In this document: positions 1-64,000 of the stretch, piece by piece
How the letters are laid out: each line of letters opens with the position of its first letter
How positions within the stretch are numbered: position 1 is the stretch's first letter
NCBI GenBank assembly: GCA_012026655.1
Contig: JAAILG010001443.1
Span: 1-64,000 of the forward strand
From: Hydrolagus affinis
Taxonomy: Eukaryota
Length of the DNA: 64,000 nucleotides
Direction: 5' to 3'
Notes under the pieces: model-generated
What the model was told of the DNA's origin: nothing
What the model saw: the letters and a program-made list of their open reading frames with translations, nothing else
Databases searched by the model: none
Made by a program: the position numbers and the translations under genes

Positions 1-166
1 CGTGCCTTTTGTTCCCCCCCGAATTTTTCAACCTCCCCTTCGTGTTTCACCCCCGCCCAAACACTCCCCTCCCAGCTCGGGTCACACTCCCCCTGTGCAG
101 CGCCTTGGGACGTCCTCCCGACGTGAAAGGCGCTCTATAAATGTAATTTGTTGTTGTTGTTGTTGT
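1..166 (+). mobile_element. Young L2 LINE 3' end with (TTG)n tail
   Basis: Near-identical to ~46654-46823. Ends gggacgtcctcccgacgtgaaaggcgctctataaatgtaatttgttgttg. Confidence 0.85.
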
Positions 167-2956
167 TTACACAAGCAGTGCATAATACCCTGTGTCAACA
201 GCAAAATCTGTGACCTCTCAAATACAGTCCCTGGTCACCAGGGCTAATGCACTGGATTACCAGTCAGCTTCTGAAGAGCAGGGATTGCCCCTTAAATATG
301 TTTATTTGTGCAACTAACAACAACACCAACTTCGATTTATATAACTACGTGAAGCTTGGGATCATCTTTGTGACTGCTTAGTGCCAAACTGTAGTGCTTC
401 CGGTGACTTGTCGAGACGGCTGTGTGCTAGATTTACTATAACGCCAAGACATCTTTAAACAAAGGCTCGGAAAGCTAGATCAGTGTTCCATAAAAAGCCA
501 TGGGGTGCATGATCAACTTTATCTGGGGGAATCATTAGCCAGGACACAGGGAGAAACTCCTTTCTCTTTTCTAATCGTGCCATTTGATCTATAAAGTCCA
601 CCAATCTATAACGCTTCACAGGATATAATGTAAACTGGATTGACTATGTATTTTGTCGGTGATGTGCAGCAACCAGCGTGTGCACAGCAATATCTCACAA
701 ACAGCCAATAGAGTGAGTGATCAATTTTATTTGGGGGATTTGTTGGACAGGAAAAACTCCTTTTTGAATACAGTAAAACCTCGACAATCCGACATTCTGA
801 AAGCCAGCAACTCCCTGAAACCAGCAAGATTTCAAATATTTTCTGATGTTTGGCAAATCCCCCAAAGTTCAGAACAACGGCTTGCAATTCCCGGCGTCGC
901 CACTCTGAGATCGGGTGCTGTGATTGGAGCTCGGTCATTGTTTGGCTTCAGTGCCATGTTTACGGCATACATGGTGTATGGTGTGGCATTTCCTCAGCCA
1001 ATTCTAGGGTAGGTTTCTAAATACCGGCAAACTCCGGGAGGTGAGTGGGTCCAACCGTGCCGGATGATTGAGGTTTTACTGTAGTATTAATGGGAGCTTT
1101 AACGATCATCTGAACAGGCAGAAGGGACATTTAACGTTTCTTCCAAAGGATGGAACCTCCAGCAATGCAACACTCACCAGTATCAGCATTGGAGTGTTAT
1201 GACTGTGCGACTCAAATTTCCGACGGGTGGGCTGAAATCCACAATCCTCTGACTCAGAGGCGTTACTGAACCATGCTGACTCACTACAGAGTTGCTATCA
1301 AGTTAAGAACATTTCTGCACAACTTTCATTTTTATAATTTGAAATGCCATCTAGAAAATTAACCTTCCTCCTTGTTTTCTTGTCAGCAAATTATTTTGTA
1401 TAGAGCTCAGACCTTGAACAAGTTATAATCAAGTAAACCCAAAGTGGGCAGTGACAACATGATCTCAATAATTCAAATGGAAGAAGGGAATTGACTCTTT
1501 AAAGCAGACCTTGTTTGGATCCAGTAGTCACTTATATTAATAATAATGTTAGCACCTTCTATATTTGTGGGCCATGTCGGTGGCCCATAAAACACAAGCA
1601 GTCACATCACCTTACACTACATCCCGTGAAGTGCTTTGAACGAGCTTGATAACATGACAAGGCGCTGTATCAAATGCAAGGATTATTATTAAATATTGAT
1701 ATTTAATGTGAACAGTTGCTCGGCTAAATAAAGTGTGTGTGTGTGAGAGAGACTGGCACTCAAAACACTTGTTATCTTTGCAATTAGATAGGATTCGACA
1801 ATTGTGTATAATAGCATGCAATCATGAGGCATTTTCGATGGGAATTCACGGAGAACTGCTGTCAAGCAGTGGCAGATTTGTATCTACAAGGCTGGTGATA
1901 TCAAGCGGGAGGAGAGATAATTGTCTCCTCTGTTAGAAGAGACTGACTTCATTGCAAGGAGGTTGGAGAAGTAATTGTTCAGTGCCAGTGGAGCCTGGAT
2001 GTGATGTGCATAGAATAAGCCACTACATCTCAGTCTGAAATACCACTTAATTACTTTATCACCCAACCTGGATGATGCTAAAGTTCAGGTTCCTCAATAA
2101 CAAATCATTTGTACACCAGGTCCTCCCGAAAAACCTTTCTTTCCAGAAGTCCCAGTAATAATGGTCCCAGACAAGGTGTTAATTGTAAAGTGCCTTTTAT
2201 CTGCTCATGTAAATGAGACATTGGTGCCTGTCAAGCAGAACAATATTGCAAATGGGCATTAAATTAGGAAAGCATCCTCTATAATAATTACACACAGAGC
2301 AGCGAGGATGGCCTGCCAACAATATTCCTCATTGTAACTGATTAATTGGATAACTACTGGCATCTCTCAAGAGTGTAATTGGAGATCAAGTATGTTTTGA
2401 AGCAAGTATTTCAGCACTAAAGGGTAAAATTCACAATTAACACAGCAGAAGCTAGTTACAGGGGGACCGGTTTGTGGTATTTATTTACAGGGCAAAGTTC
2501 TCAGTGTGTTTCTGCAAATGCATGCCCTTTCCTTGCACAGTTTATGTCACTGTCAACCCACTGGGTTTCTTCTGTCAGTGAAACATGTGTCTGGGCAGCC
2601 GACTTCTCCACTCTTGCTGACAAGACCATTACTTAGAACACACAAGTTACCCATTTGATGGAAGGTTAACCTCATCATCCCTCATCTATAAATCAGGCGT
2701 AAGACACAACTCCAAACCTTGAACATCAATTGGCCTCACTGTGTTCTGTCTCAGCTGTCAGCGTGGACCAAGAAATACCAGTCCCCAAGGGAGCGACAGG
2801 CATGGTTTAGACAACGGTTTTCCCCAATGGATTGTTCCTCCAAGTCAGCTTTTCTGGTTGATAAATATTAAAGAGTACAAACATCCAAACTTTGTACTGG
2901 CATAGTTTGTTAGAAAGAAAACTTGCTCAATGAGCAAAGTTGAACATGAAAAAGGT

Positions 2957-3360
2957 GTCAGCCTGGCTCAGTTAGAAGCATTGAGTTAGAAGGCTGTGGG
3001 TTCAATGACCACATCGAGACTTTCAACTGACGTAATCTAGCCTGGCACTCTAGTACAGTGCTACATTGTTTGAGGGGCCTTCCTTCAGATGAGACATTAA
3101 ATCAAGATCCCTTCTGGACATTAAAGATCCTATAACAGCACTTAAAAAGACACAATCGTTTCTACTGGCATCCCGGCTAACAGTCCCCCAGATAAAATCT
3201 TGATCATTTACTTCATAGCTATTTGTGAGACATTGCTGTGCGTAAATAACTTCCACATTTGCCAATGAAACACAGATGCTACACTTTATATTAAATCCCG
3301 TGAAGCACTATGAGACCTTCTACCTCTTGAGAGGACCAATATCAAATTCAAGGATTATAA
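2957..3360 (+). mobile_element. Older DeuSINE-like element (SacSINE1/AmnSINE1-like)
   Basis: gtcagcctggctcag...gaaggctgtgggttcaa...gatgagacattaaa...aaagatcc...gacattgctgtgcgtaaa: the head, Deu-domain and tail layout as recalled for DeuSINEs. Confidence 0.7.
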
Positions 3361-6300
3361 CAACTTTGTTAGAAATTTGAAGAGCCCAATGTATGTTCCA
3401 TAAGTTACAAGCTACAATAAATGAGATTCAGTTTAAAGAAACAAACATAATACATTTCATATGGCAAGAATCCTCATGTGTAAAGTTGTCAAACTAGAAC
3501 TGCCTTCTTTGACCAAAAATATTTCCTGGACTACTCATCAATATGCATTTTCTTTCTCTGCTGAAAGTGTATTTTGCATTACTACCTTTAGAGGGCAATA
3601 GAATACAAATGTGCGCTGAGAAAATGGAATAATGTTTAATTGAGTGCCAGGCTGCTGTTCATTAAATCAAATCTGTGCTTAAATTAGCCCGACTGAGGGC
3701 ATTGATTTATCAACAACACAAATACAACAGGAGCAGCATTGCACGTCTCTGAAGTGAACATCCAGCAACAACAACAACAACTTGCATTAATATAGCGCCC
3801 TTTATGATGAACCTCTTGGAAAACTCAACCAGGCATTAAGTAAGGAGGAGAATTTACAATTCTTTATTTTCAACATTGTAATATAAAAAAAACTTGGAAA
3901 ACGTATGGATGTCACTTCTGTGAGACGATTGTTCGTACGCATTTGGGCTTATTCACCTAAACTACAAGTTGTTTTTTTCCCCCACTTTCTTAAAAGTCCT
4001 GCTGCAGGCGGTTCCCTTCAAAAGCTGTTCAACAAGAGTCGCTGTAGAGGTACTTAAGATACATAACAGCAAAGAGAAAGCAAAGCCAGAATCAACCAGT
4101 GAGAAACTGACCTGGGTCAACCCTGTATCTAGATCAAATGCACTGAAGGGCCTTTTGCATTGCAGGTTGTCTGACTGGCAATGCATCATCACAAACACTG
4201 TGAAGGGTTATGTTGCATAAATAATGCAACATAAATGTTTTGCAAATACCCAGAGGTGAATCCCTATTAACTATGTCTCATGTCTACCTCTGTAACTATG
4301 TAAACAGAAAGGGGATCACGTGTTAAATACAAGCCTTTGAGACATGTTATATTTTGATATCGAGCAGAATTGAGATAAATCATTCAATCCTGCCTCAATT
4401 CAGCAGTCAATTTTTCCCACAGTTCTTAAAAAGAACTTAAAACGGCTTCCAAATTATGGCAGAATTTAAGAATTTTTCACAATTCTGTGCAATCATGAAA
4501 CCTTGCCCTCATCAAGTCTGCCCCTTGTCAAGTCTGGATTCCTGGTCAGTTATGTGAAGTGCTTTGAGAGATCCTCCTCAGAGGAAGATGTTGTATAAAT
4601 ATATGTTATTGTAGAATATACATGGTTAGTGCAAAATTCCATTTAGCATTCCGCCTAGCACTTTTGGCGTTAGGCAATTGTAATAGGCCAACATTATCAT
4701 TATCTAGTATTTTCATCTGTGTGTTTCCAAGTTTTTCTTATTTGGAATGTTTCTTTGTGGCAGTGTTTCATTTATTTGAGTTACAGGGCTAAAGTTGAAT
4801 ACAGTTGATATACAGTATATGTGTGTGTATCTATAATATAACATATATATGGCATCTTTCATATCGGGATGACTCCTCAAAGTGCTTCAAAGGATATGTT
4901 GTAGGAGCTTATTTTGCAGGCGCATTAGTTCATTTATTATTGTAAACTCCAAAGTTATCACAGAGATGTTCATTTCAGGAACACAATCCCCTGTATATCT
5001 AAACCCCATAAAGAGTATAAAAGTCATTAAAATAGGTTATGTACTAAATTCAAATGGACGTAAAACATGGATCAAGACCAACATCAACAGCTTATAAATG
5101 GCATGAATCCAGGGTTCATCAATGTAAAGGTTTAAGCTATTATATGGGACGCATCTTAAAAATATAATTGATTCTGTCTTAGGTACAATCAAATAACGCT
5201 GAATAAATAGTAATAAAATGTGAAGTGGGGTTGTTATACTCAGTACCGTATCAAAATAACAATTTACAGTGTTCATATAAAGTTCTGATCAATTCGATTG
5301 TCTCTGTCTATATTCTGTGAGGTCACATCTATTCCCGTATTAATCTGGTGTAAGGCCAACACTTCCATTTCATTTAGAGAGAGCATGTGAGTCATAGAAA
5401 GATGGGAATAATTAGAAAATTGATCTTTTAGTATCACTGATGTCCGATTCAAAGTGTAGGAGTTGATAAATATAATGCTTTCACTGCAAAAGCTATTATT
5501 ATCCTGAATTTGCGAAGTTCAGAAAAGCAAACATTTGTGCCAGGTGCTTTGCGGAGGATAGTTTATTCACTGTTGCCAAGGCCTATCAATGCAGCTTGAA
5601 ATGTCAGCAAATTAGATTTCTTGACTTGTTTGTTACAAACTTGTTTTCTACTTTGTAAAAAGCACTCCAAGACACTGCTGGGATGTACTGCATTGTCAGA
5701 CATATCATCCTTTGGATGAGGTGTTAAATCTTGTTCAGGTGGATGTTAAAGATCCTGTTGCACTATTCAAAAAGAGGAGGTGGTCCTTCCCAACAATCCC
5801 CCAAATAAAACTGGTCATTAGTTTCACGGCTGTTTTGTGGGACATTGCAGTGTGCAATTGGACTGTGCATTCACCTACAAATACACAGTCACTCCACTTC
5901 ACAGTAAATCTTGTGAAGCGCTTTGGGATGTCATTACAACTTGAAAGGCGCTATATCAAACGACAGGCTGATTATTATTATTAATAACAACCCCATAGGA
6001 TTCAGCTCAGATGAATTATGTATCACCACTTGAATATATAATGCCGGTATTGTCAGTGAAATATGGTAATTATGTGGCTCGGAGTCATCTGTAATTGTAC
6101 ATATCAATTGCAGGCTCGGTTGCAAGAGTTGTAATAAACATTCAGTCAGTAACACATGCTAATGGCGACCAATCCAGCCTAAGCAAAGTGCCTGAGGCAA
6201 TCCAACACTACATTCAACTAAATCATTTAAATTAAATTCTGATCATCAAAGCAAGATGTATAGCCCTTTGCATATTGTACACTGCAGAGGATGTCCCACT

Positions 6301-8127
6301 TATTTTCACATTCTCTCACAATAAACAAAGGCGTGTTTGTTGAAGGGCACATCCAGTTTATGGAATAAAGCTGCACTGACCCCAGACACAAACTGTGTGG
6401 GTCAGGAAGAAGAGTTGATTGAGTTTCCAATAATTTAAGATTTTCCTGTTGCTGTTACTGATCCCCCTTAACATCTCATCTGAAAGCGTGCCTCGCCTGG
6501 GTAGGTAGCAAGAGGATTAGCCAACACCAGTGTCTCACTCAAGGAGCAATTGTATATGGGCCAACCTGGCAGCGAGTGACAGAAGGGTATTTTATGGGCA
6601 CTTTTGATAGGCTTGGTGACTGTTACAGGCAGAAATCCATCATCAGGCTTAGCAGTATCCAAACCAGACTCAGAGGTCCACATATGTACATGTTATCTGC
6701 AAGCGTGGAAATTTCATATAATATCTCAGAACCTCTCATAACCTCAGTAACCCTGATTGTTTTAATAATAATCCTCACATAGGATACAGCATTTCTATGT
6801 CAGGAGAACATCACAAAACACTTCATAGGATTTACTGGTACTGTTTAATTAATGACTGTGTTCTCTAGGACGAACATGGTATTAGAACGATGGAAGAGCA
6901 ATAGCCAGGACATCAGTAGAATGGTCTTCTCTTTTTCAAAACTGTGCACAGGAACCGTTAAAGTCAAGTTGGACCAACAGAATCTTGATTTAAAGTCTCA
7001 CCTGAAAGTCAACATCTTTGATAAATCTGTATTTCCTCAACACTGCACTGGAGTTCTCAAATCCTGCTCTGGGACTGAAACATACAACCTTCTGGCCTCA
7101 AGGCAAGAGCTCTCATAACTGGAGTGAGCCAAGCAGTGAGCTGTAGCACACACAACAACAACAATAACTTCAATTTATATAACGCCCTCCACGCCAGACT
7201 GCGTCCTACAGCGTTTAAAGGCAATCACATGATTATGTGCTCAAATTGGACAAATGAGAGATCAGGAAGCCTTTTCTCAAGGAGTGCTAATGAATTCATC
7301 CTTTTCAAAACAAGAATCATACAATAAATACTTCAGCAAGATCTGAACAATATTTGATTCACGGATAGTGAATAATATTTAATAAATAATGGCAATTAAA
7401 CTATTTTTACAGAGAGTGACTGATAAACCTAACATTGCTCAATTGCGTAAGTGCATAAGGTATATAACACATAAAAGAGTGAGATGCGGGAAATATTTCG
7501 GAAATGAACAGCGACGTGGTCTGTGAGCAATAAAGTCATGAATCAGAAATGCAGGTCGTTCATGTGTGAAATGTTGGCATTTCCTGCCCAAAAAGAAGAT
7601 AAATCTATTCATCTCTTTTCAATCCCTTTCAATAATCCTCCCCCCCTCTCCCACCACACACACACACTTATTAATAAATAGCCAATTATTTGCAATGAGG
7701 TCAGAATACTAGGATCAAGATCATTGTCTATGTATCAATCTGTACACTCAAAGCTGACATTCATTTTGCCCCTAACCCTCCTCCAATAAAATATGCCAAT
7801 GAAGGAATACTGATGAATCCTTGCTCAACACTCAAACAATGGGTGAATCTTTGTACTGCACACAAACAATGGGTGCTGACCCAATCCTCACATTTGTGCT
7901 GCAGACCAGTGCTGTGTGACATGATCTACAAGCCAAACTCCCAACAGAGATTCATTAGAAATTAGTCCCACAACATTAGAATCAGTCGCACAACATCAGT
8001 GTCTTGGCACGTTCTCCCGACTTGAAAGGCACTATACAAATGTAATATTTGGTTGTTGCTCAGAGCAATTTAGACTTTTACCATCAGAGCCATTTATCAT
8101 GAATACAGGTGGCCTGAGGATAGCTAT

Positions 8128-8255
8128 TTGTTAGGACAGGGTATTAAGGGATACAGGGCGAAGGCAAGTAATTGGACTTGAGGTACAGGTCAGCCATAAT
8201 CTTATGGGACGGTGGAACAGATTGGAGTGGCTGAATGGCCTATACCTGTTTCTCT
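8128..8255 (+). mobile_element. CR1-type LINE 3' end (other CR1 remnants ~13190-13350, 17400-17520, 25560-25820, 54500-54690, 55960-56155)
   Basis: ggtattaagggatacagggc...gtcagccataatc...ggctgaatggcctatacctgtt, typical of CR1 3' UTR tails. Confidence 0.65.
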
Positions 8256-8779
8256 GATGCCCATCACTAATACCATTGCAAACCCCAGTCAGTCCACATA
8301 CACTTCAATATCTTGACTCAGGCATTGCATTGTTAGTGCCGCCGCACAGTTGTGCGGGTCTCAAACTAACTGCAGCGACATATAACCACTGTGATCCATA
8401 GGGCTGTCGCAGTGTACAGCCAGCGCTCTAAACCTTCATTTTACCTTCAGTTAGATGGTGTAAATTTCAGACATTTGTTAGATGCAACAAGACTGCTTTG
8501 AACACGGTCATTTCCGATTTTTTGAAGTGTTTTGTTTAACGGCAGAGTTAATGGCCTAATAGCAGTTAGAGCACAAGCTACATTTACTGTTGAGCTTTAA
8601 GGTCACAGCGCTTCAATCTGCCTGAATGTTTCAAATATGCATCTAATATTGCTGATCCCAGCACATTCCGGCACATTGCCACTAAAGCTATTTCTCAGAT
8701 ATTGCGTCAGAATCCATTTTCGGCCAACAACTTGTTGTATATTGAAGCAATTAATTAATGAAATGAGTCCAGCACTTAC

Positions 8780-8832
8780 CCCTGGACAGGCAATGACAGA
8801 GATTTAAGAAGATTGGCGTCTCGAGATGCCAT
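8780..8832 (-). CDS. INSC: Inscuteable (INSC) first coding exon, CDS part (whole exon 8780-8880)
   Basis: 101-nt exon with acceptor tttcttcttgtag| (8881/8880) and donor GG|gtaagt (8780/8779). ATG at 8832 gives MASRDANLLKSLSLPVQ(G), phase 2, resembling the human INSC N-terminus MMALPGGRHLDSVTLPGQR as recalled. It lies on the same strand and downstream of the CALC gene, as in human CALCB-INSC synteny. Later exons were not seen in the window. Confidence 0.7.
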
Positions 8833-11540
8833 AGTTCCTTTAGCAGTCAGCCGCAGGCAAAATCTTCCGCAGACTGGTACCTACAAGAAGAAATTGTTGT
8901 AGTTATACATTTCATGAAGACAAATCACGGCTGCTCAATGAATTCAATTTGTGGTGTTGTTTTATAGTTGACTACAGAAAAAATTCTCTGTTGTAGAAAA
9001 TAAAAGTACTCCACTTCAAAAGCAACTCGACCATCCATAACCAATGGGTGGGGGGTAGGTTGGGTTTCAGTGAAACGGTTTTGAGGGGTCTGGAGGGAGG
9101 TGAGTACTTAAGACATGGGATCTGTAACATCACACCACCATTGGGGTCTTCAAGCTCTCTTGGACACTAACCATATATGAGGGGTGGTATATGAATGCAA
9201 GTTGCTGTTGTTGTCTTTTAGCTCTGACCCAAGGTCAGGTCCCAATGGTAATCTCACAAGTCACTCCACCAGAAAACCCAGTTCACACGGCAGGAGCTCT
9301 CTCCAGCTTTTCCTCTGTCCAAACTAGTTTCAAACTAAATTGTCCCTTTGTGGCAGCTTGGTCTGTTTTCACAAAGGAAAACCTTTCCTGTAGCATTCCC
9401 CCATCCCCACCCCACTCCCCCACAGCAGATCTCTCTCACTACCCAATGCTGGCAGCTTTCAGGAGGTCAGTCCTATAGGATTTGAATTTATTTTCCTCTC
9501 TCTCGAAAGCCCTATTGTGTTTTGGCAAAAACACAAGCAAAGGGAGATCTTCATTTAATACGCATAAAGTGCTAAAGATATGCCCAATCTAAATATATAT
9601 CCCCACATGAGGCAGCCTAAGTGCAGGCTTCACAGGAGAAAACTCCTAGAAACCAGAACTTAACTAGTAAGAAACTATTTCAACCATATATAGGGAGAAA
9701 CTCCATGGGGATATTCCTACCCACCTGAAACTGTATTTAAACATAGAATGAACTCTCCTTTAGTCACCATCTAGGAACTCCAAAGCTGCATGCATTCCAT
9801 GCTCGAAAATTATATCTCCAGATACAACATGGTTTGGGACACGACATGTCAGGATTGTGGAAGGCGAACTAGATAGACATTTGTCTCCTATCGCCTAGCA
9901 AATTCTTATGTTCTTAGACTGTACACACAATTCATACATTACACACCAAGAGAGCTTCTATTTTTTGCAGCAGAGGGAATAAAAAAAATTACCCTACATG
10001 TCAGACTAATAAAAGAAACATTTTAGAATCTGGATCAATTGGGTTTGCATGATTTGGGTTAGGATTAAGGTCGAATTCAGTATAAATTTTGAAGATGGTT
10101 CCCTGTAGTTCTTAAGACTTACAGAAAAACAGCTTCAAAATTAAGCCTGATTTCAGAATATTCCAAATTTTGGACGTTCCGTTACCGATGGAATTTCTAC
10201 CCAAATTTTGCTGCAGTGTGTCACAGTATTGTAAAGTTTCCACTGGTTTTCTGTACCAATGTCCAATGGTTATTCTTCTACATCCTATTTTCAGTACCAA
10301 TTAATACACCTTCAACACTTTGCAATTTTTGCTGTAGCTCAAGAAAACTCTTTATATCTCAATACAGGAGAAGTATTGCAGGGGGATTTTGTGGGGTGGG
10401 GGGGGAATGTTTTCACAAAGGAAAAAGGAAAGGTGGAAAAAAGCTTGGAAAAATAATAATTCCTATTAACGAATATTCCTATTAACGAATGGCAAGATCT
10501 TGTGTGATGTTACTGCAGTAGCCTTTAAATGTTGGTTTGTCAAACATTTCGTCTTCCCCTGTTACTGTGCATCAGCATCAGAACTAATTAAAATACTATT
10601 GATAGAGCACAAGCAACCTCTTCTTTGACAGAGTTATTTATTTTCCATTACAGCAGTAGCAATAAATAAGTGAGTCACATAGGTTAACCCAGGCCAAAAG
10701 ATACTGTTGATGGGACTTAACTCTTTACAGTTACGGTGCATAGGATTATGTCAGTGCTTTATGATAAATCCTTCATAAAGCAACTCATGTAGCAATAACT
10801 TCATAAAAGGATGTGGGTGGGTGGTGGGGGGGAGAGACAGAGAAATAGTAGATTGTAATATCTAGCCTCCCTGTTATGGATCCTGCAACACACGTGACCT
10901 GTGTGAATACTGAACTATCTATAATGTGAGAGCCAGATCACGGCGGGTCTTCACACACATTAACCTCTGGTGTCTGCTGGTGAGTTATTTGCTGGTTACA
11001 TTCAGGAGATTCTGTGAAACGGCAAACCCTTACAAATGTAATGTAGGAGCGTCCAGGATTTGAAAATATAGTGTTTTTCAATTTTATTTGAAAAGTTTCC
11101 CATAAATGTACCACAAATAACTGGGATGTACAACCTTTTGAACACAAGTACTATAGTACCAACTGAGCCAAGATGACACCTACTTGATTTAGACCCGTCA
11201 CTTAGTGGTTAGCACACTTGCCTTGCAGCTAAGAGGACCCAGGTTCGATTTCTGGCAAAACCTTAGGCAAGTTTTCTTACTCCACACAATTCTGTAGTAG
11301 TAAATAGGAACCTGATTGTTAGTTGATTGGTGGATCGCTTGCCAGGGTAATAATCCCTCCAAAAATAAGAAAAGCATTTGGAGACTTAATACATGACTGT
11401 TTGTGCGACACTGCTGTGTGCAATTGCTGTTGGGTTTCACCCACAAAATACACAATCACTTTATTTTGCAATATATTCTGTGAAGCATTTTGAGGTGTCT
11501 CAAAGGAGTGACAATAATAATAATCTGAATAATCTATACA

Positions 11541-11856
11541 GTGGAGTCCTGTAGGTCAGTGGTTAGAGCACTCACCTTACAAACGGGAGATCTGTGTTTC
11601 GAATCCAGGCAAGTCAAGGGGAAACCTTGGGCAAGTTTCCTTACTCCACATGCCTAACAATAATCCCTCGTAAAAACTATAATAAATTGGTCATTTCAAT
11701 CCACGCATGTTTGTGCGACACTGCTGTACACAATTGGCTGCCGCGTTTCGCCCACAAATATACAGTCAATTCACTTTGCAGTATATTCTGTGAAGTGCTT
11801 TGAGACATCTCGAAGATGTGAAAAGCGCTATATTAAATGCAGAGATTATTATTATT
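11541..11856 (+). mobile_element. tRNA-derived SINE (abundant young family, ~310 bp; tRNA head, Deu-like body, L2-like tail with (ATT)n)
   Basis: A-box/B-box-like head (gtggttagagcactc...ttcgaatcc), body gacactgctgt..caattggctgccgcgtttcgcccacaaatatacagtcaattcact, tail gatgtgaaaagcgctatat...gattattatt. Confidence 0.9.
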
Positions 11857-14800
11857 CTTATAACACCATATCAAGTCTTGGAGATGTCTCAAAGTGCTTT
11901 ACAGAATACACTGTAAAGTAAATTGACTGTGGGTAATAAGGCGTCATATCAAATGTAAGGATTATCATTATTATGTCTAGAGTTTGTTCCCACATCATCA
12001 ATGAAGATCATGCACACACAAGCTCTTTTATAACTGATATTGGGTGCAACTCAAATGTCAGGCCATCCAATTTGCACCTGGTTTAATGAAGAACATCATT
12101 TGTGTCTTGTGTCAGTGCCTTCATGAATTCATCCTTGTTAGAAAAAAAATACCCTGCATACTGAGTAAACAGTATGTACAGGACTACAGGAGGCATTGAT
12201 GTTGAAGATTATCTCTCAAGTAATGCATGAAATGGAAGTAAGAAGCATTGCTGCAAATAAAGTCCATGTATCTGCTTGTCAGATACTTGTTTTGACAATG
12301 CTTCTGAACAGGCGTGGGTTGGCACACTTTGCTTACTTCTCATGGCATTAGCGTCACACACATGGAAAGTGAGTCACGAACAAGCAGAATCTGGTTCTCC
12401 AGAGGATTGTGTTCTGTGATGCAAGCTTTTATTCTACACTGCGATCAGGTTAATTGGATGCTGATTTTAATCTTCAGAACTCAGATCACAAATAACAAGA
12501 TGCTCCTTGCTGACGTATAGAAAGAGCAATGCATATTCCTAAAGGTAGCAGGAAGAATACTTCACAGGGCCACTGGGAGATGGTGCTTTATGGTATTTGC
12601 CTCTGCATTGTAGCTAAAAACAGCAAACACTGATCAACAAAACCTCCAAATACTTTAAGGCTTAAAAGAACTTTATGTTCATCTTTTGTGTTTCCTAAGT
12701 TCTCAATTTAAAACATATCTATAGTCACCACCTTTCTCCTCTCCCCCGATGGACTTGCTTCATTCCCCCAACCACCACTGTAAAGATTTCCAATTGGGAA
12801 AGGTGCTCTATTGAATGCATGTTGTTGTTTTGTTCACATTATCTCATCCAGTTTGACAATCTGTGGATATGATTTTCATTGAAACTTGGTGTAGTATTAA
12901 TGTTCTGCCACTCGATGGCACCAACACATTTAATAAATAGATGCCATTGGGAAGACTCATAGGCTAAGCTTTGAGGACAGGAGAGGGAAACGTTCTGTTA
13001 ACTCACTTATAAGCCACAAAGTTAGGAGTGTTTTTGATCAACCCCACGAGTAAGATCTTAAATTCATAACCCAAATGCCTGCATAATCTTATTTTGTTCA
13101 GAGCATGCTTCGAAAAATTTATTCCCCGTAATAAGAAACAAGATAGACGCGGAAGGCACACAAAATCACAACATTGTTTTGGGTGAAGAAGGCCATTAGA
13201 CGCATCTGGTCTCATCGTTCCAGGACACTCATCGTACCCTCTCCTCATCCCTGCCTCAAGGTGCTTTTTAATGATGTTGGTGTCCTTGCCTCTACATTCT
13301 TTCCTGGTGACTTGTTCCAGTTGTTGATCACACTCTGGCTACTGAAAAACTTCCTGGTACGAAATTTGCCTAAGGTTTCACCCTGACCGGGAATTGGATC
13401 TGGGTCCTCTCGCTTGCGAGGCGAGCGAGCTAAACCACAACCCTACAGGACCCCAGAAACATTTAGGAAACATCTAACATTTAAACATTTAAAAAGTTTT
13501 AAATCTTAACATTTAAGAGTGTACACAATTGAGTTGAATTGAGTTTTAACTTGAAGCCCATTTTATGTGATTGTTCAAAAGAAAATGCCACCCCAAGAGA
13601 TTCAGATGCCGTGCGATCCTCATCGCAAACATTCCCATTGACTTCCTTGCATTTGACATAGCGCTTTTCACATCTTCTGGACGTCTCAAAAATAAGAGAT
13701 GTCTCAACAACCTGATAAGAAATGCAAGGATTTTTATTGTTATAAATGTTATTTTAACAGAGTAAACCTAGACCAAGGTTGACTTTGTAACCAGCAAGAG
13801 GTTAACAATTCCTGCCTGAATAAGGGGTTATCCAACTGAAAGCAAATGTTAGGATGTTTCACCGGTAAAGATGTGTTATGAATGTCGATTCACGTGTATG
13901 AACACACCATGACTCACGTGAGCAAGTTACAAAATCTCTCTTTCCCATTGAAAGAACTTGCACGACATGGCTATGAGAACACAACATTCAATCTATTCCT
14001 AGTTGGAAACTGCTCGGGTTGATTCGGAATAATGTCCCATGTCCTAGTAATTCAAGCAGGTTAGCATTTGACTTAATATTACAAGGTTACAAGCATGTGT
14101 CTCTCTGGATCTCCAGCCCTTTACACATCTCGGAATTTCAATCCATTTGGGAGTCAAATAAAAGGCTTATTTTACTCTGTGCATTCAATGTCGCAAATTC
14201 ATTGCTGCAATGCTGCGCACTATTCTGCTCCATTTGATAAGTTGAGCAAATTTGTGCCCATAAACAATGACAATTTGCATTTATATTGTCGGTAGCGTCT
14301 CAGAGTGCTTTACAAGGATTCGTTCAGACACAGAGCGAGGAGGGCAGAGGGAAAGGGGAATAATGCGAGGTGACAGTAAACATTTAAAACGCACTGTTAC
14401 GTCATTTAATTTTACATTGGTAATAATTTACTATTTATAGTAAATTATTTACTATTTATAGTTACAGTGTTATTCGCTAAGTGAGAGAAATGGTGCTTTT
14501 TCTCGTTATCAGTAATTTAACAGACAATGCTGCTACACAATTTTTTTTTACAATGGTTACCATACCAACAGATGTCCACAGAAAGACACTTGGTTTTGGT
14601 GGTGTGGGGTGGGAGGTGTGGGCGTTTAGGGAGGGGGTAGTGGACGAAAAGCTCTGGTTACAGATGTTACTAGAGTAGCTGGTCTCAGAACAAGTGGATT
14701 CTGAGAGCAAAACCTCGTTAAAGATAACAAATAGCTCTGCTACAAAGAAACAGACAGATTCGGAAAAGTTGAGACGTGCCTCGGAAAATGGCTCGTCAAA

Positions 14801-15651
14801 TAAATATCTCAACCCCTCCCACCCAGAATCCACCACCATCACCAGCGTGCTCTGTCTGTGCATACAACCTGCCATCACACAAGACCCTCAGAGGAATACA
14901 GTGAACCGGCAATGCTTTACAATTAATCAGCTTATGGCTCGATCTTATTTTACAACGTAATCTAATTTTAGCTGAACTGGCTTTCAAAAGATAGTCCCAG
15001 CAAGTGTCTGACACGCTAACAGACTAAGCATTCTTTCTTATCATTTTATAACTCTATGGCTAGCTGCCCAGCCATGATTGTACACAATTTGTTAGAAAGA
15101 AAGACTTGATGCATTAAGTGCTTGTGCCTTTTTTTTTGTCATACACTATTGATGGGTCACATTTCAGATGATTCCATTTGAAACCTTCTAACGCATTAGG
15201 GTTGCAAACTTACGCGGATCCATTTGGCTAATGATTCAGGCCCCTACGATGAGAGTAAATGATAGCTATTTACAGTAAATTATTCAATTAGCTGCAAAGG
15301 AAGCATTGCCTTCAGATCCCATTGTTTGGCGAAATTAAGATGCACTGTTATTCCTAGCCAGCCCCACGCTAGTCAAGAACTATTATTAATTATTTAATCT
15401 GCTGGTTGAGACAGCTCTCAAAGAGAAATGATTTTTGCCGTCTGCATTGTAAAATGGGAGATATGGTTCTCAGTTTGCACTGCAGGACCAGCCAAGATGG
15501 GAACTAGACTCGAGCACCACCCCCAACACACACCATGGGCCTTAGCTTTAGCCAACCTAAGCCTAATACTTTCTGCATGTAGATAAACTGGATGCATCCC
15601 TCCAGGGGGAGAGCGGGCATTCCATTCCAACCATCTATCTCTGGAATCTCC

Positions 15652-15930
15652 ATGTGTAACTGTAGCTCAGTGGTTAGAGCACTCATCTTGCAAGCAAGAG
15701 ACCTGGGTTCGATTCCCAACAGGGCGAAACCTTGGGCAAGTTCTTTACTCCACACGCCTGATAATAATCCCTCAAAAAAAAAGTCACTCAATCCACGACT
15801 GTTTGTGGGACACTACTGTGCGCAATTGACTGCTGTGTTTTGCAGTCAATTCACTTACAGTATATTCAGTGAAATGCTTTGAGTCTAGAAGACGTGAAAA
15901 GCGCTATATCAAATGCAAGGATTATTATAT
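15652..15930 (+). mobile_element. tRNA-derived SINE, same family
   Basis: Head tgtagctcagtggttagagcactc...ggttcgattccc plus the shared body and tail. Confidence 0.88.
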
Positions 15931-16965
15931 TTATGTGTAGGTGGGATGTATGGAATTCTCTGTTTGATTTGGAAACTCGTAAGCATGGTAATGGTTTTCC
16001 ATTTGTGTCGATACCCGGCTGGTGCCAAAAAAATATTCCCAAGCCTCCATTTTTCTCTCTCTCAGACACCCTAATTGACGTGCCACATATAGCCTTGGGG
16101 GACATTCTTGGCATTTCCTTGGGGGGAGAACAAACTGTGTTTATAATACACATCACTAATTATCTATCACAATGCCCGGGCTGTGCACTTCGCTTGATTG
16201 CTTTGCAAAATAACCATACTAATGAAATATAGAACTTCAGCACTTTACAAAATTAGAAAGAATTAAAAACAAATTGGATTTTATACAGGATATCATATTT
16301 CAGTTTCAAATTGGAACAAGGGCTTGCATTCGAAATTATTCTATTGTACAATGAACCTTGTTGTTTCCAATACAATAAAGAAATAGTTCAACAATCATTA
16401 AGGGGAGTATCCACCCAATTAACAGTTTTCCTTGTCTCTACTTCTATTGTGCATTAATTTGGCATCGCTTAAAGCATCCCAAACACTAACCTCACCCGCC
16501 ACCCTATTCGTGAGACAGTCAAATTAATTGTGAAAATACCAAAGGCAAGTTAAGTTAGCAGTTAAGAAGGAAGAAAAGAAGGGATGAATGGAGGGATGGA
16601 AGAAGGAAGAAGCAAGCCACTGTAAGCAGCATTGAAACAAAACCGTCAAATTTGCTTCCAAAAGTTGCACAGGTGTGTATCGTACGGTACGAATTATCAT
16701 AACACTGTCATCTATTTTGCCTACAAATACACAGTCACGACACTGCAAAGCGATTTGAAATGTTTCGAAAAAATGCTGTATCAATTAAAACGTTTATTAT
16801 AATATTATAATATAAGCAATGTAATAATACTGCTCTCATGTCAATGATTAGATTCACACAAAGAATAATGGATTCTACAATGTTTTGGCTGCTTCTTCTT
16901 CTCATTGTGGATATCCTTCTGACGTGAAAGGCGCTCTAGAAATGTAATTTTGTTTGTCTGTTGTT

Positions 16966-17275
16966 GTCCTATAGCTCAGTGTTTACAGCACTTGCCTTGC
17001 AAGTGAGAGATCTGAGTTTGATTCCAGACAGGACGAAACCTTGGGCAAGTTTCCTTACTGCATACAACTAATAATAATCCCTCAAAGAAAACAATAATAA
17101 ATTGGTCATTTTCTATCCATGACTGTTTGTTGCACACTGCTGTGCACAATTGGTTGCCTCGTTTCATCTACAAAAAGACAGTCAATTCACTTTACAGTAT
17201 ATTTTGTGAAGAGCTTTGAGATGTCTAGAAGATGTGAAAAGAGCTATATCAAGTGCAAGTATTCATAATCTTATT
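16966..17275 (+). mobile_element. tRNA-derived SINE, same family, directly after an L2 tail
   Basis: Head, body and tail similar to 11541-11856. Confidence 0.88.
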
Positions 17276-17802
17276 ACTAAAATAATCCTTTTGTGAATGT
17301 GCACTGGTGCATTTTATTTGAAGCTATGCATCCAGTGGTACAATCAGTAAAAGTGAAGAAAGCAAAGCGTATATTTAAGCAAGGGACTCAGTAATTCAGA
17401 ATCTAACCAACAATATTTTTTCCCAATCCACTGGGTGTCAGAAACCCATTGCCATACTTAAGAGTCGCCAACTCAACTACTCTCTGGGTAAAGGAAAACT
17501 TCCCACTGTGAGTCGTGAAATTGACCTTTGCAATAATAATTCTACTGCCTGATGTCTTGGTGCCTCCTATAGTGTTGTTCTGCTTTGATACTCTCTTCAA
17601 CAGTTAAATTCTGCTTCCTTATCACTGAACTGTTGTGTTCTGATTCTGTCCCACCGTTGGCAGCCACATGGATCTTTGCTCACATGGATTCCTGCCAGTA
17701 TTTATTTTACCCGCAGCATCGTTCCAGCACACACTCAACACTGCACCACAGCTTGCGACTGAATCTTTATTTTACGCAATACAGTTTGCACACTCGCACA
17801 TG

Positions 17803-18010
17803 ATAATAATAATAAATCCTTGCATGTGATATAGTGGTTTTCACATCTTTTAGAAGTCTCAAAGCGCTTCACAGAATATACTGTAAAGTGATTTGGCTGT
17901 GTATATGTGGGCGAAACGCGGCAACCAATTGCGCACAGCAGTGTTCCACAAACAGTGGTGGATTGAAATGACCAATTTATTATTGTTTCTTTGTGGGATT
18001 ATTATTATAG
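17803..18010 (-). mobile_element. SINE 3' part
   Basis: Reverse complement of the SINE body and tail, with (AAT)n on the plus strand. Confidence 0.85.
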
Positions 18011-19439
18011 TGCAAACACGCGCGACAAGTGATAGGGAAAACCTGCCCATGAGTTAAAGTAGCTGTTGGCTTCTCACAAGCAACAGTCAGATCTGGGCAG
18101 TCAGTGACTCGAACATATGGTATTTAAAGTACCTCTGATAAGTGTACCATTCTTCATTGAGCTGAGCGATTAGCATTTCACAAGATAAGCAGGGCCAGTG
18201 ACAGCTGTAGGAAATTGAACAAAATTTACGGCCAATTTAAATATCATATCAAAGTAAGATTGAAGGTCGGAGTTTCAACTTTTTTTTCCCCCTCTTGAGC
18301 TATCTCCTGAGGCAGCATTTATCTCCGCCTCACTTTGCTCGGTTGCCTTTTAGAAAGAGGTCCTGCAGGCTCGGAGAACACATTCTCAAAGCACATTTGT
18401 GTCACCGTCAAGGTTGTGGCATTTACCCAAAAGCCCTTTATTAGCCGCTAAATTTATTCCGAAACACTACAAAATATTCCTTTAAACATCTTACAATCCC
18501 AGCATCCCCGCGTCGATAAATCACCCATTACCTTGGGTGAAGCTTAAAGCAGCCCTCAGATTGCGCTGTTGGCAGATTTGCTGATGTAGGGATTCTACCT
18601 TTAACATCCTATAAAATGAAACTCTGAATTTACAGATTAAAAAAAGACTCCTTTAAATACAATCATGGAAATTGATGGAAATGGACCGCAGCCAGATTGA
18701 TCAGAGAGTTACCTCTTCAGGCTCCTGTGAGCTAACTTTCACGGCTGCATGCTATATAGGGGTAGAGCAAAGGGGTTTCAACCCCAAGACTGCCACTGCA
18801 CCTGCTCTGATTTATGGAGCTGTTACTGTAACAATGCATTTGTGTTCTTAAAACCAATGGGCTAGAATAGATAGGAGGTGAAAGGAGCTCCAAGGTTAGA
18901 AGACAAAGATTACACTTTTATGCTGAAACTCTTATCACCACGCTTGGAAAGAGTATCCAAATCAGACTGAGAGTTCCCTATATGCATGCTACCCTCACAT
19001 GGAAATTTCCCTGTGGTCACACCCTGCCTATCAAATCCCAAAGAGTATTGGGCACAGGTGGTAAGAGGCAAGGCTTTCAGAACTCCAGAGTGTGTGTTTC
19101 GGTATCACACTGGAGGTGGACCAGCTAAAAATAAGCATCTTAACATTGTGAGCCAGCCTCAGTCCTAAGGAAATCTCCATATGCATCCCCCTCTTAATGG
19201 AATTCTCTCCCAAAGTCCTTCTGTCTTGTGTCTTCTCTCCCTGCCTCCAGACTTCTTCTGAAAATGCATCTCTTTGACCATACCTACGGTCAACACCATA
19301 AATTCTCCATCTTCATTCCCGCCACTCAATGATCCTGCTTTTTGTGAAGTGCTTTGAGATGTCCAACATGAAAACCTTATATCACTGCGAGTCTGTTATA
19401 AGATAGCACATTGGGTCTCTCTCAAGTCCTACACTGTGC

Positions 19440-19830
19440 GTTAGCCTTGCTCTGTGGTAGCAGAGTTAGAAGGTTATGAGCTCAAGTCCCATGTCAGGAC
19501 TTTGAACTCACATAGTCTAAGCTGAACTCCAATGCAGTGATGGGGTGGGTGGGTAGTTGCATTCTCATAGGTGCCATCCTTTGGATGAGACATTACACCA
19601 AAGTCCCGTTTAAAGGTCCCATGGCACTATTCAAAGAGAGATTTTCCTGGCCAGCAATCTCCCAAATTTGTCATTTGTGTCATAGCTGTCTGTGGGATAT
19701 TGCTGTGCACAACTGTGTTGCCTACAAATACACAGTCACTACATTTTACAGCACATCCTGTGAAGTGCTTTGAGACATCCTTCCGACGTGATAGGGCGCC
19801 AAATGAAACACAAGGATTATAGGATTGTTG
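19440..19830 (+). mobile_element. Older DeuSINE-like element
   Basis: Same layout as 2957-3360. Confidence 0.7.
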
Positions 19831-20318
19831 TACAATATGCATCACGGAAATCAATGTGAAGCTTTTAGGCACAACATCCTAACTATTGCAAAACTTTTCG
19901 ATGCCATGAATGTTATGGGCTCTCAGGCCATAGATGTACGTGCATTAACACATGGCCCATCTTGCTCTCTGACAACTTAGGATATCAAATCACGTTGTCC
20001 TGTCTTGTAATGCTCTCAGCACACAATGTCCCCGAAATATCAGGGGCTATCTGCCCCATCAGCTGCTAAATAAAGTGCCCATTAAGCCCAGTAAAAATAT
20101 CATTACTCATATAGTGCAGTAATAGAGGCAGTGGACCACGCACGGTTAACAGGAGTTCAAAGCTGCACACCTCCACAATACCAACTCTGTGAGGCTCAAT
20201 AAAATAGGCCGTTTATTACAAAATAGAGAGTTCGGCCCTTTGGGAAATGTTATGCTGCATATAAAGAAATTGAAAATGACTTGAAATTCCCAAATATCTT
20301 TATATTGAGAGCGGAGAT

Positions 20319-21205
20319 CAACAACAACAACTTTGATTTATATAGCGTCCTCCACGCCAGACGGCGTCTCAGAGCGTTTCACAATAGCGGATCCCGGGAC
20401 CAAGCCAGGGGCAGGGATAGAAAGGTGACCAAAGGCGCGGTCGAAGAGAAAGGTCTTCAGCTGGGAACTGAAACTGAGAAAAGAGGCGGCAAGACGAGGG
20501 TAGTGAGGAAGGGAATTCCAGAGCCTCGGGGCACAGTGGCTGAAGGCTCGGCCGCCAAGGGTGGAGCGGAGGATTCGGGGGACATGGAGGAGGCCAGACC
20601 CGGTGGAGCGAAGGTAACAGGAGCTGGTTTGAGGAGAGAGGAGGTCTGAGAGGTAGGGGGGTGCAGAATGGAGGGATTTGAAAACAAGGGTGAGGATCTT
20701 GAAGTCGATCCTCTCGGGGATAGGGAGCAGTGAAGTCTGGCAAGGACTGGTGTAATGGGGAGTGAAGTTTGGTGCAGGTGAGTATGCGGGCTGCAGAGTT
20801 TTGGATGAATTGGATTTTATGGATTGTGGTGGAGGGGAGACCGGTGAGGAGGGCATTTCAATAGTCCAGCCGTGAGGTGACGAAGGCATGGACCGGGGTT
20901 TCAGCGGCTTTTGGGGTGAGATATTGCCGGAGATGGCCAATCCGTCGGAGGTGGAAGAAGGCGGTGCTGGTGAGGGACCAGATGTGAGGGAGGAAGGACA
21001 GTTGGGGGTCGAACCTGACGTTGACGAGAGCCAAGGAGTATGGCTTCCGTCTTGTCAACATTCAGTTGCAAGAAATTTGCGCTCATCCAGCCCCTGATGT
21101 CTGACAGTCAGGCAGACAGAACATCAGGGGACTGGGGGTCGCAAAGTGAAGTGGAGAAATAGAGTTGGGTGTCATCCGCATACATGTGTAATTGTGCCCC
21201 AGGTC
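20319..21205 (-). mobile_element. 5'-truncated, frameshifted L2 (CR1/L2 group) LINE: RT C-terminus plus 3' tail
   Basis: Minus-strand HMYADDTQLYFS (RT YADD motif, ~21150-21190), NFLQLNVDKTEAILLG, AFVTSRLDY, PERIDFKILTLVFKSLH..PPYLSDLL, GGRAFSHCAPRLWNSLP and FSSQLKTFLF, in shifting frames. It ends in a (TTG)n tail. Confidence 0.93.
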
Positions 21206-21214
21206 GACTGAGAC

Positions 21215-21405
21215 CACATCGCCACACCACGGCCACGCACCACCACAATGCTACGTCACGCCCACCCACTGCCACGCCAACACACTATATCAACATACTT
21301 CCACATCACACCACCATACTGCCATGCCAACACACCACCACGCCATGCCAACACACTGCCACATCACCGCCATGCCAACATATCGCGATGCTACGGTGAC
21401 ACACT
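21215..21405 (+). repeat. Degenerate ~21-bp CA/CCA-rich minisatellite
   Basis: Recurrent cacac(c)accacgccatgccaa-like units adjacent to the 5'-truncated end of the L2. Confidence 0.7.
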
Positions 21406-23368
21406 GCAATTTGGGGAGAGAAATCTCAATCTCAGCACCTTGTCACTTCCCTCTAACATGAAATGCGCCGTATAAATGTAATTTGTTGTTGTTGTTGGAA
21501 GGAGAGACAGGAACAAAATGAGCAGGCACTGCAGCCAAAGTTCTTCCTCTTTTTTTTACTGTGGTGGTCATCTGCCTCAAAACACTTGAGAGGATTTTAC
21601 CATAAAGTGTAGAGACTGTCTTTGTAGGCAAATGCTTTCCTCTGTTTTTGCCTTTGCATGCACACAATCAGCTCCAAGGTGACCCTGCTTACACGAAGCT
21701 CTGAAATTGGCCTAGGTGGATGGTTGGTAAAGTGGGAGGGTAAAGATGATAACAGAAATTTTGTCTGCCCCTTCACCCATAGCGAAGGGAGGAAGCTTTC
21801 CAATTTGTTGGTATCTATTTTAAAGCTCCAATGCCCACGCTCTCCACACACTACGTGAGATGTGACACTACGGTCAACTTATCAGAACAATATGTTTCTG
21901 CCGAGGAGCAAGTGACAGGATTGAAGTGCAATTGTGGCAGAAAATCCAATATCAGTAAATGTATATCCAAACATAGCACAGAATAATTTTGTTCAAAATC
22001 AATCCAGTTTAATCTTATTAACTTTAAATCTCTGCCAACCATTTCTATTCATTAGAAATTTAATTCCGTAGTAGATTTTCAGACCACAAGCCAACTCTGC
22101 TATGAAAATCAAGCTGATTTCAGGGCCGAGATCAATTCAGGCTTGAAGATAACAGATTAAAACCAAACATTTACTCCTGGCAACACTGGGTGATGACGGC
22201 ATGAAGTTTGGAAGAAATCAGTGTCATTGTGTACTAACAAGATACAAAGTCTGGCATGCAAAGTTCAAGTGCATCTGTAGACTCGATATCCAATTATTTT
22301 AGTTCCAATTTTGGGGGTGAATCAGCCAGGTCCCCAACATACATGTAAACTCATCACCATGTTTAGAGCTTCCAGAATAAGCCAATGAGAGATCCACATA
22401 AATATGGAAATTTCCATTTGTCTTCTGTGAAGTGTGCAGCCTGGCTCTCTCTGCTCCCTCCTCTCCTCACCTCACCTTTATCATGTCGTTGTGACCCCTT
22501 GAAAGTGCTGGGAAGGTAAAGTCTGTGTAGTGTATTTCGTAGGCCAACATGGTAGGCCAATTTGCACACAACAATGACCCACAACCAGCTGTGAACTGAA
22601 TGACCAATTTTATGCGGGGAGACCAGGAGAAACTCACTTCTCAGTTCAAATCGGGAAAGGCACTATTAAAGACAGGTGGTGACATGCACATTGATATGGA
22701 GTCAGCCTTTGCTGCCTTGTAATAAGACAATAAGATCAAACAGAGTGAGTACAGGAAACGCAGGATGCTCATTGACACTGCAGCTGCAGAGGTTGCACCA
22801 TGTGATTTTTCTCACTCTCACTCGTCACATCCTCACACAAATTTCAGAAGATTAAGATCATTCGGAAAGTACCAGGTGCAGTCATGAAGAACAGAACCGC
22901 TCATGGCCTTCACAATGGAAAACTTTTATAGCTCGATAACAAACACAAATCCTGACTGAGCGCTCAAAAGCCAGGTGCTGTGGTGGTGTTATATTAAACT
23001 CCAAGGAAGGAAGCATTCAATGGAAATCAAAACCTTCTGACCTCGATGGCCCTTTAGATCTTTCCTGTACACTTGACCCCCACCCACCCCTTCCCTTCCA
23101 CCTCCATCCTCCGTCTCCACCGACAACAACCCATTCAATATTCCCTACTTCACAGGGATATGAAAATAGATTTAAGAGACTGCAATGGAATTTAATTCCT
23201 TTTTTTTTGTGATGCATGTCAAATCCGTACACTCACAAAAAAAATCGGAATCACCCCGTAAAAATATTGATTTCGCCGCAAACCAAAGGGCAGGTTTAGT
23301 TCAAACAAGGTAACATTCTCCATTTTCATCATGTCTATCCATTCAAGACTGGTAATCAATACCATTTA

Positions 23369-23653
23369 TGTGGAGTCCTGTAGCTCAGTGGTTCGAGCAC
23401 TCGCCTTACAAGTGTTCAAATCCAGGCAGGTCAGGGCGAAACCTTGGGCAGGTTTCCTTACTCCACACACCTAATAATCCCTCCAAAAAAACTACAATAA
23501 TAAAATTGGTCATTTCAATTCACGATGTGCACAATTGGCTGTTGCATTTCACCAACAAATACCGTATACAGTCAATTCACTTTACAGCGTTTTGAGACGT
23601 CTAGAAGATGTGAAAAGCGCTATATCACATTCAAGGCTTATTATTATTATTAT
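23369..23653 (+). mobile_element. tRNA-derived SINE with internal deletions
   Basis: Head gtggagtcctgtagctcagtggttcgagcactc and (ATT)n tail. Confidence 0.88.
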
Positions 23654-23900
23654 TCGCTATTGAAGTACTTTGGGATGCTACACTGATTAGTGGGCGCTCA
23701 ATAAATGCAAGTTGTTGTTGCTCTCTCCCCATCACCCCCTTCTGCACTGCCCAAACAGGAAAGAGACGCTCAACAGTTACCAGTGCCTTTTGAATGTTGT
23801 CTAAATCACAGCCACTGGTGAAGTATATAGAATATGCTCTGTACAGTACAGACGTCTTCCTGGTTTCAGCACTGCTTTGTTATTGTTGTTGTTGTTGTGG

Positions 23901-24650
23901 GTGGAGTCCCATAGCATAGTGGTTAGTGCACTCGCTTTGCAAGTGAGATGATCTGGGCTTGATTCCCAGTGGGGCAAAACCTTAAGCAAGTTTCTTTATT
24001 CCACGTGCCTCTGATACATGCCTCTGGTATTATAATAATAATCTTTGCATTTGATATAGCGCTTTTCACATCTTTTAGTCATCTCAAAGCGCTTTATAGA
24101 ATACACTGTAAAGTGAATTGACTGTAGATGTGTGAGTGAAACACGACAGCCAATTGTACACAGCAGTGTCCCACAAACAGTCGTGGATTGCTATAATCGC
24201 TATTGGTCATTTGCTATAATTTTATTATTGTTTTTTTTTTGGAGGGAATATTATTAGGCATGTGGAATACTCACACATACACCCAGAGACTGTGAGTACA
24301 GTAGGTTGTTAATTGATCTTTGCCAGTGGTAACAATCCCTCAAACAAAATTGGACTATTCAATTATGACTGCTTGTGGGACACTGATGTGCGCAATTGTC
24401 TGCAGCAACAACAAAATTACACTTGTATAGCGTCTTTCACGTCAGGAGGATGTCCCAAGGCGTTGGTTTTGCCCACAAAATACATGGTCAATTCACTTTC
24501 CGTGGAGCACTTGGAGATGTCTCAACAATTTGATAAGGTGGTATACCAAATGTAAAGCAGTATCTGTCCAGCGCCATGGGACGTCCTCCTGACGTGAAAG
24601 GAGCTATACAAATATAATGTTGTTGTTGTTGTAAAGATTATTAGTGTTAT
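23901..24650. mobile_element. Nested SINE / inverted SINE / L2-tail cluster
   Basis: Plus-strand SINE head (23901-24010), minus-strand SINE (~24030-24270), then a plus-strand SINE body interrupted by short L2 tails (~24405-24462 minus, ~24570-24632 plus). Confidence 0.75.
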
Positions 24651-26299
24651 AACTATCCGACTGCCCAGCAATAGAAGCCCAGTAAAGTTCGTGGCCTGCC
24701 ATGAGTCATTTGCTATATGGTTCCGAAGAGCGTTCCTGCTTCTATTTTAAGGGCTATTTTAATGCAAAATGCTTTGAAGGATGAGTTAGTGTCAATGGGT
24801 TTGAAGCGAAAAAAAAGCCCTCCCCCTTTTTTTTACTCATGAGTTATTGCCACATTCCAAACATCAGCAAGAGCAATCTCTCTGCATTCACGGCAATCCC
24901 TTTGTCAACACACATCCGCGAAATCTGAACTATACTTTTACCGGGTTTGAAATACTGGGCAAACAAATTAAGGGCAACGTGTGCCAGACAGTGAGATAGA
25001 TATTGCACTAGCTTGGCTTAAAAACATCATGACATTTCTGCCAATCAAACATTTGTCCTTTCTCCCCCTCATGATTCCCATTTAAAATAAAAGCTGTGAC
25101 CCAAAGCAATGCCAAATCAATCTCCTCATCCACTTGCTGCAGTTTTTAAACGACCTAACCTTGTGCAACGGACAGATCCTTAAGTTCATATTGTGCAGTT
25201 GCCAGTCATTGAATCAAGCACACAAACACACACACACACAAACAATACACGCACAACACACACAGTATAAAATCTGTCAAAGACTGCAGGCAACTCAGCC
25301 TTTGATTCATTCAATGTAGTAATGTAGTTCTGATACTTGAAAGATAAAACATTGTTAAGGAACTAAATAAATTACAGCAGTCACAAATTCAATTTCTTTA
25401 CAACCCCAGAAATAAGACTCTGACAGTTTTATGAGACTAGATGACACAGTCGTTGTCTATCTGGTCAAATTCAAATGACAGTGTCTATTACATATTCAGG
25501 GGAATATCTCATGAATATCAATGCTCTAATGATCTCACTTTGTTGTCCATACAGATTATTGTTTATGATATTGGTGAGATGATCTAAGGCATCCGAAGCA
25601 AGGGGACCGGGTTTTAATATTAAGACTAAAGAAGACTAGAGGTGAGATCAGAAAGCATTCTTCACACAGAGGGTTGTGGTGAAGTGAAATATGCATTTCC
25701 CAGAAGGCGCTTCACAGGGAAGGAAGATAAATGAGAACTAAGAGCATTAAAGGGGGTGTGGGGAAAGGGATTAAAAATGTCAGCTAGGAGCTCGATGGGC
25801 TGAATGGCCTCCTCTTTATCTGGGTTGCTGCTGCAGACATTCTGGGAGGAGTTACAATACTCTGTAGCAGTTCAATGTCATCAGTAGTGCTAATGATTTT
25901 ATGATTTTCCATTCTTTTCTTAAGTTGGTTCATTATTTGTGCAAGTGCATGATTTGAACAGCAGGTAATTTGCGAGTTGCATGAATCCACCCCCAAAACA
26001 CCGTCCTCATCCGATTTCTAAGGTCAGCAATTTAACTTGGAAAATACCTTGTCGAGGAGCCTGGAATTCTTTGCAATGTTTGAACCGGAGGAAGCGGCAT
26101 GCGATCAGACATTGGGTTTCTGACTCTCAATTAGCCCTGAAGAGAGACCTGCAAACACAAGGTATTATGGCAAGTATTATTATTATGGGATACCCATCTG
26201 ACGTGAAAGGCGCTCTGTAAATGTAATTTTGTTGTTGTTGTTGTTGTTGTTATATTTCACAGCACTAGACAATTTCGAAACAGATTCAGAAGCACGCAG

Positions 26300-26990
26300 G
26301 ATGACTTTCTGTGGAATGGTTAGAGCGCTCGCCTCGAAAGCAAGAGGACCCAGGTTTGGTTCCTGGAGGGCAATACAAGCTTCCTTACTCCACATGACTC
26401 TATTTGCCAAGCAGTGAGTAGGAACACTGTTGTTAGTCGGATTGGTTTCCGAGAGTAATAATCTCTCAATAAGAGATTTTTTTTTTTTTTTTTAAATGTG
26501 GTCACTCGCTCCACAACTGTTTGTGGGACACAGCTCTGTGCAGTTGGATGTCACGTTGACCCACAAAATACATAGTCAATCCACTTTACAGTATATTCTG
26601 TGAAGCGCTTTGAGATGTCTTAACAACACAATGAGGCGAATAAATATGCCTCTCATAAGTGAGAGGCCTGGGTTCTATTCTCAACAGGGCAGAACCTTGG
26701 GAAAGTTTTCTTCCACCAAATGCCTGGTAATAATCCCTCAAAGAAAAGAGAAAATAAAATAATGATGTGGTCACTCAATCTGCGAATGGTTGTGGGACAC
26801 TATTAATAATACTGTAATAATGATAATAACAATTGTTGTGCACAATTGGCTGCCGCATTTTGCCCGCAGATATACAGATAATTCATTTTACAATATATTC
26901 TGTGAAACCCTTTGAGACATCTAGAAGATGTGAAAAGTGCTGCATCAAATGCAAGCTTTATTATAATTATATCAAATGCAAGGATTATTA
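26300..26990 (+). mobile_element. Two adjacent tRNA-SINE copies
   Basis: Heads near 26310 and 26650, each followed by the family body and tail. Confidence 0.75.
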
Positions 26991-27669
26991 TTGCACACAC
27001 TAATTGGCTCAATGCAATGGACCCCTTTCCTCCTAAAACTATTTGCAGCCAAGAATCTACCTATCGCCTGAGAAACAACATATGCGAATGGCAACGGCAG
27101 CAATAATAATTAAAAGAAACAGAGGAATATATTCAAACAACACATAGTTATGACTGAATCTGTTTTCTACTCTTTTGTCCACAGATAATGCCAAATGCCA
27201 ATCAACTCGGGATAAATACAATGCACTGCCTGAATTCCCACCATCTTGCCTCCTCCTCATCCATCTTCAGATCATAATCTGAAGACCTTCTTTTTGATGG
27301 TGCCAACAGTCACATCCTCTCTCTCCCCAGCTCAACGTTAAGCTCCACCACTAATAAGACCCTACCTTGCGTAAAGGGAGACATATAAGTGCAAGTTGTT
27401 GTCTGTTGACTATTCAAATGAAATCTAAGAAGCAGTCGGCGCCTAGTTATTTAAAGGCATGAATGATCTATCCACTCCCACACCTCCCCTCACTTCACCG
27501 AGGTGACAGAAACAACCCATATCATTTTGCTAATCTATAGCGTTTCAAGAAAGATATTCAGGAGTGACTTAAAAAGTATAGATCTGTCAACAGCAAAGAG
27601 TTCATCGCTGTGTTTGCTTTTTCACAAGATGAGATTTGCTACATTCTCTGCTGACCATAGAGCACTCGC

Positions 27670-28005
27670 TTCATATAGTTCTGTCCGCTCCCCCGCTCAG
27701 GAGACTCTAGCCTGCTTCATGTCTCCCGCCTGGCCCATCCCACCCCACCATCAACGATCGGGCCTTCAACTTTTTGCTGCTGCCCTTTGGATCTCCATCT
27801 GCTTCACCTCACTCCCTTCCTTCTTCAAAACCCTTCTCAAGACCTACCTCTCCGACTGCGCCTTCAGTCACCCTCCTGAAGCTACTCTACCTACTCTCCA
27901 CCCCGCCTGATCCTAAATACCAGCTCAAATCCCCCGACTTTCCAATCTCTTGGGATGTCCTCCCAAAGTGAAAGAAGCTTTATAAATATAATTTGTTGTT
28001 GTTGT
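27670..28005 (+). mobile_element. L2 LINE 3' fragment
   Basis: ttcaaaacccttctcaagacctacctc motif, L2 tail and (TTG)n. Confidence 0.75.
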
Positions 28006-29309
28006 TTGTGTTTCATGTCAGGAGGACGATCCAAATCATCCCACAATGAATTTAATCCCACAATGAATTTACCATGAGTATATTATAAATGAATAATACC
28101 TTCAAAGTAAAAGAATAGTTAAAACTTTTTGTTTCAAAACTACCAACTGTTTGAATTGTGTAAAAGGTTCGGCAATCCTATCCTGCCCCATTAGCTGGAA
28201 TCATGCAGCTAAACCACTTGAAAAAAATAGGTTTGGAAAATACAATATAACTATAACAAAATATAACATTTAAAATGAGATACACACACATAAACTCTGG
28301 ACATAGTTATTCAATGGCCTGGTTATAAAAAAAACCTTGTGTACTTACTGAAATTGCAACAGGTTGAGAAACTGATAATAAAATTCAGGTTTGTTCCCTT
28401 CTCCTGTCTACAAAATGAAACCAGCAACTTCCCAACTGCTGTAAAGTGATCTTCCAATTGTCAGCTGTGAAATTGATCCTTCCAGGTGGGAGTAATGCAG
28501 GGAGGTCAGGGGTTAAGCTCACAGCTACGATCCGTTGAATGAAAGAAAGAAAAGTTTACTCTAATCGTATTTGGCAGAGCAAGCGAGAAAGACTGTTATT
28601 GTGAGCTGGGCGTGGGTCAGGGCGGTGGAGGTGAAGGCTCATATCATTTCACATAGGAAAGTTTCATTTGCCGGAATACGAATCATTCTTAAAGGAGCGG
28701 TGGGGATAGGAACGAGAGAACAGAGGCTTGTTATTCGTTTCATCGCGATGCAGAAGTAAAACTGAAGCTCTGAAAAGGTGCTGAGTTTCCACATTCCAAA
28801 ATATGATAACAAATACCTGGGTTTCTACAGTCGCGGTGATTCAGAGCCTGAGAGCGGAGAATTTGACTGGAACTCCCTGTTCGGAATTGGTTGTTCAAGT
28901 GGCATCATGACTGTCAGGCCTGTTGGCACTGGTCCTGTGGTGAGGAACTTCAATTGCAGCATTTTAACCCATTAATCATCTGCTCCATGAACAACAGTGT
29001 TTCAGCTGCAATACACATGATCCAGAAGTGGTCTGAACAAGAGATAATAATAATAATAATAATAATCCTTGCATTTGATATTGCGCTTTCCACCTCTTAT
29101 CAACGTCCCAAAGCGCTTCACAGAATATACTGTAAAGTGAATTGACTGTATATATTTGTGGGCGAATCGTTGTGAGGGGAGGACTCAAAGGAATTCTCAC
29201 TTTTGGAAAGTTTGGGATTCAAATGCAATTCCTGAGAGAGTGAAAACACGTCTTAACTATAGGACCAATTGCAATATTAAGGGGATTGAATAATTCAAGA
29301 AATTCTAAA

Positions 29310-29660
29310 TATTAATCCTTACATTCGTTAAAGCACCCTCTACACGTTTTGGAGACTTCTCAAAGAGTTTCACAGAATATACTGTAAAGTGGATTGACTA
29401 AGTATTTTGTGGGTGAAACGTAGCAGGCTATTACACACAGCAGTGTCCTACAATCAGTCAAGGGTGACCACATTTTTTTTTGAGGGATTATTAGCCTCGA
29501 AAAGCAATCCGCCAATCCACTAACAACCAGCTTCAATGATTTTGTGAAACTGCTAGGTAACCAGAGGCGTGTGGAATTAGGAAGCTTCCACTCGCCTCTG
29601 AAACAAACCCAGGTCCTCTCATTTGCTTGAGGAGTGCACTCACCATTACACTACAGGATT
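29310..29660 (-). mobile_element. tRNA-SINE, longer-linker subfamily
   Basis: Reverse complement of the 41444-type element (gcctctggttacctagcag linker). Confidence 0.75.
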
Positions 29661-32600
29661 CGACAGCAGAAAGAGAGAATGCTCAACATGAACTGATTTA
29701 GCTGTGGGACGTGACATATACAAGGGTGTTGCCACCACTTTGCAAGCGTACCAAGATCAAGTCGTGAGGATCCAAAGTGAGGTGTGACACAATGCCTCCA
29801 ATCCAAGAGACAGGCAAAGTCTTACAAGTCTGCCCAGCCAACAGCTTGAGCTGTCAATTGGCCATATCGGCATGGAGACGGTCGGGAGGAATGCCTTTGA
29901 AAATATCGCGGGCCGCGCTATTAATCAGTTCAAATAAGTCTGAACCTCTAAAACGAACACCAGAAAGACACAGCAGGGCAGCTGGGAGAACATCCAGTTC
30001 AGACATCAAAGGCGTTTGGACTCAGGGTTATGTAAGCAATCAAGCTGAGGTTTTTACTTGACAATTTCCCTCTTCATTACAGAAGCTCATTCAAGCACCT
30101 TCTTCTCCCCATGAAAAATGGGATCAAGTGTTTTAGGCTTAAAGAATACGGAACATTTTCTAAATAACACAATGTAACTGAACTCAGATGTGCAGGTGTT
30201 TCTCTGGGCACAAACCCAGAGTGTTGTGTCTTGACTGCACATTTTGATAACATTTGTGCTTTTATTCGATGCACATTTTTTTTCATTCCCTCCGTTTGTT
30301 TCAAAGAAAAGCAAAACATTCCAACTCAAACTATTCTGGCCTCAAAATCGGCAGAGTTTGGAATATGCCCCATTAGAAAAAAAAACAAGTTTGTGAATAA
30401 CAAATACTTCGCTAGCCGCAAAGAATTTATAGTAAATTGAACTTCATGCCTTCTACACTGAAATAATACGTCCACAAAACGTACTTACTTAATCTCCCAC
30501 AAGGATCCAATGTAAAGGCTTTTGTCTACTGAAACTTTCAACAGACAAATGCAATGAGTTTTGCTTTGCAGGCCCATTTAAAAACCCTGAACCATGGGGG
30601 CAACTATCTGTAAATCAAAATATTACTTGTCAGTGTCAGTTTGGCTGAGTTGATAGTTGTTTTGCTTCACAGACATTCATTTCCCTGCTTTCATCTGCGG
30701 TTCAACCATATATAGGCGATGGGTAGCTCTGTACATCTCATCTTGTACACCAATGCACCTCTGTTGCTGTACTGTACACTATTAAACTTTCAGCTACATC
30801 CTGCAATGGGCTTCAGGTCAGTTTATCGCTCTTCTTCCGTTGGCAAATTGCTGATTAGTTGAGACTATGAAGTTCAATCACGTGCCGTCTGTTCTTTGCT
30901 TCTTTGCCAATTCCGTGCCAGCGCAACATATTGTCTCCTTGTGTCTGTGGCTCGCAATTCACCCTACAATACAATGAAAAACCTTTCGCGTCATTCTGTG
31001 CCACAAAAATAGAGGAAACTTTCCATCAATCTGGAAAAGCCTAATTCAGCCCATCTTGAGCTGTTTAATGTAAATTGGATTATTTTCATATGCAAGGGGG
31101 TTTAGAGGCCAAATGAGACTGCCTAGAAAACTAGTCCTCGGGCAAAAACAGAAAAGTCAGGGACTGTGATGGGCACGAGTGGTGTAATGTAATTATTCGG
31201 GTGTTGGGGGGATTTTGTTTCAGACAAGTTTTGAAAGTTAGCAGAAGTATAACATTCCCTGAAGTTGTCTTTCAAATAAATATGCCTCACGAGGGTTACA
31301 ACAACAAATTTCCACTTATATAGCACATTTTGCATCAGGAGAATAATAATAGTAACAATAATAATAATATAATAATACTTGCATTTGATATAGCACTTTT
31401 CACATCTTCTAGGTGTCTCAAAGCACTTCACGGAAGATACTCTAAAGTGAATTGACTGTACATTTTGTCGGTGAAACGCAGCAGCCAATTGCGCACAGCA
31501 GCGTCCCACAACAACATTTTCCACAAACAATCATATTGAATGGCCAAATTATTATTATACCCCAAGGTGTGAAACCTTGGTACCCCAGTAATGGAAGTTA
31601 TATGAACTATAAAATTATGTAATTCATATAAAATCAGCTGCCCATTTTGCCCCACAGATACACAGTCAATCCACCTCACAATATATCCCGTGAAGCATGT
31701 TTCAACGAGGTGAATCAAATGCGAGGAGTTATATCAAATATTAAAGAGTATCATTATGAAGAGAAAGACAAATAAAAACAACAACAACAAAGTCACATCT
31801 GTAGAGCACATTTCATGTCGGGCAAGGTGCTGGAACAACAATATTGAACAACAAAATTACATTCATAAAGCAAAAAAAAATGCTGTTCTCAAATCAGTTG
31901 CTCTCCAAGTCACAATTCAATAAATGGAAAGAACGCAGCAACATTTTAGATGTGGAACGGTACGCGCTGTTCGTGGTCTTCAGAATCTATTTTAACATCA
32001 GAAGCAGCGTAAATTACAATGATGATGCTACCTTACAAGTGGCTTGTGTGCAAGGATGTCGAAACAGGATCATTAAAAGTGCTTTTGAAACAAGGGTTTC
32101 ACGTCAAATGTTTTCAACCTCTCATTTCTTTCTTCAGTGGAAAATCTGCATCAAATTACTCGGATCCAATCATTCACTGGAAAAGATGTCAAGCATAGCC
32201 AAACAGGAAGCTTCCCTTGTAATGGAGACAGGATTTTTTTTGAAAATCAAAGAAAAAATAACTAAATGTCTTGTTCTGGTTCTCATTGAAATTCACCGAT
32301 CTGATTCCAGTTTCCCAACGACTTCCGATACCTAGGAAATTAGCTTGAGAGGAAAGCATTTTCGACACACTAAAGGGAGTTTCTCAACAATTGCCCAGAT
32401 AAAATTGATCATTCGTTTGTGGGATATTGCTAAACAAATTGGTCGCCGCGTTTGTCTACAAAATGCACAGCGACAATGCTTTAGCGTAAAGCCTGTGAAG
32501 CTCTTTGTTCCTCCCAACATGAAAGACATCATATCAAATGCAAGAATGATCATTTCTATTATATTTTATTACCAATATTATTTATTAAAAAGATAATTTG

Positions 32601-34181
32601 ATCACTCAATCCACGACTATTTGTGGGACACTGCTGTGCAAAATTGGCTGCCGCCTTTCACCCACAAACTGAATCAAATCACTTGACAGTGCAGTTTGTG
32701 AAACGCTTTGAGATGTCTCAGCACCGTGATAAGGCACTATACCAAATTAAAGGATTATTATTATTATATGCAGGATTTATTGCAATCGAAAACATGTTTA
32801 ATTTTCTCAATAGAGTAAGAATAGGCTCATTTAATTCTCAGACAAAGGTGAGCCAGAACTAGCCTTCTTGAAATATACACTGAATGCGTAATAAAAGTCA
32901 GATTTCCCCAGTGGGTAATAATCCGCACAGCCAAGCCTTTGATGTCTGCATTTTTCTTTTAAAAGTTGATGTTGAGCCCAGCAGTGAAGTGAATTGGGCC
33001 AGCCCACAGCACTTCAAAGTTACACTTTGAACAATCTCTCGGCTTTATCATCAAGTACCTTGCATTTTCTACAATGAATCATCAGTAAACAGTGTTTCTC
33101 CAATGCCATCCTTACAGCTCCGAGCATCTCCCTGCTGAAGTCCCCACAAGTTTGCACAATGAATCAAATACTTACTTATACGTTAAAAGGTCACAAGACT
33201 TTTGGGAAGGGGAGGGCACTGGAAAAGAGAAAAGGAGGGAATCGTATCAAAACTTGTCAAAAGTAGGTTAGGTAAATTGTAATTATAATGTGGACACTCA
33301 ATCCATGACTATTTGTGGGACACTTGATCAATTGGCTGCTGTGTTTCGCGTGCAAAATATACAGTCAATTCACTTTATGATATATTCTGTGAAGCGCTTT
33401 GAGAAGTCTCGAAGAGGTGATAAGGCGCTATATCGAATGCAAGGGTTATTATTATTTATTATTAGCAGCAAAGTGCAGTATCGTAGCTCTATATCCTGGA
33501 CAATCCCACCCTGTCCAGCCACTGAGATAGTGCAGTGTAAATCTGGAGTGAGGAAGTGAATGGGGTCAGAGCAGAGCACTGATTTGGCGGGTGGTTTTAG
33601 GAGTACGCACCGTACAGTACTTAAATTTGCAGTATGAATACAGCTGTGCGAATGGAGTCCACTTCCACCATGGGTGGTCAGAGAATTCATTTTAATTTCA
33701 GTGAAGTTGGTTAGGCAGCCTTCCCTCCAATGAAAATTTAAAGTTCTAACTCCTGATTTCAGCCTGACTGCTGTGAATGTGCTGAACTCGGATCTCAGTT
33801 TTTTTTTGTTGCAACAGTCCCTAAGCGATGCAATAAGGAGCAGGAATTATAACACGTCTCTGCTACTGGAAACAGCGTAGCTTCTCTTCCAGATCCATAA
33901 ACAGGACATTAGCGGCTGCAGCTGGTGATTTCCTTATACAGTAATGTCATCTTGGCTTCATTGGTAACATATTTGTGTCAGGGTCAGAAGATTCTGTGCT
34001 CAATCCCCACAATAGGATTATCCAGTTCACAGCTCAGGCTGACACTCCAGCACAGAATTGGGGTTACACTACATTGTCAGAGGTACCGTCTTCGTGATGA
34101 AATGTTAAACTGAGGTCCAATGCCCTTGGGAATCCATTCAAAAGAGAACTTTCTTCCCGTGTCCTTGGCAGTCCCCCCATG

Positions 34182-34511
34182 TAATAATAATAATAATAAT
34201 AATCCTTGCATTTGATATAGCGCTTTTCATGTCTTCTGGACGTCTCAAAGCACTTTACAGAATATACTGTAAAGTGAATTGACTGTATATTTGTGGCGAA
34301 ATGCGGCAGCTAATTGCGCACAGCAGTATCCCACAAAAAGTCGTGAATTGTAATGACCAATTTTATTATTGTGGTTTTTTTTGAGCAATTATTGTTAGGC
34401 GTGTGGCCTAAGGAAACTTGCCCAAGGTTTCGCCCTGCCCAGGCTGGATTCGAACACAGGTCTCATGCTTATAAAGTAAGTGCTCTAACCACTGAGGTAC
34501 AGGACTCCACA
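34182..34511 (-). mobile_element. Full-length tRNA-derived SINE
   Basis: Complete reverse-complement copy from gtggagtcctgt to (ATT)n. Confidence 0.9.
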
Positions 34512-35507
34512 AATTAATTTGACATTCACTTGCCTGGCTGATTTTTTTTTGGTCAGCCGGGTGTCTGAACGTGCTCAAACCAGAACGTCACTGTGCTGAA
34601 GAGGATCCAAACCAAACTGAGAATTTCATGCATCCCACCTCCACATGAAAATTCTGGCGATAGATTGGAGAAGACTGTTTGTGGGGCACTGCCGTGTGCA
34701 AATTGGCTGCCGCGTTTGCCTACAAATACACAGCCAATACACTTTACGGTAATCTCAAGCTCTTTGAGACAATGATGACATGAAAAGGTGCTCTATCAAA
34801 TCAATGATTATTCTTAAATTATTATTAAACATCCATCACCGGACAAAAGAAGCCATATAAAATCCTACATGCAAACAACAAATCGCAACGCCAGGGAGGA
34901 GCAGACGATCACACAATTATCTAATTGTTGCACTGCACGAATGATCTATCCATCTGCCACTGTGATGCAATAAAAATCAATGTGGTTCTAGCCAGCTGTT
35001 CGGATAGTAAGACTTGATTTCACCATTAAAAGCAATTCAAAACATTGCTCAGTATGAATCAGATCAATATCAATTCCCTTGCTCTTTTGGAAAGCTATTA
35101 TTTAGCCAAATATAACAAGGCATGGTATGTAGTAATAGACTGGTTTCAGGCAGTAGTAGACCGTTGGGCCATTTAACTACCCATCCAACCTTCCCAAACA
35201 CTCCTTGACATATGCATCTGATAGTTTTACAGGAACTTATCTTGTTTCATTGTGAAGCCCTTTATAGTTTCTCATTCCTCATACCCGTCGAACCTTTGTC
35301 TTTTAAAAAAAAACCTTTTGCCTTGAAACCTACTTTTGTTTAAAGATATTTTGGGGGAAGCCAGGTGTCTGACATATGCAGAAACCTAGCATAATGGTAT
35401 CTCCATGCCAAACTGAACTGAGAGTTCCACATATGTTTCAGCGCTTTGGGATGTCCTCCCAATGTGAAAGGTGCTTTATAAATGCAATTTTGTTATTGTT
35501 TGTTGTA

Positions 35508-35810
35508 TGTGGTAAGAGCACTCGCCTTACAATTGTGAGACGTGTGTTCTAATCCAGGCAGGTCAGGGCGAAACTTTTGGCAAGTTTCCTTACTCTACAC
35601 ACCTAATAATAATCCGTCCAAAAAAACACAATAATAAAATTGGTCATTTTAAATCCATGACTGTTTGTGGGACACCTGCTGTGCGCAGTTGGCTGCTGCG
35701 TTTCGCCCACAAATATACAGTCAATTCACTTTTCAGTAATTCTGTGAAGTGCTTTGAGACGTCGATAAGATGTGAAAAGAGCTACATCAAAGGCAAGGAT
35801 TATTATTATT
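35508..35810 (+). mobile_element. tRNA-derived SINE after an L2 tail
   Basis: Family head, body and tail. Confidence 0.88.
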
Positions 35811-37256
35811 ATGTTTACAATGTACACATTGCAAATTTGTATGGAATACAAATCTCACTCTCTTCTTGGAGGACCAAACCCTGCTTACCCTAATTCAGGA
35901 GAGCATTCAGTGCAAGTTAACCACACCGTTGAGGACCCAAAAGTGTGCATTGAGGTTTACTGCTGGAGTTTAACCAGCTAAAATCCCATAGTTTGCTATT
36001 GAAAACACTGTCTAGCAAACTCTCCAGCTAGGACCACACTGGCCATTAGGACTTTGGCTTGCAGAGTTGGGAGTGGCGCGGGAGTCAAATCGGAAATACT
36101 TCATGTCGAAAATACTGTGAAAGGTTTTTCTTCTCCTTTCAAGGCCGAGGACAAAACAAAACCCCTGATCACAATGGAGTTCAACTATTTGGTCAATTGC
36201 CTTGTTCCGAAATTAGTTCCTTCAGATCCAGGGTTGGCGGCCCTCGTGGAAACATATGATACTATTTTGTGGACACCAATAGAACCAATGCTTCCCTCGC
36301 AGCAAAGACATTGAAAATGTGTTCTTCATTTAGCCCTTTAGGATAACACAGTATTATTTATCTCAGTCCTTAATAACCATGATTGCCACGACCTGTACAT
36401 TGATTCCTTTATGTTCCATAGTTGCTTCTATGGCCAATTGGTTGAACAGTTCTGCCCACTCTCCCTGTTGGACAGTGAGCCGATGCTTTGTGTCAATCAC
36501 AATTATCTGGCTAAGCATCAGCCAAGCCGACACTGAGACTGGAACACGAAATTACCCGCTGTGCTGCAAAAACAACAATGAAAAATTGGACACCATCCAT
36601 TTTCGTTTTAAAAATAAAGTTGCTGGAATTCCAACCATAAGCCAGTGATCACATCCTGTGTCCAAAGAAAACCCATGGCTGTTTGTGTGACACTACTGCG
36701 CACAATTGACTGTATTTTATAGGTGAACATGACAGCTAATTTGCACAGAGGAATGTCCCATGAACAGCCATGAGGTGAATGACTATTTGGCAAACTGTTG
36801 GCCAGGACACCAGGACAAACTCCTTTCTCTTTGCAAACTCGTACCGTGGGATATTTAACATTCAGCTAAAGGCCAAAACAGTTTAATCTATCAAGATTGA
36901 CTTTAAATGCTCATTTACTGTTGTCTGCCACCTGAGTCCTAGCCATTGTAATGCACAAATGGAAACCAAATCAACCCACTCATAATATATATATATATAT
37001 ATACATATAATACATATACACACACCTCTCTTTAAATAGAATCCATCTGTGCAGGTTTCAATACATTTGGAATCAATTACTGTCTAAAAAAAAATTCGTG
37101 TAAAGCAGGTACTGCAAAATCATCAATTAACAGTGAGACTGGGAGGCACTTAGCTCAACTGAGTGTTTTCTGAAGACTTCTGGCTTACTCAAGTAATTCT
37201 GACTTGCAGTAGGACAGACTTTAGAAAGGTGTCTCGATCCGGAGATAAACGCCTCA

Positions 37257-37356
37257 NNNNNNNNNNNNNNNNNNNNNNNNNNNNNNNNNNNNNNNNNNNN
37301 NNNNNNNNNNNNNNNNNNNNNNNNNNNNNNNNNNNNNNNNNNNNNNNNNNNNNNNN
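37257..37356. other. Assembly gap (100 N) abutting a SINE 3' half (37357-37528)
   Basis: Run of exactly 100 n, probably a placeholder of unknown size. Confidence 0.99.
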
Positions 37357-37894
37357 ACGACTGTGTGTGGGACACTGCTGTGCGCAATTGGCTGCCGCGA
37401 TTCGCCCACAAATATATACAGTCAATTCACTTTACAGTCTATTCTGTGAAGCGCTTTGGGACGTTGATAAGATGTGGAAAGCGCTATATCAAATGCAAGG
37501 ATTATTATTATTATTATTATTATTATTGCCATGATCACGTTTTTTCTTTATAAATCCAATAAAAATGGGTGAAAACAGCCAAAAATCACAGACAGTTTTT
37601 GTGGAGGAGCAAGTTAGCCATAGAGGATGGCAGTGATTCAGAAACACAAGGTTAGCTGCACAGAGATCCAGAGGTAAACTTGTGAACAAGGTAACAATGT
37701 CCTGGAAGTGTGAGGGAATGTGGAGGCACACAGAGCCAATGCCCAAAGTCCCCAGGCTGTATTAGGCCTGTAGAGGGGAAAGTGGATGAAGAGGATTAAA
37801 TTTTGCCCCCTTTAAGCTTCTTTAGTATTTTACATAACTGTGCCCTTCGCTAAATTGCCTGCCACAGTGTAGAATACCCACCAGTTCTTCAACT

Positions 37895-38286
37895 GTACAG
37901 CTTCACTTTCAAGGCCCTCCACAGCCTTGCTCACTCCTATCTCCCTGACTTACTGACCCACTATTAATCTGACCACTGCCTCCATTCAGCGGGCTCTGGT
38001 CAGTTTCCTGCCCGACCCGCCCTACTATCAGCGGCCAGGCCTTCAGCCTCTCTGTCCCCACAGTTTGGAACTTTATTCCACAATAATTTCGCTTTGCTCC
38101 CTCTCTTGCCTCCTTCAAGGCCGGTCTTAAGACCCTCCTCTTCAGCCATGCCTTCAGTCGCCCTCCTATCTCTCTGCCCTCCCTTGTTGCAACCCTAGCC
38201 GCCTCCTCCCCCCCCACTTCCCACCCCGCTAGTTCAGTGTCTTCCCGACATGAAAGGTGCTCTACAAATGTAATTTTGTTGTTGTT
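37895..38286 (+). mobile_element. L2 LINE 3' fragment
   Basis: ttcaaggccctccacagccttgc...ggccaggccttcagc...ttcaaggccggtcttaagaccctcctcttc, followed by tail tgaaaggtgctctacaaatgtaattttgttgttg. Confidence 0.85.
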
Positions 38287-38834
38287 AGAATCAATCAGAC
38301 ATCTACATAGTGCAGGAAACTTATCACAGAAGGGGCTAAGAAAACAGGTACTGTACAATTGTAATAAAAGTTTCTTTTTGAAAAAGGCACAGAGAAAATC
38401 TACTTTGAAAGAAGTCTCAATTCCAAGCATTGACATATAAAGTCAGAGGACCAACCTGCTCTGAAGGGTTCATCAATAGAAATGACGTGATTACTATGCA
38501 AGAGAAAATGAGACAGGTTTATTAAAGCCTACCTTCTACAGAGTGTTTTTGTTTCACTTCCACATTAAGTTCCATTTATGTTTTGGATTGCTATATTGCA
38601 GCTTGTGAGCTACCACTGATCTATGAGGTTACAGTTATGCCACAAGACAAAACTGTTGCCAAGGATACTTAGAAACTGCAAGCTCAGCTGTTACAGATAG
38701 GCAACTAATGGGAAGCCAGTGCGTTCTTTTTTGTTCATCTGCAAAAGCCAAACTTTGCAATAAACCAAGAGAGGTTGTTTTACATGTGGATTTGTTCTAC
38801 TGGAACGGTAGCAATAAGAGAAACAAGAAATATT

Positions 38835-39270
38835 ATTGTTATTATAATTCTTATGTTTCACATAGCGCCTTTCATATCGTGAGGTTGGCTCACAGCGTTC
38901 CACAGGTTTAACATAAAGCGTACTGACTGTATTTTGTAGGCAAATGGGGAAGCTAAATTGCACATAGCAATGTACCACAAACAGCTATGAAGTGAATCAC
39001 CAATTTGATCTGGGGGATGATTGGCCAGGACATTGGAAGAAATTGACTTCTCTTTGTCAATAGTGTCCTGGGATCTTTAATGTCCACCTGACCAGGCAGG
39101 TGGGACCTCAGTTTCAAATGACAGAATCTCCAACAATGCAGAGCAACTCTAGCACCATATCATTGGAGCGTCAGTCTAGACCGTATGAGTTCAAAATCCT
39201 GAAGTGGAGCTTGAACCCACAACCTTATGACTCAGAGGCGAGTGTACTGGCAAATAAGTTAAGCTGACAA
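38835..39270 (-). mobile_element. Older DeuSINE-like element
   Basis: Reverse complement: cttgaacccacaaccttatgactcagaggc...gggatctttaatgtccacctga...gccaggaca. Confidence 0.75.
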
Positions 39271-40004
39271 CAAAGGAACGTTGACCGTTTTACTGAAGGT
39301 CCTGCGTTCTAGTGTCAGGTGAGATCGCAAGTGTTCAAATTTCGGCAGAGTTCAGAGTTCTGTTCTCCCTTGTGCAACACGCCCGTTTGGAACAGCGCAT
39401 CGATTGGGAATAAAAGGTTCATAGAATTGACAGAATCAACCCCAACTTGTAGTATCAATGGATCATCATCACATACAATGCATGATTTCAGATCCTCAAT
39501 AAAATATCTGCCCACGGCACAGCATGGATGCTTGACCCGATGAGCTGGATGCCTTCTCATGTGCTGTAAATTTCTAACAAAAGATTCTATAAGGTTTCAA
39601 GCATTTCTTCCCACTTGACTTCTTAAGCAATAGATTTAAGCCACGTTCTGACCACTTTGTACCTGCCTGGGTTTTCATGTGCTGCAGGAAGCATTAAACT
39701 ACCATCCGATTGAGTCACAGAGACCCTTGTGTGGCACACATTAATCAGATGAGTGTTTCCATTTAATCAGATCTTTCACATAAAAGATCAGCAAGAACCA
39801 TTAACCTCTTGAGTTGAGGGCAACGTTCTGTTTCTAGGAAAACAACTGATTCAATCCAATGCAGTTGTGAAAGGTAACTTCCAGTGACTTGACTGCTGTG
39901 GCTGAATTGTCACTCTACAGAGAGATTATCTCTTACGTGTTCACTGTTTTGCATGCAGTGGATAAAAAAATATGTATTTAATGCATTCTATCATCATTTG
40001 ATGG

Positions 40005-40420
40005 TCTGAGTAATTGGTAGCACTCTTGTCTCTGAAGAAGAAGGCTGTGAGTTCAAGTGTCATGTCAGGACTAAGCTGACACTCCAATGCAGCACTGGGG
40101 GACTGCTGAATTGTCAGAGGTGCTGTTTTTCAAATAAGATGTTAAATCGAAGGTCCTGTCTGCTAGTTCGAGTGGATCAAAAGATTGATCAAAAATCCCA
40201 TTGCACTATTTGAAAAGAGAAGGAAGTTTCTCCCGCCGTCCTGGCCAACAATGAAATCAGTCATTCATTTCATGGCTGTTTGTGGGACATTGCTGTGCGC
40301 AAATTGCCTGCTGAATTCACCTACAAAATACAGTCACTACACTTATCAGTATATAATCTGCGAAGTGCTTGGAGACATCTTGATGATGTGATGATGCATA
40401 TCAAAAGCAAAGGCTATTAT
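40005..40420 (+). mobile_element. Older DeuSINE-like element (further copies ~5670-5980, 33950-34175, 46105-46940, 49860-50280, 53350-53720, 58930-59250)
   Basis: ggtagcactcttgtctctga...gctgacactccaatgcagcactg...ggctgtttgtgggacattgctgtgcgcaaattg. Confidence 0.75.
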
Positions 40421-41443
40421 ATATTGAATTCATAGGCATAAAATGGTATATGATTAGGCAACATCATTAGTAGGTTAGAGAGGCTAGGAATGAGATAATT
40501 TAAGCATGACAAAACCTTCAGATGGTGGCTTCAAATCCCAGCAAACGTAACATTATGCATGATTGTATTTATTAATCTAGGCTGGCTGTTTAATGAGAGA
40601 ATGCATGGGCCACATTGGAACAGAGCACAGCTGCATGTGAGGTTGTATCAACAATAAGAATATAATGATAAGATACATTTATATGGCGCCTTTCAGATGA
40701 AAGAAATGCCTCAAAGTGCCACAGAGTGAGATCATTAGGACTGAAAGTGATATGTTGTTAAGGAGGCAAAATGGGGTGGCTGATTTGCGCCAGGGATGTT
40801 CTACAAGATACAAGAATAATTTGATTTTGCATCTCTAATGTCAAACCATTTCAAAGCGCTTCACATGTAATTGCTGTCAAGCTCAGTAACTATGTGCTTG
40901 TAAGTGAAAATGAAATAGCCAACATATTGTATAAAGGAATGTACATGGAAGAAAAAGGCAAGATAACTAGATTCAGAGCCTTGGCAGCCTTTGTGTTTGC
41001 TCAGTACTGACAGTAGCCCCACCTCAGATCCAGAGTCCTGGAGTGCTAAGATATCAAAATAAACAGTCGTGACTTTCTGCAATGCAAACATAGTGATATG
41101 ACTGACCAAAATGAAAGGCTTCCCAAGATACAGTCGACCAGACATTGCACATTGAAGGTCATGATCGAAATTGCACATCTAATTTGGAAAGAACCAGGCT
41201 GCTTACCACATACTTTAATTGCATATCACAGTCAGAATAATAACCTTCTTTACTTTACTCTTGAATTACTCAGCTAGTGATTTTACCCCATGTATGATTA
41301 AGCTTCCCATCGCAATGAAAGAATCACTTCCTAATTCATAGTGTCTGTCTGTATCTTGCAATTTGTAGTCTATTTTAGTACCTTTTTCAAGTGCCACCCA
41401 CTTAGGTCACTGGACTGAGAACTGGTGTTATTTCATATTTATT

Positions 41444-41765
41444 GTGAAGCCCTGTAATGTATTGGTTAGAGCACTCGCTTCACAAGTGAGAGGACCCAGG
41501 TTCGATTCCTAGGTGGAACAAAACATTAGGTAAGTTTCCTTACTTCACACGCCTCTGTTTACCTAGCAATAAGCAGGAACCCAGTTGTTATTCAATTAGC
41601 AGATAACTTTTTTAAAAATGATACAATAAATAATTTGGTCACTCAATCCACAACTGTTTCACCCATAAAATATGCAGTCAATTCACTTTACAGCGCATTC
41701 TGTGGAGCGCTTTGAGACGTCTCAAAGACGCATTATGGGGCAAAAGAAAGGCAAAGATTATTATT
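41444..41765 (+). mobile_element. tRNA-SINE, longer-linker subfamily (related copy at ~11197-11525)
   Basis: Head ggttagagcactcgc...ggttcgattcc, linker gcctctgtttacctagcaataagcaggaacc, family tail. Confidence 0.8.
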
Positions 41766-44700
41766 TATAAGTGAAGCAAACGACTTTTTTCCCTTCCCCT
41801 GCTTTCTGCAGCAAGAATTTTCAATCAGATTTTGTAACCCAAAGTATTGAGAACATCAAAGCAGGGACAGCCCAATGGTACAGTGGAATGGTACAGAAGA
41901 GAGGAAAATAAATTTAATCCAAAGTATGGTTTTAAAGAGATAGGTTTTTAAGGCGGGTTTTGAAGGCAGAATGGGAGGGAGGGGGCGAGACGGAGGAGGA
42001 ATTCCAGAGGCAGGTTGGCTGAATGTTAGCCCACCGATGGTAAGGTTGGAACAGGCAGGGGAGGTGACATACAGAGTAAGCACGGCACTGATTCTCTGCC
42101 ACAGACTTGAGATGGCAACGGTGAAACGCACTTTGTGTGAGGGCAAACTGGTGTTATTACTATGATGCAGAGGAAAGCAACTTGAATGAGGGCAGACTTC
42201 CCATGTAAGACAAGACCAGAAGAATTCATTCTTGGGCAGTAAGTGGGCACATCTGCTAATGTACAGCTACCGTGCTGGGCGGGGGGGTGGGGCGATGGGG
42301 GTGAGGGGCTGGCGATGGGGGAGATCCGTATGGGGGGGGGAGCAGGCTAAGAATGGAATCTCCCTTTTTGAAACAGGAAGCCTTTATTTTGCAGTAAAAC
42401 TCATGCCTGTTTGGCAAATCAGTCCCTTGTAGAAGCAAATTTCCAGAAGAACATTCTTTAAAAAAAATTCAAAAATTTCAAGCCTAATTCTTTCAATGAA
42501 TTGAGGTATTTAAAAGCTCATTAAAACCAAATGCCATGTTGTGCAGTGCAAATAAAACATTTTACTGCAGCTTTTCTGGACTTCTAATACTGTAAGACAG
42601 GCAGAGCAGGAATTAATTGCTCACCTTTAACTTTACCGACGTGAAGTCCAGTGTGGGATTAAACACAAGGATTTTAATATAAGTGTAGTTTATAGTTAAG
42701 CATCTCTCCACTTTCTGCACCTTGGGACATCCATTTACTGTATTTTCTTTGCCATGATTTCTTCTCCACTCCTACTTAAGATCATCAATCTGCAATAATA
42801 TGCATGAATAACCAAACACTATTTGCTATATCAGTGGCTCCTAGAAATATTTTCCTGAAGCTGTCATTTAAGTGAGAACTCCGCAGAAACTCTGTTTTTA
42901 AAGTTTGCTTTGAAAGTAAAAGCAGAGAGAAAAAAAATCACAGGAGAAACAAAAAAGTGGAACGCACTGCAAAGCTGCTACACTTTTCTCTTCAAACAGT
43001 GAGAAAACGTCAGAAAATAACTATCCACAAACGCAAGATGAGGGACCTTGAATAACGAATGAAACTGAACATTTCCAAATCATCAGGCAAGACAGTTTTC
43101 TCTATTTACTGAATACATAATTAATTCCCTGGCATGAGCACGTCAGTCATGTACAGAGGAGAAAGTGTGCTGACGTGAAAATCCACCAACCTACGACAAT
43201 GAAGGTATCAATGAGGCAATAATAAAAAAAAAGTGTCACAAAACTTACCCAGGAATAAATTAGAGCCTTCACTTCCAAATCGTCTCTGAAATTCCCCTGT
43301 AGCTTGCTTTCCCAGTGGAATGAGAGTGAAGAGAAACTCTCGAGACAAGGAGGCACTTTGTATGGACGCAAAGCTTTAACACAGGGGATTTAAGGACTTT
43401 GAAGCCAAGTTTCGCCAACCGCTGAGAAATTGTTTTTCGTGCTGCCACTTGTTCCCTCCCCACTGAAATGCCTCCTTTACTCCAGACTGCTCTCAGAGTG
43501 TTTGCCTTGAACAGTAGACCGCATCATGCTGTCAGTCAAGCAGTGCATAGTTTCAGCTGGGCTTTGGTCCAAACAGACATGAAACTATTCTATTTGTGTC
43601 TGCTGTTACAATGGAAACATTCAAAACAACCTTTCGGTCAAATCCCTAATTGTACAGGCTCTTAGTTAAATACATCTGATCCCGGGATAAGTTTTCGGTC
43701 TTCAGAACAAGCAAATTGAACTTTAGCATGAGACAAGTGCTCGCTGCTCTAGGAGGACTTGCCAGTGCAGTTGAAGGTGTAAAAGCAAAGAAACAGATGG
43801 GTGGAAGGTCACTCTTTGCTGTTACTGGGACGTTGCTGTGTACAAATACTGGACCCATGTTTATCTGGGTCTCTGCACAGTTCACAGGAGCTGACAGAGC
43901 ACTCCAGGGATGTTACAACAACAACAACAAAATTACACTTGTAGAACGCCTTTCACATCCAGGAGGACGTCAGGTTTCAATCAGGTGTTTTCCTTCTTAA
44001 AGTTGATATTCTGGGAGCCGCACATTTTCTGCCAGTTCAGAGGGGTTTTTTCTTTTTAATTAACTGTCATGAAAATAAATCAGTCATACTTTGGCAGAAA
44101 GAGTTTTCTAAATTGATTTCAAACATTCTTTGCTGCATTTCTAAGCAAAGTCTGGTCAAGAGGGGAAACTCCCTGGAATTTTTTCTGCTGGTGTTATACA
44201 GGATATAGAATCCCACAACCCGTAGAAACACTGGCCAGAAACGATAAAAACAATAGCAGGTGGGGGGGAAAAAAAAGCAATTTTTTTTTTTATTTTTTCT
44301 AGTTAGCCAGGTGTCTGACACATGTGGAAACCCAGCACTGTGCGAAAGAGTATCCAAATTACACTCTCTCTCTCTCTGGAGGGAAGCATCCTGTTATAAG
44401 GCACAGGTTGATAAGAGTGAAAGCTTGGGGACCCTGGAGTGTGTGTTGGTGTAACTCCTGGAGACTAACCAGCTGAAACTGCATAGAATCCAACTCCATT
44501 AATAAGTTAGAGTCTTTCCCATTCTAGTGTTCCAAGATATTTGGACTTCTCTAGCTAACTGCGTGCCAGGGATTGAGTCTGTGGGGGAGGGAAATGATAC
44601 GACATCAAAGTTACCAACCGTGTTATCTATTCATGTCACGTGCGGTGTGACTCCACACAGCTGTAAACAGTAGCTGCAGTTTCCAGTGTTCCAATACAGG

Positions 44701-46499
44701 TCCATCTACACCAGTCAGCTACAACAACAACAACAAATTACATTTATAGCTCCTAATGAAATGATCTGACTTCACCTTTTGAGTAGTGCCTTAGAACCAC
44801 TGACTTCATTCTGTCAGTCAACACAGCCAAGTGATAATGGCACCTACCACACAGCCACTTGTGATATTATGAAAATCTACCTACTGCGGTACAAGCAACC
44901 GAACAGCAAAAACAACTTGCATTTATATCGCGCTCTTCACGAGGGGTAGCGTCCCAGAGTGCCTATGATAAAATTATATGATTTCGATTAATTCCCAGCT
45001 CATGTGTCCCTCACGAATCCTAACTGGAAACACAGGACATATCTTGAATATGCCGGATATGGAATTTAATGCTAGAAAGTGTCTTGGAGACAATAAGAGG
45101 AAGCAAGAAGCAGGACAAATCATGCAAATTGTTGGAAACAGGTACATCAATCCAACCTTGAAGACATCTGCATCTCAGGTAGCTCTTCCTAGTACCTGTA
45201 ATAACGTGCTATGGGTATTTCAGTTTCAGAAATAGCAACAACAAAATTACACTTGTATAGCACCTTTCATGTCAGGAGGACATCACAAGGCGCTGGACAG
45301 TCATTGTTTCAGACCCAAGCTGGAGACAGGGGCGGGAAGGGGGGGATTAGGAATTGCTGATGGGACCATCGAAGAGGAGAATCTTGAGGCGGGACTTGAA
45401 TTTAACAAGTGCGCTTAGAAAAACATGACACCTCCAAGAAAAAATAATTTGGGGAGGATTTAGTTCAATTTCTAAGTCTAGGCTAAAGTTTGCAATCAAT
45501 GGTTTTACAATTTCCGTGTGTATCTTGTTAGTTAAACAAAAGAACATTACCACAGACTACCTTTTTCCATTTCGTCCCAGCCTGGCAAGGTTGGAAAGAA
45601 ATGAGTAAATTAATAACAAGCTCTCTCAACCCCTTCATGAAACAATATAAACATCTGTTTCCTCACGCAAATCCGTCAGGACCCACTGAGCAACCAGATG
45701 CTAAACAATAAGCTCAGGAAGAGTGAAAGAACTGTTTGGAAAGAGATTAAGTTTGCAAGAGAGTATTTATGTAGAATTAACCGACATGATCAATGGGGAG
45801 TTTTAAAGCCAGTTTTTTTGAGTAGAGATTTTGTGAATAAGTTGCTCTCCTCTTTGTAGGCAGAGAAGCAGGGAAAACTTTTCAGAAATTTAATGTGAAA
45901 CAAATGTGGATTGGAATACAGTGATGGGCTCTGTCTGCCATGTTTCTACTGCTGATGGGGCCCAGCTGTTTGTAGCTTCAGTGTCTCACCGCACATCTGT
46001 CCAGTGTAAATAACATTCCTGTGGATGGAGTCACCGTGATGTTTACCATTGTGCACAAGATTTATTTTAGGCCGACATCTAATGGTTAATATACCAAGTG
46101 GTGGCCGGCCTGGCTCGGTTGACAGCACTCTTGCCTCTCAGAACAGAACATCATGGATTCAAGCCTCACCTCAGGACTTTGTGCTCATAGTCTAGGTCTA
46201 GGATGATGAGATGTCCTCTTGACATGAAAGGCGCTATTTAAATGTAAGTTCTGAATTTTTGATGGATTGATACACATGTGCAGTGTCAGGGGATTGTTGT
46301 TAAATTGTCAGAGCTGCCACCCTTCGATGAGGCATTAAACTGAGGTCCCGTCTGTCCTAGCGTCTGCAGTATTTTACGTCCCGTCTGTCTGTTCAGTTAA
46401 CAATCCCATTTGAAAAGAAAAGTATGTTTCTCTCTCCCAATGTCCTACCCAACAATCCCACAGCTAAAATTAGTTATCGACTTCATAACTGTTTATGAA

Positions 46500-46823
46500 C
46501 TAACTCCAAGCCCCCCACCCGAACCGCCCCACCATCGGAGGCCGGGCCTTCAGTTTCTCCGCTCCCACCCTATGGAATTCTATCCCCCAATCCCTTCGTC
46601 TCGTTTCTTCCCTTTCCTCTTTCAAGGCTGGTTTGAAGACTTTCCTCTTCGACCGTGCCTTCTGTTCCACCCCGAAATTTTTGACCTCCCCTTCGTGTTT
46701 CACCCCTGCCCAAACACTCCCCTCCCAGCTCGGGTCACACGCCCCCTGTGCAGCGCCTTGGGACGTCCTCCCGACGTGAAAGGCGCTCTATAAATGTAAT
46801 TTGTTGTTGTTGTTGTTGTTGTT
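46500..46823 (+). mobile_element. Young L2 LINE 3' fragment inserted into an older Deu-type SINE
   Basis: Contains the L2 'GGRAFS...LWNS...FKAGLKTFLF' coding tail, 3' UTR and (TTG)n. Flanked by ttatga on both sides. Confidence 0.85.
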
Positions 46824-48412
46824 ATGAGACATTGCTGTAAGAAAATTGGCTACCGTGTCCTTGCACAAAATACTATACTTTTACAGCAAAAATACAGTGA
46901 AGTGGTTGAAGTTTTATATAAAGTGTAAAAGGTATAGTGATTTAATAATACTAATAATCCTTGCATTTGATATAGTGCTTTTCACATTTTATCGACATCT
47001 CAAAGCGCTTCACAGAATATACAATACAATATTAATAACCCTATAATGCTTAATGTTGTAAAGGGAGACGCCTACTTTCACTGTTACTAATTCTAGTATT
47101 ACTGGGAGGTTAACTTGAATGGAAATCCCACTACAAAGACATTATGATTAGCAATCAGTATGAACGTTTTAATGTGTTAATGCTTGGGAATTGCTAATAA
47201 GACAGCAGCTCCCTCGCAAGGCAACATTGTGATCTTCAGTACAAAGCCCCAGCTCACAATATGAAAAATTAAGTCAAAAACCGAGGCATTTCACTACAAA
47301 GTGAACTCCTGCTGTAGAGCAGTTGTATGACGCAGTTTTACAGTCCCACAGGTAGAATTGCTGCCAGCCACAGGATTTGAGTGGCTGTCACTCACACTGG
47401 GCATTTCATGCGGTAAGTAAACACTTCTTCTTAAGAAATCTGTTCCAAAGAAAATGAGGCTCCAAATGACATCACCGCTGGGGCTCAGCATTTCGCTTAA
47501 TACACTGTACTGTTTTAATTGATTAATTTTAATTACCGCTGTGCGCAAATGGCTGCTGAGTTGTGTCCACAAACTATACAGTCAATTCGCTCCACAGTAT
47601 ATTCTGCGAAGCGCTTTACAGTATCTTCTGTAAAGACGTCTCAAAGACTTGATGAGGTGCGATATCAGATGCAAGGATTATTATTAGCAGTTGTAGTATT
47701 ATTACTGCTCTTAGTTGCAAAAAAGACTCATCTGAATTTCAGTCCCTACCTTTGAAATCATTTAAGAATCCAACAACAACAACAACAACAACAAATTACA
47801 TTTATAGAGTGCCTTTCACGTTGGGAGGACGTCCCAAGGCGCTGAAATCCCAACCCATGTAAAGTTCTAAATGTAAGCATTTCTCATTATAAAAAAAATG
47901 ACTAACTTAGATGAAACGATTGCAATGCTCCTATTCTTAGCACCAGTTATTACTGTGGTTGCTGTTGCTGCAATAAGCACACACCCAGTTCCCAAGCGGT
48001 AGAGTTAATAAACTGCCATGTCCCAGCCATACCATTATAACTCGTACTGATTTAAAAGAAGAAAGCAGATAGTCTGTACCTCAATTTTCTCTCTATCTTT
48101 CTGACACAACATCTAAAAATTTCAATTGATTTATCGATGTCTCCTCAGTTCTTATAAGCAGTTTTCCCGCAAAGGCTTCATTTTCTCCCCCAAATGTGGA
48201 AATGCAAATAGTATTTGATATTTTCACCATGTGAGCTCATAGATGAGCAGTCTAAAAACTACCTCCCCATTTATTGGGTCTTTTATTTACAAATCAATTT
48301 CCGCCCTAGCTGCTCCCTAAATCTTCAACTTGCTTACACCCCACTCTACTTCACTCAGCTGGCTCCAGCCTTCTACATGTCATGTACATGTCATCTACAT
48401 TACATATAATAA

Positions 48413-48712
48413 TGTAATAATAATCCTTGTATTTGATGTAGCGGTTTTACATCTTCTAGACATCTTAAAGCGTTTCGCAGAATACACTGTAAAGTGAATT
48501 AACTATACATATGTGGGCGAAACGCAGCAGTCAATTGCGCACAGCAGTGTCCCACAAACAGTCATAGATTGAAATGACCAATTTATTATTGGGTTTTTTT
48601 GAGGGATTATTATCAGGTTTGTGGAATAAGGAAACTTGCCCAAGGTTCCGCCCTGCCTGGAATCAAACCCAGGTCTCTCGCGTGTAAGGCGAGTGCTCTA
48701 ACCACTGAGCTC
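48413..48712 (-). mobile_element. tRNA-derived SINE
   Basis: Near full-length reverse-complement copy. Confidence 0.9.
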
Positions 48713-50359
48713 CACCCATCCTCTCCACCATCAGCAGTCGTCCTTTCAGAATCTATGCCCCAAACCTCTGGAACTGTCTGGCTGAATCCCTACCATCTTG
48801 CCTCCTCCTCATCCATCTTCAGATCACAGTCTGAAGACCTTCTTCTTTGATGGTGCCAACAGTCACATCCTCTCTCTCCTCGGCTCGACGTTAAGCTCCA
48901 CCACTAATAAGACCCTACCTCGCGTGAAGGGAGACATATAAGTGCAAGTTGTTGTTTGTTCTCTGTTGACTATTCAAATTAAATCTAAGAAGCAGTTGGC
49001 ACCAAGTTATTCAAAGACATGAATGATCTTCCCAACCCTCCCCTCATTTCACCGAGGTGACAGAGCTAACCCATATCATCACACTAATCTATAGCGTTTC
49101 AAGAAGGATATCCAGTGGTGACGTGAAAAGTTTGGATCTGTCAACAGCAAACGGTTCATCGTTGTGTTTACTTTTATCGACAGACACAAAGTGAGATTTG
49201 CGACATTCTATGCTTACAAAACAGACCGAAGGACTTACTATAGACTCGATGACTTTTTTTTTGTGTCTCATTGTTCAGTCAACTAGATCACTGCTGACAC
49301 TTTCGTCAAAAACCATTGGAACGTCACAATCAGTTGCAGTACTGACTGCAGAGTCAAAGTTTACTTCAAATGCTTCTTCGAGCGAAAATGTTTTTGATAG
49401 CGCCACCTCATGGCAATGCTACGTTAAAGTAGCAAACCCAGCAGCAAATTCATAAAAATGTCAATTCAATTTTATTATTCTAAATGTATATATAGGCACA
49501 GTTCCAATGCATGGTTTGCTTCTGAAAACCGCCTCATTCTTTTTTTGCAGTCAATAGGTTTGTATGTGGGGATGGCACAGAGAAAGCATCAACTTATGTA
49601 AATAAGTCACCAGCAATCCTTGCTTCCACAGGAGACTTGATTTCAGTCTCTGTAATGTGGCTTCTTAACTCTCTCCTTCAAAAAATTTCTCTTTAAGATT
49701 GAGGAGCCTCAATGAGCTTCACAGGATATACCTAAAGTGGATTAGCAGTGTAGCACAGTAACTTTGAGTACTTTGTGTCTGCATATCATCTTTTGAAAAA
49801 CAAAGCTTCAAATATAAACTCAATGCAGCCACTTTTTTCGTTATGTAATAATTTCCTGGTTGTGGAATCAAGCCCAATGTCACGACTCATAGATAGGCTA
49901 ACACCTTAGGTCAGTGCTGGGAAAGTGTAGCATTGTCAGAAGTGCCATCCTTCCAAAAGGTCCATTAAACTGAGCTCCTGTCTGCCTGTTGAAGCAGACA
50001 TTACATATCACCAATCAAAAATAGGAGGGAAATTGTCTCTTGGTTTCTATCAATGCGCCGGTTAAAATGAAACATTCACTTCATGGCTGTGTGCAAATTA
50101 CTGCTGCATTCGCCTACAAATACACAGTCCCTGTACTGTACAACAAATTCTGTGAAGCTCTTTGAGGTACAGTATTTCCATAACACAATAAGACACGTCC
50201 TCCCGACATGAAAGGCGCTCTCTAAATGTAATTTTTTTGTTGTTTGTTGTTGTTGTATGTCAAATCCAAGAAATATTATTATGATTACAGTCACTCTGAT
50301 TACCAATAGAAACGACAACATCACTTGGTCCATTTAGCCTTTGCTAGTGGTGCCTCCTC

Positions 50360-50695
50360 CATCCTGTGGCTTAGTGGTTAGAGCACTTGTCTTGCAAACT
50401 GGGGAGACCAAGCTGGGGAGACCTGTGTTTGAATCCAGGCAGGTCAGGGCGAAACCTTGGGCAAGTTTCCTTACTCCACATGCCTAATAATCCGTCAAAA
50501 AAGCCACAATAATAAAATTGGTCATTTCAATCCATGACTGTTTGTGGGGCACTGCTGTGCACAATTGGCTGTCGCAATTCGCCCACAAATAGACAGTCAA
50601 TTCACTTTACAGTATATTCTGTGAAGCGCTATGAAACGTCGATAAGATGTGAAAAGCACTATATCAAATGCAAAGATTATCATTTATTATTATAA
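50360..50695 (+). mobile_element. tRNA-derived SINE
   Basis: Near full-length copy with a small internal duplication (ctggggagacc x2). Confidence 0.9.
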
Positions 50696-53600
50696 CATCA
50701 CAATTACCTGCACTCTTTCACGTTTGTTTCCTTTCAAATATTGCATCCAAATTTCCTTTAAATGTTATCAGGGTCTTAGTTCCAATCAACCACGCTGTTG
50801 CCTGGAGACCGTCTATTTCTATTGAAATGTGCATTTCAATGTTAAGGTTGCTTCCCGGGGACTCCCTGTAGTTGAATGAAGTGCAGACACTGTCACCAGC
50901 ATTGTCAGTGGGACTGATTGGTGACGCTATAATCACAGAAAGACAGCTCAGTTCAGCTACCCTTGGGATGTCCAGGAATTCTTTCCACTGTTCATACACT
51001 GATTACTTTCCCGTCACCCAATGTTTCTACAGACAAGTTAACTTTACAGAAACAATGCAATGGAGTAATATATAAAAGAGCGTTGCAACATGAAAGTTCT
51101 TTGAATATTTTGATATACTTACATTTAACGGTTACTGTTGGGAATAGGACAATAATGTACACAAAATGTAAATCATAAAACCTCCTATTTTCATTGGGAT
51201 CAATAAAAAGCAACGCAACTTTCACCATCAAAAACTTCCCAGACTCTGGTCAACACCTTACAACTGGATCAAAGTTACATGCACAATTTAACGTTATTCT
51301 GTGGTAGACTATTGTATCACTCACTCTCTTCTGACAATGCTCAATTTTCTTCCCTATATGAAACAGAAATTCACCTCTCTAAGTACTTTGAGTGTTCACA
51401 CTCTGTTGATAATCCTGCAAAGTGACCCAATCAGTAATACTATCAATCTTTTTTCTTGCTCACCGATAATAGGATGTCCCACTTTAAAAAAAAGTGTAAT
51501 GAAAAGATTATGTTTTTAGCGACTCCCAAATAATCAATCCCACAGTCTCAGCTTTGCACGTTCAGTTTGTGACTTTTTTTTTACAAATTTTCAGTGATAT
51601 ACTGTATCTCTGACAGTTACCACTAATTGCGCCAACATACAGTGATAATGTAAGAGGATATTCTCAAAATTGCAAATGATGGCTAAAAGTATAATATTAA
51701 TTTGGTAGTATTGCTAAAACAAATGCATGATCTTGCATTAAAAGCTCCTTAATTAGAAAGCAGCCAGTCTAAATGCAGATTGCAGCTATAAATTTGTAAA
51801 TTAATTCTCACCCATATCCATGTATTAAGTATCGCTAAGTCATTTGAACGTAGAAATTAATATCATCATTACATCTCTTTCACAATTAATAATATGATTA
51901 AGTGATGAATTCAGCAAAATGATTCATGAATTAATTTGTGTCTTAATTAATTATTTCTGTATTATTAATCTTCCTACTTCAAATGCGCCACAAAGTGCAT
52001 TTTAAAATATCCCACAAAATACAGTCTTTGCAGTAAATTCCATGCAGAACTTTGAGAAGTCTTCCTCCTGTGAAAGGTGCTGTGTTGAAACCAAAGATTA
52101 TTGTCCTGCATTATTCTGCATTTAAATGATTGGCAGCGTACAACACCTTGTTATTCAGTTCCCCAAACAGTGGGATTACACTGGGAGTATAGAGATGTAG
52201 CCGTTCAAAGTTTGCCTGACTCCTTTAATTAACGTATAATAAAGCGAGGAACTGACGATTGAAAATTCTGAGAAGTCAGCATGAGTGATTCAGCCCTGAA
52301 AGTATGTGTCACCCATGCTTGTGGTGGACTTGGGAAGCACATACTGTAATATGCACTGCACTCCTGATTAACGCAGACAAACAATCTGTCCAGGAGCCAC
52401 AGACACTTCCTCACAGCAGCTGAGATAATAAGTGGATAGAGATTGGATGTGGGACCGCAGTTCACCACTGTGCATTAGAATGTCGTCGGAGATTTCTGTC
52501 TTCCATCCTCACAGAAACAAGTGGGAATAAAATTCCACGGAACATTAGTACAGGATTGGACATGTGCTCCAGAAATGCAGAACAATGTGAGGACTCTCCA
52601 TTAATCTCACCGGTATGAACACCTGTACACCCACATACAGAGTTTCACTTCTCTCCTTCCATCTGCACTACCCAACAAACTGATTAGAGTGAAATTAATG
52701 TCCCCTCACTGACTCAAAGGGGAATTTCAATGCATCTTGTGCCACCATGGTTGTTGTTGCGTTTGAAAAGGAAAAATTATGTCCATTACTTGACTGATCA
52801 CATTCATTTCCTAGTATTCCAATGACCACATGAGGCATATTTATCACATAAATGAGCAGTGATATTTTCTGAGCCTACAAGGAAAGCATTGTAATGCACA
52901 ATGTAAATTATCGCACAATTGTCAAGCGACTCTCAGATTTTTCAGAATGTAATTAATAGTTATCAGTAGCACATTTTTGCTGAGCTGTTATTTTAGCGAT
53001 GATAGACAGAAACAGCAATAAGCTCCCGAAATTCGATTGTGAGTCCTAGACAGAAAGTAAATCATAGTAAGTGATTTTCACGACATTGATACTTGGCTTA
53101 ATTTCTTTGCATATTACAAAGCAGCAGCAGTCTGTGCCTTATTAAAATATTACAACAAAGCATGCCTGCAGCTGCAGGAACTTGATGTACTGTGGATACT
53201 GAAGACAAACATAAGAAAAATGTACTCTTTACAGATTTCCTCAATGCCGAGGTGGAGGTGATGTGTGTGTTGTGTCTTGCTGCTCATCATGTGATCTATA
53301 ATTTGTATTACTTTACCACAAGATATCTCATTTATTTACAACATGACAGCCTGCCGCAGTGGTTCCACTCTCGTCTCTGGGTTCAAGCCATCACTTCAGG
53401 CCTTGGAATCACATAGTCTAAGCTAACACTCCAATGCAGTGCTAGGGGTTGTTGCATTACTGCCATTCGAATGAGATGTTAAACCAAAGTCTTGACTGCT
53501 TATTGAGGGGAATGTTAAAGATCCCATGGTACTAATCAGAGAGTTTCTCTCAGTGTGCTGGCCAACAAATCCCAAAAATGAAATCAGTCACTCACTTCAT

Positions 53601-56600
53601 GTCTATCTGGAGGACATTGCTGTGTGTAAGCTGGCTACCGCGTTTCAACCACAAGATACACAGTCAATCTACTTCACAGTATATCCTTTGAAGCGCTGTG
53701 AGATGTTTTGACTACGTGATAATAATAATCATAATCCTTGCATTTGACACAGCATCATATCACAACGTTCAGATATCCCAAATGGAGGCAGCGGGCAGTG
53801 GAGTGGGGAGAAAGCAGATCAGAATTCATATATATATAATATATCATATATACGCAAATATGATCAGGTTATATTGCAAATTCCTTACATCTGTCGTGCA
53901 TGAAATATATTTCCTCCCAATGACAGGTTCAGTAAAAGGATCAGATTGACAAAATGTAAAGGAAATGATTGTCTTTGTGCTGTTCATTGATTTAAGGAAT
54001 CACACCAATTGCTGTAAATGGTTCCACAGGGGATTATTCATTAGTGCAATTAATGTTGAATTCCTTTTGTTTTTTGACAGATTTACGGAAAAACAGAACA
54101 CCAGGATCTGGCTCTGACTTATTGGGAAAGGCACAAACGTTATGTCACTTTCAAGCCCACATTAATGAATTTTTTTTAATGGAAAAACAAGACTCATTTT
54201 TACCCCATAGATCTATAAGGATATTTTTATTGGTAAGATTTGTTGCATTTCTATATATGCAATGTCTCACTGGATTCTGATCTAAATCAGTGTAACTTTC
54301 AATTAACCACACAGACAGTTCCACAAAACCAATCAACGGAAACCATTCAATAAGTCTTCTATTTGCAAAAGCTTTGACATCCTTCGATAGAATAGACAGC
54401 AGAGCTTCGCAAAAGCAATGGTGTTAGAAACTACGTTTCTGCCTGTTCAAACCTAATGGCCCCAGCTAGAATAAAGCATGCAGCAACTTTTAATACCATT
54501 AGAATCATAGAATATTACACCACAAAGGAGCCCCCCTTGGTTCATCTTGCCCTTGCCAGCTCTTTGGAAGAGTTAACCAATCAGTCTCACTCCCTCGCTC
54601 TGTCCCCATATCCTTCATATTCCCTTTCAGGTACCTAACCAATTCCCTGTTTCTACCACCCTTTCATTCCAAACTGTAACTATTCTCTTCAACCACCAAT
54701 ATTGTGCCGTCCCATCTCTTGAAGGCATTTGCTTTTCGTTCCCTGTAATGGGCTGTAGTTTCTTCAGTGCTGCTTGCTGATTCACACCTATGGGTATTTT
54801 ATATGTATGAGCCTTCGCACTGACGTCCACACATCCACAAATGCGCATTTCCATCGCATATCAGCAAGGAGCCAGAACCACTGTTGCAGTTATATCAATG
54901 GGAAAACTATGCGCTTTTAGTGGGTTAGATTACCGTTGTACCTCTACCACACTTAGCCATTATGGAAACCAACTTATTCTTTATTTAACTTCACACAAAT
55001 GGAAGAATCAACAAGGCCACAAGTGATTTTTTATGCAAATGTGAATAATTTGGAAGGCTCAGATATGAAGAAAAATGACTCATTCCAAGGCAAATTAAGT
55101 TTGCAAATGTCTGTATATGCATAAGAGTGATTTAAACCACCACTTTGCTACCATTTCCTCCATACATCAACAGTCTCAATAATATCACAGGGAAGACTAA
55201 TGGTGAGCATTTATTTGAAGACAAACTTCTCTGACTGAATTTCATCGATTAATAAGGTGGACAGATGGTCCACCAGTCAACTGTCAAGAATTGCCAAGGT
55301 AGTTACAGAGAACATTTTAATTAACTGTTATGAATTATTCATGCGGTGCCTGAGATAGATCACACATGAGTGACTTGCTCAGCACCTAAACCCAATGTTG
55401 TTAGCCCTGTCCTGTCATTTTTGGCAAGTGTTGTAGAATGCATGAATCAAACTGAATGTGTCTTTGCAGGCTCCAGTCGTGGATTGCTCCACGTACCCAA
55501 TATCGCACTGCAATATCCCTCTCGTCTTATGCTATTCTAATACTAACTGTTTGATTTATTCCAGTGTTGATATAAATTTGGCATCAGACCTTTGCCAAAA
55601 GCTCAGAATACGCTATGCAGTCTGGAATCATATTCAAATCAGAATGCAAGGGTTTAACTGGGCAATCACTGTTGTGTTTCCCTTTGTATCAGCAATCAAA
55701 AGAACTACAGTAATTTAGTCCATTGATGCGTCCAACCCAAGTCCATTGCCGGGTTTGGAGTCTTCAGTCAGTTGAACCTGCATAAGGACCTTGTGAAGGA
55801 AGCTTCTAAAGTGCCCTTTGATTCTTCAAATTGGTGTCTTTAGAGAAGCAGAACCTGCCAGCCAGCCGACCAGCACCAAATTATACTGAGCAATTCAGGA
55901 CCACTCTGTATTGGGGACAAAGTCCATAGCAGAATAAGACAGGGAATTGTGCACGCATAGGAACAGGAGTAGTTGGCCATTCAGTCCCTTGATCCTGTTC
56001 TGCCATTCTATTAGATTGTGTACTTCAACTCTATTTATTTGCCTTTGCTCAATATCCCTTGATGACCTTACCTAACAAAAATCTATCAACCTCAGTTAAT
56101 TGATCTTGCATTCACAGTCTTTTGGGAGAAGAGTTTCAGGTTTCCACTACCTTTTTTGTGGCAACATAACACTTAATGTTCAAAAGATTTTCCTCACAAG
56201 TTTACGAGGGAGAGATGTTCCAGGTGACTATTTACAAATGCTTTGCAAATTTACAACTCAAATACCCACCTCAATATTGCCAATCCTTTGTGCGGTGGGG
56301 GGGAGAAGATTGTTTCTGTCATGGGTCAGCCTTGGTCATTGATTTGAATTAGAAACCAACGACAAGGGACCAGAATGCAAAATAAATTGAAGACATTCAT
56401 CTCATCTGAAGTCTATATGTTAAGAGTTTATTCAACAGGTAGATAATGATAATAATACTTACATTTAATATAGTGCTTTTCACATCAGGAGGACATCTCA
56501 AATGCTTTATACAATTTGTACACAGCAAAATCCATAAGCAGTCATGAAGTGAATGACTGACCTAGGAGATCATCAGCCAGTACAGTAAGAGAAACTCTCG

Positions 56601-58329
56601 ACCCTTTGCAAATAGTGTTGTGGGATCTTTAACTTCCACCTGAGACGGGATCTCAATTTAGTTACATTTAAAGGACACATACCAAAATACAGTCAATACC
56701 CAGTCTCAGTTATAGACACACCAATGTGTTCTAACCAGGACATTACATCAGTCCAAACTCATCGGAATCACTGATTTGATGTGGTTTTCCCATCACACCA
56801 ATACAAACACATTGCTATATACAATACAATAATATCAGGGCACTGTGAAACTCAGCACTCCAGTGAGATGGTGTTGACAACTGAGGACGATATTGCCTGC
56901 TTCCATGGAACCCCAATCCCATTTTCTCCTCTATCCCAAAGCGTAGTCATTAGCAAACCCAAATTCTGTCACTAATTCAGGCAAAGTACAGACTACATTA
57001 GAAAATCAAACTCTTAGCCTTGAAACTTGATGGTGATATTTTTCACCATTTTATATTTGTTTAAAAAGCATATTTAAATGGCTGGTTGGTCTCACAGAAT
57101 AGGGTTTGTATGTGGGGGGAGTGAGGGCGAGGGGAGGAATCTTCAGCCGTCACCCTAATAGACTAATCACTCAGGCCCTAGTGCTCAAAGCTGCTATGCA
57201 GTGTGTGCAAGAGGCCACAGTGAGAACAATGCTGAACAGTATTAAAGATGCAGAAGGAGAAGGAGAGATTCCTTCCTTGGCTCACCAAAAAATGCGTGAT
57301 CATCAGTCTGCTATACACAGTTGCCATACACAATGGAACCTCCTTGTTTCCCTTCAAACCCAGCTGAAAGTGAGTTTGTGTTATCTTCTGAAATGATGCA
57401 TTGCATTCTCCCAATATTCTCTGTCCAATAATTTGTACAATATTAAAGTGCCTGGCTCTGCCAGTCTCCGCCACTGTTAAGCACTCTGAGGCGCTACTCT
57501 ACGGGGAGGGCATTATACAACAACTTGCACAATATGTAAACTGTTATTATAATTGAACAAGGATGAGCCTTCTGGTTTTAATGGCCAGATTAAAGATCTG
57601 CAAATCCCAGACCCTCTGCTGTTACCTGTAGCTCCACTTGCCCAAATTCAATAGAAAGACTGAGATAGTGTTTCACTGGAGAGTTGGTAATTTTTCCTTT
57701 ACTGAGTGAGTGCTGCAGCTTGTTAGCTTGAAAACAGAGTGAGTGACTCCCCAATCTTGTGTGTCAGACCAGACCAGTTTAGACTGTGCAAGGAAGATTG
57801 TGGAGATTAACTCTTTAAAAGATAGCCACTGAGGCTAATTGCTCTTAAAGCTCCACATTCTCAGTCTACCAATCGAGCATTTTACGAGCGATATAAACGC
57901 ACATTTCAAATTGGCGAAAGATTGGCATAAACTAGCGATTGAATGAGAGAAGATCAGAGTCATATTAACCCTCCATCCTCCATCCTTCCTTCCCATTGGA
58001 ACCAAGTACACCCCTACAAACAAAACAATGTGTGACCTAACATTGAGTGCAATAAAACTGCCCTGATGCCAATGTATCGAAAATATTTTAATCTTGCGGA
58101 TTTCACAATTGATACAATACTTAAGGTGTCATTTTAATATACTGTACAATCATGTAATTTATAGTGGTTTACATCAAGGCACAACACACAGTATATATTA
58201 CATATATGCCTTGAGAGGCAACATTTAATATATCCCCGAGTTACTCAAGAGTTGCTGCCCAGATGAGGTTCTAAAAGCATTGGGGGGCTGGAAATCACAT
58301 TTGCACGTCTGAACCCAAGCATCATTAAA

Positions 58330-58663
58330 TAATATATGCCATCACTTTTATTTCAAATAAAATTTGCATATTAAAATCATGAAGGAATGTAAAAATGGTT
58401 GTGGTTCTTTGTCTTGTTGTGGTTCTACCATACATTACCAAGATGCTCTATAGCCCTAATGAAGATGAGGGAAGGGGTGGACAAAAAAAAACCAACTCAG
58501 ACAAAATCTAAACGAGTTTGAACTGTAACATTAAGAAGTTGTGGAGTGGATGTCTCCAATCGGTTGTATTTTTTTTGTCCCGTGCTTCTACAATGGAGGA
58601 AACAAGCCAAGCGACATCGAACAGAAATGAAAGAACTTTGTCTCGCCAGTTCCTGCTGTCAGC
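58330..58663 (-). other. CALCA: Probable non-coding terminal exon (exon 6, CGRP mRNA 3' UTR)
   Basis: Strong acceptor ctcctctacttttgtgtcttacag|g at 58664/58663 and minus-strand AATAAA at 58347-58352. Mammalian CGRP mRNA has such an exon after exon 5. There is no transcript evidence. Confidence 0.5.
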
Positions 58664-59899
58664 CTGTAAGACACAAAAGTAGAGGAGACTCCGTATTAAT
58701 AATAATAACCCTTACATTTGATAAGGTACCTTATCACGTCAATGAGACGTCTAAAAGCACTTCACAAAATATAAGTGAAGACTGTATTTGTGGGTGAAAC
58801 ACAACAGCCAATTGCGCAACATTCAGTATTTGCCTGCTTTTGGTGGGCAGTAGTCACTCTTGCGGGATTTAAATAAATTCATATATATTATATATATATA
58901 TATATATACTGTATATAAAATGCAACGTCAACTTCCTGAGACTTTACTTCCTTCGGATGAGATGTTAAACCGAGATCCCGTCTGCCTGTTCAGGTGGACA
59001 TTAATGATCCCTTGGCACTACTGTTTTTAAAGAGAGAATGGACTTTCTTCAGGTGTCCTGGCCAACAATCACTCAAATTTTAAAAAATTCACTTCATGAC
59101 TGGTTGTGGGACACAGCTGTGAGCAAATTGGCTGCTGTGTTCATTCACGAATACAAAGTCACTCCACTTCACAGTAAAATCTTGAAGTGCTTCGGGATGC
59201 CCTCCCGATGTGCCAGGTGCTATACTAAATTCAAGGATTATTTTTATTACGCCTCTTCAATGCTTTATTTAACAGCACTATAGCAGACAAACAAAGGGCC
59301 AAAGCTTACATCTGGTTTAAAGGCCAAGAGCAGCAATGGTTCTCTTGGTACGGTGTCGTTTGCAGTCAAACCTTTTTTTTTGCTGCTGCCAGTGCACAGT
59401 GGATGTAAATTTGTTGCATGCCCAACAAAAGGTTAAAAATAATTGCTAAAATTATTCCAAAAGACATCATTGAGGCATTTGCTTGATCCAATGGAGGGAG
59501 CAGGCTTGAAAGAGGAGGATGTTTGTATGTGTTTTTACAAAGCAAAGATTATGGCAATAAGTCTCTGCCAATTGATGAGTTACTATTAATTGGCATGTGT
59601 TCTGTACCCCCCATTCTGTACCCCCCGTTACTTCCATGTCAAAGATGCTATGTCATTGTAAAATGTGCTGTACTCCTGTTCTCAGACTCCCTCTTCGCAC
59701 GGTGACATCCACTGCCATGCCAGTTTGACATGAAAGTTGCTAGAGATGTCAGATGGGAATGCCTTGTTGAGCTTTGAACACAGTAAAGCATCAGTGTGTT
59801 AAAGTGAGTTTCTTTCCTCAGGCAACCTGCGACTAGAGAATTCATCTGAGATCTGGCGTGTGACTGAATCAGAACCGAAGGGGAATATATTCCCCGCAC

Positions 59900-60206
59900 T
59901 ACAGTCCGTCGATATGGAAATTTTCCGATATCTATATATCGGTTTGCCCATATCGATATATCGATATCGCGGGGTTTTTTGTCCTGCGCATGCGCGCGTA
60001 TTCGGGGGTGTGCTCGCATTCTGATGTGCTCGTGCATTCGAATATTGACAAGATAAGTTGAAGAAGTTCGCATTGTACCAATATATCGCCGGACACGATA
60101 TACCGATATTTTTTATATATCGAATTTTTTGATATACCGATATATTAGAATTTCCAATATCGGCATATCGATATGAAAAATTATACCGATATAACGCCGG
60201 ACCCTA
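59900..60206. mobile_element. Non-autonomous hAT-type DNA transposon (MITE), ~307 bp
   Basis: Imperfect TIRs: left tacagtccgtcgatat, right reverse complement tagggtccggcgttat. 8-bp TSD ccccgcac (59892-59899) / ccccacac (60207-60214). Subterminal (C)CGATAT/ATATCG repeats; CpG-rich. Confidence 0.8.
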
Positions 60207-60679
60207 CCCCACACATTCCACTTTGCAAAAGTTTCAAAGTATGAAGGATAACTCTCTTAATTTCACACACACCTAAACAAAACAAAAAGTGAGTAACTTT
60301 TTTTTGAAAGAGAATGTTTACATTACAACTCAACAAAATAATTCCCCCGGCTGCGATGTGATGGCGATACAGTGGACACAATTTCTCAACTATATTGGAC
60401 CACTTGCTCCATTCTACGGCTGTTTTCTGGGACACAGCTATGCGCAAACTGGCTGCCCTGCATCTCGCTCCCTATCCACACAGTCACTCCCATTTCACAG
60501 CAAGTCTCGTGAAGCACTTTGAGACGTCTGTCCGTCACGATAAGGCACCAATTGTACCAATTGCAAGGATTATTCTGATTAGGATTCATCATCGGTTACA
60601 TTTATACAGCAGTAAGCATTCCCCCGCACATTTCCTGGCAGTTAAAAGAAATGGGTCGTTTACCAGGTCCTTGGGTTAT

Positions 60680-60839
60680 CTACATCTGGGCATTCCTTCT
60701 TCGTCTTCCAAAGGCTGTGGCCCCCGTGTTGGTTGGTACAAAGTCACTGCTGCCGATTCCCCCTGTCCGGCTCAGGAAGTCAGCCAGGCGGTGAGTCGTA
60801 CATGTGGCTGTCTTACAGGCTCGCTTCTGCACAGTGACA
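60680..60839 (-). CDS. CALCA: CGRP-specific exon (exon 5): VTVQKR / CGRP 37 aa (60710-60820) / GRRRR NAQM
   Basis: Not in the ORF track. Manual translation after acceptor ttttttactctgaagcag|T gives (S)VTVQKR-ACKTATCTTHRLADFLSRTGGIGSSDFVPTNTGATAF-GRRRR-NAQM-stop (TAG at 60680-60682). It has the Cys2-Cys7 ring, 37 aa and a Phe-amide signal. A likely donor ctg|gtaaac lies at 60664/60663 shortly after the stop. Confidence 0.97.
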
Positions 60840-61462
60840 CTGCTTCAGAGTAAAAAAACAAACAACATGCATTTATCCAGCTCATTGTGTTCACATACAT
60901 GACTCACTGCTTATCAGACTTGATTTTTTGTTCTTTCAATGAAAGCCTGGGGATGGGGGGTGGGGGGGAGTGCGGGGAGAGGTAAAAGGTAAATTTACCC
61001 TTTAATTGGGTTAAATGTTTATAGTCAATGCATTTTACAATATATTCTGTAAGGCGCTTTGAGATGTCTCAACGATGTGAGAAGACGCCTCATCAATTGA
61101 AGGAATTATTGTGATTAACAATCACATCTAACCCACTGAATACCCACCTTTGCACTATTTTACTGACACCAGCCAACTGGTAGTTAAAGCTCTTGGCTCA
61201 ACTTAAACAGGAAAAAAATTCAGGTCACATCATGACTGGATATTGTGTTCCGGTCAGAGGCTGGAGGGTGGGAGCAGAGAGCCACAGAGTAAACCTCATA
61301 CAGTAAACCCCATTTGGTGTCAATTGGGAACCATACATTTAATGTGACTTATGCACAGTATGAGTTATGTCAAAGTTGCTTAGAATATAAACTCTTGAAT
61401 GCGACTTGAGCAACTGTGTACGAATTAGGCGTTACAGGGAACTCTGCACTTGGAAACCGATT

Positions 61463-61501
61463 GGGAGGGAGGGAGGGAGGGAGGGAGGGAGGGAGGGAGG
61501 G
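61463..61501 (+). repeat. (GGGA)n microsatellite, (CCCT)n on the CALC sense strand
   Basis: About 10 units just 3' (minus sense) of the CAG|GTAAGA element. Confidence 0.95.
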
Positions 61502-61512
61502 AAGAAATGAAT

Positions 61513-61540
61513 TCTTACCTGAAATAATGTAAAAGTCAGA
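61513..61540 (-). promoter_or_regulatory. Zero-length-exon element (pyrimidine tract-CAG|GTAAGA) in intron 4
   Basis: Minus strand reads tctgacttttacattatttcag|gtaagaattc. This is the same arrangement as the core of the human CT/CGRP intron-4 enhancer (pyrimidine tract followed by CAGGUAAGAC). Confidence 0.55.
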
Positions 61541-62140
61541 AAAGTTTCAAAAAGCAACCGGATGCAATGAAATGCACACTGACACCTCCACCTGGACTGT
61601 TTCAGCGAACACACTTGTGTATGTATATTAGATTCTCTTTTTTTCCCCCGAAAACACTCAAGATACGACATGAATGGACTTTGCTCTACTCTTTAATTTA
61701 CTCTTATTTGTTTAAGTGAAACTATGATCACTATTATTCCACATCACCAATGGCATCAAGGTGTAAGGCTGCACACAATAATTTAAATGCAATGCGAGTG
61801 ATGTTATCAACTCAGGGAAGGATCTCGACTTGAGATCCTCAGAGATCAACTCAGGGAAGGATCTCGATTGATTCATTTAAACCGCCCACCTACCAACACC
61901 CCCACCAGTCAGTTTGCAAAATACTATTGGGTTCTCGATTTCCAGAACTCCCGTTCAAGTAGAGAAATGAGCAAATGTATCCCTGGTAGAAAAATAAGTT
62001 TATTGAAACAAGAGACTCATGCCATGCACCAAGAAGCATTCATCGAAACGACACATTACTTACTTACTATACAAGTCACCGCAAAACGTGAAACGTAATG
62101 AGGGAAAAAAATCAGTTTGTTTTAAAGCTAAAGTGGTCGG

Positions 62141-62146
62141 TTTATT
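62141..62146 (-). terminator. Poly(A) signal of the calcitonin exon (AATAAA); alternative AATAAA at 61999-62004
   Basis: Plus-strand tttatt ~270 nt after the calcitonin stop, followed on the minus strand by a U-rich stretch (gattttttccctcattacgtttcacgtttt). Confidence 0.6.
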
Positions 62147-62350
62147 GACGGCCAGCTAAGCGAGGCTGCTGCACTATTCTAACCAATGTCCATGTCAAGC
62201 ATTCTCTGTTGAAAATGGAGTCAAGACGGGGAGGAAGGAGGAGGTGGTGGTGGTGGGAGGGTGGGGGAGAGGAAAAAAAACATAGCACTTTATCAGGCTT
62301 TCTCGTCATTCAAGTATCTGAGATCCATCCATCCATCCATCATTACAAAC

Positions 62351-62370
62351 TGTGTGCTGTGTGCTGTGTG

Positions 62371-62406
<36 letters not shown>
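62351..62406 (+). repeat. (TG)n microsatellite in the calcitonin 3' UTR
   Basis: tgtgtg run immediately downstream of the calcitonin stop codon. Confidence 0.95.
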
Positions 62407-62409
<3 letters not shown>

Positions 62410-62416
62410 TTTTTTT

Positions 62417-62615
62417 TTAGTTATTTTCGTAGGGCTCCCTGTAGTTTGCATAGCGTTGGTTTTCCAGCCCGGCCAGAATGCTCCTTTTCTTGCCGGGGGT
62501 CGCGGATCCCACATCAGTGCGTTGAATGGTTTGCAATTTGTGCAACTCCTGGGACAACTTGCCCACCACACAAGTGCTAAGACTGGTGCACCGTTTGGCA
62601 ATGGGTCTATCCAAG
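62417..62615 (-). CDS. CALCA: Calcitonin-specific exon (exon 4): LDRPIAKR / calcitonin 32 aa (62495-62590) / GKKR / 21-aa C-terminal flanking peptide
   Basis: Acceptor tttctctccgcag|C at 62616/62615 is phase-compatible with exon 3 (AG+C = Ser). It encodes [59 protein letters not shown]-stop, with the Cys1-Cys7 ring, C-terminal Pro, and Gly amidation plus dibasic cleavage signals. Confidence 0.98.
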
Positions 62616-62657
62616 CTGCGGAGAGAAACGTGCAGAAGAGATCTCATAGTAACGAGG

Positions 62658-63126
62658 CATGCGGGACCATGCAGATACCCTGTCTCACAAGGCAAACCAA
62701 CCAACCAACCATTGTTAACATGCAACAACAAAAAAACACACTCCTCTGTCCTGTACTTGGCAAACCGAATTCCTTAATGTCAGGCATTCACTATCACTGC
62801 TACAAGTCAGGTCTTTCTAACGCGAATGCATGTCATGCTTTTCTCTCTTTCTATCTCTCTCTCTCTTTCTCGTTGCATTATTTTTTTTGAATCCAAATGT
62901 GGTTATGCGAAACATTTCGAAATGTCCTCTCATCCAAGTCTGACCATGCATTTGATTGGGTTAATTGTCGAAACGAAAACGAGCTTCCACATTCACAATG
63001 GACATGCATAAAACAGGCATCTCGCCACACTATACACACACACTCACACACACACAAGTCGCATCCATGACTAGCATTTCCTTGCAGCAGGCACATGGAG
63101 GTTGTCCTAACGCTTTCTCCCATGCA
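62658..63126 (-). promoter_or_regulatory. Cluster of RBFOX-type (U)GCAUG splicing elements in intron 3 upstream of the calcitonin exon
   Basis: Sense TGCATG at 62668-62673, 62719-62724, 62945-62950, 63003-63008 and 63121-63126. GCATG at 62658-62662 and 62834-62838. Confidence 0.7.
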
Positions 63127-63562
63127 AGACATTTCGAGACAGGGAAATGGACCTCATTTTGGTGATTCCACTACTCGTCTTTCTCTTTTGTTTAAAAAGA
63201 AAAACACATACCTTGTGTTTAAGCCTCAATGCTTTTTTTTTTGTTTCCCCCTTAAAATATCAACCGTTTGCACAATCACCGGTTTCCCCCATTGTGACAG
63301 ATAATTTGAGATAATTCTGGCTAATTGGTGGGAAAGCAAATCAGTTACATATTAATTAAAACAGAAACCCCCTCCTCAAAAAAAAATCACCCCAGGATCT
63401 CGCTGTGGAGGAAACCAGGTTTGCTTCACTGCAATCTACTATTTCAAGAACAGACCCGAGTCTTGCAAATAAATAACATTAATATTTCCACACATTGTTT
63501 CCATATACAAGGCTGAGGCATCAATGTTCATTGGTTGTGTGTGTGGGGTGTGGGGGTGTTAC

Positions 63563-63694
63563 CTGTTGCCATCTGGTACTTGTTGTTCCAGTTCCTCCGC
63601 CATCATCTGCATGAACTCCCTGACCAACGCGTTCAGTAGCCTCCGGACTTCATAATCAGTAAGCGCCACCCTATCGGATGATTGTAAGATGGAT
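63563..63694 (-). CDS. CALCA: Calcitonin/CGRP precursor, common pro-region exon (equivalent to mammalian exon 3)
   Basis: Minus strand reads ttctcgcccacag|A TCC ATC...GGC AAC AG|gtaaca. The exon is 132 nt, phase 2/2, and encodes (R)[43 protein letters not shown](S), matching the '[22 protein letters not shown]' pro-calcitonin motif. The signal-peptide exon lies beyond the window end. Confidence 0.96.
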
Positions 63695-63779
63695 CTGTGG
63701 GCGAGAACCTCAGGGTAAGGAACCCGTGTCCAAGGCGGGCTGATAGGTTGGCCCAAGGCCAATCCAACCCATCGTCCAA

Positions 63780-63990
63780 TAACACTCCCAGCCCAATACA
63801 ATCCAAATCCTAAAATATCTCAACCCAATAAAACCCAAATATATCTCTACCCAATAAACCCAAACATTTCTATCCACTAAAACCCAAACCCAAATATATT
63901 TCTACCCAATAAATCACAAACCTAAATAGATCTCTACCCCAATACAACCCAACCCAAATACGACTCAAGCCCAATCAAAGCCAAGCCCAC
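63780..63990 (+). repeat. Degenerate low-complexity minisatellite (acccaat/aaacccaa units) in CALC intron 2
   Basis: Repeated (at)ctctacccaataaa(a)cccaaa units. Confidence 0.75.
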
Positions 63991-64000
63991 ACACGGCTGT

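Follow-up and report, generated by a model that had tools for sequence, protein, structure and literature searches.

A pseudo 5' splice site in the calca gene of the chimaera Hydrolagus affinis, a candidate orthologue of the mammalian CT/CGRP polyadenylation enhancer

The minus strand of the window (the whole 64,000-nucleotide stretch of Hydrolagus affinis contig JAAILG010001443.1 that we analyzed) carries calca at 60.6-63.7 kb, with exon 3, the calcitonin (CT) exon, and the CGRP exon. The proteins closest to the CGRP exon and to exon 3 are those of Callorhinchus milii (94% and 95% identity, respectively), and the span from exon 3 to exon 5 is 2.7 kb. The features considered here are listed in the order of transcription; L001 and L002 are a teleost and a bird-type locus described further below.

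63563..63694, minus strand: common exon 3, with donor CAG/GTAACA (here and below, the slash marks the splice junction)
62658..63125, minus strand: cluster of seven GCATG (Rbfox-type) motifs in intron 3, of which the two closest to exon 4 lie at -47 and -57
62417..62615, minus strand: coding part of calcitonin exon 4; the acceptor AG ends at 62616
62188..62224, minus strand: 3' splice-site-like block (pyrimidine tract, CAG ending at 62206) in the calcitonin 3' untranslated region (UTR), 201 nt before the poly(A) signal
62141..62146, minus strand: upstream AATAAA, not conserved and in no common block; substituted at 62143 in organism B
61970..62012, minus strand: poly(A) block of exon 4, conserved in L001 and L002; its AATAAA occupies 62004-61999
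61519..61539, minus strand: acceptor half of the fused site, consisting of CTGAC (A at -18), 11 pyrimidines in 15 nt, and CAG; strong in the chimaera, sequence not conserved
61502..61524, minus strand: conserved core, a pseudo 5' splice site CAG/GTAAGAA with a U/C-rich tail; the third block common with L002 above shuffles
61463..61501, minus strand: (CCCT)n microsatellite, absent from L001 and L002; L002 has a U-rich tract there
60664..60842, minus strand: CGRP exon 5, with a tandem acceptor (start at 60842 or 60839), a stop ending at 60680, and a candidate donor at 60663

The CGRP exon begins at a tandem AAG/CAG acceptor (window 60840-60844, minus strand) that is also present in L001 and L002 and fits annotated S/SS isoform pairs of sharks, teleosts, and turtles. 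We rejected a 3-nt microexon at the fused site, since its CAG has no AG ahead of it and the tandem acceptor accounts for the isoform pairs. A 39-nt in-frame cassette at 60946-60908 (minus strand), with a C-rich acceptor and a GTGAGT donor and only 68 nt before exon 5, was also dropped, as none of the chondrichthyan precursors inspected (126-127 aa) supports it. More broadly, 113 of 115 parsed precursors, among the 120 matches listed of 334, show the usual spacer and no coding insert from the CT-CGRP intron; the remaining two are CT+CGRP read-through models, and 7 of 122 precursors in the set did not parse.

Downstream of the poly(A) signals, the sense strand reads CAG/GTAAGA, with CAG ending at 61519 and GTAAGA occupying 61518-61513. 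This is the fused 3'/5' splice site of the initial annotation, and we find it exactly where it had been placed, at the 61519/61518 junction of the minus strand; the accompanying distances of ~480-620 nt are also borne out, the AATAAA hexamers at 62146-62141 and 62004-61999 giving 622 and 480 nt, respectively. The order of elements is a branch-point-like CTGAC (61539-61535), a pyrimidine tract, CAG/GTAAGA, AATTCATTTCTT, and the (CCCT)n run. The word CAGGTAAGA is found only once, counting both strands of the window, and among the 99 GT dinucleotides between the CT stop and exon 5 the site comes closest to the donor consensus (8 of 9 positions). It has no stable fold (z = -0.8, 0.2, and 1.0), and an Rfam search yielded nothing beyond one weak chance match.

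Under a strict definition of a fused site (at least 11 pyrimidines in 15 nt, YAG/GT, and 8 of 9 matches to the donor consensus), this is the single match in 128 kb, that is, in both strands of the window. With the window itself as background, Markov models predict 0.3-0.5 strict sites per 128 kb, and P is 0.003-0.005 for one such site in the 1140 nt from the second poly(A) signal to exon 5; these cut-offs were set post hoc, and looser ones raise P for the same stretch to 0.03-0.04. That the window contains one fused site is unremarkable, but where it lies and on which strand is not. Other words resembling a fused site, of lower quality, occur at 56071 (minus strand), 54631 (plus strand), and 7001 (minus strand). 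Closer by, further acceptor-like sites lie on the minus strand at ~61260 and ~61983, the latter just past the poly(A) signal and within the conserved poly(A) block, and a short direct duplication of ~22 nt lies at 61780-61860, between the poly(A) signal and the site. High-copy interspersed repeats, with very high summed contig depth, occupy 59000-59330, 59835-60335, and 61004-61170.

Two poly(A) signals had been counted for exon 4, of which only the second is conserved: the first lies outside every conserved block and is broken at 62143 in a close relative, organism B, both in its X7 contig and in the one X14 read there (1/1). AATAAA at 62004-61999 is likely the working signal. L001 and L002 each have an upstream AATAAA of their own that does not align with that of the window; in L002, the hexamer homologous to the conserved signal is AATACA and canonical hexamers lie upstream of it, so that the working signal of this locus is uncertain. 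Across the three loci, the length of exon 4 from acceptor to signal is 519-638 nt.

RNA data consisted of two poly(A) single-cell runs (X13 and X14) from one sample. X13 gave no cover on calca exons, whereas sense reads of X14 covered exons 3 and 4 and the 3' UTR at a depth of ~1-2. In the bin 61839-62005, the mean X14 depth of 0.16 amounts to ~27 bases, which we infer to be one read ending ~20 nt past the second AATAAA; the end of this thin cover fits use of the second signal. As for close relatives, contigs from organisms A (X5) and B (X7) are unchanged over 61515-61558, whereas X11 contributed no sequence and X12 and X6 one short piece each, neither over the site. Divergence is so low (2-3%; 23 variable positions in 736 nt) that an unchanged stretch of 44 nt is likely anyway (P = 0.25), and the unchanged site is therefore uninformative.

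More distant loci came from a scan of metagenome contigs, which returned five loci, three of them vertebrate CGRP genes. L002 is bird-type, has both CT and CGRP exons, and encodes a CGRP exon identical to 12 bird proteins; L001 is a teleost locus, also with both exons, and matches two percomorph teleost proteins; L003 is a teleost-like CGRP paralogue without a CT exon. L004-L007 were dropped as non-homologous (44% over 27 residues), and scans of prokaryotes and viruses for relatives produced chance matches or none. The conservation sample thus comprises three loci in three distant vertebrate lineages, two of them distant from the chimaera.

Between the CT stop and exon 5, three local blocks of the window and L002 beat 300 dinucleotide shuffles, and they do so in the same order: the UTR acceptor-like block at 62224-62188 (score 49; 0/300 shuffles), the poly(A) block at 62012-61970 (score 39; 1/300), and the donor site at 61524-61502 (score 31; 2/300). 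The fourth-best block scores 22, which is background. Against L001, the poly(A) block alone beats the shuffles (score 55; 0/300), and no block rises above them at the donor site. Nevertheless, words are shared by all three loci: the only ones of at least 9 nt are CAGAGAATG, TATTTTTCTA, and AGGTAAGAA, one per block (four common nine-mers versus a null mean of 0.12), and the order UTR acceptor-like block, poly(A) block, donor site is the same in the window, L001, and L002. AGGTAAGAA occurs once in the signal-to-exon-5 interval of L001 and once in that of L002 (chance P = 0.0014 and 0.0086, respectively), and it is the best donor match (best U1 match) of the interval in all three loci. Its distance to the conserved hexamer is 480 nt in the window and 320 and 172 nt in the other two.

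The paralogue L003 has no block above shuffles and no AGGTAAG in its intron. A decayed remnant of the exon-4 acceptor persists at 1001-1074 (score 52; 0/500 shuffles), with the rest of the exon and the blocks gone; because the whole region was deleted together, L003 is weak as a control.

Syntenic conservation in the three loci makes common descent of the site likely, the human side of the comparison being a 24-nt core only. Convergence is conceivable because the common word is mostly donor consensus, and the true donor of L003 has the same CAG/GTAAGA. A donor-like word could then have arisen separately in each lineage, by chance or unrelated convergence: it is ordinary donor sequence, 0.3-1 such sites are expected per window, and the close relatives are too alike to discriminate. 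However, the joint probability of the nine-mer in both distant intervals is ~1e-5 (0.0014 x 0.0086), the order of the blocks is kept, and the match between chimaera and bird goes past the consensus; we regard this explanation as highly improbable.

What has been conserved is one half of the site. The initial annotation suggested a deeply conserved element, to be sought as YnCAGGTAAG, and this stands for the donor half, through AGGTAAGAA in L001 and L002, but not for the acceptor half. The chimaera has an acceptor half on a par with the true acceptors of the gene (11/15 pyrimidines, CTGAC at -18). In L002, CAG follows a tract of 8/15 pyrimidines, below all nine protein-supported acceptors (9-14); in L001, a tract of 11/15 pyrimidines is followed by AAG, and a further AG lies 9 nt ahead of the junction; and neither locus has a branch-point word at the site. 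The fused acceptor is therefore not supported as the conserved unit, nor is a role for the (CCCT)n run, which is absent from both L001 and L002. After GTAAGAA, chimaera and bird are alike for ~12 nt and then diverge into a CCCT run versus a U-rich tract; the teleost has neither. Over the 30 nt past the donor, the T count is 11 in the window, where 28 positions are pyrimidines, 18 in L002, and 8 in L001, which has no U-rich tail.

These observations bear on the possibility of a recursive splice site. Exon 3 would first be spliced to the AG at 61519, so that exon 4 and its poly(A) site are lost early, and the donor rebuilt in this way would next be spliced to exon 5. The site resembles known recursive sites (zero-nucleotide exons or ratchet points) in its intronic pyrimidine-tract YAG/GT and its strong rebuilt donor, whose 8/9 consensus matches beat the 7/9 of exon 3's own donor, and in the chimaera the acceptor half equals the gene's real acceptors. 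However, recursive splicing is given as rare in short introns in the accessible text of PMC10156609, where medians for sawtooth-defined sites exceed 500 kb, compared with 2.7 kb from exon 3 to exon 5 in the window. Moreover, the acceptor half is not conserved, being weak in L002 and an AAG with upstream AGs in L001, and the L001 site lies just 140 nt before exon 5. Recursive splicing is, in our estimate, distinctly unlikely.

The donor half invites comparison with human CALCA, whose intron 4 contains the pseudo-exon polyadenylation enhancer studied by Lou, Gagel, Berget, and colleagues in 1995-1999. [quoted passage not shown] With 13 nt, L002 has the longest word in common with the core, followed by the window (9 nt) and L001 (8 nt), in each case at the donor site; the longest in L003 is 6 nt and lies elsewhere. 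In the window, the donor is immediately preceded by a pyrimidine tract (11/15) and CAG, whose counterparts in L002 and L001 are weaker. The human pseudo donor is followed by a U-tract, a TIAR site; at that place the T counts of the three loci, given above, range from 8 to 18 in 30 nt. The human CU-rich, PTB/SRSF3-type tract was not kept, since the window matches it at 14/24 in register, no better than background. Thus, whereas the human enhancer has a CU-rich upstream tract, the tract in the window is U-rich and the tail runs into the CCCT microsatellite; likewise, the chimaera site is 480 nt from the signal, whereas the human downstream U-tract is given, in the sources as available, only as >200 nt from the exon.

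The accessible portions of reviews describe the CT/CGRP intronic enhancer only for the human gene, and the accessible text of PMC6283891 states that no CGRP gene from a cartilaginous fish had been reported as of 2018. We found no relevant report of conservation of the enhancer outside mammals in the mostly open literature; older fish and chicken gene papers may note it. The element belongs to a known class; new relative to the initial annotation are the UTR acceptor-like block and the GCATG clusters in these loci.

GCATG clusters precede exon 4 in all three loci, with 7 copies in 948 nt of the window, 10 in 485 nt of L001 (1-485), and 9 in 506 nt of L002 (1-506), against 0.78, 0.4, and 0.4 expected at the window's rate. 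L001 has TGCATG at -34, as in human, where Fox proteins repress exon 4 via UGCAUG at -34 and a second UGCAUG lies at +45 (PMC2777236, as far as its accessible text goes). The likeness to Rbfox control of human calcitonin exon 4 lies in the presence of clusters in 3/3 loci and in this L001 motif; the systems differ in that the human gene has one upstream element, whereas there are 7-10 copies here, the nearest chimaera copy is at -47, and binding is predicted. No yTnAy branch-point word lies within 45 nt of any of the three exon-4 acceptors.

In the reading that we favor, at a probability of about 0.6, the site is orthologous to the mammalian CT/CGRP intron-4 pseudo-exon enhancer and would act as a decoy for U1 docking, helping exon-4 polyadenylation. 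U1 snRNP would dock on the pseudo donor without splicing, and the docked U1 would favor recognition and polyadenylation of exon 4 in calcitonin-making cells. By analogy with human work, U1 together with SRSF3, and with TIAR/U6 on the U-rich tail, would raise CstF64 loading on the exon-4 site, and PTB would compete with U2AF65 on the tract; neuronal Rbfox on the GCATG cluster would block the exon-4 acceptor, so that exon 3 joins exon 5. It is from the human gene that we infer both U1 binding and its effect on polyadenylation.

The sign of that effect is not readable from sequence, and U1 at the site might instead repress exon-4 polyadenylation; for HIV-1, repression of polyadenylation is tabulated for a downstream 5' splice site together with U1 (PMC2874999). 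In the accessible text of PMC10321290 and PMC2874999, however, the human intron-4 element is reported as activating polyadenylation, and we consider repression quite improbable; that the paralogue without a CT exon lacks the site fits either sign.

Returning to the orthologous-enhancer reading, a further element appears to belong with the donor site. The UTR acceptor-like block is the best-conserved noncoding block between chimaera and bird; it lies at 788-824 in L002 and at about 895-926 in L001 and carries CAG/AGAATG. CAGAGAATG is present in 3/3 loci, and the block is 201, 208, and 219 nt from the signal. It opens no conserved reading frame (20, 1, and 6 codons), another AG comes between the tract and the conserved CAG in L001, and the CT/CGRP literature searched makes no mention of the block in its accessible text. 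It is likely a second, upstream anchor, which would cut the terminal exon of 520-640 nt to a unit of ~200 nt. Intron element In100 of Caspase-2 (PMC2082412, accessible text) offers a likeness, a decoy acceptor beside a pyrimidine-rich stretch; however, In100 is intronic and controls a cassette exon, whereas the block at 62188-62224 lies in a terminal exon, upstream of a poly(A) signal.

In 3/3 loci, the poly(A) site is thus bracketed by a conserved acceptor and a conserved donor, and the donor half of the fused site is the conserved half, both of which also speak for a genuine donor whose use is seldom observed. Any transcript escaping cleavage would then be spliced from 61519 to exon 5, creating a hidden, decay-bound exon: a read-through exon 4 of 1097 nt, or one of 687 nt that begins at the conserved UTR acceptor. 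Such transcripts would contain early stops and be removed by nonsense-mediated decay; alternatively, the exon would be in competition with the poly(A) site inside it. Splicing of human exon 4 to exon 5 exists, although from another donor (CCP-II, as described in the portion of the literature available). However, an exon of this kind would be long and would differ in size among the loci (687, 545, and 386 nt), the conserved CAG of L001 is preceded by another AG after the tract, and X14 depth is zero over 61505-61838 and over the CGRP exon, at a gene depth of only ~1-2 where three reads are needed for junctions. We judge a hidden functional donor to be unlikely.

A broader version of the enhancer reading, which we put forward tentatively and hold to be less probable than not by some way, is that, since the jawed-vertebrate ancestor, a hidden exon-like unit has enclosed the poly(A) site, with an acceptor ~200 nt upstream and a donor downstream. 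If this were true, what textbooks describe as the enhancer would make up no more than the unit's downstream half, and factors on the unit's ends would scaffold cleavage, or the unit would be spliced or ratcheted past, disposing of the poly(A) site in neurons.

The study of tissue-specific RNA processing has CT/CGRP as its founding example. The jawed-vertebrate ancestor is roughly 450 million years old. Because the same donor-like word, nearly that of the human enhancer, occurs in chimaera, bird, and bony fish, the CT/CGRP switch is likely as old as jawed vertebrates; conservation among chimaera, bird, and teleost would date it to their common ancestor. Selection would appear to have kept the donor word, the poly(A) block, the UTR acceptor-like block, and the GCATG cluster, and not the CU-rich tract. 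The UTR acceptor-like block would be a new target to seek and mutate in the human gene, and it is the part most worth pursuing.

What the first reader, a model, noticed from the sequence alone, without database searches (positions are those of the whole stretch)
62616..63562. Dense, strand-biased RBFOX (UGCAUG) cluster guarding the calcitonin exon in a cartilaginous-fish CALC gene
Seen: the 947-nt intron 3 has five sense TGCATG and two more GCATG, all within 62658-63126, against one antisense TGCATG. About 0.2 would be expected at uniform base composition. The nearest copies are 43-58 nt upstream of the calcitonin acceptor. Established: in mammals RBFOX1/2 bind UGCAUG just upstream of and inside exon 4 to repress calcitonin splicing in neurons. 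The human exonic copy is spelled by the Cys7-Met8 codons (TGC ATG); here the peptide has Cys7-Val8 (TGT GTG), so the exonic site is absent. Inference: the neuronal CT-to-CGRP switch is RBFOX-driven and ancestral to jawed vertebrates, and this lineage uses an all-intronic, multiplied element set.
Basis: partly seen in the sequence, partly recalled or inferred. Interest (0 to 1): 0.8.

Follow-up and report, generated by a model that had tools for sequence, protein, structure and literature searches.

The report
Conserved RBFOX-motif cluster before calcitonin exon
The intron in front of the calcitonin exon of this chimaera-like fish carries a real, strand-specific cluster of the RNA motif that, in mammals, makes neurons skip that exon, and a bird and a ray-finned fish carry the same kind of cluster, so the arrangement looks very old and is not special to this lineage.

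Summary
The gene lies on the minus strand. Its 947-nt intron 3 (62616-63562) holds 5 sense UGCAUG and 2 further sense GCAUG, all in the last 512 nt, against 1 antisense TGCATG. About 0.3 sense UGCAUG is expected (Poisson P about 2e-5). Only 4 of 300 simulated windows reach 5 copies in any 947-nt span on either strand.

The copies are not a repeat family, and the intron is low-copy DNA.

Two unrelated CT/CGRP loci came from metagenome contigs, one bird-like (L001) and one ray-finned-fish-like (L002). In the last 470 nt of intron 3 they have 9 and 10 sense GCAUG, against 6 in the window. None of 2000 shuffles reaches the observed count in any of the three. GCAUG and UGCAUG rank first of all 1024 pentamers and 4096 hexamers for joint enrichment.

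The best reading is an RBFOX-type intronic silencer set for the calcitonin exon, orthologous to the mammalian one.

The claim that the set is lineage-specific and "all-intronic, multiplied" is not supported. That state is shared with the bird and the fish and is probably ancestral.

RNA reads gave no evidence on splicing. The scan also noted a UGCAUG cluster in another gene of this genome.

The parts
63563..63695 (-). Exon 3 of the CT/CGRP gene (common region, ..[43 protein letters not shown])
   Evidence: ORF and splice-site reading. It is 95% identical to the Callorhinchus milii CALCA isoform P0062.
62616..63562 (-). Intron 3, 947 nt, low-copy sequence
   Evidence: Donor GU at 63562 and acceptor AG at 62617-62616. 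Word depth in X1 is low compared with the neighbouring interspersed repeats. No repeat family covers the motifs.
63121..63126 (-). Sense UGCAUG at -511..-506
63003..63008 (-). Sense UGCAUG(U) at -393..-388
62945..62950 (-). Sense UGCAUG at -335..-330
62834..62838 (-). Sense GCAUG (AGCAUG) at -223..-219
62719..62724 (-). Sense UGCAUG(U) at -109..-104
62668..62673 (-). Sense UGCAUG at -58..-53, the proximal full site
   Evidence: A UGCAUG lies at -62 and -52 in L001 and at -67 and -34 in L002.
62658..62662 (-). Sense GCAUG (within the palindrome GCAUGC) at -47..-43
   Evidence: Its AUGCC is mirrored in the intron read-through N-terminus of C. milii protein P0001. This rests on back-translation only.
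62629..62634 (-). UGCACG at -19..-14, a one-mismatch variant inside the polypyrimidine and branch region
   Evidence: That GCACG is a weaker RBFOX motif is recalled, not tested here.
62417..62615 (-). Coding part of calcitonin exon 4 ([38 protein letters not shown]; stop at 62417-62419). It holds no (U)GCAUG.
   Evidence: (95% identical to C. milii calcitonin)
61980..62416 (-). Putative 3'UTR of exon 4, with AAUAAA at 62146-62141 and 62004-61999. The 3' end is approximate.
   Evidence: The distal poly(A) region is 25 of 26 nt identical to L002. A few X3 reads lie on 62001-62600.
62018..62028 (-). Tandem UGCAUGGCAUG, 13 nt upstream of the distal AAUAAA of exon 4
61511..61521 (-). CAGGUAAGAAU, a pseudo-5' splice site in intron 4, followed by a (CCCU)n tract. 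It resembles the mammalian intron-4 polyadenylation enhancer.
Evidence: AGGTAAGAA is invariant in the window, L001 and L002.
60866..60871 (-). Sense UGCAUG at -32..-27 upstream of the CGRP exon 5 acceptor
60664..60839 (-). CGRP exon 5 (KR-ACKTATCTTHRLADFLSRTGGIGSSDFVPTNTGATAF-GRRRR). The donor at 60663 is putative.
   Evidence: It is 92% identical to C. milii CGRP isoform P0062.

Best explanation
The seven sense (U)GCAUG copies in the last 512 nt of intron 3 are a homotypic cluster of RBFOX binding sites. They act on the pre-mRNA as an intronic splicing silencer of the calcitonin-specific exon 4.

Proposed mechanism: in cells rich in RBFOX proteins (neurons), the protein occupies these sites. 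The proximal pair (UGCAUG at -58, GCAUG at -47) and possibly UGCACG at -19 would then hinder recognition of the branch point and 3' splice site of exon 4. Exon 3 is joined to CGRP exon 5 instead. In calcitonin-producing cells the sites stay empty, and exon 4 is spliced and polyadenylated.

Shown here: the gene structure, the cluster, its strand bias, and an equivalent cluster in a bird-like and a ray-finned-fish-like CT/CGRP locus.

Inferred from mammalian work: RBFOX binding, the direction of the effect, and the step that is blocked.
For: 1. Enrichment and strand bias in the window. There are 5 sense UGCAUG and 2 further GCAUG against 1 antisense TGCATG. Poisson P is 1.9e-5, and 4 of 300 simulated windows reach the count in the scan statistic. 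UGCAUG is the top non-microsatellite hexamer of the intron.

2. The cluster is not a repeat or a transposon. The motif contexts differ and no repeat family covers them. The intron is low-copy in X1.

3. The same feature occurs in two independent loci, counted over the last 470 nt of intron 3.
- L001 (exon 4 98.5% identical to bird CALCA) has 9 sense and 3 antisense GCAUG.
- L002 (best match Amia, 78%) has 10 sense and 0 antisense.
- The window has 6 sense and 2 antisense.
- 0 of 2000 dinucleotide shuffles reach the sense count in any of the three.
- The rest of each locus has 0.47-0.71 sense GCAUG per 470 nt.

4. In an unbiased test, GCATG is first of 1024 pentamers and TGCATG first of 4096 hexamers for enrichment in all three loci.

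5. Of the 5 antisense GCATG across the three loci, 4 are the other strand of a palindromic GCATGC (positions). The bias is towards the RNA strand.

6. The mammalian precedent is in review PMC2777236, of which I read passages. Fox-1/Fox-2 repress calcitonin exon 4 through UGCAUG at -34 and +45, blocking SF1 and U2AF65 recruitment. Upstream (U)GCAUG generally represses an exon. Several GCAUG copies upstream of F1gamma exon 9 act in the same way. L002 has a UGCAUG at exactly -34.

7. Other parts of the mammalian-type architecture are present: the CGRP exon, the pseudo-5' splice site in intron 4, and the poly(A) region.

8. CT (139 aa) and CGRP (126 aa) isoforms with identical N-termini are annotated in Chiloscyllium plagiosum and Leucoraja erinacea.
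Against: - There is no RNA evidence. Three single-cell poly(A) RNA runs, labelled as a different organism code, gave almost no reads on exons 3-5 and no exon-exon joints.
Conservation within Chondrichthyes is untested.
- The intron ends of the window and the two comparators do not align better than shuffles (z 1.4 and 1.5; 114 and 109 of 1000 shuffles reach the score). What is shared is the cluster, not its positions, so independent gain cannot be excluded.
- Only about 500 nt of intron 3 is present in L001 and L002.
- The predicted single-strandedness of the seven motifs is unremarkable (percentiles 0.08-0.71 of intron hexamers).
- A UGCAUG also lies at -32 of CGRP exon 5. On the simple position rule this would repress the exon that neurons use.
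- A Markov model of order 3 trained on the intron itself gives 5 or more copies in 24% of simulations. That model is circular.
Confidence: 0.75

Rival explanations
1. The cluster is a functional RNA element, but it does something other than neuron-specific repression of the exon 4 acceptor. [quoted passage not shown] It might act with the downstream copies (62018-62028, 60866-60871) as a distributed set that activates exon 5. It might be read by broadly expressed RBFOX2 or another factor, or control retention of intron 3.
For: - Further (U)GCAUG copies lie 13 nt upstream of the distal AAUAAA of exon 4 and at -32 of exon 5.
- L001 and L002 also have copies in the 3'UTR and intron 4, at non-conserved places.
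- C. milii protein P0001 starts inside the end of intron 3, so a transcript holding that part of the intron exists.
- Table 2 of PMC3647115 lists Fox-1/2 motifs between poly(A) sites with effect 'unknown'.
Against: The density is concentrated upstream of exon 4 in all three loci: 6, 9 and 10 copies in 470 nt, against 0.5-0.7 per 470 nt elsewhere. In mammals, the upstream site of this very exon was shown to repress it (review passages).
Confidence: 0.15
2. The motifs act at the DNA level, as binding sites of an intronic transcriptional enhancer, not on the RNA.
For: Homotypic clusters of short motifs are typical of enhancers. Nothing here tests transcription.
Against: There is a strong bias to the transcribed strand's sense in all three loci: 25 sense against 5 antisense GCATG. 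Four of the five antisense copies are palindromic overlaps. Factors that bind DNA usually tolerate both orientations. The motif equals the RBFOX consensus.
Confidence: 0.05
3. Chance or local composition: the cluster has no function.
For: The motif was chosen by a reader who knew the mammalian story. Higher-order Markov models trained on the intron itself reproduce the count fairly often (order 2: 1.9%; order 3: 24%). Intron positions do not align across lineages.
Against: - 4 of 300 simulated windows reach the count in the scan statistic.
- The motif ranks at the top in unbiased k-mer tests.
- The cluster recurs in two unrelated loci, with 0 of 2000 shuffles reaching the count in each.
Confidence: 0.03

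Closest known systems
Fox-1/Fox-2 (RBFOX1/2) silencers of calcitonin exon 4 in the human CALCA gene (Zhou, Baraniak & Lou 2007; Zhou & Lou 2008; seen here only through passages of review PMC2777236)
   Same: It is the same gene and the same regulated exon. The UGCAUG lies on the sense strand a few tens of nt upstream of the exon 4 acceptor. The CGRP exon downstream and the pseudo-5' splice site element in intron 4 are the same.
   Different: The human model uses two sites, -34 intronic and +45 exonic. Here there is no exonic site (Cys7-Val8 = UGU GUG). The nearest full site is at -58, and there are seven intronic copies spread over 512 nt. Binding and function are untested here.
Distributed GCAUG pentameric repeats of the rat calcitonin/CGRP gene (Hedjran et al. 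1997 PNAS). I saw only the reference entry in PMC2777236; the paper was not held and its content is recalled.
   Same: Several GCAUG copies are distributed around exon 4 and act together on the CT/CGRP choice. That is the same idea as a 'multiplied element set'.
   Different: I could not read the paper, so the numbers and places of the rat repeats cannot be compared. The window's copies are concentrated in intron 3.
Fox-1-dependent skipping of exon 9 of human F1gamma, through several GCAUG copies in the upstream intron (PMC2777236 passages; PMC2018636 abstract)
   Same: Multiple GCAUG copies in the upstream intronic flank repress the downstream exon.
   Different: It is a different gene and a cassette exon, not a terminal exon with its own poly(A) site.
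UGCAUG repeats of the fibronectin EIIIB intron (Lim & Sharp 1998; reference entry only)
   Same: A homotypic cluster of UGCAUG in one intron controls a cell-type-specific exon.
   Different: Those repeats lie downstream of the exon and activate it (recalled).

Membership tests
RBFOX-dependent upstream intronic silencer of calcitonin exon 4 (CALCA type) | The host is a CT/CGRP gene, with a calcitonin exon followed by a CGRP exon. | tested here: met
   The CT peptide lies in the exon starting at 62615, and the CGRP peptide lies at 60664-60839. They are 95% and 92% identical to C. milii CT and CGRP.
RBFOX-dependent upstream intronic silencer of calcitonin exon 4 (CALCA type) | (U)GCAUG lies on the RNA strand in the intron just upstream of the exon, above chance. 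| tested here: met
   There are 7 sense copies in the last 512 nt, the nearest at -58 and -47.
RBFOX-dependent upstream intronic silencer of calcitonin exon 4 (CALCA type) | The motifs are conserved in orthologous introns. | tested here: met
   This holds for the cluster as a feature. L001 has 9 and L002 has 10 sense GCAUG in 470 nt, and the motif ranks first in the joint k-mer test. Individual positions are not alignable with the window. No other chondrichthyan was tested.
RBFOX-dependent upstream intronic silencer of calcitonin exon 4 (CALCA type) | A second, exonic UGCAUG (+45 in human) gives two-step repression. | tested here: not met
   There is no (U)GCAUG between 62615 and 62029 on the sense strand. 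The codons at +44..+49 are UGU GUG. The bird-like and fish-like CT peptides, and all 11 aligned precursors, also have Val at position 8.
RBFOX-dependent upstream intronic silencer of calcitonin exon 4 (CALCA type) | RBFOX protein binds the sites and represses exon 4. | not testable with these tools
   This needs CLIP, gel shift or a minigene. That the RBFOX RRM and its GCAUG specificity are conserved from nematodes to mammals is taken from PMC2777236.
RBFOX-dependent upstream intronic silencer of calcitonin exon 4 (CALCA type) | The choice between exon 4 and exon 5 is tissue-specific. | tested here: inconclusive
   Read laying on three RNA runs gave depth of 2 or less on exon 4 in one run, about 0 on exons 3 and 5, and no joints. 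Both isoforms are annotated in two elasmobranchs, and C. milii has one of each kind. Tissue data were not seen.
Intron-4 polyadenylation enhancer of CT/CGRP (pseudo-exon with a 5' splice site sequence; Lou et al., recalled; listed in Table 2 of PMC3647115) | [quoted passage not shown] | tested here: met
   CAGGUAAGAAU lies at 61521-61511, followed by (CCCU)n. AGGTAAGAA is invariant in the window, L001 and L002. Function was not tested.

The most novel reading that the evidence does not exclude
The whole cis-regulatory layout of the CT/CGRP choice predates the split of cartilaginous and bony vertebrates, about 450 million years ago (date from the abstract of PMC6238376 in the listing). That layout comprises a multivalent (U)GCAUG cluster in the last ~500 nt of intron 3, the exon 4 poly(A) region, and the pseudo-5' splice site in intron 4. 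The cluster would have been kept as a number of sites, by turnover of individual copies, not as fixed positions. This implies selection for multivalent RBFOX loading. On this reading the mammalian two-site arrangement, with its exonic Cys7-Met8 copy, is a derived, slimmed-down version.
Probability: 0.6. Interest if true: 0.6.

Novelty: new member of a known kind. Interest (0 to 1): 0.5.

Why it matters
CT/CGRP is the textbook case of tissue-specific alternative RNA processing. Its RBFOX silencers have been dissected in mammals only.

A chimaera-like fish, a bird and a ray-finned fish all carry a dense, sense-strand (U)GCAUG cluster in the same intron segment. This makes it likely that the switch and its reader are as old as jawed vertebrates.

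It also gives a natural example of a splicing-regulatory cluster that is conserved in copy number but not in position. Such a cluster can be used to test whether multivalency matters for RBFOX action.

It is not a new kind of system.

Tried and rejected
- Orthologous chondrichthyan introns. I asked look-up of encoding contigs for P0004, P0003 and P0006.
- Scans with alignment A1. Nothing was found in genome contigs (0 relatives among 47 pattern matches) or in viral contigs (0 among 135).
- RNA evidence. The look-up of sequencing runs listed 4 runs. One holds the DNA. Three are RNA runs of another organism code, added because they belong to the same study. Read laying on 58001-64000 showed RNA reads almost only on the interspersed repeats (58600-59400, 59800-60200, 61000-61400). 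There were no exon joints of this gene.
- Repeat or transposon origin of the motifs: rejected.
- Positional homology of the motifs between the window and the comparators: not significant.
- Motif accessibility by local folding: unremarkable.
- Papers not held: PMC1800674, PMC2519742, PMC24936, PMC548355. What I say of Zhou 2007/2008 comes from passages of review PMC2777236. What I say of Hedjran 1997 and Lou et al. is recalled.
- Print search. I searched for conservation of the CALC intron 3 cluster outside mammals, and for chondrichthyan CT/CGRP splicing. I found no such report in that library. PMC6283891 (2018, passages) says no CGRP gene had been reported from cartilaginous fishes. RefSeq-type names show that such genes are now annotated.
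- Supplements were not consulted.
- That the human +45 site equals the Cys7-Met8 codons was not checked against human sequence. It is an inference from the exon layout of this gene, where Cys7 starts at +44.
Full report
WHAT IS THERE

The gene reads on the minus strand. Exon 3 is 63563-63695. It encodes ..[43 protein letters not shown] and ends at a GU donor at 63562.

The next exon starts at 62615, after the acceptor ...cucuccgcag. It encodes [44 protein letters not shown]..., a calcitonin precursor segment.

I searched that exon alone; the query ORF contains intron read-through, and scoring was limited to residues 40-104. It hit calcitonin/CGRP precursors of many vertebrates. The best hit was Callorhinchus milii calcitonin at 95%, followed by sharks and rays at 78-88%. 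The window therefore comes from a holocephalan-like cartilaginous fish that is not C. milii itself.

A CGRP exon (KR-ACKTATCTTHRLADFLSRTGGIGSSDFVPTNTGATAF-GRRRR) lies downstream at about 60664-60839. It is 92% identical to the C. milii CGRP isoform P0062. No second CT or CGRP-like exon is in the window.

THE OBSERVATION

- Five sense UGCAUG lie at -511, -393, -335, -109 and -58 relative to the acceptor.
- Two further sense GCAUG lie at -223 and -47.
- One antisense TGCATG is present.
- None of the seven copies lies in the 5' 435 nt of the intron.

The motif is not common in the window. There are 48 copies on both strands, against 62.9 +/- 7.3 in shuffles, with 21 of them on the minus strand.
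- Poisson P(>=5 | 0.31) is 1.9e-5.
- A first-order Markov model trained on the intron gives 5 or more copies in 0.025% of 20,000 simulations.
- Orders 2 and 3 give 1.9% and 24%, but those models learn the motif from its own copies.
- Allowing any 947-nt span on either strand of order-3 simulated windows, 4 of 300 reach five copies.

Without choosing the motif beforehand, UGCAUG is rank 2 of the 730 hexamers present in the sense intron, and GCAUG is rank 2 of 501 pentamers. Both stand behind only the (UG)n microsatellite words.

The copies have different flanks and belong to no repeat family. The intron is low-copy in the DNA run X1, whereas 58600-59400, 59800-60200 and 61000-61400 are very high-copy interspersed repeats.

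COMPARISON WITH OTHER LINEAGES

I then scanned metagenome contigs with an alignment of 11 CT precursors (A1). Two loci came back.
- L001 has an exon 4 peptide 98.5% identical to bird CALCA proteins.
- L002 has its best match in bowfin (78%), then gar and teleosts, so it is a ray-finned fish.
- Both carry a CGRP exon downstream of the CT exon.
- Each holds only the last ~500 nt of intron 3.

Counts of GCAUG in the last 470 nt of intron 3:

| Locus | Sense GCAUG | Antisense GCAUG | UGCAUG | Shuffles reaching the sense GCAUG count | Sense GCAUG per 470 nt in the rest of the locus |
|---|---|---|---|---|---|
| Window | 6 | 2 | 4 | 0 of 2000 | 0.64 |
| L001 | 9 | 3 | 4 | 0 of 2000 | 0.71 |
| L002 | 10 | 0 | 5 | 0 of 2000 | 0.47 |

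Four of the five antisense copies are the other strand of a palindromic GCAUGC.

In an unbiased test over all k-mers, GCATG ranks first of 1024 pentamers for enrichment in all three loci at once, and TGCATG ranks first of 4096 hexamers.

Each locus has a full UGCAUG 50-70 nt upstream of the acceptor: -58 in the window, -62 and -52 in L001, -67 in L002. L002 has another at -34, the position given for the human site in the review.

The intron ends themselves do not align with the window better than shuffled sequence (z 1.4 and 1.5). The bird-like and fish-like ends align weakly (z 3.6; 4 of 1000 shuffles), with two motifs in register. What is shared is therefore the cluster, not the exact positions.

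One small extra hint comes from C. milii protein P0001. It begins MPCYYEISLHVSLRS, which is a read-through of the last ~45 nt of intron 3. The window gives MPRYYEIS.. in one frame and ..LLHVSLRS in the exon frame. The two species thus share that stretch, including the AUGCC of the -47 GCAUGC. This rests on back-translation and does not reach the -58 site.

HOW IT MOST LIKELY WORKS

Passages of review PMC2777236 state several relevant points.
- Fox-1 family proteins bind (U)GCAUG with unusual specificity, through an RRM conserved from nematodes to mammals.
- Sites in the upstream intronic flank repress an exon.
- In human CT/CGRP pre-mRNA, Fox-1/Fox-2 repress exon 4 through UGCAUG at -34, which blocks SF1 at the branch point (E' complex).
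- They also act through UGCAUG at +45, which blocks Tra2beta/SRp55 and U2AF65 (E complex).
- Several GCAUG copies upstream of F1gamma exon 9 act likewise.

The window has the same gene, the same exon and the same motif on the RNA strand, close to the branch and polypyrimidine region. I therefore read the cluster as an RBFOX-type silencer set for the calcitonin exon, with confidence 0.75. The gene structure, the enrichment, the strand bias and the recurrence in two other lineages are shown. Binding, the direction of the effect and the step blocked are inferred.

A UGCACG at -19..-14 may be a weaker extra site. That GCACG is a secondary RBFOX motif is recalled, not tested.

RESULTS THAT DO NOT HELP, OR THAT CUT THE OTHER WAY

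- The three RNA runs are single-cell poly(A) libraries under another organism code. They gave a depth of at most about 2 on exon 4 in one run (X3, 62001-62600). They gave next to nothing on exons 3 and 5, and no joints. Neither expression pattern nor splicing could be read.
- Predicted local accessibility of the seven motifs is ordinary.
- A UGCAUG also lies at -32..-27 of CGRP exon 5, and a tandem UGCAUGGCAUG lies 13 nt upstream of the distal AAUAAA of exon 4. Such downstream copies exist in L001 and L002 too, but at other places. They fit a 'distributed repeats' picture better than a pure upstream-silencer picture, and they keep rival 1 alive.

The exonic site is indeed absent: Cys7-Val8 is UGU GUG. 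But all 11 aligned CT precursors, from sharks, rays, chimaera, gar and bowfin, have Cys-Val there. So do the bird-like and fish-like loci. The intronic cluster is denser in those two loci than here.

The all-intronic, multi-copy state is therefore the widespread state and probably the ancestral one. The mammalian exonic copy goes with Met8; the human CT sequence is recalled and was not checked here.

CT (139 aa) and CGRP (126 aa) isoforms with identical N-termini are annotated on the same contigs in Chiloscyllium plagiosum and Leucoraja erinacea. C. milii has one isoform of each kind. CT/CGRP alternative processing in cartilaginous fishes is thus already in the databases, although a 2018 review still said that no CGRP gene had been reported from them (PMC6283891 passages).

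COMPARISON WITH WHAT IS KNOWN, AND NOVELTY

This is the orthologue of a known mammalian regulatory element, so I class it as a new member of a known kind.

In five full-text searches I found no paper describing the intron 3 (U)GCAUG cluster outside mammals, or its conservation. The primary papers (Zhou 2007/2008, Hedjran 1997, Minovitsky 2005) were not held. They may contain cross-species remarks that I could not see.

I set interest at 0.5. The finding is solid and gives a deep-time example of a homotypic splicing-silencer cluster maintained by turnover. A specialist would find it expected, not surprising.

The scan also holds a first-reader note of a UGCAUG cluster in another gene of this genome (s1-906696), which I did not examine.

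Noticed in passing
window 61511-61521 (minus strand), with the (CCCU)n tract at 61455-61510; L001 about 1349-1359; L002 about 1298-1306: The pseudo-5' splice site CAGGUAAGAAU lies in intron 4. AGGTAAGAA is invariant in the chimaera-like, bird-like and fish-like loci.
   Followed up: partly
window 61982-62007 (minus strand); L002 1121-1147: The distal poly(A) signal region of the calcitonin exon (UUCAAUAAAC.UAUUUUUCUACCAGG) is 25 of 26 nt identical between the window and the ray-finned-fish-like locus. It is not conserved in the bird-like locus.
   Followed up: partly
window 63029-63057 and 62357-62406 (minus strand): A sense (UG)n tract in intron 3 and a sense (CA)n tract in the exon 4 3'UTR form a 24-nt, 96% complementary inverted repeat (I1). 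If paired in RNA, it would loop out five of the seven motifs, the acceptor and the whole calcitonin coding part. L001 and L002 also have low-complexity inverted repeats that bracket exon 4, at 21 nt 81% and 27 nt 74%. This may be chance between microsatellites.
   Followed up: partly
window 62018-62028 and 60866-60871 (minus strand): A tandem UGCAUGGCAUG lies 13 nt upstream of the distal AAUAAA of exon 4. A UGCAUG lies at -32..-27 of the CGRP exon 5 acceptor.
   Followed up: partly
window 39950-40637 (plus strand): This is the second densest TGCATG cluster of the window. It has four plus-strand copies in 688 nt, three of them within 82 nt at 40556-40637. The gene context was not examined.
   Followed up: no
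window 58600-59400, 59800-60200, 61000-61400: These are very high-copy interspersed repeats downstream of and within the CT/CGRP gene. Word depth reaches 1e5 in X1, and they carry many RNA reads from X2-X4 with loose ends.
   Followed up: no
window 63793-63985: A degenerate tandem array of ~25-33-nt units (CCCAAT/AAACCCAAAT-rich) lies in intron 2, upstream of exon 3 (families D1 and D2).
   Followed up: no
P0001 (C. milii V9KUC7), compared with window 62616-62661: The database protein starts inside the end of intron 3 (MPCYYEISLHVSLRS). A C. milii calcitonin transcript that retains, or starts in, intron 3 was therefore sequenced.
   Followed up: partly
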